64,000 nt of DNA from a phage. Under the pieces are notes generated by a model, which was not told the DNA's origin, searched no databases, and worked only from the letters and a program-made list of their open reading frames with translations. The stretch lies in sequence record NC_094493.1; one strand, 5' to 3'. The translations under genes were made by a program, and so were the position numbers. This document shows, in pieces, positions 1 to 64,000 of the stretch; within the stretch, counting starts at the first letter, position 1; each line of letters starts with the position of its first letter.

Positions 1-1212
1 ATAAGCGATCTGCAGCAGAAGCGAATGCCTGACTGCAAGATACCTATGAAAATCAGCAATCAGGACGACATTAAGCGATACCTGATCAGTGCTGGTTGGC
101 TTCCGACAATGTGGAGAACTAAGGATGTAACTAAAGACAGCAAGAAGAAAGCTCTACCTGATGCAGATGTTGATGCACGAGTATATGCATACATGGACGA
201 GCTTTTAGAGTCAGAGTATTGTGACCTAATTATCAACTTCTGGAACAAAACTGATGCTAAGTTTCAGACAACAGTGCACAAGTTCCGAAGCTTTCCTAAC
301 TCCGAAAGGATTAAAAAGGAAGTATTCGGGAAAATACGTAGAAAAGCTAGGGCACTTATTACTTCTCCGCAACTGAAAGATACGTTTGGACACCTATGTC
401 CGAATCTTGAAAAATTGAACGGAGAGATGGCTAAGGATATCGTCTTGTGGTTATCCTTGCGAAACCGCAGATCGGTCCTTGATCCAATCAAGGAGGATAA
501 GGTTGATACTGGTCTTCTTAATCACCCACGCTTGAAGATTGACCATAAGCTTCCTGCTAAAAGCTCCGGATTAACAAACACTTCCAGACAGAAACACAGC
601 ATTTGTGCAAACATGCCTAAACCCTCTCCTAAAGTGGTTATGGGTAAGGAGATGCGTAGCTTGTGGGGTGTTCCTCCTGGATACTTTGAGATCGGTATTG
701 ACGGGTCCAACTTAGAGCAGCTTATCGGGGCTTGGGGTGCCTTTGAGTTCGACAACGGCTTGTATTATGATGTTGTAAGTAACGGGGACGCACACCAAAA
801 CAATGCTGAGGCATATACAAAAGTAGCAGGCAGAGAGGTGTCTCGTAACGACGGTAAACCTATCACGTATGGGGTTATGTACGGGGCACAAAAAGATAAA
901 GTTGCAGATATGCTGGACATCTCTCCAGAGTTGGGACAAAGGGTAATCGATGCACTCTGGGATGCCAACCCTGGTCTTAAGGGGCGCAAAGAGGATCTGG
1001 AGAAATTCTGGGAAGCAACAGGTAAGAAGTTTATCTACTCTTTTGATGGTCATGCTATCTGGACCCGATCTAAACACTCTTTACTTAATGCATACCAACA
1101 GAATGGTGGTGCATCGCTGTGTGACTTGGTTGGGATACTTATGCACCACCAAATGGTGAAGCGTGGGTGGTACGATGAAGGTGTTCGTCGTATTATTTAT
1201 TACCATAAATAA
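1..1212 (+). CDS. DNA polymerase, family A (Pol I/T7-like), C-terminal region; 5' end lies outside the window
   Basis: Frame is open from base 1. Motif A-like IDGSNLEQL and motif B-like RxxxxGKxITYGVMYG; segment after motif B aligns by eye with T7/Klenow up to just before motif C. No HDE motif before the stop. Confidence 0.65.
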   Translation: MSDLQQKRMPDCKIPMKISNQDDIKRYLISAGWLPTMWRTKDVTKDSKKKALPDADVDARVYAYMDELLESEYCDLIINFWNKTDAKFQTTVHKFRSFPNSERIKKEVFGKIRRKARALITSPQLKDTFGHLCPNLEKLNGEMAKDIVLWLSLRNRRSVLDPIKEDKVDTGLLNHPRLKIDHKLPAKSSGLTNTSRQKHSICANMPKPSPKVVMGKEMRSLWGVPPGYFEIGIDGSNLEQLIGAWGAFEFDNGLYYDVVSNGDAHQNNAEAYTKVAGREVSRNDGKPITYGVMYGAQKDKVADMLDISPELGQRVIDALWDANPGLKGRKEDLEKFWEATGKKFIYSFDGHAIWTRSKHSLLNAYQQNGGASLCDLVGILMHHQMVKRGWYDEGVRRIIYYHK

Positions 1213-1458
1213 CATTGTGGCTTCATAGAGTAATCTATGTCGAATAACCTCTTTAACTGCGGGAAGCCTAAACCTTATGGCAAGGTAATCCGCAACGAAG
1301 CGCTCAAAAGAGCGAACGCTCAGAGGCCATTCCGAAAGGAAGTAGACCAGCAAGTGCGGTCGAAATGGGAGGATTCCTGTGGTTGCTTATCATAGGAATA
1401 TGAGATGGTCCGATCCTACGTGAAAACGTATGGCTATGCACGTAATGGTGCGGGGTAG
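1213..1458 (+). other. Structured non-coding insert between the two polymerase ORFs; candidate group I intron
   Basis: In-frame stops separate two same-frame polymerase ORFs. Contains P-like TGCGGGAAG and Q-like AATCCGCAA elements in canonical order, plus several short hairpins with GAAA/GCAA loops. Confidence 0.3.
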
Positions 1459-1479
1459 CTTAACGACCTACCTGAACTA

Positions 1480-1836
1480 TTGGATGAGTACCAACTTCAA
1501 GTGCCTGACACACCGAAGTATAAGACTGTGTACACCTTCGACACAATTGAAGAACTGGAAGCATTTAAGGCAGAGCAGGAAGCCAAACTTCATGTGTTCG
1601 ACGGTCATAAGTACAAAAAGGCACGCAAGGATGAGGACGGAAACGAAGTGGTTGACAGAGACGGAAACACGGTGTACGATCCTATCCTGAACGATAACGG
1701 AAAGCTTGAACTTATCTGGAGCCCTGTGGGTGAAATGGTGGTGCATTGCTTCTGGCAAGCTTCTAAAATGATGGGAGTCCCGTTCCAGATCACAGGTGAA
1801 TACTTGTGTGGTAGTAACTGGGGTGATTGTCACTAA
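1480..1836 (+). CDS. DNA polymerase C-terminal segment (second ORF or exon 2)
   Basis: Same frame as 1-1212. Ends GVPFQITGEYLCGSNWGDCH, resembling family-A termini (T7 ...GPNWAICH, Klenow ...GENWDQAH). Listed start is TTG; frame is open back to 1459. Confidence 0.45.
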   Translation: MDEYQLQVPDTPKYKTVYTFDTIEELEAFKAEQEAKLHVFDGHKYKKARKDEDGNEVVDRDGNTVYDPILNDNGKLELIWSPVGEMVVHCFWQASKMMGVPFQITGEYLCGSNWGDCH

Positions 1837-1885
1837 TGTAAACTATCAGCACAGGGAGGTGCTGTTGAGCAAAGAGGAGACTTTT

Positions 1886-2170
1886 ATGGTAGTAGAGCCA
1901 ACAAAAACATTTACATCCATGACCATTCCTGTTATTATGCAGGTGGAGTGTGTTCAGGTATCTCAAGTGTGGCCTGGCACCAAAATCCCAACAGGGCCTG
2001 ATTTCTTTCAGGTTGGGAAAGTGTACAATGTCTGGAAGGCACCAGATTGTTACCCTTTCATTAAAGATGAACGTGGGATGCTGTGGTATCTTGGAAATGA
2101 CTTGACACTGCACCTTGGGAATGCTATTATTGCAGTATTCAGATTTAACAAGAAGGAGACCGATCAATGA
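1886..2170 (+). CDS. hypothetical protein
   Basis: ORF with RBS aagaggaga before internal ATG at 1886; same-strand gene-dense context. Confidence 0.4.
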   Translation: MVVEPTKTFTSMTIPVIMQVECVQVSQVWPGTKIPTGPDFFQVGKVYNVWKAPDCYPFIKDERGMLWYLGNDLTLHLGNAIIAVFRFNKKETDQ

Positions 2171-2394
2171 CGACTTTGGTTAAAGCTACCTTTGTAGAAG
2201 AAAAGATGACAGACATGTCATTCTTTAAAGAAGGAAAGACCTACGAGGTTTATTACGATAAAGCTCGTGCAAACAAAATGATTAAAGACGAGGAAGGGGT
2301 TGACTGGTATATCTCTCACCTGGCAAACGGTGAGTATCATATCTACGGAACCACTTTGCTTGCCAAGTTTGTAGTTGTTGAAGAGGACCTATGA
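2167..2394 (+). CDS. hypothetical protein
   Basis: ORF, RBS aaggaga, ATGA overlap with upstream gene. Confidence 0.5.
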   Translation: MTTLVKATFVEEKMTDMSFFKEGKTYEVYYDKARANKMIKDEEGVDWYISHLANGEYHIYGTTLLAKFVVVEEDL

Positions 2395-2585
2395 AAGTAA
2401 AGTATCTTGCTGAAGGTATGAATAGGTATTTTACCCTTGGTGAAGAATATTGGCCCTTTACAAACAACGGCGATGTCTACGTGAAAGATAATTTCGGCAC
2501 GCCGTGGTTTCTGCACTCTAATGGGCTGGGATACTCCATTTACTGCGGTGCAGTGAACAACACAACTCTTGCAGAGTTCGTTTAG
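2391..2585 (+). CDS. hypothetical protein
   Basis: ORF with ATGA stop-start overlap to upstream gene. Confidence 0.45.
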   Translation: MKVKYLAEGMNRYFTLGEEYWPFTNNGDVYVKDNFGTPWFLHSNGLGYSIYCGAVNNTTLAEFV

Positions 2586-2595
2586 AGGAGGTAGG

Positions 2596-2967
2596 ATGTT
2601 AGTAAAAGGTACCCACACAGTCAAACAACGTATTGAAGTTGAGATTGATGATTGTGAGCTGAAGCATATTTTACGGTCATGCTCCAACGTTTTGCTCCTT
2701 AGTATTCTTCAGGAGCGAGCGGAGAATGAGTTCTTAAATGCATTGGCAGGCCGTCCCGGTGACTTCTGTGTGCGTAAGCGTGGTGACAACAAGTCATGGT
2801 TGTGGGAAATCGATGCCGACTGGGATTACCACAAAAATGAGGGTATAGATGAGCCTATTCGTGAACTGACTGAAAACGAAGTTCAGATGTACGAAGATGT
2901 TTGCCAGTGGGCAAAAAGTCAACAAACCTACCTTGATCCTTGGTGGATGATTGAAAATAGTCGTTGA
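2596..2967 (+). CDS. hypothetical protein
   Basis: ORF; start moved to ATG at 2596, preceded by RBS gaggaggtagg. Confidence 0.5.
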   Translation: MLVKGTHTVKQRIEVEIDDCELKHILRSCSNVLLLSILQERAENEFLNALAGRPGDFCVRKRGDNKSWLWEIDADWDYHKNEGIDEPIRELTENEVQMYEDVCQWAKSQQTYLDPWWMIENSR

Positions 2968-3043
2968 CAAGAAGTAAGGTTAGATGTAAGATACTCCTCA
3001 CAAACAGAGTATTGATTGTTAAATAATTAAGGAGACCTCTAAG

Positions 3044-3298
3044 ATGAAAATCATGTTGAAACCAGAATGCGTTGCAAACGACCGAGCTTTTAAAGATTGC
3101 ACACTTGGCGCTACTTATGAAGCAGAGTTTTGTGAGAACCCTTTGGTAAAAGCCCTTTTGGAAGAAGGGGCCCCTCTATCACAAGAAGAGCTTGATGAGC
3201 TGGAAAACTCAGCACAGTGCCTTACCTTTAAAGATGATGAAGGAGACTCTGTCTGGTGCACTGTTAACGAAGTAGTTTTTGTAAAAACTGAACATTAA
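3044..3298 (+). CDS. hypothetical protein (paralogue of 3362-3619)
   Basis: Promoter-like TTGACA ~2962 upstream; RBS taaggaga; shares AF(K/R)DCT and C-terminal (V/F)CT motifs with the next gene. Confidence 0.55.
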   Translation: MKIMLKPECVANDRAFKDCTLGATYEAEFCENPLVKALLEEGAPLSQEELDELENSAQCLTFKDDEGDSVWCTVNEVVFVKTEH

Positions 3299-3361
3299 TA
3301 CTTGACAACAGCGATAGGACCTAATACAATGGTCCTATCAAAACGAAAGGGGACCACAGCA

Positions 3362-3619
3362 ATGACCAAACAATATCAACGAATTAAAGCCAAGGTTAAG
3401 CCAGACTACCTAGAGAAGGACTCTGCTTTTCGGGACTGCACAGCTGACAAAGTTTACACAGGGGCCGTCCTGTTGAACGATAAACTTGAAGTAGATGTGC
3501 TGGGTAAAGAGGCCGTTATCGAGGATGACAACGGTGACTGTGTTTTCTGCACCACACGGGAGCTAGAAGTCTTAGAATACTTCGGTGAAATCTTCAACTC
3601 CTTAGACGAGGAAGCGTAA
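3362..3619 (+). CDS. hypothetical protein (paralogue of 3044-3298)
   Basis: Start placed downstream of promoter 3302-3330; RBS aaagggga; paralogous motifs with upstream gene. Confidence 0.5.
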   Translation: MTKQYQRIKAKVKPDYLEKDSAFRDCTADKVYTGAVLLNDKLEVDVLGKEAVIEDDNGDCVFCTTRELEVLEYFGEIFNSLDEEA

Positions 3620-4008
3620 TGAAAAATATTTGGGATATCGATATCTTTGAAGCCTCTAAGCTTGACGGTGCTGATGGAGTGATTATGGTGTCTGATGGTA
3701 AGGCAACACTAACTTCCGGAGATATCATCTATGCCTTGGACGAGCTGGCGCTTCTGAAATCTACCGGTAACACTTTGGAGGAGCGTCTTCAAGGATTCGC
3801 TTTCAAAGAAGGTACAAATACAGCCATGATGTGCACCACGCGGACAGTTCAGGTTGGTAACGGTGTCTATATGATTATTGCTGTGTGTCCTAAATTCAGC
3901 AACGTCAACAAAGATGATGCTGACGCGGTCAACGATGTGGTTGTTCTCTTCGTGGGTGACGCTATGGCAGATCTGATGAATGCAGGAGAAGCAGCAAATG
4001 AAGACTGA
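3619..4008 (+). CDS. hypothetical protein
   Basis: ORF, start overlaps upstream stop (TAATG). Confidence 0.5.
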   Translation: MKNIWDIDIFEASKLDGADGVIMVSDGKATLTSGDIIYALDELALLKSTGNTLEERLQGFAFKEGTNTAMMCTTRTVQVGNGVYMIIAVCPKFSNVNKDDADAVNDVVVLFVGDAMADLMNAGEAANED

Positions 4009-4300
4009 AAACATCACCCCAGCAGGGTTCTTAAAAGTATACCGTGAACTGCTATATACTACAGAGGACAGTGTTCTAGAGTATCCAGAATATCTTTTGC
4101 TGTATAAGTATCTGCAGGAGGCTGGTGAAAATCTGCCAGTTAGTGCAGAAGGTGGTCCAAACTGGATATACAGCGCATGGAGAAAGGTTGACATTCTCCC
4201 AGACCCAGGTAAAGATATGGTAGTTTGGCAGCTTATCAACAACATCGGGATTCCAATCTTTGATGAAGCTGTTAAAATCTATTTTGAACTTGACGATTAA
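3998..4300 (+). CDS. hypothetical protein
   Basis: ORF; RBS aggagaagc before ATG at 3998. Confidence 0.45.
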   Translation: MKTENITPAGFLKVYRELLYTTEDSVLEYPEYLLLYKYLQEAGENLPVSAEGGPNWIYSAWRKVDILPDPGKDMVVWQLINNIGIPIFDEAVKIYFELDD

Positions 4301-4317
4301 TATCAGGAGACCTTAAG

Positions 4318-4563
4318 ATGGCTGAAGTAGTTGCTCGCGCAGGACAGAAAGTACGTTGTGTGGAAGTAGGTTTTGGTGGCAAAGGGTGTCAAAACTTGAC
4401 TCAAGGTAAGGAATACGCTGTTATTTCTGGTGGTGGCGACGAGAGTATTGTGTTCGAGGGCCACATCCTGGATGCTGAAAACTTTGAAATCTTTGACGAC
4501 GATGGAGATCCGATCACCTGCCTGCTGGACGGGAATTGGGGAACTTTCGAAGTGATTGGCTAA
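4318..4563 (+). CDS. hypothetical protein
   Basis: ORF with RBS caggagacc. Confidence 0.5.
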   Translation: MAEVVARAGQKVRCVEVGFGGKGCQNLTQGKEYAVISGGGDESIVFEGHILDAENFEIFDDDGDPITCLLDGNWGTFEVIG

Positions 4564-4646
4564 CAAATACCTATTGTAATTTACAGAAGGGGATGCTAAA
4601 ATAGTGTCTCCTTCTATGTTGTTCAAATAAAATCGGAGATTCCATA

Positions 4647-5012
4647 ATGGAACAAATGAACGATCAAGCGTCGGTTGCGATGAACGAGCAAGAACAACCT
4701 CAAGAATTTTTCTTAGGGTTAAGTAAAGATCAAGTGTCTCTTCTGCTAGTGCTTTCTTCTTTCATGGGAAGACTTCAGGAGCTCACACAACAGCCAGAGG
4801 CTGAACAATTATTCCAAGCTTTGCGTGAAGAAGAAAAATATCGTCGTTTGGACTATGCCTTAGGTTGGGTAGCTCAACAACGGGATATGCTGATGGCCCT
4901 CTCTGGGACCACAAGTTTTGCAATGGGCCTGTTGGCTCAAGTTCAGGACAAATTAATTCAAGCAGGGTTCGCACACACGGCAAGCACTAACGAAGAACAA
5001 GGAGACAAATAA
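4647..5012 (+). CDS. hypothetical protein
   Basis: ORF with RBS aatcggaga; ATGA overlap with next gene. Confidence 0.5.
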   Translation: MEQMNDQASVAMNEQEQPQEFFLGLSKDQVSLLLVLSSFMGRLQELTQQPEAEQLFQALREEEKYRRLDYALGWVAQQRDMLMALSGTTSFAMGLLAQVQDKLIQAGFAHTASTNEEQGDK

Positions 5013-6238
5013 TGAGCGTTATTCAACAATTCGCTAACCCAATGAATCCGCGTGAAACTGTTTTACTAGCTCACGGCATGATTAAACGTGTTAGCATCAA
5101 GCCTATTAAAGGTGCTGATCCTACAACAGGTATTAAAACCACTGTGTGGCAAGGTAAGAAAATTGAATCCAGCCACACCATCTCTTTACTGATTTCTGAA
5201 CTGGATTCCTCTGATAACCTGCTTCAAGGTGGTGAAGAAGTCTGGATCAGCATGGGTGATAAGCTGCTTAAACCAGGTCATCAAGACTCTGTCTCTGTTA
5301 AGATTGATGACAAGTGGGAAACCGTAACGCCAGGATGGATCGTAAATATCCCTTTGAAGGCAAACGAGCATAACGGTAAGACCTATTACAAGGGCTCACT
5401 GGCTAAGATGGTTAAGCTGGGTGCAGGAGAGGCTCCAGCAGCGACTCAGCAGCAAAAACAGCAACAAGGTGCACAATCACAAGGCCAGAAGCAGAAACCT
5501 CAGCAGAATGCCAATCAGGACGTTTTACGCATCTATGGTGATGTGACTCAGATTGTTGGCAACGTGGTTACTGTTAATGACCACAAGATTGGCGAAGGTG
5601 CTATGGTTGTAACTGATGAGCAGCTTAAAGACCTGGTGGTAGGTGGTCGTGTTGCAGCCATTGTTGACAAAGACACCGGAAACATTATCAGTGGTTTCAA
5701 GGCCTATCCCCCTAAGGCAGAGAACGGCACTCAAGGATCTGGTGGCAAGCGTAAATCCTCTTACGACCCTATCGGTGTGGAAACGGGGCATAGCATCAAT
5801 GCGTTGCAGATCATCCTGGATCGCGGGTTTAAGGTAGACGACCCACTGGGCGTGGCTAAAACACTGCACGTAGTCACCATTGAGCTTAAGAAAGAGTATG
5901 CTCAAGCCACCAACCGAACTGAAGATGAAGTAGGTGCCAGTGTCGGTAATGCGGTGTTGAACGCTTGTCGCCGTATTGACAAGAAAACGAAAGTTGATGA
6001 TTTTGCAGCGGCAATTACTGCAGAAGCAAAAGATGTCTTGACTAATCTGGCTGAACCGTTGTACGATTGGATCAAGAACGGTGCTGGGTCAACCGACCAT
6101 CAAGAACCTCAGGCTGCCAAACAGGAAGCAGCTCCACAGCAAAACACTGTAGACGCTCCTCCTGTAAATGATGCGGAAGATGACCCAATGGATCAGAATC
6201 CAGCACAGTACGCCTTTGATGATGACATCCCTTTTTAA
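5012..6238 (+). CDS. Hypothetical protein with Gln-rich linker and host-SSB-like acidic C-terminal tail (possible ssDNA-binding or SSB-mimic protein)
   Basis: 408 aa ORF; C-terminus ...YAFDDDIPF matches the conserved E. coli SSB C-terminal peptide; Q-rich low-complexity linker; hairpin plus T-run after the stop. Confidence 0.6.
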   Translation: MSVIQQFANPMNPRETVLLAHGMIKRVSIKPIKGADPTTGIKTTVWQGKKIESSHTISLLISELDSSDNLLQGGEEVWISMGDKLLKPGHQDSVSVKIDDKWETVTPGWIVNIPLKANEHNGKTYYKGSLAKMVKLGAGEAPAATQQQKQQQGAQSQGQKQKPQQNANQDVLRIYGDVTQIVGNVVTVNDHKIGEGAMVVTDEQLKDLVVGGRVAAIVDKDTGNIISGFKAYPPKAENGTQGSGGKRKSSYDPIGVETGHSINALQIILDRGFKVDDPLGVAKTLHVVTIELKKEYAQATNRTEDEVGASVGNAVLNACRRIDKKTKVDDFAAAITAEAKDVLTNLAEPLYDWIKNGAGSTDHQEPQAAKQEAAPQQNTVDAPPVNDAEDDPMDQNPAQYAFDDDIPF

Positions 6239-6252
6239 CAATTAGTTAACAT

Positions 6253-6282
6253 AGCCCTGCCCGAAAGGGTGGGGCATTTTTG
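6253..6282 (+). terminator. Putative intrinsic terminator
   Basis: GC hairpin (ctgccc gaaa gggtgg) followed by a T-run, directly after the stop at 6238. Confidence 0.4.
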
Positions 6283-6300
6283 TATAAGGAGATCTGAAAA

Positions 6301-6717
6301 ATGACATTAGAAGATATCATTGTTAAACCTGAGAACTATGACCAATACAACCTGTCAACTCAATCTGTAGACCTCGGATGCGCCACAGTCAGTGCATGGC
6401 TGGTTAACGGAAAAGAGCTTGACGAGTGCCTAGAAGCACACATGTCGGTGAATAAATTTCTTGATGAAAATACCCACTGGCTAGAGGGTGCAGGAGTATA
6501 TGCTTCATGGTTGGAGAGTATGGGATTCGACTACCAATCTGAAGAGGGGTGGTGGAGCTATTTAGCTATCTGCCCAGAGACGCTGCAATGCTTCATGAAA
6601 TATTCTGAAGATTTGGAGTACCGGGCGGTGGTTGATAGTGCCATTGCCCGTTATAGCCGTAAACCTTTTTCCCACGACATTAAAACTGTGGAAGAATTTG
6701 TTGAAGTTTTCTGTTGA
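6301..6717 (+). CDS. hypothetical protein
   Basis: ORF with RBS aaggagatctgaaaa ATG. Confidence 0.5.
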   Translation: MTLEDIIVKPENYDQYNLSTQSVDLGCATVSAWLVNGKELDECLEAHMSVNKFLDENTHWLEGAGVYASWLESMGFDYQSEEGWWSYLAICPETLQCFMKYSEDLEYRAVVDSAIARYSRKPFSHDIKTVEEFVEVFC

Positions 6718-6813
6718 CACAGGTTGAAAGGTGTGCAATTATAACTTCATATAACGGGAGGACGCGATGAACGAAGAAAACTGGGATGTATAACTAACAG
6801 GAGGCCACTGCCC

Positions 6814-7011
6814 ATGATTTATCGAATCCGTGTAAGAGAAGATGCACCAGGCTGTTACTTTGACTGGCGTGGGTGGTGGTTTCTCCACCCAATGGATGGA
6901 CTCACAGATAGAATGCTGGATGCTGCCCTTTACACAGATACCGACATAGAATATAATCTCTATCTGAAGGACGGTATAGATAACGGCCTGTTTGAAGCAA
7001 TTCCTGTGTAA
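6814..7011 (+). CDS. hypothetical protein
   Basis: ORF with RBS acaggagg; promoter-like TTGACA at ~6714. Confidence 0.45.
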   Translation: MIYRIRVREDAPGCYFDWRGWWFLHPMDGLTDRMLDAALYTDTDIEYNLYLKDGIDNGLFEAIPV

Positions 7012-7079
7012 GAGACTGTGATAACTATGTTTTATGATCTTCCTGTAGCGCCACCACCTGTTGAACCCGGAGAACTAAG

Positions 7080-7505
7080 ATGATTTATGAAATGCCAAAA
7101 CTGATTCGTGACGATGCCCAAAACGCTCACACCATTATTATGGGCAAACGCATGGATATTATTTGTCATAAAGATTTCTGGGAAGGAAGTTACTTCACAG
7201 AGTATTTTGGTAAACTGGACAATGGTCTGCTGATCCAGTTCTACACCGATGCGGAAAACAATATCTGCTGGGAGTTCGAAACTGAAGATATCCATAAACT
7301 TTTCACCTTCCTCGGTATTAAGGTTGAGGCCAAGTTTGAAGAAGGTGAGTGCGACGATTGTGGATTCTACGAGGTAACAGATTTCTACCTCCCGAGCGGT
7401 GAGAACCTTTACTATGAAAGCCACTTCGGTAACTCCAATATGCCACAGTGCTGGACTGAGTTTTTTGAAATTGCGGAAGAGGAGCTGGCATACCGTGATT
7501 ATTGA
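7080..7505 (+). CDS. hypothetical protein
   Basis: ORF with RBS ccggagaac. Confidence 0.5.
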   Translation: MIYEMPKLIRDDAQNAHTIIMGKRMDIICHKDFWEGSYFTEYFGKLDNGLLIQFYTDAENNICWEFETEDIHKLFTFLGIKVEAKFEEGECDDCGFYEVTDFYLPSGENLYYESHFGNSNMPQCWTEFFEIAEEELAYRDY

Positions 7506-7953
7506 TACTGTAGGGGGAGATCTAATCTCTCTTTTCAAGAAAGGGTCGGGCCACATGATCCACGGTTGTAACTGCTTTCACACAATGGGTGCAGGCATAG
7601 CGAAAGACATTGCCCGTGAGTTCCCTCAAGCACTGGCAGCCGACAAAGAGACTGCTTATGGTAATCTAGACAAGCTGGGTATGTTTTCTTGTTGGGAGCA
7701 TTTTGCCAAGAACAGGGTCGTATATGGAATCAACCTGTATACCCAGTTCTACCCAGGGCCCAATGCTGAATACTTCTCAATCATGAAAGGTTTTGAGCGA
7801 GTCAACGAGGTATTCAAAGGTGTGTCATTGCCGTTCTACATTCCTAAAATCGGATGCGGTATTGGCGGTCTAAAGTGGGAACATGTAGAAGATGTAATTA
7901 ATCTTGCAACCACAGATATTGATGTGGTTGTAGTAGAGTACAAAAAGTGTTGA
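7495..7953 (+). CDS. Macro domain protein (ADP-ribose binding / putative ADP-ribosyl hydrolase)
   Basis: Macro-domain signature VIIDTVGGDL...HGCNCFHTMGAGIAKDIA and GCGIGG. Start uncertain: GTG at 7495 overlapping the upstream stop, or ATG at 7552. Confidence 0.55.
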   Translation: MIIDTVGGDLISLFKKGSGHMIHGCNCFHTMGAGIAKDIAREFPQALAADKETAYGNLDKLGMFSCWEHFAKNRVVYGINLYTQFYPGPNAEYFSIMKGFERVNEVFKGVSLPFYIPKIGCGIGGLKWEHVEDVINLATTDIDVVVVEYKKC

Positions 7954-8007
7954 CGACCATCTTCTGAGGTGATATAGTCTCCACAACAACTAAGAGAGGA
8001 GAGCACT

Positions 8008-8178
8008 GTGGAGACTAAAATCTTAATTCTTGCTGTGGTAGATACAACCGAAGGAGCTATATTCGAATCTGCAGGAGGGTATTTCTACCTACCATACGGA
8101 AAAAGAACTTCCGAGCCAAGTAAAGATTCAATCCGCAAAGTGTTCCCGTGTGCTTTCTGGCTGGAGATTTTGGTATAA
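8008..8178 (+). CDS. small hypothetical protein
   Basis: 56 aa ORF, GTG start after RBS gagaggagagc; promoter-like TTGACG at ~7951. Below the ORF-track size cut-off. Confidence 0.25.
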   Translation: METKILILAVVDTTEGAIFESAGGYFYLPYGKRTSEPSKDSIRKVFPCAFWLEILV

Positions 8179-8204
8179 GATTGCAGAGGATTTGGGAGAG
8201 AATT

Positions 8205-8399
8205 ATGAGAAACAAGAAAGAGCTTTACTCTGGTGAGTGGATCAACGATCAACAGGTGGGAGAGGTAACCTGCTTCCGATGTTTTACCAGGTACAATCTT
8301 AAAACTGCACCAAAAAGTGTTCCAAAGACTGATGGTTATTACATAAAAGAACCTTATTGCCCAAAATGTAAATGCCGATTATACTGGAGTAACCTGTAA
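8205..8399 (+). CDS. small zinc-ribbon protein
   Basis: RBS gggagag before ATG at 8205; CxxC...CPKCKC cysteine pairs. Confidence 0.45.
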   Translation: MRNKKELYSGEWINDQQVGEVTCFRCFTRYNLKTAPKSVPKTDGYYIKEPYCPKCKCRLYWSNL

Positions 8400-8403
8400 A
8401 AGA

Positions 8404-8432
8404 TTGACATCTGAAAACTGCAGTGTATAATA
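8404..8432 (+). promoter_or_regulatory. sigma70 consensus promoter
   Basis: TTGACA, 17 bp spacer, TATAAT; perfect consensus, T5-early-promoter-like. Confidence 0.55.
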
Positions 8433-8462
8433 TATGCATAAACTAACAGAGAGTGATGTATT

Positions 8463-8654
8463 ATGGTAATTTTTAACCGGGATGGTATCATAGTTAGACA
8501 GCACCCGTTCCTTGAATACTATCAAATTGAGCAATGGTGCTACGGGGATTGCAGTCACTCCTATGGGCAAAGTTGGGGATATCGTACAGTTTTTGAATCC
8601 ACAGACCTTGACAAAGTAAGACAGAAAGTTTTAGAACTTATTAACAACAAGTGA
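8463..8654 (+). CDS. hypothetical protein
   Basis: ORF downstream of consensus promoter 8404-8432. Confidence 0.5.
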   Translation: MVIFNRDGIIVRQHPFLEYYQIEQWCYGDCSHSYGQSWGYRTVFESTDLDKVRQKVLELINNK

Positions 8655-8661
8655 GTATGAT

Positions 8662-8994
8662 ATGGTAACATTAGAAAGACGTAAAGCTATCGCCGCCACA
8701 CTGGCAGACATCTTTTGGGAGTGCAATTTAAAAGATACTAGATATTGTGGCGCATCTGTAGATGCATTGTTCCCACGGCCTACTATTGTTGCAATGGGCA
8801 ACCTGCTCGATGTGGTATATGGAGCATGGGACAAGGAAGGTGGATTCTATATCTGGCAACCTGACTACGGGACTTGGAAAGAGGTTAGTGGTTCTTCGGA
8901 CTTCACTCCTGCAGTGGCTAAAATGGATGGCTGGAAAATCTATGTCGGTAACGACATGGAACTGAAAGGCGAAATTGTTTACTGGTTACCTTAA
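8662..8994 (+). CDS. hypothetical protein
   Basis: ORF, same-strand context. Confidence 0.5.
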   Translation: MVTLERRKAIAATLADIFWECNLKDTRYCGASVDALFPRPTIVAMGNLLDVVYGAWDKEGGFYIWQPDYGTWKEVSGSSDFTPAVAKMDGWKIYVGNDMELKGEIVYWLP

Positions 8995-9015
8995 GAAAGT
9001 CCAGGAGATAAAGTT

Positions 9016-9261
9016 ATGAACAAAGGGTGGACATTTGTAGACGGCGTTAAAAACATGCCTCTAGGAAAGTATATTGTAGCCATGGCAGATGAGAATGGCA
9101 ATGTGGATTTCGGAGCTTGCGAGGTTGTTCTTGCAGGATCTGGTAACTATGTGGACAAAACCGGGATAATTAACGGTCAGTTCTACTTTGATCACAACCC
9201 TGTTGTAGCGTATATGGCTATGCCAGAGTTCAAGTTCCCAAAGGAGGGTGCAGATGTTTAA
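9016..9261 (+). CDS. hypothetical protein
   Basis: ORF with RBS caggagataaagtt ATG. Confidence 0.5.
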   Translation: MNKGWTFVDGVKNMPLGKYIVAMADENGNVDFGACEVVLAGSGNYVDKTGIINGQFYFDHNPVVAYMAMPEFKFPKEGADV

Positions 9262-9451
9262 GCTTAAATCTGCATGGAACATCGCTGTGGGGGACGAGAT
9301 CCGTATCCCAGGTGGAAAGACCATTATGAAGATATCTCGTATCGAGTACGAAGGTGATCGTGTATTTCATATCTTTGCAGAGGATGGTCGAGAAATTTAT
9401 ATACAGGCAGGCTCTCACATCTATATTCGTAAGAAAGGGGACGACAAATGA
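9254..9451 (+). CDS. hypothetical protein
   Basis: RBS aaggaggg before ATG at 9254. Confidence 0.5.
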   Translation: MFKLKSAWNIAVGDEIRIPGGKTIMKISRIEYEGDRVFHIFAEDGREIYIQAGSHIYIRKKGDDK

Positions 9452-9777
9452 CAGAGATCATCATTTCAACTGCAGGGTATGTGTTCCTGACAATCATTGC
9501 ACTGACCATTCTGGTGGTGGTATATGGAATTGTTATTCTCCCTATTCTTGAGACAATTAGTTTGTGTCGGTGTTGGAGAAAGGCTTACGGTCCACAGCCG
9601 TGGAAGGACTGGCCCCACCTGGTGCACATAGCGTTCTCTTATGCTTATGATCACGCCAGCAGTGCATGCATAACCGGGTATCACGCCCACAACTGGAGCT
9701 GGGAAGGGTTGAGGAAATGGAATGTTACAAAGACCATACCTCTGCGCATGTACAAACCTAAAAACAAAGACAGCTGA
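9448..9777 (+). CDS. putative membrane protein
   Basis: ORF with ATGA overlap; hydrophobic N-terminal helix (AGYVFLTIIALTILVVVYGIVILPIL). Confidence 0.5.
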   Translation: MTEIIISTAGYVFLTIIALTILVVVYGIVILPILETISLCRCWRKAYGPQPWKDWPHLVHIAFSYAYDHASSACITGYHAHNWSWEGLRKWNVTKTIPLRMYKPKNKDS

Positions 9778-9779
9778 TA

Positions 9780-10790
9780 CTTGAAAATTCCTGGCATATC
9801 AAGTATAAGGGGGATTTCTAAAATGGATTTCCTCCTTTTGATATTTCACCGGGCCGGATATTTTAAAATTCTTAGAAAATCAGAAAATGGATCGAAAACT
9901 AAAATGGATTTTTCAGAGTAGGCGCGACAAGCTGAATAACTCATCCTATCGTTTGCACCATATTCCAGGCCACCATTATAGATTTCCCACACATGCTAAC
10001 CTCCCTCTACTAGAACTTCCTCCACTTACCCTTGACCTTCTATGGTAACAATCTAACCACTATCTTGAAGTTGCGGTGCAGCTTTCCAGGTACTCGATCT
10101 ACTTTTCATTTCAGGGCTTGGATTTTCTGAAAATTTTTCTCGATAAATTTCTCAGTACTCGATCTGTTTTTCGTTTTCTGAATCGGATTTTCTGGAAATC
10201 GTTCCGGCTCTCGACCTGAAATTTTTGGGGACGAAATCGATTTTTCGTTTTCAGAAATGGATTTTTAAAATTTCTATATGGGAATATTTTAGTGGATACT
10301 ATTTTATAGGAAATTGTTACGGAGGGTAATTAGCGTGCTAATTAAATTTATTAAATGCGAGGAGTTCTCATTTAGAATTTTGAATGATAATCATTCTCGT
10401 TTGCAGAATAACGGGCAGGCCCGGTGATTGTCTCCCGGCCCCTACTGCCCCGGCTTGTTATTATAGTAACACACAGGACAAAGAAAGCAAGAAGTTTTTG
10501 CATAAATTTTTAGACGATAATGATAATCGTTCTCATTTCATGCAGCGCCCATCCCCGGTGGTTGTCTCCCCCGTCACCGGTGCCTGCCGTCCTTTCGATA
10601 GGTATATTTTGCCACCTGGCGGGGCCGCTGTCAACACTTTTCAAAAAAAAAAAATTCTAACCTGATGCGCTGACCGCTGCAACCTGGCGGGGCCAGCCTG
10701 GCAGGGCCTAACTGACCAGGTAGGAGAGAATGAAGGCTTGCAAACCTGGTGGGCCTATGCTATAGGATAGGTAACAATTGAAGAGGAGGT
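9780..10790. repeat. Repeat-rich non-coding region (iteron-like short repeats, tandem ~60-bp repeats, duplicated ~70-bp units)
   Basis: AAAATGGATTT recurs at least four times; tandem repeats at 10088-10275 (GTACTCGATCT...TTTTCGTTTTC...GGATTTTCTG); two related units 10383-10454 and 10515-10590; CCTGGCGGGGCC recurs. Confidence 0.6.
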
Positions 10791-10796
10791 ACAAAA

Positions 10797-10973
10797 ATGG
10801 AAGGTAATATGATCCCCCTGGAAAATGTAGCTATTAATGACGCTGAGGCTATCGCCCTGGTTGAAAAGGCTATGGCGGGAGCGTTGGAACATAAAGAAGA
10901 GTACGAAAAAATGATGGTTAACCTGGCAGGGGCGGCGGCTGGAGAATTCTACCCAAAAAATAATTTTAACTAA
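10797..10973 (+). CDS. small hypothetical protein
   Basis: 58 aa ORF with strong RBS gaggaggt, 7 nt before the ATG. Confidence 0.35.
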   Translation: MEGNMIPLENVAINDAEAIALVEKAMAGALEHKEEYEKMMVNLAGAAAGEFYPKNNFN

Positions 10974-11058
10974 TGGTTGACAGCTCGGACAGTTCTTGTT
11001 ATTCTTATCCTCGCAAGGTGAACAACACCACACCAATTAACAGAGAGGATAAAAAATC

Positions 11059-11256
11059 ATGAACGCCTACGGAATTAAAGTACGTCGCAACACTCGCCAG
11101 GTGGTCACCAATCAAGTGATTTGCCGGGTGGATGTAACCATCAACAACGGGCAAGGCCTTTATAAATTTCGTCGCGGTCATAGCTATACCCTGCAACAGC
11201 TTAACCGTTGCGCCCTGACAAAAGGTCAGATCAACCACTGGTTTAATAAAAAATAA
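11059..11256 (+). CDS. hypothetical basic protein
   Basis: Own TTGACA promoter (~10977); conserved RBS gaggataaaaaatc ATG. Confidence 0.5.
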   Translation: MNAYGIKVRRNTRQVVTNQVICRVDVTINNGQGLYKFRRGHSYTLQQLNRCALTKGQINHWFNKK

Positions 11257-11319
11257 TGTTGACATATGGTCTGACACAAAATACACTGAAATCGCAAAAG
11301 ACACTAAGAGGATAAAATC

Positions 11320-11718
11320 ATGAAAACCACTACCTTTAATTTTGATAATGCGGACTTTTCTTTTTCTGATGTCAAGAACTGCCGCCGTGATCGTGGATTT
11401 TACAAGTCTTATAATCTGGTGGGCCTGGACGATGACAATAATTTGCACGAAGTAGCTGAGATCCGGTATTATGCCGCCGCCAGTGGTAACACTCACTACT
11501 GCGTGTTTTGGATTCACGACAACAAGAACAATAAGTACGGTTATACTGGCGGCAAGGCGAGCGGTCACGGTTACGATAAAGCTAACGCAGCACTTGAGAG
11601 TGCATTAAATGCTATGGAGATCACTGCCGACGGCTGGATCTACGAAGAAGAGTTTTTGTCGGCACTTGCTGACCACCTGGGCTATAAAAAGCACATTGTG
11701 ACATGCGCCCACGAATAA
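11320..11718 (+). CDS. hypothetical protein
   Basis: Promoter TTGACA ~11258; RBS gaggataaaatc ATG. Confidence 0.55.
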   Translation: MKTTTFNFDNADFSFSDVKNCRRDRGFYKSYNLVGLDDDNNLHEVAEIRYYAAASGNTHYCVFWIHDNKNNKYGYTGGKASGHGYDKANAALESALNAMEITADGWIYEEEFLSALADHLGYKKHIVTCAHE

Positions 11719-11800
11719 AAATCATTGACACGCTGCAAAATTTAAGTAAACTAGACACAAAAGGCGGGAATGTTTCCCGCCAGCACAAAGGAAAAAGATC

Positions 11801-12205
11801 ATGAATAAGAACGTACGCCGCATCATGAACGAACTGGCAAACGATGAAAAAATTATTGACATGCACTTAGTGAACATTTGCCGCCGTTGTGTAACCTATA
11901 ACAACCGCGCCGCAAAAGCGCGTGAGATGAACGCAAAAGGCACCTTAAAGCCCTTCCAGGTGGTGGTAAAGGCCATTAAAGATGTAGCTAATACGGCAAA
12001 CCAGGTACAGGGGAACACCAACGAGAGTACCAATATTGATCCGGCTTACATCATGAAACGGATCCGGACCTGCAAGAACAAAGAGCAAGTGTATAACGTC
12101 ATAGACTGGTTGGATTCCATGGGCGACGTGGTTTATAATAGGTTTTCTGCAGCCATTGAGATCCAGCTAGACAGGTTGGACGGGAAAGTACTAAAAACTT
12201 ATTGA
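11801..12205 (+). CDS. hypothetical protein
   Basis: Promoter TTGACA ~11727; leader hairpin ggcgggaatgtttcccgcc (11763-11781); RBS. Confidence 0.55.
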   Translation: MNKNVRRIMNELANDEKIIDMHLVNICRRCVTYNNRAAKAREMNAKGTLKPFQVVVKAIKDVANTANQVQGNTNESTNIDPAYIMKRIRTCKNKEQVYNVIDWLDSMGDVVYNRFSAAIEIQLDRLDGKVLKTY

Positions 12206-12208
12206 GTT

Positions 12209-12252
12209 TATTTTTAGATGGCCTTGACTCCAGGGCCATCGATAAAGTAAAC
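12209..12252 (+). repeat. Conserved ~45-bp intergenic hairpin element, copy 1
   Basis: TATTTTTAGATGGCCTTGACTCCAGGGCCATCGATAAAGTAAAC; inverted repeat GATGGCC/GGCCATC around TTGACT; near-identical copies at 12829 and 16571. Confidence 0.6.
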
Positions 12253-12285
12253 TAATCTCAGTTAAGCGAAAAAGGGGGCTTTAAG

Positions 12286-12405
12286 ATGGGCACTACACGC
12301 CAATACACAAAGGTAACTATTATCGTCTGCGTTGTCGGTTACATCCTGGCGCAAATGTTAATGAGTAGCGCTAACAGTTTTGCAAAATTTTTCTTAAATT
12401 TTTAA
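12286..12405 (+). CDS. small hydrophobic peptide (39 aa)
   Basis: ATG after RBS aaaggggg; predicted single transmembrane helix; below ORF-track size cut-off. Confidence 0.3.
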   Translation: MGTTRQYTKVTIIVCVVGYILAQMLMSSANSFAKFFLNF

Positions 12406-12434
12406 TTGACAAGCTAACTTAGATCGGTATACTT
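12406..12434 (+). promoter_or_regulatory. sigma70-like promoter
   Basis: TTGACA, ~16-17 bp spacer, TATACT; followed by leader hairpin and RBS of gene 12485. Confidence 0.5.
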
Positions 12435-12484
12435 AAACCCGTAAACGGGAAAACTTCCCAGAACACACAAAAGGAGAAAACACC

Positions 12485-12826
12485 ATGACCACTATGACCG
12501 CCGCAGAAAAAGCTATTCAGGTTGCCGCACTGAAAAAACAGATCGCAGACCTTGAGAACAAGATCGATACCTTTGAAATCGACGAGGACAAGTACGACGA
12601 AAACTATGATGAATGGTTAGACGAGATCTACGGCGAAATCATGATCGGAAACATTTCTTTTCTTCCGTCGCGTATCCTCAAGGAGCTAGATCCTATCGCT
12701 TACCGCTGCGGATTTAGCGACTACATCGACAGCCTGGATATTGAGGACGATGAAGAATACCAGGAATTACAGACAGAGTTAGAAGAAGCAAAAGAAGAGC
12801 TTGCGGAGCTGGAAGAAAACGAGTAA
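12485..12826 (+). CDS. hypothetical acidic coiled-coil protein
   Basis: Promoter, hairpin leader, RBS aaaggagaaaacacc ATG; highly acidic. Confidence 0.55.
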   Translation: MTTMTAAEKAIQVAALKKQIADLENKIDTFEIDEDKYDENYDEWLDEIYGEIMIGNISFLPSRILKELDPIAYRCGFSDYIDSLDIEDDEEYQELQTELEEAKEELAELEENE

Positions 12827-12828
12827 GA

Positions 12829-12873
12829 TTATTTTTAGATGGCCTTGACTCCAGGGCCATCAATAAAGTAAAC
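12829..12873 (+). repeat. Conserved ~45-bp intergenic hairpin element, copy 2
   Basis: Near-identical to 12209-12252, placed directly after a stop codon. Confidence 0.6.
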
Positions 12874-12915
12874 TTTATACTGTTAACACTGAACTAATGC
12901 ATAGGAGTTAAAACC

Positions 12916-13161
12916 ATGGCAGCACTAATCACCAAATATTATGCCCCTACCAACACCAAAAGCGCCCGTATCATGGTAAAAGGCTTCGGACGTAAAAAGG
13001 TTTACACCTGGGATTATGCCTTAGACACGGAAGACAACTACACCAACGCGATGACAGATTTTATTAATGAGCTGAACACGCGGATCTTGACAAATTATAA
13101 AATTACCGATATTGCCTATATAGGGGAAGGCGGGATCTGTTTTGTCGGTATCGTCAAATAA
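12916..13161 (+). CDS. hypothetical protein
   Basis: RBS/start region ataggagttaaaaccatggc identical to that of gene 17188. Confidence 0.55.
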   Translation: MAALITKYYAPTNTKSARIMVKGFGRKKVYTWDYALDTEDNYTNAMTDFINELNTRILTNYKITDIAYIGEGGICFVGIVK

Positions 13162-13236
13162 ACTGTTTTTTCGGTGGTCCTGGTAGCAGGGCCATCTATA
13201 AAGATAGTTTATCAATACAATGAAAGGAGAAAGTAC

Positions 13237-13590
13237 ATGATCAGCGGGGCAAGTTTTATTATTGGCGCTATTGCTACGGCTTTAATTGTAAACAAGATCC
13301 AATCTAAAAATGAAAAAGAGAGCAACGCGCTCACAGAATACCCATTTTGGGTATTCAACGACAATGAAGACTACATTATCAAGTACAAGAATGAGAAGGG
13401 CGACCAGGTAACACCGCGACCGATCCCAGCTTACAAGATGCAAGAAACACTATACCGCCTAAAGGCTGGAGGCGCAAAAATCGTAGACTTTTGGGGATAT
13501 GATTGCAAGGATCAGGAGGTTATAAAGCGCCGTATCCGGGCTATTCAGGCCAATATTGAAGTTAGCAAGGGGGGAATATATGAAGATTAA
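13237..13590 (+). CDS. hypothetical protein with N-terminal transmembrane helix
   Basis: RBS aaaggagaaagtac ATG; preceded by a degenerate copy of the 45-bp element (13168-13205). Confidence 0.5.
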   Translation: MISGASFIIGAIATALIVNKIQSKNEKESNALTEYPFWVFNDNEDYIIKYKNEKGDQVTPRPIPAYKMQETLYRLKAGGAKIVDFWGYDCKDQEVIKRRIRAIQANIEVSKGGIYED

Positions 13591-13777
13591 TTTTGAGAAG
13601 ATTGTAAAGCGATCTCATGATTCCAAAGAGCTGCCGGAACGACGCCAGCGCAACAATAAACTGAATAAGCCAAAAAGATTTGGGAAGATCTGGCGGAATC
13701 ATTATGATCGTAAATTGCCGGGCCTACTTTTGGAACGTGAACGACAGGCGGAACGATACCGCCACAAAGGCAAATAA
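13580..13777 (+). CDS. hypothetical basic protein
   Basis: RBS aaggggggaatat ATG; R/K-rich; followed by terminator. Confidence 0.4.
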   Translation: MKINFEKIVKRSHDSKELPERRQRNNKLNKPKRFGKIWRNHYDRKLPGLLLERERQAERYRHKGK

Positions 13778-13784
13778 CAACCAA

Positions 13785-13812
13785 CGCCCCGCCATTGTGC
13801 GGGGCTTTTTTA
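13785..13812 (+). terminator. Intrinsic terminator
   Basis: Hairpin cgccccgccattgtgcggggc followed by TTTTTT. Confidence 0.6.
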
Positions 13813-14023
13813 TTTCTATCCTACGAATAGCGCCCCTGGTTGGCCCTGTAAACGCCATAAAAGCCCCTACCTATGCAATCCCCTTTCTTAACCTGAAAAC
13901 AGCGTCTAGGGCCGTTTTATGGCGTTAAAAATGTTATTGACAGTGATTTTATTTAAAGCTTGACACCTTGGAATAGTCCGGATATACTGACCACATCAAA
14001 GCAAGAAGGAAGGAGTAAACGCC

Positions 14024-14284
14024 ATGCGTAAATTGAAAAATTTTGATAAGGTAGATGTAGTACTGAATAATTTTTACTACTGCAATAATAAAGCCGTTTG
14101 GTGGCGTGATAGTTCCACCGATAAAGTTAAGGCGCGCTTTCTCCAAGGGCACTGGCAAGGCCGTCCAGTGATTAAAATCATGGGGCAATTGGTAGCGTTT
14201 AAAAATTGCCGCCGTGTTGATGACGTTGAAGAGATTTTAAGCATTTTGCGCCACAATAATTTAAAAAATAGTGTTGACAAGTAA
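14024..14284 (+). CDS. hypothetical protein
   Basis: Promoter-like TTGACA at ~13938/13962; RBS aaggaagga. Confidence 0.5.
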   Translation: MRKLKNFDKVDVVLNNFYYCNNKAVWWRDSSTDKVKARFLQGHWQGRPVIKIMGQLVAFKNCRRVDDVEEILSILRHNNLKNSVDK

Positions 14285-14300
14285 ATCTCGATAAGTATAC
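14273..14300 (+). promoter_or_regulatory. sigma70-like promoter
   Basis: TTGACA, 16 bp spacer, TATACT; leader begins with hairpin ggcgggaaaacttcccgcc (14311-14329). Confidence 0.5.
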
Positions 14301-14358
14301 TTAAACACACAGGCGGGAAAACTTCCCGCCACTAACAAAGAAAATAGGAGAAAATATC

Positions 14359-14982
14359 ATGACCACCGTTAACATTACCACAGGTTACAATTTATCTTTC
14401 GACGTGCTGACCGATGAACAAAAAGAAAAAGCTATTGAAATGGTCCGCGAAAGAGAAGAACACAGCGGGGATAACTTTTTTGCAGAAAGTGTAATTGAAG
14501 ACTATAAAGAACATATCTTTCCAGAGTATGGCCTTGAAGATACCAAGGTACATTGGTCCGGCTTTTGGTGCCAGGGCGACGGCGCGTCAATCAGTGCGGA
14601 AAACGTGGATTTAGAAAAATTCTTGCGTAAAGTCAAGTCTCTGACTAAATTCCGCTCAATTCGTCACTTGTTCGGCACAATGCACGATGGCGAGCTATCC
14701 GCAAGTGTTGAGCGTGATCCATATAGCCGCTATAGTCACGAAAACACTGTAAGCGGGTACATCGATACTACATGGCTAGACCTGACAGCCAAGCAAGAAA
14801 GTAAGGTTGAAGAGCTGGAAGAGCTGATCACCGAGACGGTACGGGAGCTATCCCGCAAGGTTTATGTAGACCTGGAGGAGGCCTATCTTGAACAGTTTAC
14901 TACCGAAAACCTGATCGGCCTTATTGAAGCCAATGATTGGCGGTTTAATGTGGATGAATATGGGGAGATGAGTTTTTCATAA
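14359..14982 (+). CDS. hypothetical acidic protein
   Basis: 207 aa ORF behind promoter, leader hairpin and RBS ataggagaaaatatc ATG. Confidence 0.6.
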   Translation: MTTVNITTGYNLSFDVLTDEQKEKAIEMVREREEHSGDNFFAESVIEDYKEHIFPEYGLEDTKVHWSGFWCQGDGASISAENVDLEKFLRKVKSLTKFRSIRHLFGTMHDGELSASVERDPYSRYSHENTVSGYIDTTWLDLTAKQESKVEELEELITETVRELSRKVYVDLEEAYLEQFTTENLIGLIEANDWRFNVDEYGEMSFS

Positions 14983-15071
14983 ATAAAGTGTTGCAATAAT
15001 CTAAAAACCTGCTATATTAAAACTCAAGGGGCGAGATGACTTGCCCCACACAAAACAAAGAGGAAAACATC

Positions 15072-15452
15072 ATGAAAAACACCACCAAGGCTATTGACAC
15101 CGTTATGTTTAACCTGGTTACATTCCGTGAAGATATGAAAGATCTTCCACGTGAAACTGTGTGCGACCATATCGAAAACTATCGCAAACTAATCAAAGAG
15201 TTGCCTTTAAAACGTGACCAATATGCGGCTAACGCTATGCTTAACGCCATGATCAAAAAGATGATTCAGTGTGATTTAACTCTGGCCTATGATTATGCAG
15301 GTGGTCGTTTTGCAGTATACAATCAGCCCGTGCCTGGTATGAGCACCACCGAAGAATTGCACGCGCTCAATCTAAAACAAGATGTGTGGGATAGTATGCC
15401 CCGCGTGGTGGTATGGGTAGAAAGCGGAAAGATTTACGGCGATAATTTTTAA
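15072..15452 (+). CDS. hypothetical protein
   Basis: Leader hairpin ggggcgagatgacttgcccc (15028-15047); RBS gaggaaaacatc ATG. Confidence 0.55.
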   Translation: MKNTTKAIDTVMFNLVTFREDMKDLPRETVCDHIENYRKLIKELPLKRDQYAANAMLNAMIKKMIQCDLTLAYDYAGGRFAVYNQPVPGMSTTEELHALNLKQDVWDSMPRVVVWVESGKIYGDNF

Positions 15453-15462
15453 TCAGGTAACA

Positions 15463-15491
15463 GGCGGCGGCATATTTGCCGCCTTATTGTT
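15463..15491 (+). terminator. Putative intrinsic terminator
   Basis: Hairpin ggcggcggcatatttgccgcc followed by a T-rich tract. Confidence 0.45.
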
Positions 15492-15519
15492 AATCAGAAC
15501 TGTAAAAGAGGTACATAGA

Positions 15520-15891
15520 ATGGAATTTATTATTTTGGCTATATTAGTTGCCTTGTTTAACGCCTGGATCGCTGGCAAGATGGGCAGATCCGCCTTTTTA
15601 TGGTTTATTATATCTATTTTCCTGGGAGTGGTTGCAACTATTGTATTGGTTATCCTTGCAATTGTTGACAAGGGGAATAATAGAAAGGGTAAAGTATTTT
15701 CAGACCTGTACGACGCTCAAACATTTGTCAACGCCTACTACAGCGATCTTCCAGTCTCCCTACGTTGCAGCCTTGCACAACAGGTTTTCGATGAAGCTAA
15801 AACCAGAGATCACGCCCATGAGATTTGTTTAACTGAGGCGGATCGCCTATTTGAGAGGAATAGAAAATATGTGGACCAGCCGTTTAAATAA
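15520..15891 (+). CDS. putative membrane protein
   Basis: RBS aaagaggtacatag ATG; two predicted transmembrane helices followed by a soluble C-terminal domain. Confidence 0.5.
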   Translation: MEFIILAILVALFNAWIAGKMGRSAFLWFIISIFLGVVATIVLVILAIVDKGNNRKGKVFSDLYDAQTFVNAYYSDLPVSLRCSLAQQVFDEAKTRDHAHEICLTEADRLFERNRKYVDQPFK

Positions 15892-16090
15892 TGCCACGTT
15901 AATTAATCCCTTTAGTGAAGATTTGAAGCCAGCCGCCTGGCGCGATGGATTCAATAACGAAAGCTTTATTTTCAGGCCTGATCTTAAGGAATTTTATAAC
16001 AATGGATCGAACAACGACAGAGATAATTTTTCTTGTAATGTGCGTGGTGATAATACTCCTGGGGGCCATTGCAAACCACGTCACTGCTAA
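15869..16090 (+). CDS. hypothetical protein
   Basis: ORF overlapping upstream gene end, RBS gagga; frame assignment uncertain; other small transmembrane-peptide ORFs overlap here. Confidence 0.3.
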   Translation: MWTSRLNNATLINPFSEDLKPAAWRDGFNNESFIFRPDLKEFYNNGSNNDRDNFSCNVRGDNTPGGHCKPRHC

Positions 16091-16234
16091 CAGGAGGGAA
16101 GGGGGAGACGATGACAACCAAGGATAAGCCCCGCACCGATAAGGTGCGCCGTGTTATGGTATGGCTTGAGATCATCGCCCTTGAAATATTGTTAGGCGTA
16201 GGGATGTACTTTATCGCTGTAAGTAACTGATAAC

Positions 16235-16265
16235 GGCCCCCAATCCCTGGGGGCTTAACTTTTTC
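16235..16265 (+). terminator. Intrinsic terminator
   Basis: Hairpin ggcccccaatccctgggggc followed by a T-rich tract. Confidence 0.55.
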
Positions 16266-16366
16266 AAAAATTTTTCTTCCCGGGTGTTGCAATCCGGTCC
16301 GGAATATGGATAATAACAATCAACGGGGAGCAATCCCCACCACAAAGACTAGAAAGGAGAAACAAA

Positions 16367-16567
16367 ATGAGCAATAATATCCGCGTTATTAACTTCAAAA
16401 AAGAAGAAAAAATTGCCGTGCTGATTGACGGTCAAGAAATCTTTAAAGGTGATTATGAAGATCATCAAACGGCGATTAGTATCACTCGCGTGATTGGTTA
16501 CCACAATTTTTACCCTCAAGGCGCTGAGGCAGCAGTAAAACGAATTAAAGAGATTGTAGGCCTGTAA
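16367..16567 (+). CDS. hypothetical protein
   Basis: Promoter-like TTGCAA ~16287; leader hairpin ggggagcaatcccc; RBS aaaggagaaacaaa ATG. Confidence 0.5.
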   Translation: MSNNIRVINFKKEEKIAVLIDGQEIFKGDYEDHQTAISITRVIGYHNFYPQGAEAAVKRIKEIVGL

Positions 16568-16570
16568 AAT

Positions 16571-16614
16571 TTATTTTTAGATGGCCTTGACTCCAGGGCC
16601 ATCGATAAAGTAAA
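16571..16614 (+). repeat. Conserved ~45-bp intergenic hairpin element, copy 3
   Basis: Near-identical to copies at 12209 and 12829. Confidence 0.6.
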
Positions 16615-16658
16615 TTTAAACCCTGTTAAAATAATCAGTGCAAAAAGGAGTAATGATC

Positions 16659-16958
16659 ATGTTTATCCAGGCTAATAATCTTTATTTCTTTGATGGTCAG
16701 ATCGTAGACGGCGTGGAAGTAGAGATCACTGGGTGCCCCGGTGGTCAGGCTATGATGTTCCGTAATAATGCCTTTGATGATCCCTGTATCCTCCTGGCGA
16801 TGGAAGTTACCAAGCTGGATGATAAGAAAACGCTGATTGACTATTCTATTAAAGATCATCCTGATTATCATATGATTCATGGCGATCTGTGTATCGTTGA
16901 CCGTGACAAGGTGGGCGGCATTGTGATCGCTATTGTGAACGATGTTTTCTCTAAATAA
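16659..16958 (+). CDS. hypothetical protein
   Basis: RBS aaaggagtaatgatc ATG at 16659. Confidence 0.5.
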   Translation: MFIQANNLYFFDGQIVDGVEVEITGCPGGQAMMFRNNAFDDPCILLAMEVTKLDDKKTLIDYSIKDHPDYHMIHGDLCIVDRDKVGGIVIAIVNDVFSK

Positions 16959-17187
16959 TTCCGGCAAATGATGCAAAATAAGGCCCCTGGCAGGGCCTGC
17001 AGCGATATAATCACATAAAGGCTATGCGGTTGCATGGCCTTTATTATTTTAGCGTTACAGCTGCCCCCAAGGCGCTTAAAAAATTTTTAAAGAAGTACTT
17101 GCATCAAGTCCTACAATATGGATAATAAAGGGTGTCGGGGGGCGGTGAGGCCTCCAATCATTAACCAGATAGATAGGAGTTAAAACC

Positions 17188-17472
17188 ATGGCTATTGTTA
17201 CCGTTGGCGATGTAGTAGAAATGGAAGCCAAATACTTAAAAGCGGGTATGCATATCATACGGAATGATCAAGAATTGTTATTAACCATGGTTGAATATAA
17301 TCCCGGTCAGGATTATCCTAGCGTTGACTACTTTTTCCAGTATGTTGATGAAGAATTAAAAGAGGATGAGGCTTATCAGGGTGAATTTTGTAATTTCTTT
17401 TGCCCTGATGAGGTTGTAAAAGTTATTTATCAACCTGGCGTACCTTTCCCGTTGCACGCCATCAATAAATAA
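17188..17472 (+). CDS. hypothetical protein
   Basis: Promoter-like TTGCAT ~17098; RBS/start region identical to gene 12916. Confidence 0.55.
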   Translation: MAIVTVGDVVEMEAKYLKAGMHIIRNDQELLLTMVEYNPGQDYPSVDYFFQYVDEELKEDEAYQGEFCNFFCPDEVVKVIYQPGVPFPLHAINK

Positions 17473-17534
17473 GCCTGGCGGGGCCGAAAAGGCCCCTCCT
17501 GAAATTATGAAAAAATAAAGAGGGGTAAATCATC

Positions 17535-17762
17535 ATGATTGAACAAGTTAAACGCGCCGAGGCTATTAATGGCAATGTGATCTATTTTGTCAGCAAAAAC
17601 GAAAAAGTACCATATGCGGCGGTAATAGTACAGCCTGACGGCAATTATTGGTTTACTGTATACGGATCTTATTCTTTTGGGCGTCCGGTGCATGATAGAA
17701 TTTTGAAAGTAGCGAACCCTACCGGGAAGAATATCACAGCAGAAAAATTTTTTGAAAAATAG
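17535..17762 (+). CDS. hypothetical protein
   Basis: RBS aagaggggtaaatcatc ATG. Confidence 0.5.
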   Translation: MIEQVKRAEAINGNVIYFVSKNEKVPYAAVIVQPDGNYWFTVYGSYSFGRPVHDRILKVANPTGKNITAEKFFEK

Positions 17763-17793
17763 TTGACATGACCGTATAAGACTGTAGTATATA
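17763..17793 (+). promoter_or_regulatory. sigma70-like promoter
   Basis: TTGACA, then TATATA-like -10; leader hairpin gggggcaagcccc follows. Confidence 0.45.
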
Positions 17794-17838
17794 AATCAAA
17801 GGGGGCAAGCCCCACCAACCACAAAGAGGATAAAAACC

Positions 17839-18018
17839 ATGGCTATTATTGCAAAGACCGAGATTGTAGGGTTAGATTCTATTCTCCTGGCATATGAGGA
17901 AGCTATAGAAATGTATGTGGTTTCCTACGGTGAATATATCCGTGAATATAAATCTGTTGATCTAGCTTTTGAATGTTATATTCGCCAGGTCAATAAAGCA
18001 TATGATGATTATCGTTAA
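17839..18018 (+). CDS. small hypothetical protein (59 aa)
   Basis: Conserved RBS aagaggataaaaacc ATG behind promoter and hairpin; below ORF-track size cut-off. Confidence 0.4.
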   Translation: MAIIAKTEIVGLDSILLAYEEAIEMYVVSYGEYIREYKSVDLAFECYIRQVNKAYDDYR

Positions 18019-18103
18019 AATAGTTTGACAACAATTATAAATCGGGTAGAATGTATTTCGTAGGGCGGCAATGATGCCGCTCACAACTAGAAGAGGGGTC
18101 ATC

Positions 18104-18298
18104 ATGGCGCTTAAAAAACTAACAAGCAATACTCGTTGGGATGAAATCGACGGGGAAGTTTACATTTTCGCCCGTAAACCAGGGGATCAAAAATGGTCAA
18201 AGGCTTTTACTTGCCACCCTGCAACAATAGACCTGATAAAAAGGGAAGGTCTACGTGAAGCAGTATCAAGAAGCCTACTGATCCCTTGTAAAAAATAG
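18104..18298 (+). CDS. hypothetical protein
   Basis: Promoter TTGACA ~18026; leader hairpin gcggcaatgatgccgc; RBS gaggggtcatc ATG. Confidence 0.45.
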   Translation: MALKKLTSNTRWDEIDGEVYIFARKPGDQKWSKAFTCHPATIDLIKREGLREAVSRSLLIPCKK

Positions 18299-18494
18299 TT
18301 GGACAATACGCGGTTACCTGGTAAAGTGTACGACATAGGGCGGGGCAATAAGGCAACGCCCATTAATGAGGGTGGAATCATGTTAGAGAAAATTTTCACG
18401 GTTGTAGTAGTGGGCCTGGCGTTATCGGTTGGAGTAGTTGCAACTATGGCTAACATGATCCTATCTTCCCACGGTATTGGATAAGGTGAATCAA

Positions 18495-18710
18495 ATGATC
18501 ACGAATAAAACAGGTAAAACAGAATTTTTACGCGGCTTGCAGATCGGCAAGCCTGAGATCTGGTATTGCACTAAAACACCACGTGACGAAATGAAAGATT
18601 TTACCGCCACGCTGAAGCGGGTAAAGATATCTATCACGCAGAAAAAAGCCTTGATAGTGGTTGAAGGTGAGATCCCCCAAACCGTTGTTATAGTTGAGCG
18701 TACAGCATAG
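18495..18710 (+). CDS. hypothetical protein
   Basis: RBS aaggtgaatcaa ATG. Confidence 0.4.
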   Translation: MITNKTGKTEFLRGLQIGKPEIWYCTKTPRDEMKDFTATLKRVKISITQKKALIVVEGEIPQTVVIVERTA

Positions 18711-18798
18711 TTTAATTTATAGAGATACCTGAAAATTAACCAATAAAGCATAAACAGGCGGTAACCGCCTTAAACGTAGCAGAAAGAGGATAGACACA

Positions 18799-19083
18799 AT
18801 GAAAAAGATGATCGCAGTGGTTGCCCTGGTTGTTGGACTTAATGCGCCTGTAATGGCTAAAGAGCTGGCAAAAGAGGTTAATCTAACGGATATTCATGCC
18901 GTCAATCAAATCGGGGTTACTTATCGCTTATGCCTTGCCGCTAAAACTTTTAATGACGGCACAACAGAGTACTACGGATTCGAGGGTATCCGGTGCGGTG
19001 AGCTTGCTCGCGACCTTAAGGAAGATCCAGATCTGGAAGATCTACCCATCACCGTAAACGGTAAAGCTTACGTAAACCGTTAA
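18799..19083 (+). CDS. putative secreted/periplasmic protein
   Basis: N-terminal signal-peptide-like MKKMIAVVALVVGLNAPVMA; leader hairpin ggcggtaaccgcc; RBS agaggatagacaca ATG. Confidence 0.55.
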   Translation: MKKMIAVVALVVGLNAPVMAKELAKEVNLTDIHAVNQIGVTYRLCLAAKTFNDGTTEYYGFEGIRCGELARDLKEDPDLEDLPITVNGKAYVNR

Positions 19084-19233
19084 CCATGAGAAAGATAACC
19101 ATCACCTTGGGGATTGTGGTAGCAATACTGGCGCTCTTTCCCCTTATGGTTAGGTATGTGCTGATCAGTGTTGTCCTGATAGTCAGTGATCTATTGGAAA
19201 CGGTTGGCACCTTGTTTTAAAGAGCGATAAAAA

Positions 19234-19425
19234 ATGAATATCGAACAAGTTAGAAAGGTATTAGCGGTACTGCGTTATCATAATCATAGAAAGGTCATAG
19301 ACGATCCTGATTATGTTGATTCAAGCCTGGAAGAGGATACACTACAAGCCATAAGTAACATGCAAGAATTGCTAAAGCGCATGACAGAGAAAAACCGACC
19401 GGACTACATAGGCGAAAAAATATAA
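19234..19425 (+). CDS. hypothetical protein
   Basis: ORF; followed by a hairpin plus T-run (19441-19472). Confidence 0.45.
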   Translation: MNIEQVRKVLAVLRYHNHRKVIDDPDYVDSSLEEDTLQAISNMQELLKRMTEKNRPDYIGEKI

Positions 19426-19440
19426 TATTTATAAACTACA

Positions 19441-19472
19441 AAACAGGGCTTGCAATGGTCCTGTTTTTTGTT
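19441..19472 (+). terminator. Putative intrinsic terminator
   Basis: Imperfect hairpin acagggcttgcaatggtcctgt followed by TTTTTT. Confidence 0.45.
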
Positions 19473-19484
19473 ATACTTATTCCA

Positions 19485-19530
19485 CGGCAGGCACCTGGCG
19501 ACGGGGGGAGACAATCACCGGGCCTGCCTG
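19485..19530. repeat. Inverted copy of the element found at 10413-10454 and 10553-10589
   Basis: Reverse complement matches core CCGGTGATTGTCTCCC plus flanking GGCAGG and GGTGCCTGCC; the element is itself a long hairpin. Confidence 0.5.
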
Positions 19531-19640
19531 TCATATAAGAACTATAAAAACCGTTGACATCTGCCATGGGGTGGGGTAACATTTATCTTGAAGGGGCAAG
19601 ACGTTTGCCCCACACAACAACCAGAAGAGAGGAAAACATC

Positions 19641-19913
19641 ATGTCAAGCTGGATTAATCAAGAGGTCGAATCACGTTTTAATGCTATATGGGATCTCATC
19701 GAAAAAGAGGACGGAACATCAAGCCCTTACCTCAATAATCTTGAATTCCATTTTGTGGAAGCGATGAACGCAGAACATGATCACGAAGGTGGTGCGGACG
19801 AGTTCGCTAAAGGGTATGGCTTCAACAATGCCAACGAAATGATCGAGGCGGTTGTACTCCAGGCTGAGGAAGATTATCAATTAAAAACGCTTGAATTCTG
19901 CCGCCGTAAGTAA
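19641..19913 (+). CDS. hypothetical protein
   Basis: Promoter TTGACA 19555 with -10 TAACAT; leader hairpin ggggcaagacgtttgcccc (19593-19611); RBS gaggaaaacatc ATG. Confidence 0.55.
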   Translation: MSSWINQEVESRFNAIWDLIEKEDGTSSPYLNNLEFHFVEAMNAEHDHEGGADEFAKGYGFNNANEMIEAVVLQAEEDYQLKTLEFCRRK

Positions 19914-19974
19914 TAAGATAATGACACGGGCCAAAAGGCCCACTAAACCAGGACCACATAAAGAGGAAAACATC

Positions 19975-20238
19975 ATGAAACGTCTTGACCAGCTCAAACT
20001 AGTTCAGTACATGGCTTACAGAATTCTTGAAGTCCAAAAAGGTAGCAAAAAAGAAGTTTGCGAGAAAGCGTACAAGATCTTTACTCGCAAAAAAGACGAT
20101 TGGATGTTACGCCAGACTAAAAAGGCTGACATCTTGGGGTACCTGGAAGAAGAGATCCGGCTTGAAGAACAAGAAGAGATCCGCCGTAGTGAGGCAGATT
20201 ATCAGGCAGCTTGGGAAAACTGGATGAGCAACAAATAA
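19975..20238 (+). CDS. hypothetical protein (basic, coiled-coil-like)
   Basis: Leader hairpin gggccaaaaggccc; RBS gaggaaaacatc ATG identical to gene 19641. Confidence 0.55.
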   Translation: MKRLDQLKLVQYMAYRILEVQKGSKKEVCEKAYKIFTRKKDDWMLRQTKKADILGYLEEEIRLEEQEEIRRSEADYQAAWENWMSNK

Positions 20239-20382
20239 TACAACAAGTTACATGGTCAGGGGCAATAAAGCCCCTTGATTACATAAAAATTATGCTATCC
20301 CTTGTTGACAGGGATCGGCAGTTTTGCTATATTCTTTTTTGAAGGGAAGTTGTAAGAAAATTAACTAAGAGGTAAAAACACC

Positions 20383-20802
20383 ATGAACATTAAATCTGAT
20401 AATCCGGCATATAGCTTTGATAACGCTTTTTGTCACGGTCCGGCGGCGAAAGGATTCGAAATCGATGGTAAACTAGTTATTGTTAATGTTGACGGGGAAG
20501 AGGTTGCAGTATATCCGGTGGCAGACGTTAAAAGCCGTCTACAATGCCGCATGGATGTTACCGCCTATCAGCTTGATCCGGTCCGGGTAGTTGCCCTGGT
20601 CCTGGAAGAAGAAATTAAAGCAATGCACCACAGCAACAAGTTTATTGGTGACGCTCAAGATAATATGCAGGTATGCCGCTATAAAGTTAATGAAGTGCTT
20701 AAAGAGTACGGCTATAAGGATTTAATGATCAAGCGTGATGAAAAATTCCGCTACCGTAACGACCTGGCAAATCGGATTTTTGAAATATACGAATCATTAT
20801 AA
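20383..20802 (+). CDS. hypothetical protein
   Basis: Promoter TTGACA ~20305 with -10 TATATT; RBS agaggtaaaaacacc ATG; terminator follows. Confidence 0.55.
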   Translation: MNIKSDNPAYSFDNAFCHGPAAKGFEIDGKLVIVNVDGEEVAVYPVADVKSRLQCRMDVTAYQLDPVRVVALVLEEEIKAMHHSNKFIGDAQDNMQVCRYKVNEVLKEYGYKDLMIKRDEKFRYRNDLANRIFEIYESL

Positions 20803-20820
20803 TTTTTTAACTGAATTATC

Positions 20821-20846
20821 AAGGGGCTTAGGCCCCTTTCTTTTTG
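20821..20846 (+). terminator. Intrinsic terminator closing the + strand block
   Basis: Hairpin aggggcttaggcccct followed by TTTCTTTTT. Confidence 0.65.
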
Positions 20847-20849
20847 TCT

Positions 20850-23290
20850 GCTCTTCCCCCTACCATAAACGGCCCTACCTGGCAAGTGGAATAATTGACG
20901 AGCCATCAATCCCACACACTGTACAAATATACATGTAAAATAGCTATTGCATAACCTTTCATTGTGTGGTAGCAGGGCTATTTTTACCCGTTTTCCCTTC
21001 CAAAATTGCACGTAATGCCGCTATTGCACAAATTTTAACCTGATGCACATCTCCAATATCTTGTCAACAACTAAAAATCTTTATAAGTCATACACTTACA
21101 CAACATAGAAAGCGTGTCCTACGCGAAAAATCGAGTATAACTATAGCCGCCAGATCTCAGAATTCACGTACGCACGCCATTCTATAGCCTGCAAAGTATT
21201 TATTCCAACCACAGAATAACGGAATAGTCAATACCTGCATAAAATAATTATTCGTGTAAACTGCATAACATAAATCAGCTCAGGTGTCAACATTTTTCGT
21301 AAACAGTCCGAAATTATCACGATGAGTTATCATAAACAGAGAAATCTTTAGTCGTCTAATGTTTACTGTACATTACTATACTGACTGGAATCATTAGATG
21401 ACTAAGAGAAAGATAAGAAATAATTAATAATGTGATTATTTTACCTGTAACAATAAGGCAACTATGCAAACGAATGGCATGGCGCGACGGAGTCGCGACA
21501 TAATATAAAAGCAGTAACCATCACCCCCGTGATAGTTTGTCTGCAATCTATTAATCAGATCATAGTTGCCTTGTATTTAGTTAATCATGACATAACAAGC
21601 AAGGCAACTATAGATCTTCTAATAGTTGCCCTGCTTTTATATTATGTCATAGAAACACCCGAAGGGGTGACCAAAGGTCACCTGGCATAGCCAGCGAAAG
21701 ATTATTAACTTGCTAATCGTTATCATGCAAACGAATGGCATGGCTTATAATTTTTGAGCAAATAGTCTATACGTGAACAGTGAGGCATGCAATAGTAACA
21801 ATTGTTATTATATCCAGTGTTTAGTTTGCCCAGTGTGTCACTATTATGTCATATTATGTCACAGTATGTCAGACAAGTTTTTCTCCTCTTTGTCAAGTGC
21901 TGCATGAAAAATTTACAAGCTGGTATGGTAGCATTTTTGCGGTCCTGTTTACATTCAGTAATGTATGTATAATCCTTGTTGTGTGGGCGTTTAGACGTCT
22001 AGACGGTTGGAAGTCCACAGGTCAATATCTAATCTATCGGCTGCTAACTATATCCCACACAAATAGTAAGAAATATGATTGTTATATGCGTAAACAGTAA
22101 CTCATGTTATCAATCCCTGTATGTATCGCCAGTGGTGCGCATAATGGGTATTATGTTAAATTGCCCGTAATGATAATGGTTCTCACAATGATATGTATTC
22201 TCATTCCCCCACACAAAATAGATTGCAAATGTTGTGCCACTATGTGAACGGCCTCACCTATTAATTTGCCTCACTGCCTCGATATTTGAGAATTGTTATA
22301 AGAATGAGAATGATTCCCATTTCGTCCGCCTGGCAGCACTCCTGTAGGACAAGCACAAAATCGTGGCATAGCTGGACCTGTTCAGATATTTCTGGCTGGC
22401 TCTTCAGGTCTGTGTGGGAAAAGCCAACCCCCTCCGGCGGCGGGGAGGGTGTCAATTAAAAAATTTATGGGGTATATGAAGCGCTCTTCAGGTAAGGCAT
22501 GTACTATGGGATGAAACCCTCTTCAGGCAATGATATTTGTGGGTGTGATATTTGCTGGAAAGCCAGATATGACGGGACTCCCGGCGGGGCAGGGGTAGTA
22601 CAGACAGGGAAAATATGGGGATGTAGTTGGGTGAATTGATCGGGCAGGTAGAGTACGGAATATGTTACAAGTATGTTAAATATGGAGGGTGAATATCTGC
22701 AGGATTTGTGTGTAAAATCAAAGACTTAAGTAGTGTTGTGGTATTTTCTATAAATAATTCAAGTTTAATAGGTAATATTTGTCTCTATCCACTTTGTGTG
22801 GTAAACAAATTCAAATGAGATTGGTTTACAAGTGTATACATAATATGCAAATTAAAGATACAAGAAACCCCCCTCCCCCTTCGGCTACCATTCACCTTTT
22901 CCTCTGACTGGTACTTAAACACTTATTCAGACTCTTCAGGTTATCACCCATACACCATATGGCAGTGACTGGTGTCCTCCGGCCCCTCTTTCGTCACCCG
23001 TCCGCTTCGCCATGCTAATGCCATAGCCAAATGTTCGGTTGTTCACCCTGTTCACTCAGGTGTATCTCCATACCCCTTCAAACCGAAGAGAACAGAAAAC
23101 CCGAATTACTCGGTAAAAGAAAAGAGAAGAACTTAATTTTATCAGGATAGGCAAGAATGTCAAGGCATGACTGCTCACTAAACAAGCAAACAGTCATGTG
23201 TGGGAGGTAAGTGATTGTGGTGGTAGGAAATTTAGTTGAAAGATGTGTTATAGGTGCTTCCAGCACTTTAGCCTGGCAGCTAATTGTGTG
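20850..23290. other. ~2.4 kb non-coding, repeat-rich convergence region between the + and - gene blocks
   Basis: No convincing ORF. Short direct repeats (AACGAATGGCATGGC x2; GGCAACTAT/ATAGTTGCC in both orientations; TATGTCA x3; CTCTTCAGG x3); GC hairpins around 22430 and 22580. Confidence 0.5.
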
Positions 23291-23572
23291 TCAGTCCAGC
23301 GGTTCATCCTCTACTTCACTGAAATCAATGTTCATGGTCTCTTCCCAACCATCGATCTCAGCACAAGAGTGGAGTTCTTTAGGGTTTACTCCCAAAGCCT
23401 CAGCAACAGAGTCTATATTTAACACCTCTGGCAGGTATGATTCATCGAATTCAAGGTAAATCAGGCCACGAGTGTTGTCAACTCCACCAAATATTTCTAT
23501 CTTCATGAAATCTCCTCTGGAAATGAGAGTGTGAACAGGGTTTATACGTTCCAATGCACTGGAATTATGCAC
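23291..23572 (-). CDS. hypothetical acidic protein
   Basis: ORF; true start may be the internal ATG at 23506 (MKIEIFGG...), matching N-termini of neighbouring paralogues. Confidence 0.45.
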   Translation of the reverse strand: MHNSSALERINPVHTLISRGDFMKIEIFGGVDNTRGLIYLEFDESYLPEVLNIDSVAEALGVNPKELHSCAEIDGWEETMNIDFSEVEDEPLD

Positions 23573-23626
23573 GTTTGCCTCTTCAGACCATGCTTTAGCA
23601 TGAGGAACCTGTGTGGGCTCGGTGCT

Positions 23627-24040
23627 TCATAGTCTACCACCCCTGAACTCTTCGTGCTCAGGCATAATAGAGAACCAGATATCTACGATGTCTTCCCACG
23701 TTAGGTCATCAGCCTCAGGATCTACCTGGAGCGAAGATGGAGAATCTTCAGAATCGAAGTTTTCCTCTTTCACTGGCTCAGCCAAGGGACATATAGTCAC
23801 TCCTTTGGATGTCTCTTCAAATGCATGTGTGTTTATCATGTTCCACCCGTGAGTATTCCGGCAACAGCCACTATGGACGTAATGATCATCAGGATCACCA
23901 CCAAAACCTCTGACAATGTTTTCATTGTGTGTCCCATATTCTCCAAACGATGTGTGGATACTATCACTGGAGCGGAAATGTGTCAACAGAAACGTCGCGA
24001 GGGTTTGGTTAAAATCCGAGCGTATGGTGATTTGGGTCAA
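23627..24040 (-). CDS. hypothetical protein
   Basis: ORF in - strand gene-dense block. Confidence 0.45.
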   Translation of the reverse strand: MTQITIRSDFNQTLATFLLTHFRSSDSIHTSFGEYGTHNENIVRGFGGDPDDHYVHSGCCRNTHGWNMINTHAFEETSKGVTICPLAEPVKEENFDSEDSPSSLQVDPEADDLTWEDIVDIWFSIMPEHEEFRGGRL

Positions 24041-24199
24041 AACGGACGTGCGTTCTCGCTACGCTCGAAATATAAAGTTGTTTGTAGGAAGCTCTTAAAC
24101 GCTCTGTAATGAGATTAACTACCCAAGGTATTCAATCGTGCACCAGACAAAGAAAAGGACGCCACAGAGCGTCCTAGGTGTCTTAAATTTGATATTTTG

Positions 24200-24511
24200 C
24201 TATACCCATGAGGGCTTATCAAGATTGGAGTAGCTAAAAGGTGTCAAAAGGTGACTGTCAAAATCTCTCAAACTATCCAGATCTTTTTCCTCGTCCTGGC
24301 ACCATCTGTGCCTACATTTATTGTTGTAGTGCATAGAATGCATAGCGTTCTGCAACTTAACAGGTACAAGTGATTCAGGAGTAGATAGTATTGTTGGGTA
24401 TGCCAGAACCACCTCAAACAGTGGAAACACATCGAAACTAAAGTCTACCTCTGCAGAGGTTGATGGCATATAGGAGTATTTAGCCGCCTTTGTAGACATA
24501 ATCCACCTCAC
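24200..24511 (-). CDS. hypothetical protein
   Basis: ORF; 4-nt overlap with upstream gene. Confidence 0.5.
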   Translation of the reverse strand: MRWIMSTKAAKYSYMPSTSAEVDFSFDVFPLFEVVLAYPTILSTPESLVPVKLQNAMHSMHYNNKCRHRWCQDEEKDLDSLRDFDSHLLTPFSYSNLDKPSWV

Positions 24512-24834
24512 ACAGGTTTGATAATACCTTTACCGAATAACTCTTTGTATCTAATCTTGTCCGGATCCCCCTCCTGGATAATTTCGAAGACAATATCCAA
24601 CCCTGGGATAATCACTTCTCCAGTGTCAAGTTTGGCAAGAACAAAACCAGAAGGTTGAATGGTTTCCCAGTTGCGACGATTGGAATAGAAGACCTCGAAA
24701 ATATCACCGACCTTGATCTGTTGATCAAGATGTTCAAGATTCTCTTTCATATAGACGCAGCGTATTTTTCGTGCAGGCCATAGACCACCTGCATCACGTT
24801 CATTCAATTCTTTTACAGTGATCGGTATACCCAT
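24508..24834 (-). CDS. hypothetical protein
   Basis: ORF, coupled arrangement. Confidence 0.5.
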   Translation of the reverse strand: MGIPITVKELNERDAGGLWPARKIRCVYMKENLEHLDQQIKVGDIFEVFYSNRRNWETIQPSGFVLAKLDTGEVIIPGLDIVFEIIQEGDPDKIRYKELFGKGIIKPV

Positions 24835-24856
24835 CTCAAATCTCCTTCATAGATAG

Positions 24857-24884
24857 TAAAAAGAGGGGCCCAAGCCCCTCTTTG
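24857..24884 (-). terminator. Putative intrinsic terminator
   Basis: Hairpin agaggggcttgggcccctct followed by a T-run on the - strand. Confidence 0.5.
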
Positions 24885-24887
24885 TCA

Positions 24888-25193
24888 TTATTCTACAGAG
24901 CGTTTGAACAGAATGTCTGCCTCAGACATGTGCTCAACCTCTTCTTCGATTTTAGCTCGACGTTTTTCAGCCTCATAGCGAATATCGAACTCGGTAGCCA
25001 CCAGAGATTTGATGAATTTAGGAGAATACAGGTGATCCTGCTTCTCAACGAGAATGATATCCTTAATGGCATCTTTCAGATCTTTAATCTGAAGCTGGAG
25101 TTCCACCAGTTCTTCGATTGTTTTGCGAAGGCGATCACGTTCTGCAGTGTCAGAAGGAAGAGAGGTGAACAGTTCAACTTTAGATTTAGCCAT
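24888..25193 (-). CDS. hypothetical coiled-coil protein
   Basis: ORF with charged heptad-like sequence. Confidence 0.5.
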   Translation of the reverse strand: MAKSKVELFTSLPSDTAERDRLRKTIEELVELQLQIKDLKDAIKDIILVEKQDHLYSPKFIKSLVATEFDIRYEAEKRRAKIEEEVEHMSEADILFKRSVE

Positions 25194-25221
25194 AGTAAGA
25201 GTCTCCTTATGTTGTTTTAAA

Positions 25222-25473
25222 TTAACGTTCTACAAAAATACCGTTCAGTTCAATAACCAAGAATTTCTGGTCTTCACTATCGTCTCGTGCCAGCACCTCA
25301 CAGACGTATCGGTCATCCCCATCATCATCGCAGTCAAATACAAGACTGAGGACTTTATCATGATAAACTTTCGCCACTACCGCCTCGTAAGTATTGCCGA
25401 TTGTGAATCCAAGATAATCTCCAATGCATTTGACAACAACATGATCACCAGCATTCAAGTCAATCTTCGTCAT
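25222..25473 (-). CDS. hypothetical protein
   Basis: ORF; start placed at internal ATG (MTKIDLNAGD). Confidence 0.45.
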   Translation of the reverse strand: MTKIDLNAGDHVVVKCIGDYLGFTIGNTYEAVVAKVYHDKVLSLVFDCDDDGDDRYVCEVLARDDSEDQKFLVIELNGIFVER

Positions 25474-25628
25474 TACTGCGCTCCTTGGGTAATAATACTG
25501 TATGTAAAACTTTAACCAGAGATGTGAATAACGCCCCAAAACACACCGATAGCGCTAAAACAGACAAGGCCATCATTAAAGCTTCAGTAAAATCAGTCAC
25601 CCCTCACCTCTTGTTAGTCACTATACTG

Positions 25629-25892
25629 TCATTTATCCTTGCCGTCAAGAACTTTTTTAAATCTTTCAGGGATATCGCCTGTTCTTAGATAGCTCATGAC
25701 CTCACAAGGTTCCCACTTAAATTTCTTACAAAGCAGGGCGGCTGAGATTGTTTCATTGCGAAAAGAAAGGATATTAATATCCCATTCTGAGAACCCCAAC
25801 TTCCGAAGGGTAGCTACAGAAATCCTCACCGCAACCCAGCAGCAAAAACATGCAACAAACGCCACTGCTATAACCCACATCAGGATGTTCAT
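25629..25892 (-). CDS. putative membrane protein
   Basis: N-terminal hydrophobic helix MNILMWVIAVAFVACFCCWVAV. Confidence 0.45.
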   Translation of the reverse strand: MNILMWVIAVAFVACFCCWVAVRISVATLRKLGFSEWDINILSFRNETISAALLCKKFKWEPCEVMSYLRTGDIPERFKKVLDGKDK

Positions 25893-25981
25893 ACAAGCAC
25901 CTTACTGAAATACAAGACACAGTGTTAAGGTTACTGACCAGCAAATAATTAATAGTGCCGTTGCAACCTTGGCAAGATTTA

Positions 25982-26269
25982 TCATAGTGCCTCTAAGATT
26001 TCATATCCTTCTGGTCGGAATACAAGCCACTCCGTGGCTCCGTTTGGTCGATACGCTTTATACAGAACAACCTGATCTCGGCACATGCACATGGCTACAT
26101 AGTTTTCATCCACACCTGCAGCCTGCATTGCATCTTCTTCTCCGGCAACCGCCTTGCTTACAACTTCCTTGGTAGGAAGGTGTGCGATCAGCTCGTCACC
26201 ATCATTAATTCCAAAATGGCTTAGTTCTCCATTGGTATCTTTAATCTTAATCTTAACCAGATCTTTCAT
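25982..26269 (-). CDS. hypothetical protein
   Basis: ORF, coupled to neighbours. Confidence 0.5.
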   Translation of the reverse strand: MKDLVKIKIKDTNGELSHFGINDGDELIAHLPTKEVVSKAVAGEEDAMQAAGVDENYVAMCMCRDQVVLYKAYRPNGATEWLVFRPEGYEILEAL

Positions 26270-26598
26270 TAGTCTTTCTCCAGGTTCAAAGGCCCTAAGA
26301 TTTCATATGCCAGATTAGAAGTTACCAGAGGATCTTCTGCATCTTTAGTATTGTACCACCCGTGAATAACCAGAGTCCCACTTTGTTTCATGTCCAACTG
26401 GAACTCTTCTGCCGTTTCCTCATCCAGCTCCAAGATTTCCATAAGGTATTTGATGTTAGGAAGGTATGCAGCTGTTACAGTTCCCTCCACCAAACCTTCG
26501 GGCCAACCTACATCTGGATGACAAGTAGGAACCAGGTTGGTCAGCTTAATGGTGTACGCTTTTTCTGCACGAGCCTTCAGTAACGGGTCAATCTTCAT
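26269..26598 (-). CDS. hypothetical protein
   Basis: ORF, 1-nt overlaps on both sides. Confidence 0.5.
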   Translation of the reverse strand: MKIDPLLKARAEKAYTIKLTNLVPTCHPDVGWPEGLVEGTVTAAYLPNIKYLMEILELDEETAEEFQLDMKQSGTLVIHGWYNTKDAEDPLVTSNLAYEILGPLNLEKD

Positions 26599-26948
26599 TA
26601 TTCGTCCTCCTCTTCGGTGCCTGCTTCCAGCAATAAGTTAAGAATATCTTCTGCACAAGGCTCATAGAACTCTTGGCCTTCATTATCGATGATTTTGTAG
26701 TCATCTCCACGAATAATCAGAGGATCACTCTCAAAATTATCAAGACCTTTAACAACGACAACACGATCAATTGCCATCATTGTAAGAACTTTATCGACAT
26801 CTTCCTCTGCTACACCATACTGCAGCAGAATGTCTTTAGTAGGAGGAACAGCATCCACCACAACACCGTTACCAAAACCTTCCGGGAGTTTAGCTAAAAT
26901 ATCTTCCGGAACCACATTCACATCAAAACCGGTAATTTCTACTTTCAT
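26598..26948 (-). CDS. small acidic protein (MK(V/I)-hairpin paralogue family)
   Basis: N-terminus MKVEITGF and acidic C-terminus; resembles 26949, 28373, 29899, 30143, 33798. Confidence 0.55.
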   Translation of the reverse strand: MKVEITGFDVNVVPEDILAKLPEGFGNGVVVDAVPPTKDILLQYGVAEEDVDKVLTMMAIDRVVVVKGLDNFESDPLIIRGDDYKIIDNEGQEFYEPCAEDILNLLLEAGTEEEDE

Positions 26949-27209
26949 TTACAGCACCTCTTCGTCAACTACTTCATAAAAATGGCCTGGGATTGCAATA
27001 GCGTTCTCACCTTCACCTACAAACACAGTTCCGTCAAGAATCAACATCATAAGAATTTCTGGAATATCCTCTTCCGGAACGTTGCCAAAACCTTTAATCA
27101 GCGTGTAGGTTGGAAGATTTACCTCTAAGATGCCACCATCTTTAGAGCGGAAATCAACACCATCCTGAATCTCTGCCATTTCAAGGTTTTTCAGTTTAAT
27201 CTTCATCAA
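26949..27209 (-). CDS. small acidic protein (paralogue family)
   Basis: MMKIKLKNL... ending ...FYEVVDEEVL. Confidence 0.55.
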   Translation of the reverse strand: MMKIKLKNLEMAEIQDGVDFRSKDGGILEVNLPTYTLIKGFGNVPEEDIPEILMMLILDGTVFVGEGENAIAIPGHFYEVVDEEVL

Positions 27210-27285
27210 TCAGTCTCCCGTCTTGTTAAGATGAAGGTATTATTTCACACAGGGTTGGTGTTGTCAACACCTGTGTGCAAGAAAA

Positions 27286-27681
27286 TTACTGAAACAGTGC
27301 GGATAAATTACCTTCTGGTGGGAACTTATCTGCCAAAAACGGTGTTAGCACAGTAGCCTTCTGAAGATCTGGGGTCCACTCGTTGTTCAGAACATCCCAG
27401 TAGTACGCAATGTTGCTGTGTGGGTGCCGCATTACGAACTTTTTCCCTTCGTAGTCATCTGAAACCTCTACAGAAGAAATAACAACAGAATCTTCAAGGG
27501 TTTCTTCATAGAAAGATCCGCCTTCAAATTTCCAACGAGATGCAAGAGCCCCTGCCTTGAACGCTGCAGATAACGGACTGTCGGCAAGAACATACATTTC
27601 TTGCACTCTGCCGCTGCGATCTTTACTTCTTACGTTGTACACAGTATCTGAGCTATACTCAACACGGTATAGGCTTACCAT
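27286..27681 (-). CDS. hypothetical protein (paralogue of 29488-29886)
   Basis: Shares HPxSxxxxYWxxxxxxWTP motif with the 132 aa protein at 29488. Confidence 0.55.
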   Translation of the reverse strand: MVSLYRVEYSSDTVYNVRSKDRSGRVQEMYVLADSPLSAAFKAGALASRWKFEGGSFYEETLEDSVVISSVEVSDDYEGKKFVMRHPHSNIAYYWDVLNNEWTPDLQKATVLTPFLADKFPPEGNLSALFQ

Positions 27682-28013
27682 TACCGCACCTCCTCAATAA
27701 CTTCCACATCTGAACCTACCACAAATGCAAAAGGACAGGTTTCATGAAAGACATCCGGATCGCCGCCAAGCTTGCTAACAATTTCTCCACCACTAATAAA
27801 CACAAGCTCACCGATATTCATCAGATTGCTGAAATAGTATCCATAATGATTGAAGAATGCAGCAGGGTCAGGTAGACTAGTAGCCTCAAGTTCTACATCT
27901 GTTGAGATTACTTTCTTATCATAACCTCTCGCCTTCTGAGATGCAAGATCCGCAGAATCTTCAGGCGACCGGAGATGCACAGGAATTGTTTCACCAATAA
28001 AGCGTACTTTCAT
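27681..28013 (-). CDS. hypothetical protein
   Basis: ORF; start placed at ATG 28013 (MKVRFIG), immediately after the upstream stop. Confidence 0.45.
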   Translation of the reverse strand: MKVRFIGETIPVHLRSPEDSADLASQKARGYDKKVISTDVELEATSLPDPAAFFNHYGYYFSNLMNIGELVFISGGEIVSKLGGDPDVFHETCPFAFVVGSDVEVIEEVR

Positions 28014-28017
28014 ATTA

Positions 28018-28281
28018 TCACCCAACAACCATAGCTTCAAAAGGGGTCATGAACGAATAAACGGCATCATCATCTGCTTCAGGGAATGCTCCCAAAGACT
28101 TCATGTCTGAGCCCTTGACAAATACAAGGTTTTGATCAAAAGCTTCTTGGGGATCAATCCGATACATATTTCGTAGAATGTCGCTTACCTCCTCATCAAG
28201 AGGTGAGTATGCTGTGCACGTTTTTCCGATCAAGCTTTGAGAATCAGGGTATCCACCTGAAGTTTTAAAATAAACAATCAT
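28018..28281 (-). CDS. hypothetical protein
   Basis: ORF in coupled array. Confidence 0.5.
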   Translation of the reverse strand: MIVYFKTSGGYPDSQSLIGKTCTAYSPLDEEVSDILRNMYRIDPQEAFDQNLVFVKGSDMKSLGAFPEADDDAVYSFMTPFEAMVVG

Positions 28282-28372
28282 ATAGTATCACCTCTGGTAA
28301 GAGATTGGGATTCCTTTCCCACAAATAATTACAAATCTTCCTTATCGAGGAAGTATGCTAATCCAAGCAGGA

Positions 28373-28642
28373 TTATTCCTCTACAATCTCATACACATCA
28401 GGAGTTACAATCAACTCTTCTCCGTTACCCGGTGCAACAAACACCACCAAACCTTCAGGTGTGTGCTTTTTAGCCATCTCGATAACATCTTCGCGCAGAG
28501 CTGGCTCCATCAGATCAAAACCTTCACCCAGGGCATCACTAACCACCTTCATATAGTCCACTGGTTGTGCTTCAACAATCATGCCTTCAACCAGTCCACA
28601 GTTTTTGTCTGCCAGCTCAGTTTTGAATAATTTAATTTTCAT
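28373..28642 (-). CDS. small acidic protein (paralogue family)
   Basis: MKIKLFKTEL... ending ...TPDVYEIVEE. Confidence 0.55.
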   Translation of the reverse strand: MKIKLFKTELADKNCGLVEGMIVEAQPVDYMKVVSDALGEGFDLMEPALREDVIEMAKKHTPEGLVVFVAPGNGEELIVTPDVYEIVEE

Positions 28643-28779
28643 TTAGAGGTCTCCTCAATTATTTGATATTAATAGCCGTAACCTAACACATTAACTACAA
28701 TTGCGATTGCAAACATAATTTCAAAGCATGCAATCTCTACATTTGGGACTAATTTCTTAATCACACCCATTGTAGCACC

Positions 28780-29097
28780 TCATTCTCCAAAGTCAATCTT
28801 TACTTTGCCTTTCCCCTTACCTTTCTTTCCACCACATTTAGCCAGCTGACGTGCTGCAACATCTACCATACGGTCAGTTGCCTCGTAAGCATCACTGCCT
28901 TTAGCTTTGGCAATAACTTCTTTTCCAGAATTGTCAAAAATGAACGCCATAACTTCCTGGTGATCATTTTCAACTTTTACACTCACACGTGCATAGTTGG
29001 CAGAGGGGTGCAAACGCTCCAGCTTAGACATTTTGTGGGAAATGAAAGACACCATACCTTCAGTGATTTCTACGTTGCCAGTGATTTCAATTTGCAT
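28780..29097 (-). CDS. hpf: Ribosome hibernation promoting factor / ribosome-associated inhibitor (HPF/RaiA, YfiA family) homologue
   Basis: MQIEITGNVEITEGM...KLE...VSVKVEN...AKGSDAYEATDRMVDVAARQL aligns by eye with E. coli HPF (MQLNITGNNVEITEAL...KLE...VLKVEK...AEGQDMYAAIDGLIDKLARQL); extra Lys/Gly-rich C-terminal tail. Confidence 0.7.
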   Translation of the reverse strand: MQIEITGNVEITEGMVSFISHKMSKLERLHPSANYARVSVKVENDHQEVMAFIFDNSGKEVIAKAKGSDAYEATDRMVDVAARQLAKCGGKKGKGKGKVKIDFGE

Positions 29098-29179
29098 AAC
29101 GTGTTCCTTTTAAAGAAGAGGGAACCAAACCCTCTTTGAAAACAATGATACTAAATCTGAAGCGTTGTGTCAACAGTTT

Positions 29180-29470
29180 TTACAGATTGTTGTCGATAGT
29201 ATTTAAAATATCTACAGCAAGATCTGCCATTTTTCGAACATACTCTGCAAACTCAACAGGATCCTTGATCAAAGAATTTACAGGGTCGTACCCTAGAGCG
29301 TTCAAAATGGCTGCAGCATCTACAACCTTTTCATCATTTGCAAAGATCTCTCCGTCAAACTTATAGGTCCATTTTGAGTCAATCTTGGCAGGGCATGGCT
29401 GGTCCATGCTTGTTACACCATCGTCTTTAACCTCTCCTGCGTTATCAATATTCAGAACTAAATCCATCAT
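29180..29470 (-). CDS. hypothetical acidic protein
   Basis: ORF in coupled array. Confidence 0.5.
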   Translation of the reverse strand: MMDLVLNIDNAGEVKDDGVTSMDQPCPAKIDSKWTYKFDGEIFANDEKVVDAAAILNALGYDPVNSLIKDPVEFAEYVRKMADLAVDILNTIDNNL

Positions 29471-29487
29471 AGTGGCACCTCACTGTT

Positions 29488-29886
29488 TCAGTTTAGCTTT
29501 TCTTCAACAACCCCATAGCTTGGGACAGAATCAAGAGCTTTCTGGTTTAAAAGTGGTGTAGCAGAATCTGCAAACGGTGTCCAAGTTTTTGTTCTGGAAT
29601 TCCAGTAATGCTTCACTCTGGAATCTGGATGCACTATAACAAAAACTTTTTCACTTGTCAACACATTAATTTCTTCTACACCCTTGCTGATAATTTCTCC
29701 GTCATAGCCCCCAGTCTGGTATCCTTCGTACCAGGTTCTTGCATAGGCATAGCCAGCCTGCCAGCATGCAGCCTCCTCCGAGGTGGAGACTACGTAGAAG
29801 TCCTTCTCAAATTCCGGAATACGCCCTTGCTTTACGCTCCAAGCTCCGCGAATTTTCATTGTAACTTTGAACAGTTTATTTTTCAC
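29488..29886 (-). CDS. hypothetical protein (paralogue of 27286-27681)
   Basis: Shared HP..S...YW......WTP motif. Confidence 0.55.
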   Translation of the reverse strand: MKNKLFKVTMKIRGAWSVKQGRIPEFEKDFYVVSTSEEAACWQAGYAYARTWYEGYQTGGYDGEIISKGVEEINVLTSEKVFVIVHPDSRVKHYWNSRTKTWTPFADSATPLLNQKALDSVPSYGVVEEKLN

Positions 29887-29898
29887 AACGGTTACCCA

Positions 29899-30153
29899 TC
29901 ACAGCTCTACAATATCTGCATCTGACCCTACCCCAAAGGCATAATAGGACTCTTCCCCGAAATAATATTCAGGTGCACCAGCGGTGATCAGGTCTGATCC
30001 TAAGATAAACACCACGTTGTGGCCTACATAACTGTGATGTTGCCGCACAGGATCATCCCACGGCAACCCTTCAAAGTATACCGCAGGGACGACCTTTCCT
30101 TTCAGGAAGGATTGCCCCAAGTAGACGTTAGAATCAAGAATTTTAACCTTCAT
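29899..30153 (-). CDS. small acidic protein (MKVK-LD paralogue)
   Basis: MKVKILDSNVYLGQ...DLITAGA...; closely related to 30143 and 33798. Confidence 0.55.
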   Translation of the reverse strand: MKVKILDSNVYLGQSFLKGKVVPAVYFEGLPWDDPVRQHHSYVGHNVVFILGSDLITAGAPEYYFGEESYYAFGVGSDADIVEL

Positions 30154-30370
30154 GATCGTCCTCCACTATCTCTACATCCTCACCTAGGGCAAAGTTGTAG
30201 GTCCACTGACTGTCAAAGCATTCCTGAGATGCACCAGCGGCAATAAGATCTGCCCCTTTTATTTTTAAAAGGTCAGGGTAATCTTCGTTAGGGACAGCAG
30301 TAAACACTTTCCCCACTAAAGGCTCCTGACCAATATAGAATCTTGAATCTAAAACTTTAACTTTCATCAA
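30143..30370 (-). CDS. small acidic protein (MKVK-LD paralogue)
   Basis: MMKVKVLDSRFYIGQ...DLIAAGA...; tandem with 29899. Confidence 0.55.
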   Translation of the reverse strand: MMKVKVLDSRFYIGQEPLVGKVFTAVPNEDYPDLLKIKGADLIAAGASQECFDSQWTYNFALGEDVEIVEDDHEG

Positions 30371-30654
30371 CGGTCTCCATCAGGTGGTTGTGGGACGTAA
30401 ACACTGTTACGAATATCGTCCGCAGTATAGTAATAAGTGTCTCCAACCCTATCTCTGGCTGCAATGTACTCTGCTATACCAATAAGTGCCATTGATTTGG
30501 TGGCGTATCTTCCCCACTCGTTAGCTCCCCAGTAGAATTTAGACCAATAGGGAATAAGACCGAACAAATATACCTTTTGACGAACTTCCCAGTAAGTGCC
30601 TTTCCCGACAAGTTTAAACTCAACTTCACCACTGTTAATCTTTTTCATTATCAA
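30367..30654 (-). CDS. hypothetical protein
   Basis: ORF, 4-nt overlap coupling. Confidence 0.5.
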   Translation of the reverse strand: MIMKKINSGEVEFKLVGKGTYWEVRQKVYLFGLIPYWSKFYWGANEWGRYATKSMALIGIAEYIAARDRVGDTYYYTADDIRNSVYVPQPPDGDR

Positions 30655-30947
30655 TCTCCCTCTACCGTGGTCGGATTGTCAGTAAGAAATTGAGCATTAG
30701 CTGGAGGCACACCTGACATTTTCCACACGACCATAAGTTTGTAACCAGGCACTCTATTAAGCGCAGATCGAGTAGAGTTTGTGCACGTATACTTTCGCTT
30801 TCCAAACCCGTTCTCCATCATAATCCAGTACCCAGTATCTTTGTCACCAGGTATTGGTAGACCACCTTCATCAACCCACTGAATGGACCACGGCACGATG
30901 GCTACAGCTTTATATTTAAACTTTTTAAACCACTCAAAAAGTTTCAT
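30651..30947 (-). CDS. hypothetical protein
   Basis: ORF, coupled. Confidence 0.5.
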   Translation of the reverse strand: MKLFEWFKKFKYKAVAIVPWSIQWVDEGGLPIPGDKDTGYWIMMENGFGKRKYTCTNSTRSALNRVPGYKLMVVWKMSGVPPANAQFLTDNPTTVEGD

Positions 30948-31042
30948 AATTCAGCCTCGCATAGACATAATCACTATAAACAGGCAAACAATGAATCCGA
31001 ATGCCACGCCACCCATAAACGTTAATATTGATGCAATCATAG

Positions 31043-31228
31043 TCAATCAGCCTCGCTTGGCAACTCTTCCACCTTAACATGCCGAAAAGTGTTACCGTAA
31101 TGGTTGATCCATGACATCAGCTCACTTTCTTGCTCTTCCTCTGGGATGAACTCTCGAATACTGACAAGTTTTAAGAAAACCCAATCACAATCTGCACCCA
31201 TTCTACCAGACAGACAATAGTGCTTCAT
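31043..31228 (-). CDS. hypothetical protein
   Basis: Short ORF in array. Confidence 0.35.
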   Translation of the reverse strand: MKHYCLSGRMGADCDWVFLKLVSIREFIPEEEQESELMSWINHYGNTFRHVKVEELPSEAD

Positions 31229-31247
31229 AAAAACCCTCCATCCTGGT

Positions 31248-31448
31248 TTAGAATACTGCCTCTTTTAATGATCCAAGGAGCAGCAGGTGTGAAATCTGAT
31301 CCACATCCATGGTAGATTCAATCTCCTCTTTTTTGAAAGGTTCTCGGCAAAACAGTACTACATTTGGGTTTTCGCTACGCACTATATAATACAGATCGTT
31401 CAAATCATTCTCATAGTAGGTATTAAATTTAAGAATTTTGTCACTCAT
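31248..31448 (-). CDS. hypothetical protein
   Basis: ORF; 4-nt overlap with upstream gene. Confidence 0.45.
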   Translation of the reverse strand: MSDKILKFNTYYENDLNDLYYIVRSENPNVVLFCREPFKKEEIESTMDVDQISHLLLLGSLKEAVF

Positions 31449-31732
31449 TTTCTAATCCTCTTCTTAGATTTTTGTGCAGAAACGCTTTCTGCAATACGAG
31501 ACAGGCGTTCTTCTGAAGCTTTACCTACCCCAGGTTTCTTGAGCGGGTTATCTTTATGACCGCAATCCAATTGGATGCTAGATACCTCCCCAACCTTGTA
31601 AGTCAATTCTAACAAAAGGTTGTCGTCCTTGTCAAATGTTTTTACGATAAATTTTTTATCGTCCTCCTGAACTTCATACCTAGTACCTGCAGTATACAGC
31701 ATGGTGCCATCAGTGTAGGATATCCAAATCAT
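31445..31732 (-). CDS. hypothetical protein
   Basis: ORF, coupled. Confidence 0.5.
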   Translation of the reverse strand: MIWISYTDGTMLYTAGTRYEVQEDDKKFIVKTFDKDDNLLLELTYKVGEVSSIQLDCGHKDNPLKKPGVGKASEERLSRIAESVSAQKSKKRIRK

Positions 31733-32076
31733 TGCACCTCCTTCTGCTGCAACAGCATTAACTCTTTGTTGGAAATCTTTACTGCTGTCTTTATTGTTCC
31801 ATCTTCACGGAACCACGACCAGAATTCTACAGTGTCACCACTATCAAGCAAGGCATGACCATGGTAAAAATCCTTGTCCTTAGACAGTTTCTCATCTATA
31901 TCTGCATCGACACATTCGTGATCCATAGCATTTTGCCTGAATGCATCGGTTATGCCAATGCATGCCTTGCTCTCAAGACTGGTATATCCGATATCTTTTA
32001 ATTCAGTTTCCCAAGTCCAGTATCCTACAAAAGCCACAACAGCTACCCACATTAATATCGATTTAATCTTTGACAT
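31729..32076 (-). CDS. hypothetical protein with N-terminal signal/anchor
   Basis: Hydrophobic N-terminus MSKIKSILMWVAVVAFVGYWTW. Confidence 0.5.
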   Translation of the reverse strand: MSKIKSILMWVAVVAFVGYWTWETELKDIGYTSLESKACIGITDAFRQNAMDHECVDADIDEKLSKDKDFYHGHALLDSGDTVEFWSWFREDGTIKTAVKISNKELMLLQQKEVQ

Positions 32077-32136
32077 TCTCTCTACCTCTTTCTTAATTTG
32101 TTTAATTATGGCACATCCTTTGTGCCTTGTTGCACA

Positions 32137-32598
32137 CTACTTAAACAACAGTTCAAAATAGTGCAAAATTAACAGAAGTTGAATTACGCCTAGCACAACA
32201 GCAAGTATGTTAATCTTAGAATCAAAAAACTTCTTAACTTTTACCCTAAAAGGTTCCTTAATGTCCTTTACGATCCTATCTATAGATGACCTCATATCCC
32301 TGATTACCATCCTGAACATTAAAGACGGATGATCCCTCTCTGTAACGGAATCGAAAACATACTCTCTTTGATCACAAGGGCCGCCAGCTCTGCGTATTAA
32401 CCTCTCCACAGAGACCTCGTACGACACACCTGTAACGTAATCATCTATGACAAGGAGTGACGGGTCTTTATCGTCCAAGGGTATCAAAGTTATCTTTCCA
32501 GATTTTGTTAAAATTTCTCCTTTTTCAAGTAAGGTGTACCAATGCTCTCTGCCAAGACTGTTGAGGCACGTTTTTACATATTTAACAAACATCGTCAC
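32137..32598 (-). CDS. hypothetical protein with C-terminal transmembrane helix
   Basis: 153 aa ORF; hydrophobic C-terminus ILAVVLGVIQLLLILHYF. Confidence 0.5.
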   Translation of the reverse strand: MTMFVKYVKTCLNSLGREHWYTLLEKGEILTKSGKITLIPLDDKDPSLLVIDDYVTGVSYEVSVERLIRRAGGPCDQREYVFDSVTERDHPSLMFRMVIRDMRSSIDRIVKDIKEPFRVKVKKFFDSKINILAVVLGVIQLLLILHYFELLFK

Positions 32599-32780
32599 CC
32601 CTCATCGCACGTCTGATATAACCACTCTATAAAATCTTGATACCATTCGCCCTCTGAGCGCTCCGTAGGCCAATAATCTTCACCCTCTCGTGCATTAAAA
32701 TCTGAGTATTCAACTTTCCACTCCTTTACCAGCTCGTGGAGAAGGTTTTCAGCCTGCTCTAAAGATTTATTTTTTGCCAT
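32595..32780 (-). CDS. hypothetical protein
   Basis: ORF; start placed at ATG 32780 after RBS aaggaga (MAKNKSLEQ...). Confidence 0.45.
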   Translation of the reverse strand: MAKNKSLEQAENLLHELVKEWKVEYSDFNAREGEDYWPTERSEGEWYQDFIEWLYQTCDEG

Positions 32781-32999
32781 TGCTGTCTCCTTTTTCAAGA
32801 TAGTTATACATCAGAACTGCACCACCTAAGATGGCTACCAGTAACAATACCCCAGATAGCATCTCAATAAACATGGCTTGAAACACTGGAAGGTCTCCCT
32901 AAATTAACGCACCATTTTAAATACATGCTCTTTTCCCATAAAGGTGCCTGGCTAAGATCTGCGTAGAACGCAATCTCTTTAAGAACAGTATAAACAGTT

Positions 33000-33236
33000 T
33001 TAGGTGCGGTCTCCATCCCTACTCTCCTTTTTCTCCTTACGGATATTCTTGTAGTAATCAACTAGGCACATTATTACAATGAAGATAACAATAGGCCAAA
33101 AAGGTGCAGCAGTGATGATGGTGATAAAATCATCAAACTTCACCTTTCGTCTAGCTACTATGCATACACCTGTCAAGAATACCGCTGTTATAACGGCTAT
33201 TACCAGGTAACCTATTAGCACAGCATTTATACTCAT
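33000..33236 (-). CDS. putative membrane protein (two transmembrane helices)
   Basis: Strongly hydrophobic, with a basic C-terminus. Confidence 0.45.
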   Translation of the reverse strand: MSINAVLIGYLVIAVITAVFLTGVCIVARRKVKFDDFITIITAAPFWPIVIFIVIMCLVDYYKNIRKEKKESRDGDRT

Positions 33237-33267
33237 TAGTCCTCCCTTTTGTAGGTTAAATTATATA

Positions 33268-33801
33268 CTACAGATGGTTGCTTATGGTGTCAAGAAAATT
33301 ATCTCGTTCTTTCTCGGAGTTTTCACGGGTGTAGCTGAAAAACATATCTAGAATAACCTTATTGATATATTCCAGCTCCTCTGTGTTCAGGTACTTAGCA
33401 GGATCTACAATGACATCCCAAATATCATACAGACCACACTCATGATATCCATAACGCCACTCAATTGTCAAGCTGAGCGGCAAATCTTTACCGTCACAAA
33501 CAACCTTCCATCTACATATGTTGGTATCTGGGCGTATCTGTGCACGGTATACCTGTACAAAATCCAATTTGAATTTGAGGTATTCGTCATACAATTTAAG
33601 CACAAAGCTCTCGATTTGTGGAGACACTTTTGCAGCAAACTGTGCGTATTTGTATTTGCACTGGATGATCTTTCTGCGTTTTGCAGTTAAATTTTTTGCC
33701 GCCAGTTGTTCTTCAGTGTATCTCCACCTACGATCAACAAACGCAACAGGGTCTTTGTCCCCATAGAGGTCTTCCCAGTTAATCAGAAGCATACCTGTCA
33801 C
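33268..33801 (-). CDS. hypothetical protein
   Basis: 177 aa ORF. Confidence 0.5.
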   Translation of the reverse strand: MTGMLLINWEDLYGDKDPVAFVDRRWRYTEEQLAAKNLTAKRRKIIQCKYKYAQFAAKVSPQIESFVLKLYDEYLKFKLDFVQVYRAQIRPDTNICRWKVVCDGKDLPLSLTIEWRYGYHECGLYDIWDVIVDPAKYLNTEELEYINKVILDMFFSYTRENSEKERDNFLDTISNHL

Positions 33802-34031
33802 TCCTCCACAACTTCAAGGCCTTTACCGCCTCGCTCTGGCAGATTACTTAAAGATAGGTAATACATATAATCAGGAGAGATCCTGCCAGACTCTGCACCT
33901 GCAGATAGTAAATCTTTTCCCTTAACCATGACAACATTATCGTTTGCAGATAGTCGTTTTGCTTCCACAATTTTACCAACGCAGTCAACCAAGGAAGGGT
34001 ACCCTAAATCTGTAAGAAATTTAACTTTCAT
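33798..34031 (-). CDS. small acidic protein (MKVK-LD paralogue)
   Basis: MKVKFLTDLGYPSL...DLLSAGA...GLEVVEE. Confidence 0.55.
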   Translation of the reverse strand: MKVKFLTDLGYPSLVDCVGKIVEAKRLSANDNVVMVKGKDLLSAGAESGRISPDYMYYLSLSNLPERGGKGLEVVEE

Positions 34032-34070
34032 GCTACCTCCTACCTCTACCGTCCCTGGTAAGATAAATTA

Positions 34071-34469
34071 TTACTGAACAAAGCGCGGAGCTGGGAAGGA
34101 TAACTCTTCTAAAGAGAAGATTTCATTCCCCACAATCCATGTTGCAGGATCATCTGGGTTGACTGGATAGATAATCATCACCTCGTCAGTGTTACATACC
34201 CGCTTTTTACCTGTGGAGTCATCAGCAACCAGCATGCGCGGTTCTTCAGAAATGCACAGGTAGCCTCCTCGGCCCACTGTTCCTTCCACAGGGTCTTGCC
34301 CTTTGATCACGATGATTATCTTCTCTCCTGTGGTGATATTACCTTGCACACTCACCGTTTGACCAACTTTAGATGTGCCGAACTTGGTGGTTTCAAACAT
34401 TAAATCTCGAATTACTGTTGCATAGTCTCCAGACACTTTCTTACCTTCTTTAGTGATCTCAATCTTCAT
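34071..34469 (-). CDS. hypothetical protein
   Basis: 132 aa ORF. Confidence 0.5.
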   Translation of the reverse strand: MKIEITKEGKKVSGDYATVIRDLMFETTKFGTSKVGQTVSVQGNITTGEKIIIVIKGQDPVEGTVGRGGYLCISEEPRMLVADDSTGKKRVCNTDEVMIIYPVNPDDPATWIVGNEIFSLEELSFPAPRFVQ

Positions 34470-34732
34470 ACACTGGGCTCCTTAAATGAATCTATGTAAT
34501 CAATTAAATCCCAAGCATCCCTATGACCTGTCAGAGGGTATACTTCTCCAAGAGGGATCATAGCAATAAGTCTATCAAAAACCCAATCTGGGCGCAACAT
34601 TTTATGGTGATACTCCCACTCACCTTCTACAGATTTTTTCTGAGTAATCAGGATCTCTGTGTAGTGTTTCGCCTGTCTTGAGTAAATTGAAAATGACTTG
34701 TACATAAATGACCCCCTTGTTGAGAACAACAA
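34466..34732 (-). CDS. hypothetical protein
   Basis: ORF, 4-nt overlap. Confidence 0.45.
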   Translation of the reverse strand: MLFSTRGSFMYKSFSIYSRQAKHYTEILITQKKSVEGEWEYHHKMLRPDWVFDRLIAMIPLGEVYPLTGHRDAWDLIDYIDSFKEPSV

Positions 34733-34739
34733 TACATAA

Positions 34740-35021
34740 CTACCAGGTTACTGTCAAGTAGGCAACCGTGTTATTTTTCTCTGGAGAGATGCCAACAACA
34801 TCTACCTGCAGACCTCCTGCCCTCAAATCCCCAACAATATGCGGGAAGTAATCTGAGAGATGTGAGGGTAGATTTATCGAAAATCCGCATCCCAGAAAGC
34901 CTGCTAACGCTTTATTTTGTATCTCCCCTACAATCGCATCATAAATGGAGTTAAGCTCGTCAGGGAGCGTTACAGGACGTTTTAGCGCTAACTGGTGCAA
35001 CTTGTCCTTAGCACTCATTTT
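34740..35021 (-). CDS. hypothetical protein
   Basis: Start placed at ATG overlapping the upstream stop by 1 nt (MKMSAKD...). Confidence 0.45.
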   Translation of the reverse strand, partial: KMSAKDKLHQLALKRPVTLPDELNSIYDAIVGEIQNKALAGFLGCGFSINLPSHLSDYFPHIVGDLRAGGLQVDVVGISPEKNNTVAYLTVTW

Positions 35022-35554
35022 CATTTCAAATCTGCCTCTGGTGGTGCCAACCACATAAATGGCGGCAAGTTTAGACGGTTTTTCTTGTCCCATACAAAAT
35101 ATGCATATGCCTGCCCATCCGTTCTACCATTGGATTGGAATGACGGGCGCTTAGATATTGTGATCACAGTGGTAGGTGCATTATCAAGCCACCATTCAAA
35201 TCTGGCCTTGCTTTCCAGAAAATTAAGACGCAAAAGCATAATAACTACGTCGGCATCTTTCAACGCCTTGTCCACAAACTCACGAGCCAGGCTGTACGGC
35301 GGGTTGGTGATAATACAGTCAACATGGTTGTATTCTGTATTCAGATAGTCAACACCTTCTTGGATTTCTCCCCATGCAGATCCTAATGGCATACGGGAGT
35401 AGAACACACCTGAGGCACTATTCCTGCAAGGCTCTAAGTAGGTCCAGTCTTCTGGGAACGTAATAAGGTCATACAGCCCTTCTGCACACCACTCCGGTGT
35501 CACATACTCATCGTAGGCGTTACGTTGTTCATCAGGTTTTCTAGCACAAGTCAT
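35021..35554 (-). CDS. DNA methyltransferase (amino-methyltransferase, NPPY motif)
   Basis: IITNPPYS catalytic motif IV of N6-adenine/N4-cytosine methyltransferases; 177 aa. Confidence 0.55.
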   Translation of the reverse strand: MTCARKPDEQRNAYDEYVTPEWCAEGLYDLITFPEDWTYLEPCRNSASGVFYSRMPLGSAWGEIQEGVDYLNTEYNHVDCIITNPPYSLAREFVDKALKDADVVIMLLRLNFLESKARFEWWLDNAPTTVITISKRPSFQSNGRTDGQAYAYFVWDKKNRLNLPPFMWLAPPEADLK

Positions 35555-35564
35555 GCAAATCTCC

Positions 35565-35596
35565 AGATCATAAAAGCCCTCCGAAGAGGGCTTTAG
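35565..35596 (-). terminator. Putative intrinsic terminator
   Basis: - strand hairpin agccctcttcggagggct followed by TTTAT. Confidence 0.5.
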
Positions 35597-35605
35597 AATT
35601 AATGT

Positions 35606-36655
35606 TTAAGCTTCTTCGACAATTCCTGCACCCAGGATTTTTTCATTGAGCTCTTTTGCTGTTTTAATGATATTGTCCATCAGACGCTTGCGGGTCTTAT
35701 CTTTCACCTTAACCTCTTCACCGCCGTTCAGAGTAGTCTTCAATTGAGACAGAATATCCTGAAGTTCAACGACAGAGAATCTCTGCAGATCTTCTGAAGT
35801 AATCTCACCCAGGGCAATTCTGACGGTCTCGCCACTTTCCATCTGCAGATTCAGGAACACAGTGTGAACATCACCTTTCGAACCACCCGCTTTTGCAGAT
35901 TCAACCGCATGAACTAACTCATCTAAAGATGTGCACTGGTGAATCTCCGGAAGACCTGCTTCACCTAACACGCCTTCTTCATCACCTTTTGCCAGAAGCT
36001 TTTTCGGTTTTTGTCCGTTCTGGATGCGTTGTATGTTGCCTTCATCCAGAATAATAGCTCCAGTGCGTGCTGCCAGCTCTTCTCCGTCCAACCACACTTC
36101 GCCACCAGCTGTGATGGATGCGATCTCATCTTCTGTTAGCACCCCACCGTAGTATTTTTCGATCAGGCGTTCAAAACGTTTTTTCCAGTAGCTGACCTGA
36201 GTATTCATGTTCACACCGTTACCATAAGTGCCACCTTGATAGTAGTGGAACATAAACTCTGTGTCCGGAGCCACAGTACGTTCTTTACAACCAAGCCATA
36301 AGATTGTTCCAGCAGAGCAGCACATCCCTTCAGCATGTGCAACAACGCTTGCCTGAGACTCTCGGAATGCCTGCAGATAAGCCATTGCAATGTGCACGCA
36401 ACCCCCAGGGCTATTGATGATCACCCGAATGCTTTCTTCCGGCTGAGCCATACGGATCGTCTGCAGACGAGACATATGATCTTGTAAGTCTTCCAAATCG
36501 TCGATATAAAGAACGTGGTCAACAACAGGTGTTGGGTAGCTGTATGTTTCCATGATACCGCCCGGCATACCAAACATTTTATTACTCATAGGTTCGAAAC
36601 CGTTCTGTTTTTCTTTCATGCCGTGTACCATGGCTCTGCGAGGTGTTAAATTCAT
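35606..36655 (-). CDS. ClpP-family serine peptidase with N- and C-terminal extensions
   Basis: VINSPGGCV...GMCCSAG (Ser site) ...FMFHYYQGG (His) aligns with ClpP INSPGG...GQAASMG...MIHQPLGG. Confidence 0.6.
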   Translation of the reverse strand: MNLTPRRAMVHGMKEKQNGFEPMSNKMFGMPGGIMETYSYPTPVVDHVLYIDDLEDLQDHMSRLQTIRMAQPEESIRVIINSPGGCVHIAMAYLQAFRESQASVVAHAEGMCCSAGTILWLGCKERTVAPDTEFMFHYYQGGTYGNGVNMNTQVSYWKKRFERLIEKYYGGVLTEDEIASITAGGEVWLDGEELAARTGAIILDEGNIQRIQNGQKPKKLLAKGDEEGVLGEAGLPEIHQCTSLDELVHAVESAKAGGSKGDVHTVFLNLQMESGETVRIALGEITSEDLQRFSVVELQDILSQLKTTLNGGEEVKVKDKTRKRLMDNIIKTAKELNEKILGAGIVEEA

Positions 36656-36715
36656 GAGAAATCCTTAATATTGGAAGTTGAAAGCTATTTATTTAAACCT
36701 GATTCACATTTACCT

Positions 36716-37027
36716 TTATTTAGCAATCACTATGGAATACTTACGATTGTCAGAAGCATCACAACTCAATGATTGCCAGTCTACCACATACCACGTATCA
36801 TTGTCAACAATTACTTTATCGCCTGTTCTGTAGCAAGTGCTGCTTTCAATAATTCTAGACTCGATAAAGAATCTGTGTCGGCGCTCACGTAGCAACGCTA
36901 AGTTAATTATATTACCACCGCTGTCCTTGGTCCACACATTCTTGGATCCCTTATTTGCCAAAATTGTCTCTCCGTTATAGACAAACAGGCAGTATATTTT
37001 ATTCAGTTTCTCTTGTATTGTAGCCAT
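36716..37027 (-). CDS. hypothetical protein
   Basis: ORF with its own promoter at 37056-37084. Confidence 0.5.
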   Translation of the reverse strand: MATIQEKLNKIYCLFVYNGETILANKGSKNVWTKDSGGNIINLALLRERRHRFFIESRIIESSTCYRTGDKVIVDNDTWYVVDWQSLSCDASDNRKYSIVIAK

Positions 37028-37055
37028 ACTGTCCTTCTCTCTGTTTTGTCCGATA

Positions 37056-37084
37056 ATAATATCTAAAGCTTACCTATTTGTCAA
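37056..37084 (-). promoter_or_regulatory. sigma70-like promoter (- strand)
   Basis: - strand reads TTGACA, 17 bp spacer, TATTAT. Confidence 0.5.
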
Positions 37085-37128
37085 CAACTGTTTTAGATAT
37101 TTAAGGGTGGAATAACCACCCTTCTGTA

Positions 37129-37917
37129 TTACTCGGAAACAGGGGTCCAAATATGATTTGCACGATCCTCAATAAGATTGAGTGCGATCTGACGACCCAA
37201 CCCAGAACGAACGACATCGTCTGGACTATCAAAGCTGATCATTCCAACCTCAGGATCTGGATGACGAGTAAAGAAATCCGTCACCCATGCAAGGCCAGAT
37301 TTACCAGGGATGTCACGTTGGCTATTATCACCCATAATTACAAGGGTGGCTTGATCAGAGATCCTTGTGATAATTGACAACATTTCTTCAGGGTTAGTTT
37401 GCTGTGCCTCGTCAATCAGGACAAAGCATCGCTCATCGAAACTACGACCACGAATGCTTTCAACTTCACAAATCTCGATACGGCTGTTCTGACCGTCTCC
37501 CAGCATTGCGGCAAAAGCACCTTTGCCAACACGACGACAAATCGTGTCCATCATGCTTCGAAGATAGGGCCACAGTTTCTGCATTGCATTTCCAGGTTTA
37601 AATCCTGAAGTCTTTCCTGTCTGAACGTAAGGACGTGCAACAATAATCTTATCAATCTCGTTCTTACGCAGAAGATCACCTGCATATGCAGATGCCATGA
37701 ATGTCTTACCGGATCCAAACACACCGTTTACAATAATAATCTTACGTGACCCTAGATAATCAAGATACTTTTGCTGCTTCTTATTCATTGGTCGGAGAGC
37801 TGGAGCGGTGTGCTCTCTTTCGTCAGCAAATTTCTCAGCAGCCTTACGCAGGCGATCAGATTTGCGAGCCTCTCTAGCTTCATCACGCATGCGTTTTGTT
37901 TCTTTAGCTCGACCCAT
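37129..37917 (-). CDS. phoH: PhoH-like ATPase
   Basis: Walker A GVFGSGKT; PhoH-type conserved blocks (IVARP, DEAQ, GDxxQ). Confidence 0.8.
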   Translation of the reverse strand: MGRAKETKRMRDEAREARKSDRLRKAAEKFADEREHTAPALRPMNKKQQKYLDYLGSRKIIIVNGVFGSGKTFMASAYAGDLLRKNEIDKIIVARPYVQTGKTSGFKPGNAMQKLWPYLRSMMDTICRRVGKGAFAAMLGDGQNSRIEICEVESIRGRSFDERCFVLIDEAQQTNPEEMLSIITRISDQATLVIMGDNSQRDIPGKSGLAWVTDFFTRHPDPEVGMISFDSPDDVVRSGLGRQIALNLIEDRANHIWTPVSE

Positions 37918-37955
37918 GTTGGGACTCCTTTCAGATTGAGATGTGCCAAGTACTT

Positions 37956-38306
37956 TTACTGCAACAGTTTTTCAATAGCCGCTTCCATGCTGCTTGCAAC
38001 AGCCTGAACTCGGATATTCATCTCTTCTTGGTGGATCAGCTCCTTAAGCTCTTTAATGGTAAATTCTTTAGAGAAACCTTCCACCATAATCTTGTGCAAG
38101 GCTTCTTGCGTGTCTACTTGCAAGAACTTTTCCAGTTTGTTGGCAGAGGCTTCTAAATCAGCCCGAATACGAGGGTCATCTGTGCGATTCAGCATTAGGC
38201 GTAAGCCATCAAGATTAGTAGAAATAGCATCTGCATGTTGAGTAACTAACCGTGGCAAAATGAGATCTACAAACTTATTAGCCAAATCGATACGTTCTTG
38301 TGTCAC
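37956..38306 (-). CDS. hypothetical protein
   Basis: ORF with GTG start overlapping the upstream small ORF stop. Confidence 0.45.
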   Translation of the reverse strand: MTQERIDLANKFVDLILPRLVTQHADAISTNLDGLRLMLNRTDDPRIRADLEASANKLEKFLQVDTQEALHKIMVEGFSKEFTIKELKELIHQEEMNIRVQAVASSMEAAIEKLLQ

Positions 38307-38416
38307 TGTTGCACCCCCTCTTCATCTTCATGATGTTTCTTTTCACGCTTGTGTTTTTTCTTAAGCTCAAGCGCAATCTCTTTCTTGTACGCCTTCTTCA
38401 AGGCTTTTTTAGCCAT
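38303..38416 (-). CDS. small Lys-rich protein (37 aa)
   Basis: Strong RBS aggaggtgccaa ATG; MAKKALKKAYKKEIALELKKKHKREKKHHEDEEGVQQ; below ORF-track cut-off. Confidence 0.35.
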   Translation of the reverse strand: MAKKALKKAYKKEIALELKKKHKREKKHHEDEEGVQQ

Positions 38417-38478
38417 TTGGCACCTCCTCTGCTTTCATTACGGCAATTATAACCAACTCAACAAAGCTTTGTCAACAA

Positions 38479-38952
38479 CTAGTCTACCTGAACCCAACCG
38501 CCTGATACTTTTTTAAACATTCTTTGGTTATCACTGCCTCGGAACGGTTTCTTGGTTGGTAAATCTTTTACATACTTACCGTCAATGATGATATCAGCCA
38601 GTTTAAGAACATCACTAGAGATATGGTCAAATGTGAACCCAGTATATACAAGAATAGTTTTCTTGTCACCAAATTTTTCCTTAATTTTCTCCATCAGGCT
38701 AATAATATCTGGCTCATTATAGTATGCTAAGGGTTCTCCACCCAGCAGAGAGATACCGCACACAGACGGGTTATCTAAATCTGACAAGATTTTTTGCAAG
38801 TCTTCTTCAGTAAACTCTCTCCCCTTATCTTTTGACCAAAATGCCTGATTAAAGCAACCATGGCAAGCGTGTGGGCACCCAGATACCCATAAGGCAGTTC
38901 TAATACCTGGCCCTTCGGTGTAAGATATTTCTGTGTATCCGGCAATATTCAT
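38479..38952 (-). CDS. nrdG: Anaerobic ribonucleotide reductase activating protein (radical SAM)
   Basis: CPHACHGC radical-SAM cluster motif; directly downstream of nrdD. Confidence 0.75.
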   Translation of the reverse strand: MNIAGYTEISYTEGPGIRTALWVSGCPHACHGCFNQAFWSKDKGREFTEEDLQKILSDLDNPSVCGISLLGGEPLAYYNEPDIISLMEKIKEKFGDKKTILVYTGFTFDHISSDVLKLADIIIDGKYVKDLPTKKPFRGSDNQRMFKKVSGGWVQVD

Positions 38953-39065
38953 AGATACTCCGCATCACATTTAGGGCAATGCCAAATAAAATCGTCCAGT
39001 GCCTTGCACCAACGAAGATTGCAACGACAACCACACTTGCAAATTTTATAAATACCTGTAGACAT
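38949..39065 (-). CDS. small Cys-rich (zinc-ribbon-like) protein, 38 aa
   Basis: RBS aggaggtacagt ATG; MSTGIYKICKCGCRCNLRWCKALDDFIWHCPKCDAEYL; stop overlaps the nrdG start (ATGA). Confidence 0.4.
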   Translation of the reverse strand: MSTGIYKICKCGCRCNLRWCKALDDFIWHCPKCDAEYL

Positions 39066-39128
39066 ACTGTACCTCCTAGCTCACTGTATGTCAATAATAT
39101 GCCACATCCTTGTGGCTTTTGTCAAGTA

Positions 39129-41252
39129 TCAGCAACCACAACTTCCGTAGTGCTTAACCCGTTCTATAACTTCCGCTTGCTTACCTTTATTGTAAGGACG
39201 GGAGTTTGGACTAGACAGGTACCCGGATACACGTCTGATCACACTGATCGTTCCCTCTTCATGGTTTCCACACTCTGGGCATACGAATCCCTTAGCTGTT
39301 GCACTGAACTCACCAGAGAAACCACACTTAAGACATTTATCCACAGGCTGGTTGATACCAAAATACATAATGTGTTTATATCCGAAATCAACAAGAGCTT
39401 CCAAAGCATCTAAGTTGTTTTTCAGATTTGGTGTCTCTACGTATCCGATGTTGCCACCAGAAGAGATCATAGCAAAACCTTCCTCATACTCCCACTTATC
39501 AAAAGGAGAGCTATTGATCCATACTGGCTGATGGAAACTGTTGGTGAGATATTCATGCTCGTGCTTCAACACTTCAGGATATTCACGATCCAGACAGGTT
39601 GCAGCTTTATAGCATAGACTCTCAGAAGGGGTGCCGTACAAGCTAAACGCTAGTCTACTTTCCTTCTTGTATCGCTCACAAGCATCTCTCATGTGCTGAA
39701 GTATTCCAAGAGCTAAAGCCTTGTCACCCTCCCTGCCCAAAATCTGACAGGTTTCATACACACCAATATACCCAATACTGATGGAAGCGTACCCGTCATA
39801 GAAGAGTTTATCAATACTCTCTTCAGGATCCAGGCGAGCAAGAGCGCCTTCACACCACATGATAGGGTTCTGCCCTGCCTTTGTTCCTTTTAGACGGTTA
39901 ACCCTTACAAGGTGAGCTTCATACGCCAAATCCAGATACTCGTCAAGAACTGCAAAGAAATCAACACCTTCCGTTTTAGCTTTTGCCGCAATCATTGGTA
40001 GGTTAAGGCTAACAACGCCTAAGTTAAATCTGCCAAGGTATTTCTCCTCGCCTGTTTCCAAGTCATTATATTTGCTAAGAAAACTCCGGCAACCCATGCT
40101 CGTTACTTTACCATCTGTCGAGCCTGTCACTTTACGATTTAGTGGAACAGAAACAAAGTCAGGATAAATCCGCTCTGCAGAGCATTCCAGAGCTAATCGT
40201 TTCAAATCATAGTTAGGATCTCCAGGGTTCATGTTGACACCCTCTTCTAGGAAGAACAGCACTTTAGGGAACACAGGTGTGATACGTTCTTCACCAAGAC
40301 CCATTTTGTGGACTTTCAAGTAATTTTTGGTAATCATTCTACCAAAGACCGAGGTATCCAGTCCTAAACTTAATGTGATGAATGGAGTTTGCCCGTTGAC
40401 AGAAGTTAACGTATTGATTTGATAGAGCAAAGTCTGCATGCTGTCAAATACGTCTTTATCTGTCATTTGCATTGCAACAGTCTCAGCATCTGGCAACCAA
40501 TGTTCCTGGCAAAATTTAAGGTTCTTCTCATAGGTCGCTTCAGCATACTGTGCCAGATAATGATCAATATGGCTCATAGTCTGACCCCCATATTGAGCAC
40601 TAGCTACTGCACTAGAGATTTGGCTAAGGATTGTTGTTGCAACCCCTATTGACTTAGGCTTACTGACATGGGCGTTACCAATGTTGAATCCGTTTTCCAA
40701 CATATCTGGATAATTTACCAAACAACAGTTTGTTAACGGACTGATCAAGTAGTCAAGATCATGCACATGGATGAAGCCTCTATTGTGCTCTTCTGAGACA
40801 CGGTCTGGCAGGATCTGTGTTGATGCAAGGTGTTTGCTAAGGATGCCTGCAAGCAGGTCACGATGAGTGTGTACATGATTGGTAGGCTTATTTGCGTTTT
40901 CTTTTGTAAATTCATCACAAGTGCGATCCAAGAAGCCACTAATATCTGCAAGCAGTTTTCCACCTGCCTCTCTGTTATTATCTCTTGTCTGCCTATACTG
41001 GATGTATTCTCTGGCTGCACATTTTAAACCCATATCCATAAGAGCGTCTTCAACAAGGATATGGATATTTTTTACAGAGATCGTGCACTGGTCGGTTGGT
41101 AGATTGTTAGCAACAACTTCATTAACCGCGCAGGCGATCCGGTAAGCTTCTTCTTCAGTATGCCCAGACTCAAGTAAGGCGGACTCTGCCGCCTTGATCA
41201 CCTTAATTCCGTTATAGACCTCTTCTCTACCATCCCGTTTTACAACTTTCAC
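39129..41252 (-). CDS. nrdD: Anaerobic ribonucleoside-triphosphate reductase (class III)
   Basis: 707 aa; N-terminal ATP-cone-like; C-terminal glycyl-radical region RVSGYL and terminal Cys cluster. Confidence 0.8.
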   Translation of the reverse strand: MKVVKRDGREEVYNGIKVIKAAESALLESGHTEEEAYRIACAVNEVVANNLPTDQCTISVKNIHILVEDALMDMGLKCAAREYIQYRQTRDNNREAGGKLLADISGFLDRTCDEFTKENANKPTNHVHTHRDLLAGILSKHLASTQILPDRVSEEHNRGFIHVHDLDYLISPLTNCCLVNYPDMLENGFNIGNAHVSKPKSIGVATTILSQISSAVASAQYGGQTMSHIDHYLAQYAEATYEKNLKFCQEHWLPDAETVAMQMTDKDVFDSMQTLLYQINTLTSVNGQTPFITLSLGLDTSVFGRMITKNYLKVHKMGLGEERITPVFPKVLFFLEEGVNMNPGDPNYDLKRLALECSAERIYPDFVSVPLNRKVTGSTDGKVTSMGCRSFLSKYNDLETGEEKYLGRFNLGVVSLNLPMIAAKAKTEGVDFFAVLDEYLDLAYEAHLVRVNRLKGTKAGQNPIMWCEGALARLDPEESIDKLFYDGYASISIGYIGVYETCQILGREGDKALALGILQHMRDACERYKKESRLAFSLYGTPSESLCYKAATCLDREYPEVLKHEHEYLTNSFHQPVWINSSPFDKWEYEEGFAMISSGGNIGYVETPNLKNNLDALEALVDFGYKHIMYFGINQPVDKCLKCGFSGEFSATAKGFVCPECGNHEEGTISVIRRVSGYLSSPNSRPYNKGKQAEVIERVKHYGSCGC

Positions 41253-41527
41253 TTTTTCTCTCCAAAACCATTCTTAACAAAAGAGATGAAATCGTCGGCA
41301 CCGCCTATATGGACACTTTCAAGATTGCTTTCTAAGAAGATCTGCGGCAACGTTCTGGGTACGATTGGACTGCACTTCTCAATAAGCTCTTCTTTTGTGT
41401 AACCCTCGCCAAGTGTCTTATATACAAAAGGCAGACCTTTACTGACTGCAAATTCTTTTGCTCTTACACAATGTGGGCAGTTATCTTTACCGTAAATAAT
41501 AAAGAAAAAAGATTTTTCACAGCTCAT
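41249..41527 (-). CDS. Glutaredoxin/NrdH-like redoxin
   Basis: CPHC active-site motif in a thioredoxin-fold-sized protein next to nrd genes. Confidence 0.6.
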   Translation of the reverse strand: MSCEKSFFFIIYGKDNCPHCVRAKEFAVSKGLPFVYKTLGEGYTKEELIEKCSPIVPRTLPQIFLESNLESVHIGGADDFISFVKNGFGEKK

Positions 41528-41530
41528 GTA

Positions 41531-42619
41531 TTAAAACTCCCAAATTTCTTCTTCAGCGTCATTAACAGTTGTGTTGACGCGGTAGTCAGTGTTCGACATT
41601 TCTTGGTTCGCCGTCTGTTGCAATGAAGGTTTCATCCACACCTGCATAAACGGTAGAGGGTCCTTTGTTGGCGGCACAAAGTCTTTGTCGATGCCGTAGT
41701 AATCATAAATCGGTGAGCAGTTATAGTCAACCCATTCTTTAAGCAACGGTGAGTTAAGACCTATAATCGCTCTTCCTTCGCTGAAAATATAGTCACTCCA
41801 ACCGTACTCTTTGGTTCGTACTTCATCAAGAATCTCTTTTAACTCCCCTTTTATCTCAAGGAAGCTTTTCTCCCATGCCGGATCATTAAGCAGGATATCA
41901 ATGATGGCAAAATCACCTTTCGAATGTAGCATTTCGTCAAGCATGATTTTTTGAACAAGCTGCGCCACCTGAACAAAAATACCCTGTTCAGCTACTGCGA
42001 AAGTGCATGCAAAACTTGCAATAAACTCAATACTTTCCAGGGCTAAAAGTGCAAAAAGCGCTCTAAGAATGCATTTCCGCACAATATCTTCTTCAACACT
42101 AGAAGGATCCAGTCGGTATTTTGCACCAATAACCTCAAGCTCTTGCATGTATTTGACAATAACGCCGGATCTGCTCAGAACGTTTTGGTTTTCCTGAATC
42201 TCTTCTATAATCTCACGGGCATTGGGGAGGCATTGTCTAACAATCTCTGAGTAAGTTAGTGCGTGAAGAACTTCAATCTCTGACTGTTTCATCAATAGAG
42301 TGAAAAGCTCACTATTGGTGATAAATGGTGAAAACAGACAAATGATAGATCTTGCCGCAACGCTATCAGCCTCCCATTGCCACATCAAGGTCTGCACCAT
42401 CACGTCATAAGTTGACTTTGAGCATGTTACAAAATCTGAAATAGATTGCGACAAATCCACTTCATCCTCTGCCCAGTCTTGTTCTTTTTGTTTTTTGTAT
42501 AGTTCAAACAGTTGTGGATATTTTTTGTTGATAGAGTCGTACATACCCATTTGCTGTCCTAGAAACAGCGGATAGTCACCAGTTTTATGAGCGGTGTTCT
42601 CAGCATTAAATACAGCCAT
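41531..42619 (-). CDS. nrdB: Ribonucleotide reductase class Ia beta subunit
   Basis: 362 aa; RNR small-subunit-like conserved helices; adjacent to nrdA. Confidence 0.75.
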   Translation of the reverse strand: MAVFNAENTAHKTGDYPLFLGQQMGMYDSINKKYPQLFELYKKQKEQDWAEDEVDLSQSISDFVTCSKSTYDVMVQTLMWQWEADSVAARSIICLFSPFITNSELFTLLMKQSEIEVLHALTYSEIVRQCLPNAREIIEEIQENQNVLSRSGVIVKYMQELEVIGAKYRLDPSSVEEDIVRKCILRALFALLALESIEFIASFACTFAVAEQGIFVQVAQLVQKIMLDEMLHSKGDFAIIDILLNDPAWEKSFLEIKGELKEILDEVRTKEYGWSDYIFSEGRAIIGLNSPLLKEWVDYNCSPIYDYYGIDKDFVPPTKDPLPFMQVWMKPSLQQTANQEMSNTDYRVNTTVNDAEEEIWEF

Positions 42620-42626
42620 TATTCTA

Positions 42627-42655
42627 ACCTCTAAAATGGGGCCGAAGCCCCTTTA
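42627..42655 (-). terminator. Putative attenuator/terminator between nrdA and nrdB
   Basis: - strand hairpin aggggcttcggcccct (UUCG loop) followed by ATTTTAG. Confidence 0.45.
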
Positions 42656-42658
42656 AAA

Positions 42659-44974
42659 TTATAGTGCACAACTTTCGCAATACTGATCTTCAACTGAACT
42701 ATCTGCAGTCAAAGGATAGTTCTTTCTGGTTTCATCTTCAGCCTGTTTCTTGGCATGAAGTTCCTCTGCCAAGGAGTCACCAGCACCAACCCTAGAGTTT
42801 AAATAATACCATGTCTTCATTCCGAATTTAGTGGCACGGATAAGGTACCCTAGCTGCTCCTTCATTGAAATTTTACCATCTTTCAACTTGGTGTAGTCTA
42901 TGTACAAATCCGCGCTGATTGCCTGACCTGTGAATTTTTGAATCACAGCATACATATCGATCATGTCGTTAGTATCAACGTCCCAAGCCGAAGTGTAATA
43001 CTCTTTCAACTCATCATAGTCAGGAACGATAAACAGCACCTGCCCTTGTGGCGACTTTTTAAAGATAATGTGCTCACGGACAGGATAGACCCCGTTAGTG
43101 GTGTTTGTTGCCAGCGAAGAGCTTTCATTAGGCATATATGCTTCAAGAACGCTATTACGTAGCCCACCATTTTCAATGATTTCTTTACGTAACCCTTCCC
43201 AATCCTGTTTAAGAGAAGGATCTTTCACCACGCTATCGACCTCTTTGTTATAGGTGTCGATTGGTAACCAACCTTCTGGATATTTTGTTTTATGCATCCA
43301 CTCGCAGACACCACGCTCTTTTGCCAACCGTAAACTTGCCTTATGCAAGCTGTAGCTGTGAAGTTCTGCAAGATCGTGAACGAGCTGTTTACTTTCAGGA
43401 GATCCGTAAGTAACCTTGTGGCTGGCAATAAAATGTGCAACATTGGTAAGGCCAACCCCGATGGATCTGCGTTTTTTAACTGTGCTTTCCATATTTTCAT
43501 ACGGATATGTCATGATTTCCATAACATTGTCAATCATAAGCACCGTATAGTATGCAACATCCTCATACTCCTCTGGAGTAACCCTCCCAGCTACAAGAGA
43601 TGACAGGAAGCACAATGCAACCTCTCCATCATCAGCATCGTACTTGAAGATATTACGCATATCTGAATAGCCTTTTGTCGGGAGGGCTATTTCTGCACAC
43701 AGGTTACTTGAATAGATCACATCTTTAAAAGGTGTATGTCTATTCATCTCATCTGTCCAGTATACATACAGCCTTCCCACCTCAGTACGCTGCGTGATCA
43801 GTTCAACAGCAAGATCTCTAGCCCGGATCCATGTTTTAGGAATACTGTCATCTTTAGCAATACGATCAACCTCTGCATCAAACTCCTCCATAGACATGGT
43901 GAAGATACCCTCATGCAGTTGAGGCGCGTGCTTATAAGAAACAAGCATCCAATCCAAATTCTTAGCCACACGGTTGATAAACGACCTATTAATACCGATG
44001 GAGTAGTCCATGGTGTTGATTCTTTTTGAAGCAACAGTCATAGGGTTTCTCAAACGGATTAGCTCATCAATCTGCGGGTCCAGTGCAAGGAATGATACTG
44101 TTGCAGAACCGCCACGTGATTGTTGTCTGTTCTCCTTAACACCAGCATCAATACCTCGATAATATGGAATCTTACCCATATGTTTAATAGTGTTACCACG
44201 AACACCATCGCCTGCAGATCTTGAGGATAAGTAGTAGCCGATACCTGCCTGGTTAACCGTCATTGTGTACGCAACTTCACGTGCCACACCAATAGATTTT
44301 GCTGTATCGTCAGCTTTTATTACACAACAAGATGCATACCCTGTCTTACCTGTGCGCAGCCCGTTTAAGTACGGTGTCGGGGCATTGATCTTTAAGTCGG
44401 ACAGATAAGTGTATAATTTTACAACATCGTTGATACGACGTTCTTTCGGCATATTCTTCATGACAGCCATTGCTATCCCCATAAACATCATCTGGGGAGA
44501 TTCAAACAGGGTGTCTTTAAGAGTATCTTTGATCCCGTATTTGTCGCGAAACTGTTTAAGGACTGCATAGCCGTAACCGAGATCTTTACTGTGGTCAATA
44601 ACAGCGTCTAAAGTGTTTAGCTCGGTAAAGCTATAACCCATATCCTCCCAATAACCTTTCTCAACCATGTCATTGTAAAATGATGGTAAGGAAGGGATCT
44701 TTGTAAACCCTCCAAAAGCCTCTTTATAGATCTGACCAATAAGAACACGACCAGCCATACGGGAATGTGCTTCGTCTTTACGGCTAACACAAGAGTCTAT
44801 AATAGCTTGGTTAACTTCTTTGGTTGTACATCCATCATACAACCGCTTGTAGGCATCCAGTGCAATATGTGACCAATTGCCGTTACCATCGTCACCGAAA
44901 ATAGCTGCCTTATTTAAACGTTCTGGATCGAATGCCACTTCACATCCGTTGCTTTTAATTACCTTGGTGATCAA
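42659..44974 (-). CDS. nrdA: Ribonucleotide reductase class Ia alpha subunit
   Basis: 771 aa; N-terminal ATP cone; NLCAEIALP active-site region. Confidence 0.8.
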   Translation of the reverse strand: MITKVIKSNGCEVAFDPERLNKAAIFGDDGNGNWSHIALDAYKRLYDGCTTKEVNQAIIDSCVSRKDEAHSRMAGRVLIGQIYKEAFGGFTKIPSLPSFYNDMVEKGYWEDMGYSFTELNTLDAVIDHSKDLGYGYAVLKQFRDKYGIKDTLKDTLFESPQMMFMGIAMAVMKNMPKERRINDVVKLYTYLSDLKINAPTPYLNGLRTGKTGYASCCVIKADDTAKSIGVAREVAYTMTVNQAGIGYYLSSRSAGDGVRGNTIKHMGKIPYYRGIDAGVKENRQQSRGGSATVSFLALDPQIDELIRLRNPMTVASKRINTMDYSIGINRSFINRVAKNLDWMLVSYKHAPQLHEGIFTMSMEEFDAEVDRIAKDDSIPKTWIRARDLAVELITQRTEVGRLYVYWTDEMNRHTPFKDVIYSSNLCAEIALPTKGYSDMRNIFKYDADDGEVALCFLSSLVAGRVTPEEYEDVAYYTVLMIDNVMEIMTYPYENMESTVKKRRSIGVGLTNVAHFIASHKVTYGSPESKQLVHDLAELHSYSLHKASLRLAKERGVCEWMHKTKYPEGWLPIDTYNKEVDSVVKDPSLKQDWEGLRKEIIENGGLRNSVLEAYMPNESSSLATNTTNGVYPVREHIIFKKSPQGQVLFIVPDYDELKEYYTSAWDVDTNDMIDMYAVIQKFTGQAISADLYIDYTKLKDGKISMKEQLGYLIRATKFGMKTWYYLNSRVGAGDSLAEELHAKKQAEDETRKNYPLTADSSVEDQYCESCAL

Positions 44975-45201
44975 TTTGCTTCCTCCACTTCACTAACGTA
45001 TTTATCAAGGCAGGTATCAGTATCTTGCTGGATAAAAGTATCCTCTTCTACAGAGATATTTATAATTTTACCTGTATACTCGTCATAATAGACATCATCA
45101 TACATTTTAATATCGTTTGTCAGGCCATTGAACCAAAGCCAACCAACATACTCTGCCCGACTTGCAAAACCAAGATCCTTCCACTTGGAGTTATGACTCA
45201 T
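44971..45201 (-). CDS. hypothetical protein
   Basis: ORF; start placed at internal ATG (MSHNSKWKD) to avoid a long overlap. Confidence 0.4.
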   Translation of the reverse strand: MSHNSKWKDLGFASRAEYVGWLWFNGLTNDIKMYDDVYYDEYTGKIINISVEEDTFIQQDTDTCLDKYVSEVEEAN

Positions 45202-45211
45202 CTTCACCACC

Positions 45212-45712
45212 TTAGCTTTCAATACCGAATAATTTTTCCAGGCGATGCAGATCTTCAAAATTGAAAGGTTCATCAACAATATGAATATCTTCAGCCTTTT
45301 CAGATTGTTTTGTATACTTTCTTACATTAACACGATCCTCTACAGGGATATCATACGGGAGATCTTGAACAAGCATTGCCTCACCAGGTGCTTTATCTAC
45401 ATCTAAAATATCTACACCGTTATACATTTGTGGGTATCTAAAGTCTGCACGCATGACACCAGCAAATACATCTGCCTTTCGATAATGTGTTGGCTTATTT
45501 TTGCATCGAACGTTTTTTCCACGAAGAACATCAATACTTTTTAAATCAAACCCTACGGCAAAGAGTGCAGCTCGGAGACCGTTTCGTGTGCGAACGTTAA
45601 ACCCGGGGACGGTAGATAGAAAATCTAAAGTAACTGAAATAAATGTCTTTTTAGGAATCATAACATTACTCATATCTGTCTCCATTTCTGGCTCACCAAC
45701 AAAGTGAGCCAT
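45212..45712 (-). CDS. hypothetical protein
   Basis: 166 aa ORF behind consensus promoter 45714-45742. Confidence 0.5.
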   Translation of the reverse strand: MAHFVGEPEMETDMSNVMIPKKTFISVTLDFLSTVPGFNVRTRNGLRAALFAVGFDLKSIDVLRGKNVRCKNKPTHYRKADVFAGVMRADFRYPQMYNGVDILDVDKAPGEAMLVQDLPYDIPVEDRVNVRKYTKQSEKAEDIHIVDEPFNFEDLHRLEKLFGIES

Positions 45713-45713
45713 T

Positions 45714-45742
45714 ATTATAGATTATCTAATACTATTAGTCAA
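45714..45742 (-). promoter_or_regulatory. sigma70 consensus promoter (- strand)
   Basis: - strand reads TTGACT, 17 bp spacer, TATAAT. Confidence 0.55.
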
Positions 45743-45771
45743 CACAAAAGTTACCTATCGCTGTGATAGGA

Positions 45772-46755
45772 TTAACCTTTCACGAAGTGGTTATTAAGCA
45801 GTTGTCTGTGCTGAACCCACCCACAAAAGTTGGCAGACCAGAATTTACCATCACGGTCTTGATGGGTTACACCTTCCTGCCAAGTACTGATGTCTTGTGT
45901 GATTTCACATGAAGACAGGTAGTAGTTTAAACGTTCCATTGCGTTATCGTGATCCATAGGTGTTGCCTGGTGCTCGTAAGGGCTTGCATGAATACGATCC
46001 CCACCAATCAATTTTTTAGCCACACTATCTGCCTTTTCAAACGTGCTGTCAATATTTCGATAAGATACTTGTGCACAGCAACTAGCACTGATAGACAGAG
46101 CTTCTTTAGTATCGAGAATGCAGAGCTTTCCTTCTGTGTCACGTACAGCGTAGTTAAACTCTCCGTCCAAATAAACGTGCTCTACATATGGGGTGTGCCA
46201 TTGACCCGGTTTAAGGATTTCAGGAGTGCTATTCTCAAGAGCCTCCCACATACAATTAGCTAACATCTGAATCGTAGGATCCGCATCGTGCCAGCAACGG
46301 AGGTGGAAAAAATTATTCCACTCGGTGCTTGTTACAACTGTTTTCATGCGCTGGAACGGCTCCACTAAGCGGTTACATACTTGCTTATGGTAACCAGCAA
46401 GGGCGAACTTCTCTGCATGCCAAGCGGCGTTTTTTGCAGCTTCTTTCCAAAACTCTTCAGGAGTTAGCTCCATGTCAGTGTACTCTACACGGATCTTTTG
46501 ATCGTGTTCCCCACCATCTTCCATTCCTCGCTTATTTACACCGAAGCGAACTGGCATTGCCGGATTCTCCACAATCTGTTGCAGCATCTTGCCGACAGGT
46601 ACTGCACGGGAAGACATGGCGTTTCGGCTGAACACTCGGTGCGTCATAAGCTCTGAGTGAATAATTCGAGGATACTCTAGTTCAAAAGTGGTGATACGCT
46701 TACCTTTCTCGGAAATGCTGTCAGCAATAATCTTTGCAGTGCACAGTTTTAGCAT
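45772..46755 (-). CDS. thyX: Flavin-dependent thymidylate synthase (ThyX-like)
   Basis: THRVFSRNAMSSRA resembles the ThyX RHR-x7-S signature; sits in the nucleotide-metabolism cluster. Confidence 0.5.
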   Translation of the reverse strand: MLKLCTAKIIADSISEKGKRITTFELEYPRIIHSELMTHRVFSRNAMSSRAVPVGKMLQQIVENPAMPVRFGVNKRGMEDGGEHDQKIRVEYTDMELTPEEFWKEAAKNAAWHAEKFALAGYHKQVCNRLVEPFQRMKTVVTSTEWNNFFHLRCWHDADPTIQMLANCMWEALENSTPEILKPGQWHTPYVEHVYLDGEFNYAVRDTEGKLCILDTKEALSISASCCAQVSYRNIDSTFEKADSVAKKLIGGDRIHASPYEHQATPMDHDNAMERLNYYLSSCEITQDISTWQEGVTHQDRDGKFWSANFCGWVQHRQLLNNHFVKG

Positions 46756-46955
46756 TATTTAGCTCTCCTTGTTTTAATTTTGGAAATTTCGTCTGGGTTT
46801 ATGTTGGCCTTAAATGCAAGGTATCTGTTGAACATGTCAGAGCACATATCTTGGGTGATCCTAGAGGCATACACTAGCTTACCTCCTAGATCATACACCT
46901 CTAGCCAGTCACCGTATCTGACTACAGGATCGCCACCTTTAGAACATCTGCCCAT
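46755..46955 (-). CDS. hypothetical protein
   Basis: ORF, coupled. Confidence 0.45.
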   Translation of the reverse strand: MGRCSKGGDPVVRYGDWLEVYDLGGKLVYASRITQDMCSDMFNRYLAFKANINPDEISKIKTRRAK

Positions 46956-46956
46956 T

Positions 46957-47550
46957 TCAAATACCTTCTAAAAACTTTCCTATTTTATACCAGCTATTGG
47001 CGGTATAGTCAACACTGACCTTTAACTCCTCGAATTGCTCATAAGGCGTATCTTTTAGGATTTTAATAACTTCAGGTCGTGAAGCGAATTGGTTAAGGTA
47101 TTCATGCCTGTCGTCAATTATAACATCTACAGCCACATTTCCTTTGAAATGTGTGGCGTAGAAGCCGTGACCCTGGGTGTGATCGTCCAGATCCATAAAA
47201 TCACTGGTCCAACGCTTTAAGAACCTTGATTTAGATGCAAGGTGACCTTTCTTGCATACCGAGATAAATGCAAGCTTGTGACCACGAGCCACCAAATCTT
47301 TCATAACCTCAATAGCCCCCTCTTCAGGCTTAAGAAAGTCGTAGAGGAATGGGTCACTCCAGAAATCAAAAGGCCCTATGATGTTTTCTTTGGGGCGATC
47401 AGGCCAATACTTTGACAGATCGTAATACATCAGTCCATTAGAAGGTTTAGCGACTGTCTTACTGGCTGGACCATACAAACGCTCCAACCACTCCCACCAT
47501 GCTGTTCCTGAATCTACCAGTGTCAAATCTACATCAATTCCGATTAACAT
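46957..47550 (-). CDS. HAD-family phosphatase, putative 5'-(deoxy)nucleotidase
   Basis: N-terminal DxD motif (IGIDVDLTLVDSG) typical of HAD nucleotidases; next to dNMP kinase. Confidence 0.45.
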   Translation of the reverse strand: MLIGIDVDLTLVDSGTAWWEWLERLYGPASKTVAKPSNGLMYYDLSKYWPDRPKENIIGPFDFWSDPFLYDFLKPEEGAIEVMKDLVARGHKLAFISVCKKGHLASKSRFLKRWTSDFMDLDDHTQGHGFYATHFKGNVAVDVIIDDRHEYLNQFASRPEVIKILKDTPYEQFEELKVSVDYTANSWYKIGKFLEGI

Positions 47551-48161
47551 TCTTCTTGGGCCTCTTTAGCATCAATATACTTGCACACAATCTCCGATGC
47601 ACACTCCCAAGGTGCACCTTCAGGGTTTACAACATCGAACTCAATCCCTTTTATTCCGTTCTTTTCCAGACTTAGATAGGTTCTGGAATCATTTCCCCAG
47701 TCATATCCGACACGGTGAATACGGAACAACAACAGATCTCCACCTGTGCTGTATGCGTACTCGCTAAGGCATGCCAGCTCCTCTTTGAATCCACCATCGG
47801 AGTAAACAACAACCCCTTTACCTTTAGGGAAATCTTTCTTCAAGGATGTGACTGCGGCCTTACCGAAAGCATCTTCACCAAAGATAGGTTTAATCAGATT
47901 TTCACTACAATGGATCATCCACTCTCGCGGAGAAACATGCTTACCGTCTATCATTAAGAAAGGGCAAGGCTCTTCTTTGTAGTGGCGGTCATAAAGTGCA
48001 TTCCAGAGTTGAGGAGTTACACCAGCTGCCTTAATTGCCACGCTGAAGAGCATCTCCTTAACCTCACGATGGTGTGAGTTAGGAATAGCTTCCAACAAGA
48101 GATCTGCAATGTGATCCTTACCACTACTAGGTGGGGCGTTAAGAACAATAATATCCATCAA
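47544..48161 (-). CDS. Deoxynucleoside monophosphate kinase
   Basis: P-loop LNAPPSSGKDHIADL resembles T4 gp1 (GVKRSGKDTTADF). Confidence 0.6.
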   Translation of the reverse strand: MMDIIVLNAPPSSGKDHIADLLLEAIPNSHHREVKEMLFSVAIKAAGVTPQLWNALYDRHYKEEPCPFLMIDGKHVSPREWMIHCSENLIKPIFGEDAFGKAAVTSLKKDFPKGKGVVVYSDGGFKEELACLSEYAYSTGGDLLLFRIHRVGYDWGNDSRTYLSLEKNGIKGIEFDVVNPEGAPWECASEIVCKYIDAKEAQEEC

Positions 48162-48361
48162 AAACCTCCGTGGTATTCTTCAACTGCATCAATAATACTT
48201 TTACACTTATCTACCAGCTCGTTAGCCACTACAGCATCGTCTTCCCAAACAGCCTCTTCAATCTGATCAAGCAATGATCGCATCTTATCCATCATTTCTG
48301 GGATAAAGTTTTCTGAAAAGCTGTCTGGAACTGTTAACCTTAGTGTCATTGCGGTCTCCAA
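48158..48361 (-). CDS. hypothetical acidic protein
   Basis: ORF, coupled. Confidence 0.45.
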   Translation of the reverse strand: METAMTLRLTVPDSFSENFIPEMMDKMRSLLDQIEEAVWEDDAVVANELVDKCKSIIDAVEEYHGGF

Positions 48362-48376
48362 TCATACTATGCGTTA

Positions 48377-48835
48377 TTAGAAGTTTGTTTTTACACGTCC
48401 CTTTTCATCTACCTCATTGTTAGCTAAAAGCGTTACAAAGTCTGTGAAACGGACATGAAGAACTCTTTTCTTGTCAAGGTATCCTAAAGCCACCCCTGAA
48501 AAATTTAGCATCAAGGGGGCTAAAGAAGCTCTAGCACTGAAATGCTGTTGTTCTACTCTTCCTACACCCTTAGTGTAGGATGGGTTAAGATTGTAAGTTC
48601 TGAATCCCAGTTTTGTTGGAGCTTTAGAATTAAAAACAACTTTATAGCGTTTCTTACTCAACTTATGCTCCAGGATAAGAATTCCCTTATCACCCTTGAT
48701 AAGTTGAAAATCTGTAAAGTGCTCTTTTAAGACGAAAGGTAGTGCCAGTCCCATCGCCTGCCCTCTTTGTACCGCTGTCTCACCAAAAGCTTTCGCATCA
48801 GTGAGTTCTTTGGTCAAGTCTATGCTTTTGATCAT
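48377..48835 (-). CDS. hypothetical protein
   Basis: ORF with RBS ggagacc; overlaps the 3' end of the upstream methyltransferase ORF. Confidence 0.45.
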   Translation of the reverse strand: MIKSIDLTKELTDAKAFGETAVQRGQAMGLALPFVLKEHFTDFQLIKGDKGILILEHKLSKKRYKVVFNSKAPTKLGFRTYNLNPSYTKGVGRVEQQHFSARASLAPLMLNFSGVALGYLDKKRVLHVRFTDFVTLLANNEVDEKGRVKTNF

Positions 48836-49646
48836 ACCTGGTCTCCAAAATGTATTGTAGTTCTTTCTTGCCTATACTCTTCATTCCAGCAGTCTTACCT
48901 GCTTCTTCTTGAAAAGAAGAATAGCATTCAGCAAACACTCTGTCAACACCGTCAACTAAAGATTTTATGAAATATGTCGATTCTTCAGATTTTGGGTCAT
49001 CATCTCCCAATACTTTTCCAGCATTATACCCAACACGTCTTACACAGAAGTCGTAGTCATCTGGAGTGCTAAAAGAAAATAACTTATTCTCTCCAATCTC
49101 TACAGGATCCCTATTACACGCCTTTTTCTCCCAAATTTGGAAAACACACGGCACGTCATAAGGTTTGCCATTAAGTAAAAACGAATTCTTAGGGCACCTT
49201 TCGCTGTAGACAAGGTGCATCGACATGTCCAGTTTGTTTGCAAAAAATATTTTTTCAAATGTCCGTGGCAAGATGAAGGCTATAGCCCCTCCAAGCTCTA
49301 GCAATGATGCACAATGGTTGAAGAATTTGCAAGCTAAAGATGAATTCTTGCCAAATGGTGGGTTACCTATGAAGACATCTGCCTTGGGATGCACCTCCAA
49401 GAAGTTTGCCTGAATGCACGGTGTTGGTCCTTCAAATTCAGGATCTGGTACTAAATCGTACGACAGTATCTCTGAAAATAGTTTTGAAAAAGAACCCCTT
49501 CCAGCAGAAGGCTCAACGTATGCACAATTCCCATACTTATCTTTTACTTTACCAACAAGATATTCTGCATACTCAGGGTTTGTGTAATATTTGTCGTTGG
49601 ACTCTTTCTTACTCAAAGTGCCTCCAAAAGGAAAAGGGAGGCGCAA
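48798..49646 (-). CDS. DNA N6-adenine methyltransferase (NPPF motif)
   Basis: FIGNPPFG motif IV; 282 aa. Confidence 0.55.
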   Translation of the reverse strand: MRLPFPFGGTLSKKESNDKYYTNPEYAEYLVGKVKDKYGNCAYVEPSAGRGSFSKLFSEILSYDLVPDPEFEGPTPCIQANFLEVHPKADVFIGNPPFGKNSSLACKFFNHCASLLELGGAIAFILPRTFEKIFFANKLDMSMHLVYSERCPKNSFLLNGKPYDVPCVFQIWEKKACNRDPVEIGENKLFSFSTPDDYDFCVRRVGYNAGKVLGDDDPKSEESTYFIKSLVDGVDRVFAECYSSFQEEAGKTAGMKSIGKKELQYILETRYDQKHRLDQRTH

Positions 49647-49658
49647 GCCTCCCTCTAC
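49626..49658 (-). terminator. Putative intrinsic terminator
   Basis: - strand hairpin gggaggcttgcgcctccc followed by TTTTCC. Confidence 0.5.
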
Positions 49659-49661
49659 TTG

Positions 49662-50645
49662 TTAGATTATCTGAATCAGGGTGTTTTTCATCTCTTCTCT
49701 GGTACGGATGTTGTTACGATCACGAACAACAGATCCACAACCTTCGCAGCGGTATGTTTTAAATGCACTCAGCTGAGTATACGCCAAAGCTTCTTCCTCG
49801 TGAAGGTGTTCTCCACCACAGCGTGGGCAACGAACCTTTGGCTCCTCGTCCTGGTAGTACAATGACATGTTTGGGTGCTGCTTAGCAAACGGGCGAGCCA
49901 GCAAATACAAGCCTTCCAGAGACAGGATATCACCAACATTATACTCCCGCATCTGTTTAAATGCCTCAAGATCGCCATGGACACACTTGATCCACATTTC
50001 AAATGTGTGGTCAATCAGTTTCTGTCGGGCCAGTTGGAAGTATTTGCATGCATACTCTAAAGTGTTTGCATTCAAACGGAATGCCTTCTTGATCATTTTA
50101 AGGGTGTCAACCTCTTTGTAGGGGCTTGTTGGAGGCAACCCGTGAAATGCAAATCGTTGGTTGGCCCACCCGCAGTCAAAACCTGAATTGTGGGCTACTG
50201 CGACATCGCATTTATCCAGATAATACCACAAATCCTGAATCAATTCGAGATCATTGTGAATATCCTCATCCCACATTTTGTAATCTGGAAGAGCGCAGTC
50301 AACCACACTAGGGCTGTCTAACCACTTACCTGCGAAAGTTAGCATATAGGGCATAACTTCAATACCACAGGTTTGAATGTTGGTCTTATAGTGCCCAAAG
50401 AACCAGCCGTTTGTTGGGGATGTCTCTGTATCATACACCCAAACTTTAGCACCTTTGTGCTCTTCAAGGAAGCGCTCCGTTGCTTCTCCTACAATCTCCG
50501 ACATATTCTCTTGTGCACGTTTAAGCTGTAGTCGGATCCAGCTCTCACGTGACTCACGGCCTAAAAATTCACGAGCAATTTGTCTATTAGTGTATCCTTG
50601 TTGCTTTAGTGTTAAAATTTGCTCAAGAGTTAACTTTGTCATCAT
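49662..50645 (-). CDS. DnaQ-like 3'-5' exonuclease with C-terminal zinc ribbon
   Basis: VYDTETS (Exo I-like) and HNSGFD (Exo II-like) motifs; C-terminal CPRCGG...CEGCGS. Confidence 0.5.
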   Translation of the reverse strand: MMTKLTLEQILTLKQQGYTNRQIAREFLGRESRESWIRLQLKRAQENMSEIVGEATERFLEEHKGAKVWVYDTETSPTNGWFFGHYKTNIQTCGIEVMPYMLTFAGKWLDSPSVVDCALPDYKMWDEDIHNDLELIQDLWYYLDKCDVAVAHNSGFDCGWANQRFAFHGLPPTSPYKEVDTLKMIKKAFRLNANTLEYACKYFQLARQKLIDHTFEMWIKCVHGDLEAFKQMREYNVGDILSLEGLYLLARPFAKQHPNMSLYYQDEEPKVRCPRCGGEHLHEEEALAYTQLSAFKTYRCEGCGSVVRDRNNIRTREEMKNTLIQII

Positions 50646-50657
50646 CGTTAAGATTCC

Positions 50658-50879
50658 TTAGTAAAACTGAAGAATGTCTTTTAAAGCGAAGTCACGATAT
50701 TCGCCCTTGTCTACATCGAAGGCACGCATCAACCACTGCTCTTCTTTATGATACTCTGTAGAGCCAAACCATAAATTAGGCTCAGTAACGCAGCGATCTG
50801 CAACAACACCTTTCCAGTTACGGTATTTCATCCTGATCAGGACTGAGTCGCAAGGATTGAATACCTTTTTCATCCCCAT
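50658..50879 (-). CDS. hypothetical protein
   Basis: ORF with RBS gaggagag; overlaps the 3' end of the upstream ORF. Confidence 0.4.
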   Translation of the reverse strand: MGMKKVFNPCDSVLIRMKYRNWKGVVADRCVTEPNLWFGSTEYHKEEQWLMRAFDVDKGEYRDFALKDILQFY

Positions 50880-51423
50880 AGAAATCTCTCTCCTCAGTTT
50901 TCTTTATAAACTCCTGCATGTAGAGCTCAATAGCCTCATGCTTGGTGCACTCTGGATTAATGACAAGATTGAGATCTGATTCTGCTCGTGCAATAATCGT
51001 AGCTTTAGAGCATCTCCTCAAGAACTTTGTCATATCATCTCTGTAGTTTTTGTGGAGCGGGAAGTCGCTGTAGTCTTTCTCCAAATAGTCAGCCATCCGG
51101 CGCAACGCCTCTGATAAACTGCAATCTGTATACTCGTTACAGTATTTCATCCAGTATTTAAGCACATACCCCTCAAAGGTATTAGTGCATTGAGACAAAA
51201 CACCCCTGCAACGACCAGTCAGATGATCATGATCTAAACAAGGCTTACGAAGTGGCTCGCACAAGATCGGATCAAGACCATCCTGCTCCTCTGACAATTC
51301 TTTTCGAAAGTTGGCTATGTCCTTAGAATCTTTTAACCACCCGTTATGAACTGGGGCTTTGACAGCTTTCTTTCTTATTTTACGCTTTGCGATAATCCCT
51401 CCAGATGAGCCCTGCCTATCCAA
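50818..51423 (-). CDS. Endonuclease VII-like / HNH-type nuclease
   Basis: CEPLRKPCLDHDHLTGRCRGVLSQCTN resembles the T4 Endo VII zinc/His-Me finger core; start uncertain (overlaps neighbours). Confidence 0.45.
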   Translation of the reverse strand: MDRQGSSGGIIAKRKIRKKAVKAPVHNGWLKDSKDIANFRKELSEEQDGLDPILCEPLRKPCLDHDHLTGRCRGVLSQCTNTFEGYVLKYWMKYCNEYTDCSLSEALRRMADYLEKDYSDFPLHKNYRDDMTKFLRRCSKATIIARAESDLNLVINPECTKHEAIELYMQEFIKKTEERDFYGDEKGIQSLRLSPDQDEIP

Positions 51424-52004
51424 TAAGCATCTGCGAGATCGGCCTTACCTTGTACCAAATTGATCCCGTCTAGGAACCCAGGTTCAGATACTTCGCAGGC
51501 CTTAACCATCAACTTTTTATCCATTGTAACAGGTTTCTTCACAGTATGCTCTTTACCTGTCTTTTTGTCAAGCTTTTTCTTCTCCTCAAAAGCAAGTTCT
51601 TCAGGAAGATGACTACGAGCAAACTTTTTGGCAGTTGTTGGTGTCACTGTGTGGACCTTAAACAGGCCGTCATTTTCACAATCAGCTAAGGCATCCCAAA
51701 GCATAATTTCAAGACCGTAAAACAACCCAGCCAGTTCACGTGTGGCATCCCCGCGTGATCCAAAGGAAAGCCCTTCCATAACCACGGTGTCAACGTGATG
51801 CGTGTGGATATAATATCTGACCTGTTTGCAGATCCAGTCAATACGCTCAGCAGCTGTTGCAAAAGAAACCGTCCCTGGTTTCTTCTCTTTTGCAGATGAG
51901 CTTTGAGTTCGTAACACAACCTTATGAACAGGCTTTCCATCGTCCCATACAACGCAAGCTGTGTGTGTCAACGACTGGTCTATGGATAATAGACGCTCTC
52001 TCAT
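51375..52004 (-). CDS. RuvC-like Holliday junction resolvase (putative)
   Basis: N-terminal LSIDQSLTHTACVVWD and C-terminal DLADAYWIGRAHL resemble RuvC-fold catalytic blocks. Confidence 0.4.
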   Translation of the reverse strand: MRERLLSIDQSLTHTACVVWDDGKPVHKVVLRTQSSSAKEKKPGTVSFATAAERIDWICKQVRYYIHTHHVDTVVMEGLSFGSRGDATRELAGLFYGLEIMLWDALADCENDGLFKVHTVTPTTAKKFARSHLPEELAFEEKKKLDKKTGKEHTVKKPVTMDKKLMVKACEVSEPGFLDGINLVQGKADLADAYWIGRAHLEGLSQSVK

Positions 52005-52336
52005 GCTTCCTCATCCTCCTCTCCTTCATCAGGAGCATAAGCCTTATCTTTGAACAAGACGAGAGAGCAAAGCTTAACATCTGTTTCCACACTGGTGAAC
52101 ATGCATAACCGCTCGCCCTCAATCAACTCACAATCCTCTTTTAAAACAGCAGACCATACACGGTCATCTGCGTAATCATCTGTGTACAGGATGTATGAAA
52201 TAGTGTCATCTTCATACAACCGCCACATACCTGTGGCAACAATAAATGTATTTTTTGTTTTAATGGTCCCTGTTGTATGATCATCCTCAAAAACAGCTTC
52301 CATAATTGCATTATCTACAGAATTTTTAGTCATCAA
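52001..52336 (-). CDS. hypothetical acidic protein
   Basis: ORF, coupled. Confidence 0.45.
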   Translation of the reverse strand: MMTKNSVDNAIMEAVFEDDHTTGTIKTKNTFIVATGMWRLYEDDTISYILYTDDYADDRVWSAVLKEDCELIEGERLCMFTSVETDVKLCSLVLFKDKAYAPDEGEEDEEA

Positions 52337-53472
52337 ATTGCTCCAACATTTCTAAGAACGTTAACAAGTTTTGTTCGATCATTGAATGTTCGCTTCATAT
52401 ACAAACAGTCAAAAATTATACTCATCCACTGACCTACGGAAATTCTACGATCAATACCATTGAAGTCAGTATACTTAACAACACCTTTCGGGAACCACTT
52501 CTTGTACTGATCAATAATAGCCGCCCACATCTCCTTTGGAGTGCTGCACTGAGACAGTAGGTAGAATGCTGAGGCATCCCCGAACTTACCCTTACCGATA
52601 AGTCCTTGATACGGCTTGATGTTGTCAGCAGAGTCACCACACAGCATTTGGTATCCGAAGAACAGCATTCCGTAACCACCAACCTCTCCATTAGGCTTCA
52701 TGAAGATGTTACCCATACCGTTATCGATCAGCATAGGGGTTTCCCTTACAAAATCTCCCTTATCATTTCGCATGGGATCGAACACAAGCCCCGGTAGTGT
52801 TCTTTGGTCCTTATCAATAGAGATAATAAACTTGTTGAACTTACCTGTTTTTTGGTAGTGGTTCCAACCTTCAAATTGCTGGATAGCTAACCAGTCGTCA
52901 GCCTCGATACCGTTGATCACTTGAGCATTATACTGCTTTTGGAGATACTGTCTTGCATCTCCAAGCAGCAGTGGTCGAAGAGTATTGTTACGGTTGGCTT
53001 TATATCTTTCCGGCATTGGGAGATCTAGTCTGAAGTTACCTGTGCCTCCCAGCACCCCAACGCACCGATCTTCCGGAATACCGAGATAATTAAGGACTGC
53101 ATTAGCTTTACACTTAATTGTGTGCAAGCAGTTCTCTACAGGATCTGGGGTTTGGATATCCAAGACATCGAAATCTTCTCGTGTCCACGGAATAAACTCC
53201 TTGCCAGCCTTTTTACATGCAGCTTCACGGTTGGTATTCTCAGCTTTTAACCAACCACCAACGGTGTTCTTCTGCCGCCCCCAGAACTCTGTTCGTGTTT
53301 TAAACATCTTCTTACGTCCGGAGGCTTTGTGTGTTACCTCAATTGTCCTTTTTTCACAACTTGCTGCAGCTTGATATGCAACCTGATCGAAGTCATAATA
53401 AACTATAGCGTCAGGTTCAAGAAGATCAGCCAGACAATCTATGGACTCAATAAGCGGATATTCTCTACTCAA
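52333..53472 (-). CDS. 5'-3' exonuclease / flap endonuclease
   Basis: CGDSADNIKPYQGLIGKGKFGDA matches the helix-hairpin-helix region of T5 D15/FEN family (GDxxDNIxG). Confidence 0.6.
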   Translation of the reverse strand: MSREYPLIESIDCLADLLEPDAIVYYDFDQVAYQAAASCEKRTIEVTHKASGRKKMFKTRTEFWGRQKNTVGGWLKAENTNREAACKKAGKEFIPWTREDFDVLDIQTPDPVENCLHTIKCKANAVLNYLGIPEDRCVGVLGGTGNFRLDLPMPERYKANRNNTLRPLLLGDARQYLQKQYNAQVINGIEADDWLAIQQFEGWNHYQKTGKFNKFIISIDKDQRTLPGLVFDPMRNDKGDFVRETPMLIDNGMGNIFMKPNGEVGGYGMLFFGYQMLCGDSADNIKPYQGLIGKGKFGDASAFYLLSQCSTPKEMWAAIIDQYKKWFPKGVVKYTDFNGIDRRISVGQWMSIIFDCLYMKRTFNDRTKLVNVLRNVGAI

Positions 53473-53773
53473 AGACCCTCCTGTTAGTTATTCTGCAAGA
53501 TGGTTGGATGCTGTAATGGAATGCATCATCACTCTCTGCAATAAGTGACTCAACATCCCAATACTTTTCAAAAAGGAACGGATTAGACCCCCAGTGGTGG
53601 GTTATTTTCATCAAGGAGTCTGGTATCATATAACCACAGATCTTAATTACATCGCCAGGTTGAATTGTGTTTTCATGAAGGTTGCTTGCCTTCTTCAGAA
53701 TCATACCTTTATGATTCTCGTTTGCATACAACTGGACAATATCTTTATCTTCAATAATAAAAATTTTAAGCAT
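53465..53773 (-). CDS. hypothetical protein
   Basis: ORF, coupled. Confidence 0.45.
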   Translation of the reverse strand: MLKIFIIEDKDIVQLYANENHKGMILKKASNLHENTIQPGDVIKICGYMIPDSLMKITHHWGSNPFLFEKYWDVESLIAESDDAFHYSIQPSCRITNRRVFE

Positions 53774-53832
53774 ATCTAGTTCTCCTAGTTTATAGATATC
53801 TGACCGATAATATCAGATTAATAACACTTTTG

Positions 53833-54126
53833 TCAAGACTTTTTAGTCTTTCTTGGAGAGCTTTTTGTTGATCTTTTCCTTTTGTGGTAGATTCCAAGTG
53901 CAGCGTTTTCTTGGGCGCACGTTTTAACAGTTCTCAGACAAGAACTTTCAGCTTTAGGCAGGTTTAACTCCCACCAACCAAGCCAGTAAAGTTCTGATTC
54001 AGACAACTGCTCAGATTCAGCCTTCCGATACAAGGCTTGCATACCTCTGATGATATCGTCCAGAGGTGTATCGAATACAAAAGCTGTCTTATCGAATTTC
54101 TCTTTTACAGGTTTCTTAGCCATCAA
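53833..54126 (-). CDS. hypothetical protein
   Basis: ORF with basic C-terminus. Confidence 0.45.
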   Translation of the reverse strand: MMAKKPVKEKFDKTAFVFDTPLDDIIRGMQALYRKAESEQLSESELYWLGWWELNLPKAESSCLRTVKTCAQENAALGIYHKRKRSTKSSPRKTKKS

Positions 54127-54580
54127 GGTAACCCTCTATCCACGAAAAGTCAGTCTTCCATTCTGGAACTTTACTAAGCTCACGCCACTCTGCAAAGCAG
54201 TCTCGGTAATAGGCCTCTGCCATACCCTTGGTGATCTTATTCACCTTAGCTAACTGACTAACTGCCTGAGCATACTTTCCACGGATATTTGCTAACCCAG
54301 GATGCACCGATGTGTGACAATCTGGGCACAACGCTATCAGTCCGACAAGCCGGATCACTCCCTCTTCGAAAGTGTAAAGTTCATGACACTCCACTGGGTG
54401 TTTGCTGCCTTTACCGCCGCACACCTCACAGGTGTAGTTGGCTTCTCTATAGCACTTCTTGCGGATCTTATCCCACTCACTCTTCTTCACAGCGTTTCGG
54501 AGGTTATTATACCAAGCTGTTTCTGGGATCAGTTGCACAATAAGCCTGCGTTCAGACTTCATTAAACGTCCGTCTTCCAC
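54116..54580 (-). CDS. HNH endonuclease
   Basis: CEVCGG...HPVECHEL...CPDCH HNH/zinc motifs. Confidence 0.6.
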   Translation of the reverse strand: MEDGRLMKSERRLIVQLIPETAWYNNLRNAVKKSEWDKIRKKCYREANYTCEVCGGKGSKHPVECHELYTFEEGVIRLVGLIALCPDCHTSVHPGLANIRGKYAQAVSQLAKVNKITKGMAEAYYRDCFAEWRELSKVPEWKTDFSWIEGYLDG

Positions 54581-54589
54581 GTATTCTCC

Positions 54590-54796
54590 TCACTCAAAGA
54601 AATGGGTGCGAGGACAAGATCCAGCCTCGCCTTGTTTCACAAGCTCGTAGAGCTCACCTTGACTTGTCTCATAAAGGCAAATACGTTTACCATTGTCCCG
54701 ATATACATCGACAAGATACGCTGTTTCACCTGCAAACACGACACCACAGGCCAGACATGCTGCCATGAACAAAATTGCCAACAGAAAGTCTTTCAT
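54590..54796 (-). CDS. putative lipoprotein
   Basis: Signal peptide with lipobox-like LAC/AAC (MKDFLLAILFMAACLACG); 68 aa; beside the lysozyme gene. Confidence 0.5.
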   Translation of the reverse strand: MKDFLLAILFMAACLACGVVFAGETAYLVDVYRDNGKRICLYETSQGELYELVKQGEAGSCPRTHFFE

Positions 54797-54859
54797 GGTT
54801 AAACCCTCCTAAACATTTTATGAGGTAACAATACCACGTCCGTGTGGTTATGTCAATGA

Positions 54860-55330
54860 TCAATCAAGGACAACACCGCCTGCCTTTTTAAACACCTCGA
54901 TCAACTTCTCAATCTTCTGTTCATGCTGACCATATCCAGCACCAGGCAACGAAGCCCAGCGGGAACGGCATTTATGGATAGCCTCGTGGATACGCCCTTC
55001 GTCAATGTCGGCGAGAGCCTTGCACTCACGGATCAGTTGCAACGCAATCTTGTCCTGACTGGCAGGGCCAAAATCTGGCAATCCTAACTGTTCCATGTAG
55101 TGTTTAGCAAACTTCTCCAAAACCTGGTAACGCCCAGCAGCGGAGGAGGTAAGTTTAGCATTTAGCTTAACGTAAACACCGGGATGCTTGCTGTAATCGC
55201 TGAACAGCTTGCCTCCGACTATGACATCGTATCCCCGATCCTTGGTAGGTTGTCTACCATTATCTGTGCCTTCCGAATATGCGATCATATCCAAGAAAGC
55301 CTTTCGTTGAACATTTTTATCAAGTTTCAT
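54860..55330 (-). CDS. Endolysin, lambda R-type lytic transglycosylase
   Basis: Near-colinear by-eye match to lambda R (QRKAFLDMIAYSEGTDNGRQ...GYDVIVGG...AGRYQ...WASLPGAGYGQ). Confidence 0.8.
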   Translation of the reverse strand: MKLDKNVQRKAFLDMIAYSEGTDNGRQPTKDRGYDVIVGGKLFSDYSKHPGVYVKLNAKLTSSAAGRYQVLEKFAKHYMEQLGLPDFGPASQDKIALQLIRECKALADIDEGRIHEAIHKCRSRWASLPGAGYGQHEQKIEKLIEVFKKAGGVVLD

Positions 55331-55472
55331 TTTTCATACTCTCCAGTTCACTCATAACGAGCCCCGATCAGCACCACTGTGTGGTGTGGCTAGGTTGCAC
55401 AGTTCATACATCAGGGCATATGTAGGTGCAAATTGAAAACACTTATTCAATTGGCTACTAAACATACCTAAA

Positions 55473-56756
55473 TTATTCCAGCACCTCCCAAGTGTCTGGG
55501 TTAACATTTCGGACGCAGATACCGACAGGGAATTGGTAGTTGTTGTCTTCTGTCCTTGCTTGATATTTGAAGGTGACAAACTTGCCGATCATTTCCTGCA
55601 TTCTGTCATAGCTACGCTCCTCGTGCGTACCTTTCATCTTCATTTTAACAACAATACCTTCCTTGTCAACACAGATAAGAACACCTTCATCATTCTTATC
55701 TTTCTCAACGTCAATAACTTTCACCTCTGCGTCGTTGAACTTTTTCCATTTCAATGCTTCAGATGTTCTCTGACCGTACTCATATTTACCACAGAAGTTA
55801 CGCATAATGGTACCTTCATATCCTTCGGACATGAATATACCAACAGATTCTTCGCAATGATCAACTGTGTACGCAAGCTCTGCGTCAACAACCTTGATAT
55901 GGTCAAGCATCAGAGTGGTAACGGTATCCTCTGCATCCATAAGATCCTTGCAGCGTCCAGACTCTGTTTCGGGATCCCACCACACCTTGTCGCTAGGAAT
56001 ATCAAAAATGTGATACTCCAGATCGTAGCTACAGTACCCACCGTAACGCAAATCATCACGAACAGGCTCAACATCGACAGGAATATCTACCTTGTTGAAG
56101 TTTTTATATGTTGATAAGCCGGACTTAATTGCGGCATGACGGCGTTTTTTATCTGCCTCATAGTCTTTATCGATCTCGGCCTGAATCTCTTCCTGTGTGC
56201 GCCACCGTTTAGCAAGAGACACTATTTTCTGCAAAGGAAGACCATGAATGTATAGTTCCCCATCAAGTTGTTTAATCCCAGTGGTAGAATGGAAAGAACG
56301 AAGTTGCTCTAAAAGCTTTCCTTGAATAGGGTAGGACTTATTACCACGGGAAATAAATTTAGGCTCACCATTTTGGAAAACAACAAGCAGACGAAGGCCA
56401 TCTAACTTACGCAAGATCCAGCAAGGTAGTTTAAGTGCCTTGCCACGCTTCAGGTAGTCATGCACCAGCATGGGTAAAAGATCAACACCCTGCTCGCAAT
56501 CTTCCATGTTTTCAACATACCCCAGACGGACTTGTTTTTCCCACTTGCTGATAGCCTCAAGCTCGGCCTGTTGCTCAGCTGTAGTCTCATTGGCACGACC
56601 TACGTTCTTAGGTGTGCATACCGTCTCTTTGTACTGCAATTTACCGTCAAGCTTGCCAAACTCTACGATAACCTTTTCGCCATCAGTGAATACTTTCCAC
56701 TGTTGGTAGCTGCCATCTTTGTTCAGTGCGTACAGTGTTGTTTTGATTTGATGCAT
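55473..56756 (-). CDS. ATP-dependent DNA ligase
   Basis: Nucleotidyltransferase motif I KLDG (ILRKLDGLRLLV); 427 aa. Confidence 0.6.
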   Translation of the reverse strand: MHQIKTTLYALNKDGSYQQWKVFTDGEKVIVEFGKLDGKLQYKETVCTPKNVGRANETTAEQQAELEAISKWEKQVRLGYVENMEDCEQGVDLLPMLVHDYLKRGKALKLPCWILRKLDGLRLLVVFQNGEPKFISRGNKSYPIQGKLLEQLRSFHSTTGIKQLDGELYIHGLPLQKIVSLAKRWRTQEEIQAEIDKDYEADKKRRHAAIKSGLSTYKNFNKVDIPVDVEPVRDDLRYGGYCSYDLEYHIFDIPSDKVWWDPETESGRCKDLMDAEDTVTTLMLDHIKVVDAELAYTVDHCEESVGIFMSEGYEGTIMRNFCGKYEYGQRTSEALKWKKFNDAEVKVIDVEKDKNDEGVLICVDKEGIVVKMKMKGTHEERSYDRMQEMIGKFVTFKYQARTEDNNYQFPVGICVRNVNPDTWEVLE

Positions 56757-57025
56757 TACTCGGCCTCTTCCTTAAAAATTTTAAACATCTCTTCTTTACT
56801 CATTACCAACCAGTCTCCCATAAAGTCAACTAGCCAATCTCCCTGGTACAAGACAAGGTTACCAAAAGGCTCGACAAGCTCACACATGCGACGAAGATCT
56901 CTGGTCCGAACAGGTGACGATGTAAACACACCTGTATCAATCCACCGTTGCAGATCAGATACTGATGAAGAGCTTCCGTCAAACTGGTGGGCTTCTACAG
57001 GTTTAGCAAGATTAAATAACGGCAT
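56756..57025 (-). CDS. hypothetical protein
   Basis: ORF, coupled. Confidence 0.45.
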   Translation of the reverse strand: MPLFNLAKPVEAHQFDGSSSSVSDLQRWIDTGVFTSSPVRTRDLRRMCELVEPFGNLVLYQGDWLVDFMGDWLVMSKEEMFKIFKEEAE

Positions 57026-57320
57026 TGCAGTCCTCCTTCTGTAGTAGGTCTTTTATAGGATAAACAAGTAAGTGTGGATCGGAATAACGTATAGTCTTAT
57101 TCTGCCACACTATGAACTTTATTACAACCAAATTTACAATATCTTTATCACCATGTAGCCCAACACACACATTTGTCCATATTTTGTGGTTGAAGATCTT
57201 GCTATCGATGTAGATTTTAGTGTCAAACTTATCTTCCATTCTACCTATAAGTTTGATCAGCTCCTTCATCTGGTCGCCAAACACAGCATCTTTTTCAAGA
57301 TCTCTGGAATGCTTGTACAT
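57012..57320 (-). CDS. hypothetical protein
   Basis: ORF. Confidence 0.45.
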   Translation of the reverse strand: MYKHSRDLEKDAVFGDQMKELIKLIGRMEDKFDTKIYIDSKIFNHKIWTNVCVGLHGDKDIVNLVVIKFIVWQNKTIRYSDPHLLVYPIKDLLQKEDCNAVI

Positions 57321-57382
57321 AACTAACTACCTCGCTGCATACTTTCCATAATAAGTAAAGCCGGGATTACCCGGCTATGTTG

Positions 57383-58096
57383 TCAAATATACTCTGTTAC
57401 ATCCTTGAAGCTCGAAGGCTTCATGATCTTACCTTTACTGTCAAGGAATATGATAACTTTATTACCGTTGTAGAATTCTTCCTTAGCAACAAAACCTTCA
57501 TATCGACCATCAAAGCGTCGCTCAAGATCTTTAATCTCCAACTCGATGAGTTGTTCAGCAGGCATATCTGCACTGGCACCGTGTGAATACCGTAGATGGT
57601 TGACCCGTGCAAACTTGCTGTCATTCGATTTGAGAACCTTACGCATCATCCCGCACACATCGCCGCGAAGCTGGAACAGCAAAGCTGTTGACAACTCTGC
57701 TAAGCGGTAAGCAGACGCTCTTTGCTTAGAGGTGTTTTTCGCAGCGATCAGTGTATCATAGAACTCACCAATCTTGAACTTAATACCTCGTGGATTATCA
57801 AACAGGTTTGACCACTTTTCGTGATTGTCATTAACAAGATAAGCGGCATAACTTGTGACAACATGAAGATCGCAGGCCTCTTTTAGCAAGTGATCTCCAC
57901 CATCACCTTTCTCCAGCTCTTCCAAAACTTCATTGAACTCTTCCTCAATGAAGCTAAGCTGTAATTCGAATGGTGTGTATGATTTTTTCACCTTAGCTGC
58001 CACACGGTTCCAGTTTTCCACCCAGTTGGCAGACCAAAGGTAGTTTTCAGGCTGAGACAGTTTTTCCAGGTTGTCGATCAGTTTAGTATTCAGCAT
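57383..58096 (-). CDS. MazG-like nucleoside triphosphate pyrophosphohydrolase domain protein
   Basis: EEEFNEVLEELEKGD...KEACDLHV matches the MazG EExxE...E...D metal-binding helix pattern. Confidence 0.5.
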   Translation of the reverse strand: MLNTKLIDNLEKLSQPENYLWSANWVENWNRVAAKVKKSYTPFELQLSFIEEEFNEVLEELEKGDGGDHLLKEACDLHVVTSYAAYLVNDNHEKWSNLFDNPRGIKFKIGEFYDTLIAAKNTSKQRASAYRLAELSTALLFQLRGDVCGMMRKVLKSNDSKFARVNHLRYSHGASADMPAEQLIELEIKDLERRFDGRYEGFVAKEEFYNGNKVIIFLDSKGKIMKPSSFKDVTEYI

Positions 58097-58109
58097 TAAA
58101 GGTCTCCTT

Positions 58110-58871
58110 TTAAAGTTCCATAAAGTTTTCTACAGTTTCAATAAATACTTTATCAGAGAAAGCGTCAACAGCACCGTTAAACCATACAGGGATCCCGCGA
58201 TCCTCATATTGATAAAGGTCGCTACGTGAAATGCCACTTCCATCTGCACTCTGCGAATCATACTTGTTTACAATCAGCAGTTTTGTGCCTTTACAAGTAG
58301 CAGGAAACAATTCCCAGTTAAAATTAATAACTGTGTTAGAACAACCTACCAGGATAACCATATCATTGCTTGTGAGAGATGTCAACAGGTCATACATGTC
58401 TGTATACTTAGGAGCAACCTCACCGAAGAACACTACATTGGGCTTAACCCAGGTATACTTACCTGTATCTACCTCCGTGTATCCGATATTTTTAATTACA
58501 TCATTACCTTCAGCATCTTCGTAGGTGATTTCAGGCAAATACCCGTGGACATGTAAAATATCTTCATGTTTTACACCAGCACGCTCCAGCAAATCATCTA
58601 CATTGGTGGTAAGGTTGATCACACGACCAGACCAGCGGGAATACCACTCAGCGATCCGAAGATGTGCAAGGTTAGGATCAACACTGCCCAGAGCTACACG
58701 ACGTGCATTGTAAAAGTCATGCACCTTATAGTAGTTCTTGGCAAAGGTGTGGATGTTGCACACCTCATCTATGCTGAAATTCTCCCACATTGCAGTACTA
58801 CCAGATCGGAAAGTGGGAATACCAGATTCAGCGCTCAAACCAGCACCGGAGATAATAATCAGTCGTCGCAT
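58110..58871 (-). CDS. Sir2-family NAD-dependent protein (zinc-ribbon-less sirtuin-like)
   Basis: GAGLSAESGIPTFR, TTNVDDLLERAG, HVHG, PNVVFFGE, VILVGCS sirtuin motifs; no CxxC pairs. Confidence 0.65.
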   Translation of the reverse strand: MRRLIIISGAGLSAESGIPTFRSGSTAMWENFSIDEVCNIHTFAKNYYKVHDFYNARRVALGSVDPNLAHLRIAEWYSRWSGRVINLTTNVDDLLERAGVKHEDILHVHGYLPEITYEDAEGNDVIKNIGYTEVDTGKYTWVKPNVVFFGEVAPKYTDMYDLLTSLTSNDMVILVGCSNTVINFNWELFPATCKGTKLLIVNKYDSQSADGSGISRSDLYQYEDRGIPVWFNGAVDAFSDKVFIETVENFMEL

Positions 58872-58879
58872 AAGTGCCC

Positions 58880-59230
58880 TCAGTAGATGTTTTGTTTAAT
58901 CTCTATTCCAAACTTTTTAAACGAGTCAGCTGCAAGCATGAATTTACGAGCCGCTGATGGATTAGAAGTATGTACGAAAATCTTCACGTTGTCAACCACG
59001 GGAGGCTTACCGAATACAAATTTTTCCTCCAACATGGATAGGCAATCGTATCCTTCGAATACTTCTCCTAGGTCGTTGTCCATATGCCACTCAGAAACGC
59101 GTCTGTAGAGCTTTCCCTTATCGTTAATAAAATCCATAAACTCGGAGGAATTCTTCAGCCAAACAGCGTCTGGGAGCCCGTAATTTGACGGATCTCTTAA
59201 GTCATCTAGCCACACAATCAACTTCTTCAT
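58880..59230 (-). CDS. hypothetical protein
   Basis: 116 aa ORF between the Sir2-like and RNA ligase genes. Confidence 0.45.
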   Translation of the reverse strand: MKKLIVWLDDLRDPSNYGLPDAVWLKNSSEFMDFINDKGKLYRRVSEWHMDNDLGEVFEGYDCLSMLEEKFVFGKPPVVDNVKIFVHTSNPSAARKFMLAADSFKKFGIEIKQNIY

Positions 59231-60162
59231 TGCATATAGTTCTCGTTGTGGAAATAGTAATCAAGTATCTCACGGCGTTCCTGCTCCAGGAGGCAGTTCC
59301 ACACATCCTCTGTGTAATTGCTACGAATGAAGTTTACCATGCCGTAAAACTCTTCGTCAACACGTTTAAAGATATCATCATCCCAAATCTTCCAAGCTTT
59401 ACCCCTCATTACGGCCTTCCGTGCCAGATAGTATGGAGACTTGATCTTCAGCTGCAGATCATAAGGGTAGTAAGGCTTACGAATCATATACCCTTCACCT
59501 CTTGTTTCTGCAGCTAATTCTTTTGCATAGCTGAACGGAATTTCACGCACAGTGTGAGGACGTTTTGCACCAAGGTATTTGGCAATCCCATCTAAAGCTG
59601 CTTCTGGTAGCATTATTCCAGAATCATTATATCTGCAACCTATCAAATATGCGCCATGATCTTCCTGAACAATATGCGGATCTGAAGGGTGACAAATTTC
59701 AAACATGAATGTCATGTTTTCATTGCCCATAACCTTCTTGATAAGATCTAAATTACCACATTGCTCTTGGATGGTTTCCTTTGCAAGGTTACAATATGGA
59801 GAATCAAGAGACCCGGTTGTTGAGAACAATAGTTCACCTTTATGAGATGATACCACACCGAGGAATCCGTTCTTTTTCTCTACCGCAGTAACAAGTTTAC
59901 TGTCCGGTAGGTTGGTGGAGTTTTCTCCTAAGTTGAATACTTTTGTGAAAGGCCATGCCACAACATTCCCCTCATTGCCAACAACAATACCTCGGCACTC
60001 CAGTAAACGCGGAGACAAATGCCACAGATTGTTGTAGAATACTTTTCTGGCATATTTATAGATCTTTAATCCAAGATCTGGATAATACCGACTGGTTACA
60101 AGACCTTTGTCTACTAGGTCATCTGCATTAAAATACTTCATCATACGTTCCTCATTTGTCAT
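59227..60162 (-). CDS. RNA ligase, T4 Rnl1-like
   Basis: LLECRGIVV...KVFNLGEN...EKKNGFL...LFSTTGS aligns with T4 Rnl1 ALECRGIMF...KFFNLNEN...TKEDGSL...LFKSKGS; motif I reads KKNG rather than KxDG. Confidence 0.6.
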   Translation of the reverse strand: MTNEERMMKYFNADDLVDKGLVTSRYYPDLGLKIYKYARKVFYNNLWHLSPRLLECRGIVVGNEGNVVAWPFTKVFNLGENSTNLPDSKLVTAVEKKNGFLGVVSSHKGELLFSTTGSLDSPYCNLAKETIQEQCGNLDLIKKVMGNENMTFMFEICHPSDPHIVQEDHGAYLIGCRYNDSGIMLPEAALDGIAKYLGAKRPHTVREIPFSYAKELAAETRGEGYMIRKPYYPYDLQLKIKSPYYLARKAVMRGKAWKIWDDDIFKRVDEEFYGMVNFIRSNYTEDVWNCLLEQERREILDYYFHNENYMQ

Positions 60163-60262
60163 TTTGTCAGTCTATCCTGCCACACAAATAACCTAGTGTC
60201 AACACTTGAAATTAACAAAACAGTTAGGTATACTATCATTAAAATTAAAACGGAGGGTTGCT

Positions 60263-60673
60263 ATGTCTAAAATGCTATATATCGTGCGTGGTCTGCCAGG
60301 GTCTGGCAAATCAACACTGGCAAATGCGCTATCTTTAGAAGGTCTGTATCCACATTTTGAGAACGACATGTTCTGGTATGACGATGACGGCAATTACAAC
60401 TGGGATGCAAGTAAAGTAACACTCGCAGCAAAATGGTGCAAAGATAACGTAGAAGATATGATGCGTATGGGATACGACCGTATCGTGGTAAGTAATACGT
60501 TTACAAAAGAAAAACATGTGCAGGAATATGTTGACATGGCAATCAGTCACGGGTATAGTTATACCGTGATCGTGGTTGAAAACCGCCACGGTAATAAAAG
60601 CATTCATGATGTTCCAGACAAGGTTGTGGATCGTATGGAACGCCAGCTTAAAAACTGCATTAAACTTAAATGA
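60263..60673 (+). CDS. P-loop polynucleotide kinase-like protein
   Basis: Walker A GLPGSGKST resembles T4 Pnk kinase N-terminus; RBS ggaggg; divergent from the RNA ligase gene. Confidence 0.5.
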   Translation: MSKMLYIVRGLPGSGKSTLANALSLEGLYPHFENDMFWYDDDGNYNWDASKVTLAAKWCKDNVEDMMRMGYDRIVVSNTFTKEKHVQEYVDMAISHGYSYTVIVVENRHGNKSIHDVPDKVVDRMERQLKNCIKLK

Positions 60674-60680
60674 GGAATGT

Positions 60681-61235
60681 ATGAAATACTTTGTAACAAG
60701 CGACACACACTTTCTCCACCAGCGGGTCATGGAGTTTGATTCATGTCAAAAACACAGATCTCAGTATGATCACAATCTTGACAGTATGAATGCGGGAATC
60801 ATCACCAAGTGGAACTCTGTTGTGTCACCTGCAGACACTGTGTTTCACTTGGGAGATATTGCGTGCACTAATGATAAGAATATCAACAAATTGCTCCCAG
60901 ATGTTCTAAATATGTTGAACGGACATATTATTCTTGTTCGTGGTAACCATGACACAAGGACGACTGTCAGAATTATGAAAGAGTTCGGTCATGAGGTTGT
61001 AGATTATTACGAGCTTCGCCACAACAAGAATTTGATCTGTATGAGCCATTACCAGTTTGCAAAGTGGAACAGAAAGCCTCACGGATCAGTCCAACTGTTC
61101 GGTCATGCTCACGGAACCACACAGCAGTTGTTTGGCAGGCAGTTTGATGTCGGTTGGGATGTGTGGGGGAGACTCTTACCATTAGAAGAGGCATACCGTA
61201 TTGCAATGAGTCTTGCTATTGACAGCGGGGAGTAA
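60681..61235 (+). CDS. Calcineurin-like metallophosphoesterase
   Basis: SDTHF, HLGDI, GNHD, GHAHG metallophosphatase motifs; RBS aaatgagga. Confidence 0.65.
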   Translation: MKYFVTSDTHFLHQRVMEFDSCQKHRSQYDHNLDSMNAGIITKWNSVVSPADTVFHLGDIACTNDKNINKLLPDVLNMLNGHIILVRGNHDTRTTVRIMKEFGHEVVDYYELRHNKNLICMSHYQFAKWNRKPHGSVQLFGHAHGTTQQLFGRQFDVGWDVWGRLLPLEEAYRIAMSLAIDSGE

Positions 61236-61282
61236 TCCCTGCTATTTTAAAGAAAATTGCCACACAAGGAGAATCAGGAGAT

Positions 61283-61633
61283 ATGAAAGATGGGGATAAG
61301 CTGCTATATCTTAAAGTCCCCCTTGAAATACTGTCTATGTCAAAAGTTTTGAATGACACAACTGGGGAGGTTGTTGTTCTTGACTTATATGACAAGATCG
61401 TATACTGCTACCTGCACAACTGGTATAAGCTTGGAGGAAATTCACGCTTCACACCCAGCACAAGGAAAATTGCAGCAGATGTTGGGATAAAGAAAACAAA
61501 AGCAGCAGCGTGCGTTAAAACTTTAGAATGTGCAGGAGTGGTTGAAATATCCACACAAGGGAGAGGTAAAAGATGTACATTTTCCAAAGTTTTGCCACCA
61601 GAAGAGGTTATTCGAATGTCAACAACTGGTTAG
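61283..61633 (+). CDS. HTH DNA-binding protein (putative replication initiator or regulator)
   Basis: Helix-turn-helix-like STRKIAADVGIKKTKAAACVKTLECAGVVE; immediately upstream of the palindrome array. Confidence 0.5.
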   Translation: MKDGDKLLYLKVPLEILSMSKVLNDTTGEVVVLDLYDKIVYCYLHNWYKLGGNSRFTPSTRKIAADVGIKKTKAAACVKTLECAGVVEISTQGRGKRCTFSKVLPPEEVIRMSTTG

Positions 61634-61706
61634 ACCAGTAAAAACTTAAATATCTGTACTATAAGGATTCGTATGTTTTATGTTCGCTCTGGAACAGAGG
61701 TCAGTA

Positions 61707-61790
61707 ACTGTCCGTGATACGGACACTACTGTCCGTCACGCGGACACATCTGCCCGTAATACGGACACTAACTGTCCGTGATACGGACAC
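61707..61790. repeat. Four tandem 21-bp imperfect palindromes (iteron/operator array)
   Basis: ACTGTCCGTGATACGGACACT repeated four times head-to-tail with minor variation; each is a GTCCGT-N3-ACGGAC palindrome. Confidence 0.75.
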
Positions 61791-61920
61791 ATAAAGAATA
61801 TAACTAAAATAACTAAATAATAAAAATAAAAGATCTAGTACTTATGGTACTAAGTACATATACTTAACTTATGTAGAATATACTAGATCCTAAGTACCAT
61901 GTTTTAAAATTATTACTTAC
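61791..61920. other. AT-rich tract adjacent to the palindrome array (possible DNA unwinding element)
   Basis: About 80 percent A+T over ~130 bp, with palindromes AGTACTTA/TAAGTAC. Confidence 0.45.
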
Positions 61921-62160
61921 TATAGGTAGTGTCGGCCCTTCATTGGCACTCGCCTACGAGGGGCGAGATGCCGGGCCTCCTTGGTGCACACAATAACAGA
62001 AGTGCATACATGCAGGTCTGTTAACATGTGTGGGAGCGAAGCGATAGCGCAGGCCAAAGGCCGAGCACTGATGTGGACCACCGACGAAAGCTTGCCAGCG
62101 CCGTAAGGAGTCGGTTGAGAGTCTCCCGCGCGAGCTTGGATGAAGTTTATGTGTGGAAAC
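61921..62160. ncRNA. GC-rich structured island (candidate ncRNA)
   Basis: Sharp rise in G+C with many short complementary segments; the only ORF is a - strand R/P/C-rich artefact. Confidence 0.25.
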
Positions 62161-62292
62161 TGACAAGAAGGCCCCTAAATCGCTCCACAGCTATATAAAC
62201 TATACCAGGTAATGCAATCGCACCAGTTTGATAGAAAAGCTCGTTACAAAGTGATACAGTGAGTTTTTCTATAACTTGAAGAGGAGGCGGCT

Positions 62293-62871
62293 ATGGGTTC
62301 ACGCAAAGATGACCGTGAAAAGATTGCAAAACGTTATCAGAATGAAGAACAGATGGAGAAAACTTTCAAATGGAAGCCTGGTTTCCAGCGTAATCATTCT
62401 AACGCTCGTGATCGTAAGCATCCAGATAAGTGGCTAACACCGCCAAATGATGGCATGCAGGTTGGTGATGAGAAGGAGATGTCACCTGGAAAAGATGGCA
62501 ACTACATTCGCACTAAGGAAGCTGGTCCAAAGGATGACAGCTATCTTGTAGATAAGGTTCTTAATGGTATTGATGTAGATGTTGACACTGCACGAAACCT
62601 TTTTCTTGGTTGGTATCGTACAGGGTTTTTCGACATCAAGGCTATTCGTCGTGTTTGTGATATTAAAAAGTCTGCCTATGATGATGACTCCCTACATCGC
62701 ACTCTGAGACAATACTCAGAGAGATACGGTCATCCAGTTATCACTCTTGACGATATTAACGAAGTGATGTATCATGCAGAGGTTGTTGCAGGTAGATTCG
62801 GTGATGCATATCTAGATATCCTTTCTGCAAAGGATGAGGTAATGTTAAATAAGATTTACTATGAACGCTGA
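62293..62871 (+). CDS. hypothetical protein
   Basis: 192 aa ORF with strong RBS gaagaggaggcggct ATG. Confidence 0.55.
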   Translation: MGSRKDDREKIAKRYQNEEQMEKTFKWKPGFQRNHSNARDRKHPDKWLTPPNDGMQVGDEKEMSPGKDGNYIRTKEAGPKDDSYLVDKVLNGIDVDVDTARNLFLGWYRTGFFDIKAIRRVCDIKKSAYDDDSLHRTLRQYSERYGHPVITLDDINEVMYHAEVVAGRFGDAYLDILSAKDEVMLNKIYYER

Positions 62872-62881
62872 GGGGTGCTTA

Positions 62882-63070
62882 ATGAACAATCCGGTAGCAA
62901 AGAACTGTAATAAGTTCAACAAGTCTGCAATTCACACTGACAGGAAAAAGAGCTGGTCTCCTGACATTGACGAGGAGCTTGAGAGTTACTTTGAAGACAT
63001 GGTCACCAATGCAGATGAGGTTGCGATTAAAGAATACGCAGACAGGAAGGATAAGGCCGGAATCTGTTGA
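62882..63070 (+). CDS. hypothetical protein
   Basis: RBS gaggggtgctta ATG. Confidence 0.45.
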   Translation: MNNPVAKNCNKFNKSAIHTDRKKSWSPDIDEELESYFEDMVTNADEVAIKEYADRKDKAGIC

Positions 63071-63146
63071 CAAAAATAGTGTTACCTGATAAGATCTGCA
63101 ATATGATGTGATGCAATTTTAACTTACGAGGTCTACAGGTAATGCT

Positions 63147-63389
63147 ATGTTTAAGGTTAAGCTCGTTTTTCGTTCCATGAATGAGGATTATTTAGAAGAT
63201 GAAGGTGAATTTCGTGCACTGGATGATGCAATAGATTTTGCCAACGACTTAGCTTGTATGAATACAGGTTATGGGCTATGTTGTTGGGATGGTGGTGTTC
63301 AGATCGGTGATAGCAAGATCTTCTACTTCTACCCTGAGCCTGATAACAAACAAATTAAGTATGTTTTATTTATTTGTGCTTTACAATGA
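63147..63389 (+). CDS. hypothetical protein
   Basis: 80 aa ORF. Confidence 0.4.
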   Translation: MFKVKLVFRSMNEDYLEDEGEFRALDDAIDFANDLACMNTGYGLCCWDGGVQIGDSKIFYFYPEPDNKQIKYVLFICALQ

Positions 63390-63469
63390 GGTTGTTTTCG
63401 TGTATCATGATGAATATCCAATTTAAAGATGAATTTGATGGCTTTATCTCTGGATGCTTTGAAACAGGG

Positions 63470-63690
63470 TTCGGAGAAGGCTGAGTTCCCCTTAGAGGGC
63501 TTGATAGTGCACCACACTTAAAATGGTAGGGGCAGCCAGCACATGACGATGTGACCCCAGCCAACCTGTAACAAGGTCGAGCCGAAGCGCGGGTAATAGG
63601 CCTCTGGTAACCCACTTGTTGGGTCTTGCTGGTCCAGGACGCTGGACAAGTCGCAGGGAATACCACCCTGCGGCGAACTTGACAATCAGT
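63470..63690. ncRNA. GC-rich structured island (candidate ncRNA)
   Basis: High G+C with many complementary segments, upstream of promoter-like TTGACA at ~63679; - strand ORF there has artefactual composition. Confidence 0.25.
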
Positions 63691-63735
63691 ATTTGCTATG
63701 ATAAAATCCACCTATCACGTGATAATGGAGGAAAC

Positions 63736-64000
63736 ATGGCGGATACAACTAAAAAGCGTCGCCGTAGAGGCAGACCTCTGAAAGAGGAGTCCAACGCCAT
63801 TCAGCTAGAGAAGAACATCCTTGATATGAAGGAATCTTTTATAGCGATGGTTCCAGAAGCTCACAAAGTTTTAAGAGAGCTGATGTTGGACCCGAAAACC
63901 AAACAAAATATTCGTCAAAGCATTGCAGAGTATGTTCTTGATAAGGCAGACCGAATGCAGGAAGAATATGATGAGATGTTTGGTGAAGAGGAAGAGGTGG
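63736..64000 (+). CDS. hypothetical protein, partial (3' end outside the window)
   Basis: RBS ggaggaaac ATG; basic N-terminus (KKRRRRGRP) then acidic region; ORF open to window end. Confidence 0.5.
   Translation, partial: MADTTKKRRRRGRPLKEESNAIQLEKNILDMKESFIAMVPEAHKVLRELMLDPKTKQNIRQSIAEYVLDKADRMQEEYDEMFGEEEEV

What the first reader, a model, noticed from the sequence alone, without database searches (positions are those of the whole stretch)
9780..10790. 1 kb repeat-rich spacer between the two + strand gene blocks
The spacer contains iteron-like AAAATGGATTT repeats, two to three tandem ~60-bp repeats (10088-10275) and a duplicated ~70-bp unit carrying CCGGTG(A/G)TTGTCTCCC. It marks the point where gene style changes to the promoter-hairpin cassettes. 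It could be a regulatory hub, an origin, or a recombination junction where the accessory array was acquired.
Basis: seen in the sequence. Interest (0 to 1): 0.5.

Follow-up and report, generated by a model that had tools for sequence, protein, structure and literature searches.

The report
Phage control spacer with Fur-box operators
The 1-kb gap between two gene blocks of this rV5-like E. coli phage is a conserved non-coding control region, and its duplicated unit carries near-perfect binding sites for the host iron regulator Fur, which suggests that these virulent phages read or manipulate the host's iron status.

Summary
The repeats are real and the spacer (9778-10796) is non-coding. The window is a Vequintavirus (rV5/FFH2-like). 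The same ordered modules recur in Seunavirus, Mydovirus, Certrevirus and a Henunavirus-like lineage, and partly in Phapecoctavirus:
- GATATTT and AAAATGGATTT repeats;
- a hypervariable segment of fixed length;
- ~65-bp units with the core GTACTCGATC;
- palindromes AATGAKAATSATTCTCATT;
- leftward sigma-70 promoters, each followed by a conserved leader, GAGACAAYCACCG;
- a GC-rich CCWGG cluster and the rightward promoter of the small-gene array.

The palindromes match Fur boxes. One is 17/19 to the classical consensus. A matrix built only from phage copies picks out the fepB-entC, fepD-entS, fepA-fes and ryhB Fur sites in 100 kb of E. coli K-12. In about 137 kb of this phage, strong boxes occur only here and in a second non-coding region at 22.2 kb. 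Similar arrays occur in the phage T5 injection-stop region and in many viral contigs.

Best reading: an ancient cis-regulatory, possibly origin-like, hub in which Fur operators lie downstream of leftward early promoters. Fur binding, transcript ends and any origin activity are inferred, not shown. It is not a recent acquisition junction. I found no report of Fur boxes in these phages.

The parts
9808..9839 (+). Terminator-like hairpin closing the upstream gene block: AGGGGGA..15-nt loop..TCCTCCT, then TTTT. The loop holds the first AAAATGGATTT.
   Evidence: All cells are paired in 6 distinct Vequintavirus sequences. One pair shows a compensatory change (G-C to A-U). One pair shows A-U/G-U variation, which is allowed only on the + strand. 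The T-run is missing in L019 and L020, so terminator function is uncertain.
9840..9916 (.). Module A: GATATTT twice (9840-9846, 9857-9863), then AAAATGGAT(C/T) repeats (9884-9894, 9901-9911). AT-rich.
   Evidence: 9857-9916 is invariant in 10 Vequintavirus genomes. GATATTT clusters of 2-5 copies, about 12 bp apart in some genera, lie about 500-650 bp upstream of the proximal palindrome in every genus examined, including Phapecoctavirus.
9917..10088 (.). Module B: hypervariable segment of fixed length.
   Evidence: By eye, roughly 60-70% identity between three haplotypes. The distance between the flanking anchors is 195 bp in nine genomes and 196 bp in one. No ORF frame is conserved across the haplotypes.
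10089..10280 (.). Module C: three ~55-75-bp units. Cores are GTACTCGATC (10090-10099, 10155-10164) and a degenerate GGCTCTCGACC (10207-10217). Each unit carries TTTTCGTTTTC-type runs, GGATTTTCTG and A/T tracts.
   Evidence: Repeat families D1 and D2. The block is nearly invariant in Vequintavirus. Homologous units with A6T6 tracts lie at conserved distances in Seunavirus and Mydovirus, and 5-7 copies of GGTCTCGATC occur in Certrevirus.
10327..10344 (.). Palindrome TAATTAGCGTGCTAATTA, with 8-bp arms.
   Evidence: Read from the sequence. It is a perfect 18-bp palindrome, TAATTAGCATGCTAATTA, in most relatives. Function unknown.
10354..10372 (.). Degenerate Fur-like box AATGCGAGGAGTTCTCATT, 29 bp upstream of box 1.
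   Evidence: It scores 15.3-15.6 bits, within the range reached by shuffled sequence. It sits in the 29-bp register seen in the arrays of other genera.
10383..10401 (.). Fur-box palindrome 1: AATGATAATCATTCTCGTT.
   Evidence: It scores 25.8 bits with a matrix built only from other genera, against a maximum of 18.9 in 20 shuffles. It has 2 mismatches to the 7-1-7 motif TGATAATnATTATCA. It is the centre of the segment conserved in distant genera.
10405..10453 (-). Leader element copy 1. Read on the - strand: a short 5' stem (CCGG/CCGG), then GAGACAATCACCG (10434->10422), then GCCTGCCCGTTATTC.
   Evidence: The core is exact, and three copies occur in the window. A 4-bp stem directly adjacent to the core takes 6 different sequences across lineages, against a 5% chance expectation. 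RNAalifold finds no family-wide consensus fold.
10463..10490 (-). Leftward promoter P_L1: -35 TTGCTT (10490->10485), 16-nt spacer, -10 TACTAT (10468->10463), overlapping TATAAT (10465->10460).
   Evidence: Read from the sequence. In the other genera, hexamers are conserved in the same place with a variable spacer: TTGATC-16-TATTAT, TTGCAA-17-TATATT, TTGACC-17-GATAAT. It is the weakest of the promoter calls; the automatic scan did not list it.
10516..10537 (.). Fur-box palindrome 2. GATAATGATAATCGTTCTC (10516-10534) is 17/19 to the classical consensus. The 19-mer AATGATAATCGTTCTCATT lies at 10519-10537.
   Evidence: It is the only site in 64 kb within 3 mismatches of GATAATGATAATCATTATC. It is reported on both strands, hence 2 matches, against 0.08 expected. 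It scores 27.0 bits.
10540..10599 (-). Leader element copy 2. Read on the - strand: GGCAGGCACCGGTGACGGGGGAGACAACCACCGGGG.
   Evidence: It closely resembles copy 3 at 19479-19530.
10606..10634 (-). Leftward promoter P_L2: TTGACA, 17 nt, (TG)CAAAAT, preceded by an A/T run (10643-10654).
   Evidence: It matches 10 of 12 consensus positions and has an extended -10. It is the only minus-strand promoter at >=10/12 in 10.6-21 kb. The -10 varies as CAAAAT, CACAAT or CATAAT in relatives while keeping A2 and T6.
10610..10756 (.). GC-rich block with four CACCTGGCGGGGCC-type repeats (10610, 10678, 10692, 10743) and five CCWGG sites.
   Evidence: Repeat families D3 and D4. It is the densest CCWGG cluster in the window: 5 sites in 160 bp against a window average of about 0.3. 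A 48-bp deletion between two of the repeats occurs in L018-L020.
10738..10766 (+). Rightward promoter candidate for the small-gene array: TTGCAA, 17 nt, (TG)TATAGG, followed by a Shine-Dalgarno sequence and ATG at 10797.
   Evidence: Read from the sequence. Equivalent promoters occur in divergent relatives: TTGCAA-17-TATATA in L014 and TTGCGC-17-TATAAA in L012. It falls below the threshold of the automatic scan.

Best explanation
The spacer is an ancient, non-coding cis-acting control region shared by the rV5-like phages: Vequintavirinae, and in part Stephanstirmvirinae.

Its AT-rich left two-thirds is a fixed-geometry array of short repeats: GATATTT, AAAATGGATTT and three ~65-bp units with the core GTACTCGATC. 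This array most likely assembles a nucleoprotein complex, either a replication origin or an architectural or enhancer element.

Its GC-rich right third is a tandem duplication of one module. The module consists of a leftward sigma-70 early promoter (P_L2, then P_L1), a conserved ~45-nt leader carrying GAGACAAYCACCG, and a 19-bp palindrome that matches host Fur operators.

Proposed mechanism:
- Host RNA polymerase starts at P_L2 and P_L1 and transcribes leftward, away from the small-gene array, towards the repeat array.
- Iron-loaded Fur bound at the two operators, about +50 to +70 of each transcript, gates that transcription.
- At copy 1, Fur also occupies the spacer of a weak opposing promoter, TTGAAT-17-CAGAAT.
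- Host iron status would thus be wired into whatever the leftward transcripts or the repeat array do.

Shown by computation: the repeats, their conservation and spacing, the absence of a conserved ORF, the Fur-box equivalence of the palindromes, their restriction to two non-coding regions of the genome, and the conserved promoter hexamers.

Inferred: actual Fur binding, transcription start and end points, the roadblock effect, and any origin function.
For: Identity and conservation:
- The window is a Vequintavirus; 108 phage records cover at least 80% of the spacer query.
- Annotators disagree on which tiny ORFs lie here.
- The most often annotated ORF (10384-10665, 93 aa; rV5 gp193) stops after 6-26 codons in other genera when their sequences are read in frame. 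This is a hand reading.
- Conservation is patchy at the nucleotide level and exceeds that of the flanking genes.
- Window 10380-10438 is conserved at 72-88% in Seunavirus, Mydovirus, Certrevirus, Phapecoctavirus and an Erwinia phage. It is unannotated in nearly all of those records.

Fur boxes:
- 10516-10534 is 17/19 to the consensus, against 0.08 hits expected.
- The 7-1-7 motif gives 21 hits against 6.2 expected, clustered here and at 22.2 kb.
- A matrix built from phage boxes alone places its top 6 hits in E. coli 600-650 kb inside the three Fur-controlled ent/fep intergenic regions, which make up about 1.5% of that sequence.
- The same kind of matrix, built from an enlarged set of 19 phage boxes, gives one outstanding hit in 3556-3606 kb: the ryhB Fur box, at 27.4 bits against 14.5 for the next hit.
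- With a matrix that excludes Vequintavirus sites, boxes of at least 20 bits occur only at 10383, 10519, 22169, 22187 and 22303 in the whole ~137-kb genome. The shuffle maximum is 18.9.
- Arrays are spaced exactly 29 bp in six other genomes.
- The same palindrome arrays occur in the unrelated T5-like phages and in 58 of 119 viral contigs. This points to a shared host factor rather than a lineage-specific phage protein.

Promoters and leader:
- P_L2 is found by the scan and is the only strong minus-strand promoter in the block.
- Promoter hexamers are conserved while the spacer varies across genera.
- A third copy at 19450-19530 has the promoter and the leader on the + strand, which fixes the transcribed sense. 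It is conserved in Phapecoctavirus and in a Salmonella phage.

Geometry:
- Distances from the repeat clusters to the proximal box are conserved across genera.
- The hypervariable segment is 195 bp long in nine of ten genomes and 196 bp in the tenth.
Against: - There are no binding, transcript or replication data; every functional step is inference.
- An operator 50-70 nt downstream of a start site is not the usual position for Fur repression.
- Only copy 1 has a plausible opposing promoter overlapping the box, and its -10 loses the key A in three lineages (CTGAAT, CGGAAT).
- One divergent relative (L014, copy 1) keeps the leader but has no Fur box.
- The leader has no consensus fold, and single-sequence folding energies are no better than shuffles.
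- For an origin, DnaA-box matches are at background level and there is no IHF-consensus match, GC skew does not switch, and unit spacing of 55-75 bp is unlike classical 20-22-bp iterons.
- The same palindromes could be bound by an unknown protein that merely shares Fur's specificity.
Confidence: 0.5

Rival explanations
1. Replication origin. The GATATTT repeats act as the unwinding element and the GTACTCGATC units as initiator-binding repeats. Leftward early transcription activates or primes the origin. The palindromes are bound by a phage initiator or accessory protein rather than by Fur.
For: - There is an ordered repeat array with A6T6 tracts and conserved distances across genera, and strict length conservation of the variable segment.
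- Early promoters point into the array.
- In a 120.6-kb viral contig (L045), which shares the T5 array sequence, the same palindromes lie next to TGTGGATAA DnaA boxes. The T5 injection-stop region has been described as oriC-like (preprint 10.1101/866236).
- By general knowledge, T7, T4 and lambda origins are transcription-activated.
Against: - DnaA-box matches are no better than background and there is no IHF-consensus match.
- GC skew does not change here. The rV5 paper found skew changes only where transcription changes direction (PMC3606486).
- Unit spacing of 55-75 bp is atypical for iterons.
- The palindromes match host Fur sites as well as the host's own sites do and recur in phage families with different replication modules.
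- This rival is compatible with the main explanation for the left part of the spacer.
Confidence: 0.3
2. Fur decoy. The boxes do not regulate phage transcription. As the genome is copied, they titrate Fur away from the host chromosome. This de-represses iron uptake and RyhB, and so supplies iron to phage-directed nucleotide synthesis.
For: - Box number varies from 1 to 6 per array between genera, which suggests a dosage-type trait.
- A second cluster at 22169-22321 has no associated leader.
- Arrays of up to 10 boxes occur in other viral contigs.
- By general knowledge, a single Fur box on a multicopy plasmid de-represses the Fur regulon; this is the principle of the FURTA assay.
Against: - The box next to the leader is at a fixed distance from GAAT and the leader in every genus.
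- The duplication in Vequintavirus copied promoter, leader and box together. Both points argue for a local cis role.
- No quantitative data exist on Fur or phage genome copy numbers during infection.
Confidence: 0.25
3. Small-RNA genes. P_L1, P_L2 and the promoter at 19450 each make a short RNA whose exposed GAGACAAYCACCG pairs with a target or binds a protein. The element could also act as a nut/put-like antitermination signal.
For: - There are three copies per window, each 25-37 nt downstream of the -10 element of a sigma-70 promoter, plus a fourth divergent copy elsewhere in the genome.
- The core is conserved across subfamilies.
- A short adjacent stem covaries, taking 6 stem versions.
- CG(C/U)(U/C)AUUC follows the core. 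From memory this resembles boxA, CGCUCUUA; this is a lead only.
Against: - There is no Rfam match and no consensus structure.
- Folding energies are not exceptional.
- No clear U-tract terminator follows the leader.
- No complementary target was found in the window beyond the copies themselves.
Confidence: 0.3
4. The spacer encodes several small proteins, as annotated in GenBank records (rV5 gp193 and gp194; FFH2 ORF179-181).
For: ORFs of 32-93 codons exist on both strands and are annotated in many records. An open + frame of 52-53 codons from ATG 9887 persists in all haplotypes.
Against: - Annotations disagree on strand and position.
- The 93-codon ORF is truncated to 6-26 codons in other genera although the DNA is conserved.
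- The two duplicated units place the shared motif in different reading frames on the minus strand. This is a hand translation.
- Conserved peptide stretches in 9917-10088 fall in different frames relative to the start codon in different haplotypes.
- A 53-codon open frame has roughly an 8% chance of arising in random sequence.
Confidence: 0.07
5. Recombination scar where the array of small accessory genes was acquired.
For: There is local mosaicism: a hypervariable segment, and a 48-bp deletion between direct repeats.
Against: The same architecture and spacing are found in several genera and two subfamilies, and parts of it are nearly invariant.
Confidence: 0.04

Closest known systems
Fur operators of Enterobacterales (ryhB, fepA-fes, fepB-entC, fepD-entS, iucA promoters)
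   Same: A 19-bp AT-rich palindrome containing the 7-1-7 core TGA(T/G)AATnATT(C/A)TCA. The phage consensus AATGATAATCATTCTCATT is 18/19 identical to the ryhB box AATAATAATCATTCTCATT. Sites occur in clusters.
   Different: - The sites are carried by a strictly virulent phage in a gene-free spacer.
- They lie downstream of the best-supported promoters rather than over -35/-10.
- Arrays in other genera have a strict 29-bp period.
- No iron-related gene is adjacent.
Fur boxes on temperate phages (upstream of sitABCD on lambdoid phages, PMC6969025; from memory, also the stx1 promoter)
   Same: A phage-borne host Fur site that places phage DNA under the host iron regulon.
   Different: Those sites sit in front of cargo genes whose products concern iron or virulence. 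Here no such gene is present, and the sites are embedded in a repeat-rich control region.
Phage T5 Repeat Region 3 / injection stop signal (iss), NC_005859 9140-10149
   Same: - A ~1-kb untranslated, highly conserved region packed with direct repeats, palindromes and A/T tracts, better conserved than the neighbouring genes (10.1101/866236).
- It contains the same Fur-like palindromes at 9552, 9587, 9656 and 9691, at 17-31 bits, next to short direct repeats (GTGCAAATCCGACA) and A5T5 tracts.
   Different: - T5 has fixed ends and two-step injection, and the region lies in the terminal repeat.
- Certrevirus relatives of this phage (CB7, phiTE) are reported to be circularly permuted (PMC7344957), so an injection-stop role is unlikely here.
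- T5 has 8 DnaA boxes; this spacer has none above background.
- There is no detectable sequence homology apart from the palindromes.
Lambda-type early control regions (divergent P_L/P_R with nutL/nutR)
   Same: Divergent early promoters about 100 bp apart (P_L2 and the rightward promoter at 10738). A conserved RNA element is repeated just downstream of several early promoters.
   Different: There is no repressor gene and no known operators. The leader has no boxB-like conserved hairpin. The leftward transcript has no evident coding target.
Iteron-type and transcription-activated origins (RK2 oriV, P1 oriR, lambda ori, T7 primary origin, T4 oriF/oriG)
   Same: Direct repeats, AT-rich short repeats, GATC inside the repeat cores, and promoters firing into the array.
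   Different: The repeat period is 55-75 bp. DnaA-box matches are at background level and there is no IHF-consensus match. No adjacent initiator gene was identified. There is no skew signal.

Membership tests
Fur box (Fur operator) | Match to the 19-bp consensus GATAATGATAATCATTATC | tested here: met
   10516-10534 matches 17/19. It is the only site in the window within 3 mismatches, against 0.08 expected.
Fur box (Fur operator) | 7-1-7 inverted repeat TGATAATnATTATCA | tested here: met
   10385-10399 and 10521-10535 each have 2 mismatches. The window has 21 hits at <=3 mismatches against 6.2 +/- 2.6 expected, and no shuffle reaches 21.
Fur box (Fur operator) | Sequence equivalence with experimentally established host Fur sites (reciprocal test) | tested here: met
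   The phage-only matrix ranks the fepB-entC, fepD-entS and fepA-fes sites as its top 6 hits in 50 kb. An enlarged phage-only matrix gives the ryhB box as the single outlier in another 50 kb. That these E. coli regions are Fur-controlled is established knowledge, not tested here.
Fur box (Fur operator) | Overlap with the -35/-10 of the regulated promoter | tested here: inconclusive
   Box 1 lies between TTGAAT and CAGAAT (17-nt spacer) on the + strand, but that -10 is degenerate in three lineages. Box 2 has no such promoter. Both boxes lie about 50-70 nt downstream of the better-supported leftward promoters.
Fur box (Fur operator) | Metal-dependent binding of Fur protein | not testable with these tools
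   Needs EMSA or footprinting, FURTA, or ChIP.
Iteron-type replication origin | Several direct repeats of one binding sequence in a regular array | tested here: inconclusive
   There are two exact and one degenerate GTACTCGATC cores, 65 and about 53 bp apart. Other genera have 3-7 copies at conserved positions. The period is unlike classical iterons.
Iteron-type replication origin | Adjacent AT-rich unwinding element with short repeats | tested here: inconclusive
   GATATTT occurs 2-5 times, about 12 bp apart in some genera, in every genus. AT content is 0.62-0.76 in parts of the left half. Unwinding was not tested.
Iteron-type replication origin | DnaA boxes or IHF sites | tested here: not met
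   There are four one-mismatch DnaA-box matches in about 1 kb, against a window average of 3 per kb. There is no IHF-consensus match at <=1 mismatch.
Iteron-type replication origin | Strand-composition switch at the origin | tested here: not met
   GC skew stays positive or near zero through 1-21 kb and switches only at about 21-25 kb, where transcription converges.
Known RNA families (Rfam 15) | Covariance-model match | tested here: not met
   No hit at E<=1 in window 9000-11500, or in five homologous loci.
Sigma-70 promoter (P_L2) | -35 and -10 hexamers with a 16-18-nt spacer, with hexamers conserved and spacer variable among relatives | tested here: met
   TTGACA-17-CAAAAT with an upstream TG matches 10/12. 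Relatives have CACAAT or CATAAT. Other genera carry different but valid hexamers at the same place. The start site is not mapped.
Rho-independent terminator (9808-9839) | Stem-loop kept by compensatory change and followed by a T-run | tested here: inconclusive
   A 7-bp stem is 100% paired, with one compensatory pair and with G-U only on the + strand. The loop is 15 nt, and two relatives lack the T-run.
T5-type injection stop signal | Location in a terminal repeat of a genome with fixed ends, plus the IRD'/IRC' inverted repeats and eight DnaA boxes | tested here: not met
   There are no DnaA boxes above background. Certrevirus relatives are reported as circularly permuted (PMC7344957). Only the Fur-like palindromes and the general repeat style are shared.

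The most novel reading that the evidence does not exclude
Arrays of host Fur operators are a recurrent, so far unrecognised, component of the large conserved non-coding repeat regions of virulent enterobacterial phages. These include the rV5-like and phAPEC8-like phages, and also T5, where the boxes surround the first-step-transfer shear site. Through these arrays the phages would couple an early step (leftward early transcription, replication start, or in T5 DNA entry) to the host's iron-loaded Fur, or would sequester Fur.
Probability: 0.35. Interest if true: 0.85.

Novelty: new variant of a known kind. Interest (0 to 1): 0.66.

Why it matters
- If Fur binds here, strictly lytic phages used for biocontrol and therapy (rV5-like, PVP-SE1-like, phAPEC8-like, T5-like) carry a built-in sensor or sponge for the host iron regulator.
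- Iron limitation is the normal state in the gut and in infection, so phage early transcription, replication or yield could depend on iron in ways that laboratory media hide.
- It would give a concrete, testable candidate for the host factor acting on the long-unexplained conserved repeat regions of T5-like phages.
- It would also mark a likely origin or control region in rV5-like genomes, where none has been defined.
- Practically, it shows that several 'hypothetical proteins' annotated in this spacer in public records are probably not genes.

Tried and rejected
- **Tandem Repeats Finder** does not detect the ~65-bp units; it reports only a 12-bp period at 10123-10150.
- **Rfam**, at permissive thresholds, finds nothing in the spacer or in five homologous loci.
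- **Single-sequence RNA folding** of candidate transcripts on both strands gives z-scores from -1.5 to +0.8, which are not significant.
- **RNAalifold** on 16 leader sequences gives no consensus structure. Only a short 4-bp stem next to the core covaries.
- **Protein-coding readings** were rejected: inconsistent annotation, truncation in other genera, and frame disagreement.
- **A host origin for the duplicated unit** is not supported. There is no match in 5,426 E. coli genomes. Local alignment to the ryhB locus is significant only over the Fur box itself. One ungapped resemblance is left as a curiosity: TTGTCTCGCGAT matches 12/12 in PVP-SE1, and anhysbys matches 20/29 as counted by hand.
- **Sigma-54 promoter, IHF and DnaA readings** of the conserved core were considered and dropped. 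The sigma-54 check was made by eye; the IHF and DnaA checks are.
- **Pfam searches** of a nearby 'transcriptional regulator' (FFH2 ORF144) and of the small minus-strand ORFs next to the module in other genera gave nothing useful; only DUF7170 was found.
- **Literature searches** for Fur with rV5-like or T5-like phages found nothing relevant.
- **Scans of the viral contig collection** with long module patterns returned few loci.
Full report
**What the window is.** The spacer and its flanks match 121 phage records, and 108 of them cover at least 80% of the query. The best matches are Vequintavirus genomes: 99.7% to a record labelled 'Campylobacter phage D1', which is classed as Vequintavirus FFH2, about 97% to FFH2 and 92% to rV5. 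The spacer runs from the stop of a + strand ORF at 9777 to the ATG at 10797. It lies inside a long + strand block, and GC skew does not switch here.

**Checking the observation.** All three repeat classes are present.
- AAAATGGATTT is exact at 9820 and 9901, with near copies at 9884, 10234 (minus strand) and 10254.
- Three degenerate units at 10080-10265 are 70-74% identical and spaced 65 and 74 bp. Tandem Repeats Finder does not score them.
- The duplicated unit consists of 10383-10402 against 10519-10538 (90%) and 10420-10436 against 10554-10570 (94%). Its period is 134-136 bp rather than ~70 bp.
- The remark about a change of gene style is only partly borne out. Terminator-like hairpins are enriched downstream (22 against 10.3 expected) and not upstream (7 against 7.3). 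Strong sigma-70-like promoters occur on both sides.

**The spacer is not coding.**
- Public annotations place different tiny ORFs here, on different strands.
- The most frequently annotated ORF (10384-10665, 93 aa, rV5 gp193) starts inside a conserved palindrome. Reading the same frame in the other genera, it ends after 6-26 codons in anhysbys, GAP31 and PVP-SE1, although the DNA is conserved.
- In the variable segment, no reading frame is kept across haplotypes.
- The rV5 paper marks a 'non-coding' box on its map without comment (PMC3606486). That box may be the larger gene-free region at 21-24 kb of this window rather than this spacer.

**Conservation within Vequintavirus.** An alignment of ten genomes is strikingly patchy.
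- 9811-9916 is highly conserved, and 9857-9916 is invariant.
- 9917-10088 is hypervariable; by eye it is about 60-70% identical between three haplotypes.
- 10094-10280 and 10345-10640 are nearly invariant, more so than the flanking genes.
- An A/T run at 10643-10654 varies in length.
- 48 bp between two CCTGG repeats are deleted in three genomes.
- The distance between the anchors flanking the hypervariable segment is 195 bp in nine genomes and 196 bp in one. The distances from the first GTACTCGATC core to the second (65 bp) and to the first palindrome (293 bp) are constant in all ten.

**Conservation beyond the genus.** A sensitive search shows that window 10342-10491, centred on 10380-10438, is conserved at 72-88% in distant relatives. 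These are Seunavirus (PVP-SE1, GAP31, 4MG), Mydovirus (Proteus Mydo, Klebsiella phages), Certrevirus (CB7, F4M1E), Phapecoctavirus (anhysbys, ESCO13) and Erwinia phage Hena1. The matched stretch is unannotated in nearly all of those records.

Reading these loci shows the same ordered architecture:
- 2-5 copies of GATATTT, followed in most genera by AAATGG(A/T)TTT repeats;
- a variable stretch;
- 3-7 units beginning G(G/T)(T/A)CTCGATC, in most genera each with an A6T6 tract;
- 1-6 palindromes AATGAKAATSATTCTCATT;
- ...GAAT and the motif CGGTGnTTGTCTC;
- AT-rich promoter hexamers.

Positions relative to the proximal palindrome are conserved. Unit cores lie at about -292, -216 and -150 in Seunavirus and Mydovirus, and at -294 and -229 in this window. 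GATATTT clusters lie at about -500 to -650 in every genus. The unit cores are absent from Phapecoctavirus and the Hena1-like loci. This excludes a recent acquisition junction.

**The palindromes are Fur boxes by sequence.**
- 10516-10534 (GATAATGATAATCGTTCTC) is 17/19 to the classical consensus. It is the only site in 64 kb within three mismatches, against 0.08 expected.
- The 7-1-7 motif gives 21 hits against 6.2 expected, clustered here and at 22.17-22.32 kb.
- I built a matrix solely from phage palindromes and scanned E. coli K-12 600-650 kb as a reciprocal test. Its six best hits all fall in the fepB-entC, fepD-entS and fepA-fes intergenic regions, which make up about 1.5% of that sequence.
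- A similar matrix from an enlarged set of 19 phage palindromes, scanned over K-12 3556-3606 kb, gives one outlier at 27.4 bits against 14.5 for the next hit. That outlier is the Fur box of ryhB, AATAATAATCATTCTCATT, which is 18/19 identical to the phage consensus.
- With a matrix that excludes all Vequintavirus sites, the window has boxes of at least 20 bits only at 10383, 10519, 22169, 22187 and 22303. The remaining ~73 kb of the genome, taken from the 99.7%-identical D1 record, has none above 16.3. Twenty shuffles of the window reach at most 18.9.
- In other genera the boxes form arrays with an exact 29-bp period. The degenerate box at 10354 keeps that register with box 1.

**Promoters and transcribed strand.**
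- The scan finds a strong minus-strand promoter, TTGACA-17-(TG)CAAAAT, at 10634->10606. It is the only minus-strand promoter at 10/12 or better in 10.6-21 kb.
- A second promoter, TTGCTT-16-TACTAT at 10490->10463, lies 134 bp further left.
- When all loci are aligned on the conserved core read as GAGACAA(A/T/C)CACCG, a sigma-70 promoter sits with its -10 ending 25-37 nt upstream in most lineages. The exceptions are Phapecoctavirus and Vequintavirus copy 1, where the automatic search found only weak hexamers and the assignment is made by eye.
- The hexamers differ but remain valid, and the spacers are unrelated: TTGATC-16-TATTAT, TTGCAA-17-TATATT, TTGACC-17-GATAAT and TTGACA-16/17-TATTAT or CAHAAT. 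That pattern is what selection on a real promoter produces.
- A third exact copy of the core lies at 19508-19520 on the + strand, downstream of a + strand promoter, TTGCAA-16-TATACT. This fixes the transcribed sense.
- That third copy is itself conserved in Phapecoctavirus, where phAPEC8 annotates only a terminator there, and in a Salmonella phage. In the Salmonella phage, weak Fur-like boxes of 15-16 bits follow it.
- The duplicated unit of the spacer is therefore: leftward promoter, then leader, then Fur box.
- On the + strand, box 1 also lies between TTGAAT and CAGAAT, 17 nt apart. This could be a Fur-repressed promoter convergent with P_L1. Its -10 is degenerate in three lineages, and copy 2 has no equivalent.

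**Is the leader a structured RNA?** Evidence is weak.
- There is no Rfam hit and no RNAalifold consensus.
- Folding energies are unremarkable.
- A 4-bp stem directly adjacent to the core takes six different sequences across lineages: GCGA/UCGC, GCGC/GCGC, CGCA/UGCG, CGGG/CCCG, CCGG/CCGG and CCAG/CUGG. The same search succeeds in about 5% of random sequences.
- The hairpin at 9808-9836, which closes the upstream block, is fully paired in six distinct sequences. It has one compensatory pair, and G-U pairs only on the + strand.

**Origin-like features.**
- The left part has ordered repeats, A/T tracts, GATC inside the unit cores and fixed geometry, and early promoters fire into it.
- Against an origin: DnaA-box matches are at background level, there is no IHF-consensus match, there is no skew signal, and the repeat period is unusual.
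- I treat origin function as possible, not shown.

**Wider context found on the way.**
Of these, 58 have at least two boxes within 600 bp, 25 have at least three and 12 have at least four.
- One such contig is Salmonella phage SP01, a T5-like phage, and 442 T5-like records share its array.
- In T5 itself the boxes lie at 9552, 9587, 9656 and 9691, at 17-31 bits. They sit inside the annotated injection stop signal (9140-10149), next to GTGCAAATCCGACA repeats and A5T5 tracts.
- Davison's comparison of 25 T5-like phages puts the first-step-transfer shear site at about 9618. It discusses DnaA boxes but never mentions Fur or iron (10.1101/866236).
- Recurrence of the same palindrome in unrelated phage families that share only their hosts favours a host protein, Fur, as the ligand.
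- In the held literature I found Fur boxes on phages only for the sit operon of temperate lambdoid phages (PMC6969025). I found nothing for Vequintavirinae or Tequintavirus.

**Verdict.**
The 'origin' reading is open, and the 'acquisition junction' reading is rejected.
- The new element is that the duplicated unit is a promoter-leader-Fur-operator module, conserved across a wide group of virulent enterobacterial phages.
- Fur binding and its consequence (gate, convergent-promoter switch or sponge) need experiments.

Noticed in passing
window 20940-24000 (boxes at 22169-22187, 22187-22205, 22286-22304, 22303-22321): A second large gene-free region lies where the + and - strand blocks converge (GC 0.36 at 21-22 kb). 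It holds three strong Fur-like boxes and one weaker one. It also has other repeats: GCAAACGAATGGCATGGC twice, ATAGTTGCC three to four times, and TATGTCA three times. FFH2 annotates almost nothing across the equivalent 2.4 kb.
   Followed up: partly
window 19437-19545 (+ strand): A third copy of the promoter-plus-leader module. A terminator hairpin carries TTGCAA in its loop, followed by a 16-nt spacer, TATACT, and GGCAGGCACCTGGCGACGGGGGGAGACAATCACCGGGCCTGCC. It is conserved at 82-86% in Phapecoctavirus, where phAPEC8 annotates only 'terminator', and in a Salmonella phage. A fourth, divergent copy lies in the rest of the genome (D1 record, L028 near 18906, minus strand).
   Followed up: partly
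L153 = phage T5 NC_005859 record 9552-9710: An array of Fur-like palindromes (24.3, 17.2, 30.6 and 26.8 bits) lies inside the annotated injection stop signal. It brackets the reported first-step-transfer shear site at about 9618. The T5 literature I could read does not mention Fur.
   Followed up: partly
IMG/VR loci L034-L152: Perfect Fur-like palindromes are common in viral contigs, and half of the loci carry arrays. Examples are L057 with 10 boxes in about 520 bp, and L034, L092 and L135 with 6-7. L045, a 120.6-kb contig sharing the T5 array, has the array next to two TGTGGATAA DnaA boxes. Hosts and phage types of most contigs were not determined.
   Followed up: no
window 1197-1432 (+ strand): A group I catalytic intron (Rfam RF00028, 64.7 bits, full-length model match).
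   Followed up: no
window 10797-10973: The first ORF after the spacer (58 aa) shows 1- and 2-nt indels near its 5' end in several Vequintavirus genomes, and rV5 annotates a shorter ORF. Its start, or its coding status, is doubtful.
   Followed up: no
window 9917-10088: A hypervariable segment whose length is held at 195 bp in nine genomes and 196 bp in a tenth. It contains a better-conserved core at about 9948-9998. The reason for the length constraint (helical phasing or a micro-ORF) is unexplained.
   Followed up: partly
L031 25018-25041 (E. coli ryhB promoter) compared with L004 3004-3070 and L003 3036-3100: Beyond the Fur box, PVP-SE1 shares TTGTCTCGCGAT (12/12) with the ryhB -10/+1 region, and anhysbys matches 20/29 ungapped as counted by hand. 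The shared stretch includes the GCGA..UCGC stem of RyhB stem-loop 1, but with a 27-nt insertion between the box and the motif. Local alignment statistics support only the box.
   Followed up: partly
records MG065646 and others ('Campylobacter phage D1, C7, A140 ...'): About 16-18 records labelled as Campylobacter phages are Vequintavirus genomes, up to 99.7% identical to this window. They are marked UNVERIFIED and classed as Vequintavirus FFH2, so the host label is probably wrong.
   Followed up: no
window 10610-10756: The densest cluster of CCWGG (Dcm-type) sites in the window, with 5 sites in 160 bp. It sits between the divergent promoters P_L2 and the rightward promoter, inside four CACCTGGCGGGGCC-type repeats. 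These could be operators for an unknown protein or methylation-sensitive sites.
   Followed up: no

What the first reader, a model, noticed from the sequence alone, without database searches (positions are those of the whole stretch)
10413..19530. ~45-bp hairpin element present in inverted orientation ~9 kb apart
The element at 19485-19530 is the reverse complement of sequences at 10413-10454 and 10553-10589 (core CCGGTGATTGTCTCCC flanked by GGCAGG and GGTGCCTGCC). Inverted copies bracketing most of the small-gene array could be recombination or inversion sites, remnants of a mobile element, or a shared protein-binding site.
Basis: seen in the sequence. Interest (0 to 1): 0.45.

Follow-up and report, generated by a model that had tools for sequence, protein, structure and literature searches.

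The report
Conserved promoter-flanked hairpin cassette in phage
The three copies are real and are paralogues of a conserved non-coding stem-loop that sits between facing promoters (some with iron-regulator Fur boxes) in rV5-like phages, so it is most likely a transcribed regulatory RNA element and not a DNA inversion site.

Summary
The 16-nt core CCGGTGATTGTCTCCC lies at 10421 (+), 10555 (+, 1 mismatch) and 19506 (-); no shuffle reached three matches. The window is an rV5-like coliphage (Vequintavirus).

All three copies are syntenic in every Vequintavirus checked. A 10.8-kb query spanning them aligns collinearly on one strand, so there is no sign of inversion.

The same layout, a main module plus an inverted distal copy 7-10 kb away, recurs in Mydovirus-like contigs and in phage anhysbys. 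Distal-type copies alone were also seen in Seunavirus, Certrevirus, Justusliebigvirus and ZCKP1.

Each copy is a GC-rich hairpin with the near-invariant core in its apical loop. A sigma70-type promoter reads it in the GGGAGACAATCACC sense, with conserved hexamers and divergent spacers. Copies A and B also lie just downstream of near-consensus Fur boxes placed inside promoter-like sites on the other strand.

No Rfam family matches, and the ORF annotated over A/B is broken in relatives.

Best reading (confidence about 0.4): paralogous, bidirectionally transcribed regulatory RNA hairpins forming a cis/trans antisense circuit, partly Fur-gated. Function and active strand remain unproven. The same motif (about 21-31 nt) is multi-copy in unrelated freshwater phage contigs.

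The parts
10080..10265 (.). AT-rich 65-74-bp direct repeats carrying GATC, resembling oriC 13-mers. They form the left part of the roughly 750-bp non-coding region towards which the reverse-strand promoters of A and B point.
   Evidence: Repeat families D3 and D9; sequence read. Relatives have AT-rich/GATC repeats and an A6T6 tract at the same place.
10380..10409 (+). Fur box 1 (palindrome GAATGATAATCATTC, 10382-10396) inside a promoter-like site: TTGAAT (10380-10385), 18 nt, CAGAAT (10404-10409). It reads into copy A.
   Evidence: Sequence. This stretch plus the element is 80-88% conserved in non-coding DNA of distant genera. Alignment.
10407..10466 (+). Copy A stem-loop. The core is at 10421-10436 in the apical region (CCGG / CCGG stem), inside a GGGCAG / CUGCCC stem and an AAUAAC / GUUAUU base.
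   Evidence: Orthologues are aligned.
10463..10490 (-). Reverse-strand sigma70-like promoter reading copy A in the GGGAGAC sense: TTGCTT (10490-10485), 16 nt, TGtTACTAT (-10 at 10468-10463).
   Evidence: Read. One search's own best pick for the window is CTTTCT-16-TATAAT (score 7.5), which uses the overlapping TATAAT at 10465-10460. In 11 other lineages the promoter at this position has conserved hexamers and unrelated 16-17-nt spacers. The scanner finds it independently in Mydo and PVP-SE1.
10498..10534 (+). Fur box 2 (GATAATGATAATCGTTCTC, 10516-10534) overlapping a promoter-like site: TTGCAT (10498-10503), 18 nt, GATAAT (10522-10527). It reads into copy B.
   Evidence: 2 mismatches to the Fur consensus; 0.08 matches expected. 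The -10 becomes GATAAC in most relatives, so the promoter call is weak.
10542..10589 (+). Copy B stem-loop. The core is at 10555-10570, with stem CCGGUG (10555-10560) / CACCGG (10575-10580).
10606..10634 (-). Reverse-strand promoter reading copy B in the GGGAGAC sense: TTGACA, 17 nt, TGgCAAAAT.
   Evidence: 10 of 12 matches, with the extended -10 TG.
19440..19477 (+). Terminator of the upstream gene (19440-19467). Its loop holds the -35 (TTGCAA) of a + strand extended -10 promoter (TGtTATACT, ending at 19477) that reads into copy C.
   Evidence: The same terminator/promoter overlap is conserved in 16 distal copies from six genus-level lineages.
19485..19530 (-). Copy C stem-loop, the inverted distal paralogue. 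The core is at 19506-19521 on the - strand. Outer stem GGCAGGC / GCCUGCC; inner stem CCGGUGA / UCGCC-A-GG.
   Evidence: Wobble asymmetry.
19554..19582 (+). Second + strand promoter (TTGACA, 17 nt, TAACAT) between copy C and the next gene (ATG near 19641), followed by a 5' leader hairpin.

Best explanation
The three copies are paralogues of one regulatory cassette. It is a GC-rich stem-loop whose apical loop carries a near-invariant sequence: GGUGAUUGUCUCC on one strand and GGAGACAAUCACC on the other. The stem-loop lies between facing promoters, so it is probably transcribed on both strands.

Copies A and B are tandem and lie in the phage's largest non-coding region. Each sits about 20 nt downstream of a near-consensus Fur box embedded in a + strand promoter-like site. 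Each is also read from the opposite side by a sigma70-type promoter that points away from the gene array, towards AT-rich GATC repeats.

Copy C is the inverted distal paralogue. A promoter overlapping the upstream gene's terminator reads it in the gene direction, as the leader of the next early transcription unit.

Because C is inverted, + strand RNAs from A and B are complementary over 19-29 nt to the + strand leader at C. They are also complementary to the reverse transcripts of their own modules.

Proposed mechanism: loop-loop (kissing) antisense pairing. A hairpin RNA that is controlled by Fur (iron) in the main module would modulate transcripts carrying the complementary loop.

Shown here: the repeats, their synteny, the conserved promoter hexamers, the Fur-box matches, the hairpins with a conserved loop, the complementarity, and the absence of coding potential or inversion.

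Inferred only: actual transcription, Fur binding, RNA pairing and its outcome.
For: Identity and synteny:
- The window is a Vequintavirus.
- All three copies lie at the same positions in 5 genomes and in metagenome contigs.
- A main module plus an inverted distal copy 7-10 kb away recurs in Mydovirus-like contigs (L248, L215, L247) and in phage anhysbys (main copy at 43.4 kb, distal at 53.2 kb).
- Distal-type copies alone were retrieved from ZCKP1, Seunavirus, Certrevirus and Justusliebigvirus.

Promoters:
- The promoter reading the GGGAGAC sense keeps its -35 and -10 hexamers and a 16-17-nt spacing, while the spacer sequences are unrelated across 11 lineages.
- The unbiased scan finds it in Mydo and PVP-SE1, with 5 and 4 sites against 1.3 and 0.9 expected.
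- It is also found at B and C in the window.
- The distal copy always has its -35 in the loop of the upstream terminator and an extended -10, TTTTTGTTATNCT.

Fur boxes:
- Box 2 has 2 mismatches to the consensus.
- The box-plus-element stretch is 80-88% conserved in otherwise divergent genera.
- Fur boxes also accompany the distal copies of CR3, POP15, GEC_vB_MG, FKP3 and L248.

Hairpin:
- The core lies in the apical loop, with lineage-specific stems.
- The inner stem of the distal copy gives 74 of 77 standard pairs, including 16 G.U, when read as CCGG-sense RNA. Read as the other strand it gives 59 of 77. One C-G to U-A double change is seen.

Non-coding status: the overlapping ORF is broken in relatives, and there is no Rfam match.
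Against: - RNAalifold finds no consensus structure for the E1 orthologues (-2.4 kcal/mol) or for the freshwater family (about 0).
- Folding energies do not separate the two strands (mean difference +0.6 kcal/mol).
- The wobble bias at copy C rests on about 7 versus 1 independent events, as I counted them by eye (one-sided p about 0.035). The closing stems of the main module do not show it: read from the sequences, CB7 and Mydo favour the other strand.
- The + strand Fur-box promoters are weak calls. The -10 of B is GATAAC in most relatives. In the Certrevirus distal copies the Fur box lies about 35 nt further from the element.
- Copy C has no convincing - strand promoter, and A and B have no clear + strand terminator.
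- The flanks of A and C do not co-vary consistently. SYGMH1 matches, but nomine, Phage 203 and JeffSchatz do not.
- I found no transcriptome for this phage group.
Confidence: 0.4

Rival explanations
1. The core is a DNA operator. It would be the binding site of an unknown, highly conserved host or phage protein placed just downstream of promoters. The hairpin potential would then be incidental.
For: Conservation is mainly at the level of primary sequence. About 21-31 nt are near-identical between Vequintavirinae and an unrelated multi-copy family in freshwater contigs, where no RNA structure is conserved. The motif occurs in both orientations relative to genes. The loop consensus hardly changes across hosts from Escherichia to Pectobacterium.
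Against: The motif is asymmetric and not palindromic. No protein is shared between the freshwater loci and the window. The stems around the core change while staying paired, and the G.U versus A.C asymmetry is specific to one strand, which a duplex DNA site does not predict.
Confidence: 0.2
2. The main locus is a replication origin. Tandem promoters would make G-rich primer or R-loop RNAs that run into an AT-rich unwinding region, as in ColE1, T7 or T4 oriF. The hairpin would be the 5' domain of the primer. The Fur-box transcript would be its antisense inhibitor. Copy C would be a second, diverging origin or a by-product.
For: This is the largest non-coding region. It has iteron-like AT-rich GATC repeats and an A6T6 tract. 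Two to three tandem reverse-strand promoters point into it in several genera. The transcripts would be G-rich, even in Aeromonas phage 2L372X, which lacks the core. The region lies about 8 kb downstream of the polymerase and primase-helicase genes.
Against: There is no GC-skew inflection apart from the loss of coding bias. The freshwater family has a copy in nearly every intergenic gap, which is too many for origins. No initiator protein or DnaA boxes were identified. The distal copy is followed directly by genes.
Confidence: 0.15
3. The copies are only duplicated promoter/terminator/5'-stabiliser cassettes, of the kind described as PeSL cassettes in T4-type phages. They would have no interaction in trans, and the shared sequence would reflect common descent or gene conversion.
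For: The window is full of repeated terminator and promoter-plus-leader-hairpin families (D1, D2, D6, D8). The array is mosaic between relatives. In SYGMH1, A and C carry the same flank variant, which suggests gene conversion.
Against: The core is far more conserved than its flanks across two subfamilies and in unrelated contigs. A generic stabiliser hairpin does not need that. The Fur-box association is retained in both main and distal modules.
Confidence: 0.15
4. The copies are recombination or inversion sites, or ends of a mobile element, that flip or excise the 9-kb small-gene array.
For: The copies are in inverted orientation and bracket the array.
Against: The order is collinear on a single strand in the rV5-like genomes listed, and the junctions are intact in 112 of 121 and 96 of 149 records. 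All array genes stay on the same strand as the flanking genes. No recombinase domain was found. The arrangement is stable across genera. Mosaic breakpoints fall inside the array (query 7361 and 8435), not at the copies.
Confidence: 0.03

Closest known systems
Kissing-loop antisense RNA control systems: ColE1 RNA I / RNA II, R1 CopA/CopT, phage P22 sar, phage P4 CI RNA with seqA/seqB/seqC, P1 c4 (from general knowledge)
   Same: A short stem-loop has a conserved apical loop. Facing promoters would give complementary RNAs. As in P4 and P1, extra copies of the complementary sequence elsewhere in the genome could be targets in trans.
   Different: No transcript has been demonstrated. There is no sequence similarity to these systems. 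The element is in a large lytic phage, is coupled to Fur boxes, and has an inverted copy 7-10 kb away whose position is conserved.
Fur-repressed small RNAs such as RyhB (from general knowledge)
   Same: A near-consensus Fur box overlaps a promoter-like site directly upstream of a short structured non-coding sequence with an exposed C/U-rich stretch.
   Different: There is no similarity to RyhB and no Rfam hit. No canonical terminator follows A or B. The element is phage-encoded. Fur regulation is untested.
PeSL (promoter-early stem-loop) cassettes of T4-type phages (from general knowledge)
   Same: These are repeated intergenic units that combine a terminator-like stem-loop with an early sigma70 promoter in arrays of small early genes. 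Here the -35 lies in the terminator loop.
   Different: This unit carries an additional hairpin with a sequence-invariant loop that is conserved across subfamilies. The copies sit at fixed positions and are not scattered at cassette boundaries.
Lambda nutL/nutR and HK022 putL/putR (from general knowledge)
   Same: Inverted copies of an RNA element lie just downstream of diverging promoters. In the GGGAGAC sense, A/B and C are read divergently.
   Different: The leftward transcripts of A and B meet no genes. There is no boxA/boxB similarity, and no antiterminator is known in these phages.
Pseudo-ToxI non-coding RNA of the rV5-like phage PhiTE (PMC3475682)
   Same: It is an expressed non-coding RNA locus in a phage of the same subfamily. 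This shows that these phages use small RNAs.
   Different: [quoted passage not shown] It is a tandem 36-nt repeat that mimics an antitoxin. Its resemblance to the core is limited to GGTGATT.

Membership tests
Site-specific inversion system (Gin/Hin/Cin type) | Both orientations of the bracketed segment occur among genomes or isolates. | tested here: not met
   The 10.8-kb query aligns on one strand and in one order in the rV5-like records. The junctions are intact.
Site-specific inversion system (Gin/Hin/Cin type) | A recombinase gene lies adjacent to or within the invertible segment. | tested here: not met
   No resolvase or integrase domain was found in the largest ORFs of the array. The neighbouring ORFs match only PHROGs of unknown function. 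Not every small ORF was scanned.
Mobile element (MITE- or IS-like) remnant | Patchy, non-syntenic distribution with target-site duplications. | tested here: not met
   The positions are fixed in Vequintavirus, in Mydovirus-like contigs and in anhysbys. No flanking duplications were seen.
Fur-regulated promoter | A 19-bp Fur box (GATAATGATAATCATTATC) overlaps the -35/-10 region. | tested here: met
   Box 2 has 2 mismatches. The inner 16 nt of box 1 match 15 of 16 consensus positions, and box 1 lies between TTGAAT and CAGAAT. The arrangement is conserved across genera.
Fur-regulated promoter | Fur binds, and transcription responds to iron. | not testable with these tools
   This needs gel-shift or ChIP experiments, or RNA sequencing in a fur mutant or under iron chelation.
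Structured RNA family (Rfam-type) | A match to a curated covariance model. | tested here: not met
   Only a group I intron elsewhere in the window reaches threshold. Nothing relevant scores at E of 10 or below over 10000-11000, and nothing at E of 1 or below in the relatives.
Structured RNA family (Rfam-type) | A consensus secondary structure supported by covariation. | tested here: inconclusive
   RNAalifold finds no consensus. However, single-sequence folds always place the core in a loop. The inner stem of the distal copy keeps 74 of 77 pairs, with one double change and many G.U pairs.
Cis/trans antisense RNA pair | Promoters on both strands face each other across the element. | tested here: met
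   The reverse-sense promoters are supported by conserved hexamers and by the scans. The forward Fur-box promoter-like sites are seen, and are the weaker calls.
Cis/trans antisense RNA pair | Both transcripts are detected and they pair. | not testable with these tools
   No transcriptome of this phage group was found.
Replication origin of the R-loop or primer-RNA type | A promoter directs transcription into an AT-rich unwinding element with repeats. | tested here: met
Replication origin of the R-loop or primer-RNA type | Replication initiates at the site. | not testable with these tools
   The skew profile is uninformative.

The most novel reading that the evidence does not exclude
An iron-sensing (Fur-gated) antisense RNA switch in large lytic phages. 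It would be conserved across Vequintavirinae and Stephanstirmvirinae. Hairpin RNAs with an invariant loop would control either firing of an R-loop-type replication origin or a set of early transcripts. The roughly 21-31-nt loop motif would be an ancient, horizontally shared phage RNA or DNA signal that also occurs in many copies in uncultured freshwater phages.
Probability: 0.15. Interest if true: 0.8.

Novelty: new variant of a known kind. Interest (0 to 1): 0.5.

Why it matters
rV5-like and phAPEC8-like phages are widely used therapy and biocontrol candidates, yet their regulation and replication origin are unknown.

A conserved non-coding cassette that couples host Fur boxes to a sequence-invariant hairpin would be the first regulatory signal defined for this group. 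It would suggest that a strictly lytic phage reads the host's iron status.

It also gives a concrete target for deletion or loop-swap experiments. Finally, it flags an ORF that is annotated in public records but is not a gene.

Tried and rejected
- Host origin: BLAST of 10340-10700 against all complete E. coli genomes found nothing.
- Exact-core scans: the IMG/VR and metagenome scans returned mostly chance hits. One common prophage coding gene holds the 16-mer with unrelated flanks.
- Rfam: no family on either strand, in the window, the relatives or the freshwater loci.
- Coding: the 93-aa ORF 10384-10665 is broken by stop codons in L301 and by a frameshift in Phage 203.
- PhiTE pseudo-ToxI: it lies at a different locus.
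- Shared protein: none between the freshwater loci and the window. The flanking proteins match only families of unknown function.
- Pairing to host stable RNAs: the CCGG-sense motif is complementary to RNase P RNA at about nt 40-50 (dG -30 to -34 kcal/mol; 0-2 of 100 shuffles). With 28 motif/target tests this is marginal, and I do not claim it.
- Strand choice by folding energy: no difference.
- A-C co-variation: inconsistent.
- Core as a -35 element, or as a sigma54, sigma32, CRP or DnaA site: checked by eye and no fit.
- GC skew: uninformative.
- Literature searches on Fur boxes in phages and on Vequintavirinae transcriptomes found nothing relevant.

Full report
**1. Observation**

The core CCGGTGATTGTCTCCC occurs at three places:
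- 10421-10436 on the + strand, exact;
- 10555-10570 on the + strand, with one mismatch;
- 19506-19521 on the - strand, exact.

Allowing three mismatches these are the only matches in 64 kb. The expectation is 0.35, and no shuffle out of 100 reaches three. The repeat finder extends the A/C inverted pair to 29 nt at 93% complementarity, and the B/C pair to 19 nt at 95%. Copy C resembles A over its 5' half and B over its 3' half. Copy C folds much better than shuffled sequence (-29.5 kcal/mol, z = -3.55). A and B do not stand out.

**2. Context**

The window is an rV5-like coliphage of the genus Vequintavirus. Copies A and B lie in a non-coding stretch of about 750 bp (about 10050-10795). To their left are 65-74-bp AT-rich direct repeats that carry GATC (10080-10265).

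The 93-aa ORF 10384-10665 is annotated as a hypothetical protein in some records. In close relatives it is broken by stop codons or by a frameshift, so it is not a gene.

Copy C lies between the terminator of the gene ending at 19425 and the promoter of the next gene. All flanking genes are on the + strand, and their products match only families of unknown function.

**3. Not an inversion or a mobile remnant**

- A query covering 9600-20400 aligns in one order and on one strand in rV5-like genomes. Its interruptions fall inside the mosaic array, not at the copies.
- The junction queries are intact in 112 of 121 and 96 of 149 records.
- No recombinase domain was found in the largest ORFs of the array.
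- The three copies are syntenic in all Vequintavirus genomes examined.

**4. Deep conservation**

The stretch made of Fur box plus element (window about 10380-10438) is 80-88% identical in non-coding DNA of otherwise divergent phages. These include PVP-SE1, Mydo, Hena1, CB7, Kashira, F1M1E and phAPEC8-like phages.

The distal copy, with its terminator and promoter, is likewise found in anhysbys and ZCKP1 (Phapecoctavirus), GEC_vB_MG (Seunavirus), CR3 and POP15 (Certrevirus) and FKP3 (Justusliebigvirus).

In Mydovirus-like contigs the distal copy lies 7.3-7.5 kb from the main module and is inverted relative to it. In anhysbys the two copies are 9.8 kb apart. Where both copies were located, the layout 'main module plus inverted distal copy' is therefore ancient.

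**5. Anatomy of a module**

*Promoter reading the GGGAGACAAYCACC sense.*
- In the main module this promoter lies on the strand opposite to the genes. Across 11 lineages the -35 (TTGCAA, TTGATC, TTGACC, TTGACT, TTGACA) and the -10 hexamers persist at a 16-17-nt spacing, while the spacer sequences are unrelated.
- The neutral scanner finds the promoter in Mydo and PVP-SE1, with 5 and 4 sites against 1.3 and 0.9 expected.
- In the window the sites are:
  - TTGCTT, 16 nt, TACTAT for copy A. This is my reading. One search's best pick there is the weaker CTTTCT-16-TATAAT.
  - TTGACA, 17 nt, TGgCAAAAT for copy B.
  - TTGCAA, 16 nt, TGtTATACT for copy C.
- In every distal copy the -35 sits in the loop of the upstream terminator.

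*Fur boxes.*
- In the main module a near-consensus Fur box lies about 20 nt from the hairpin on the other side. It sits inside a + strand promoter-like site (TTGAAT, 18 nt, CAGAAT).
- Some relatives carry two or three tandem boxes.
- Fur boxes also accompany the distal copies of CR3, POP15, GEC_vB_MG, FKP3 and L248. Copy C in this window has none.

*The hairpin.*
- Single-sequence folds always place the core in an apical loop. The closing stems differ by lineage: CCGG/CCGG, GGGGCG/CGCUCC, GGGG/CCCC.
- RNAalifold nevertheless reports no consensus structure.
- For the inner stem of the distal copy, 74 of 77 cells are standard pairs (16 of them G.U) if the RNA has the CCGG sense. Only 59 of 77 are standard pairs in the other sense. 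There is one C-G to U-A double change.
- I count about seven independent wobble events against one, which gives a one-sided p of about 0.035.
- The closing stems of the main module do not show this bias. Read from the sequences, CB7 and Mydo favour the other strand.
- Folding energies do not separate the strands either.
- Signals exist for both strands, and the active strand is unresolved.

**6. A second family with the same motif**

Uncultured freshwater phage-like contigs of about 42-47 kb carry three to six copies per 10 kb of a roughly 100-nt unit. Its most conserved part is CCGGTGWTTGTCTCCCCCGTTYTCAGGTATTGA.

- The unit lies next to a bidirectional terminator and a TATAAT hexamer. It sits upstream of genes, mostly with the GGGAGAC sense on the coding strand.
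- No RNA structure is conserved in this family.
- No protein is shared with the window.
- Among 50,697 cultured phage records, the unit matches only Vequintavirinae. The similarity runs about 31 nt, including the 5' flank.

This favours a sequence-specific signal read by something widely conserved. It keeps a protein-operator reading alive.

**7. Interpretation**

The best-supported reading is a paralogous regulatory stem-loop cassette that is transcribed on both strands. The inverted orientation follows from each copy being its own promoter-bound unit.

Because C is inverted, + strand RNAs of A and B are complementary to the + strand leader at C and to the reverse transcripts of their own modules. 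The simplest mechanism is kissing-loop antisense control, gated by Fur in the main module. My confidence is about 0.4.

Rivals and their confidences:
- a DNA operator for an unknown factor (0.2);
- an R-loop or primer-RNA replication origin with antisense control, which fits the AT-rich GATC repeats and the tandem promoters (0.15);
- plain duplicated promoter/terminator cassettes (0.15);
- inversion sites (0.03).

**8. Comparison and novelty**

The cassette works most like plasmid and phage antisense systems (ColE1, R1, P4, P1, P22 sar) and like Fur-repressed small RNAs. It shows no homology to any of them and matches no Rfam family.

It shares the terminator/promoter overlap with PeSL cassettes of T4-type phages. 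The known non-coding RNA of this phage group, pseudo-ToxI of PhiTE, lies at another locus.

Searches found no description of this element, and no transcriptome for this phage group. I file it as a new variant of a known kind. Interest is moderate (0.5).

Noticed in passing
L274/L321 (Ga0255090_1000022), L285, L288, L290, L353, L355 (Ga0228700_1000372): Uncultured freshwater phage-like contigs carry 3-6 copies per 10 kb of a roughly 100-nt intergenic unit. Its core is identical to the window's motif, CCGGTGWTTGTCTCCCC, extended by CGTTYTCAGGTATTGA. The unit lies next to bidirectional terminators. Among cultured phages it matches only Vequintavirinae.
   Followed up: partly
IMG/VR loci L125-L244: Near-consensus Fur boxes (AATGAKAATSATTCTYRTTT) are very common in diverse viral contigs. 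They are often palindromic and occur in tandem arrays of 2-5.
   Followed up: no
L122 2640-2770, L124 2670-2800, L123 2690-2790, L376-L378, L381: Distant relatives carry a second conserved element of about 100 nt ('E2': CTACCGGCGATCCACCTTCC...GTTAGCCCCGCCTTTTCGCCGTGGGGTGGCG). It has a long-range stem CGGCGAU / AUCGCCG that co-varies in L250, Tr1 and Hena1. It overlaps a + strand terminator-like hairpin, so alternative pairings are possible. Copy B occupies this position in the window.
   Followed up: partly
window 10080-10265 and 10219-10270: There are three 65-74-bp AT-rich direct repeats with CTCGATCT motifs resembling oriC 13-mers (GATCTnTTnTTTT). Relatives have an A6T6 tract (GCGAAAAAATTTTTTAGGGG) at the same place. 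This is a possible origin-like region.
   Followed up: partly
window 10384-10665: This 93-aa ORF is annotated as a hypothetical protein in several GenBank records (for example bas58_0103). It overlaps copies A and B, and is interrupted by stop codons or a frameshift in close relatives, so it is probably spurious.
   Followed up: yes
window 1197-1432: A group I catalytic intron (Rfam RF00028, 64.7 bits, E = 4e-14).
   Followed up: no
window 12205-12253, 12826-12874, 13161-13209, 16568-16616: A 49-nt terminator-like hairpin repeat family (AGATGGCCTTGACTCCAGGGCCATC with its flanks) occurs between small genes. Promoter-plus-leader-hairpin families (D2, D6, D8) are also present. These are regulatory cassettes of the PeSL type.
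   Followed up: no
GenBank records MG065646-MG065690: Records named 'Campylobacter phage' with host C. jejuni are 96-100% identical to E. coli rV5-like phages over these regions. The host label looks doubtful.
   Followed up: no
window 10421-10441 versus E. coli rnpB, about nt 40-50: The CCGG-sense motif (GUCUCCCCCG) is complementary to CGGGGGAGAC in RNase P RNA. The duplex energy is -30 to -34 kcal/mol, reached by 0-2 of 100 shuffles. After 28 comparisons this is only marginal.
   Followed up: partly
window 10643-10654: An A12 homopolymer run downstream of copy B varies in length or is replaced in close relatives.
   Followed up: no
L379 (Aeromonas phage 2L372X, Plateaulakevirus): This phage keeps the tandem Fur boxes, the GGCAGG start and a reverse-strand promoter (TTGCAC, 17 nt, TATACT). 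The core hairpin is replaced by a CT-rich tract, which would be GA-rich in the reverse transcript.
   Followed up: no
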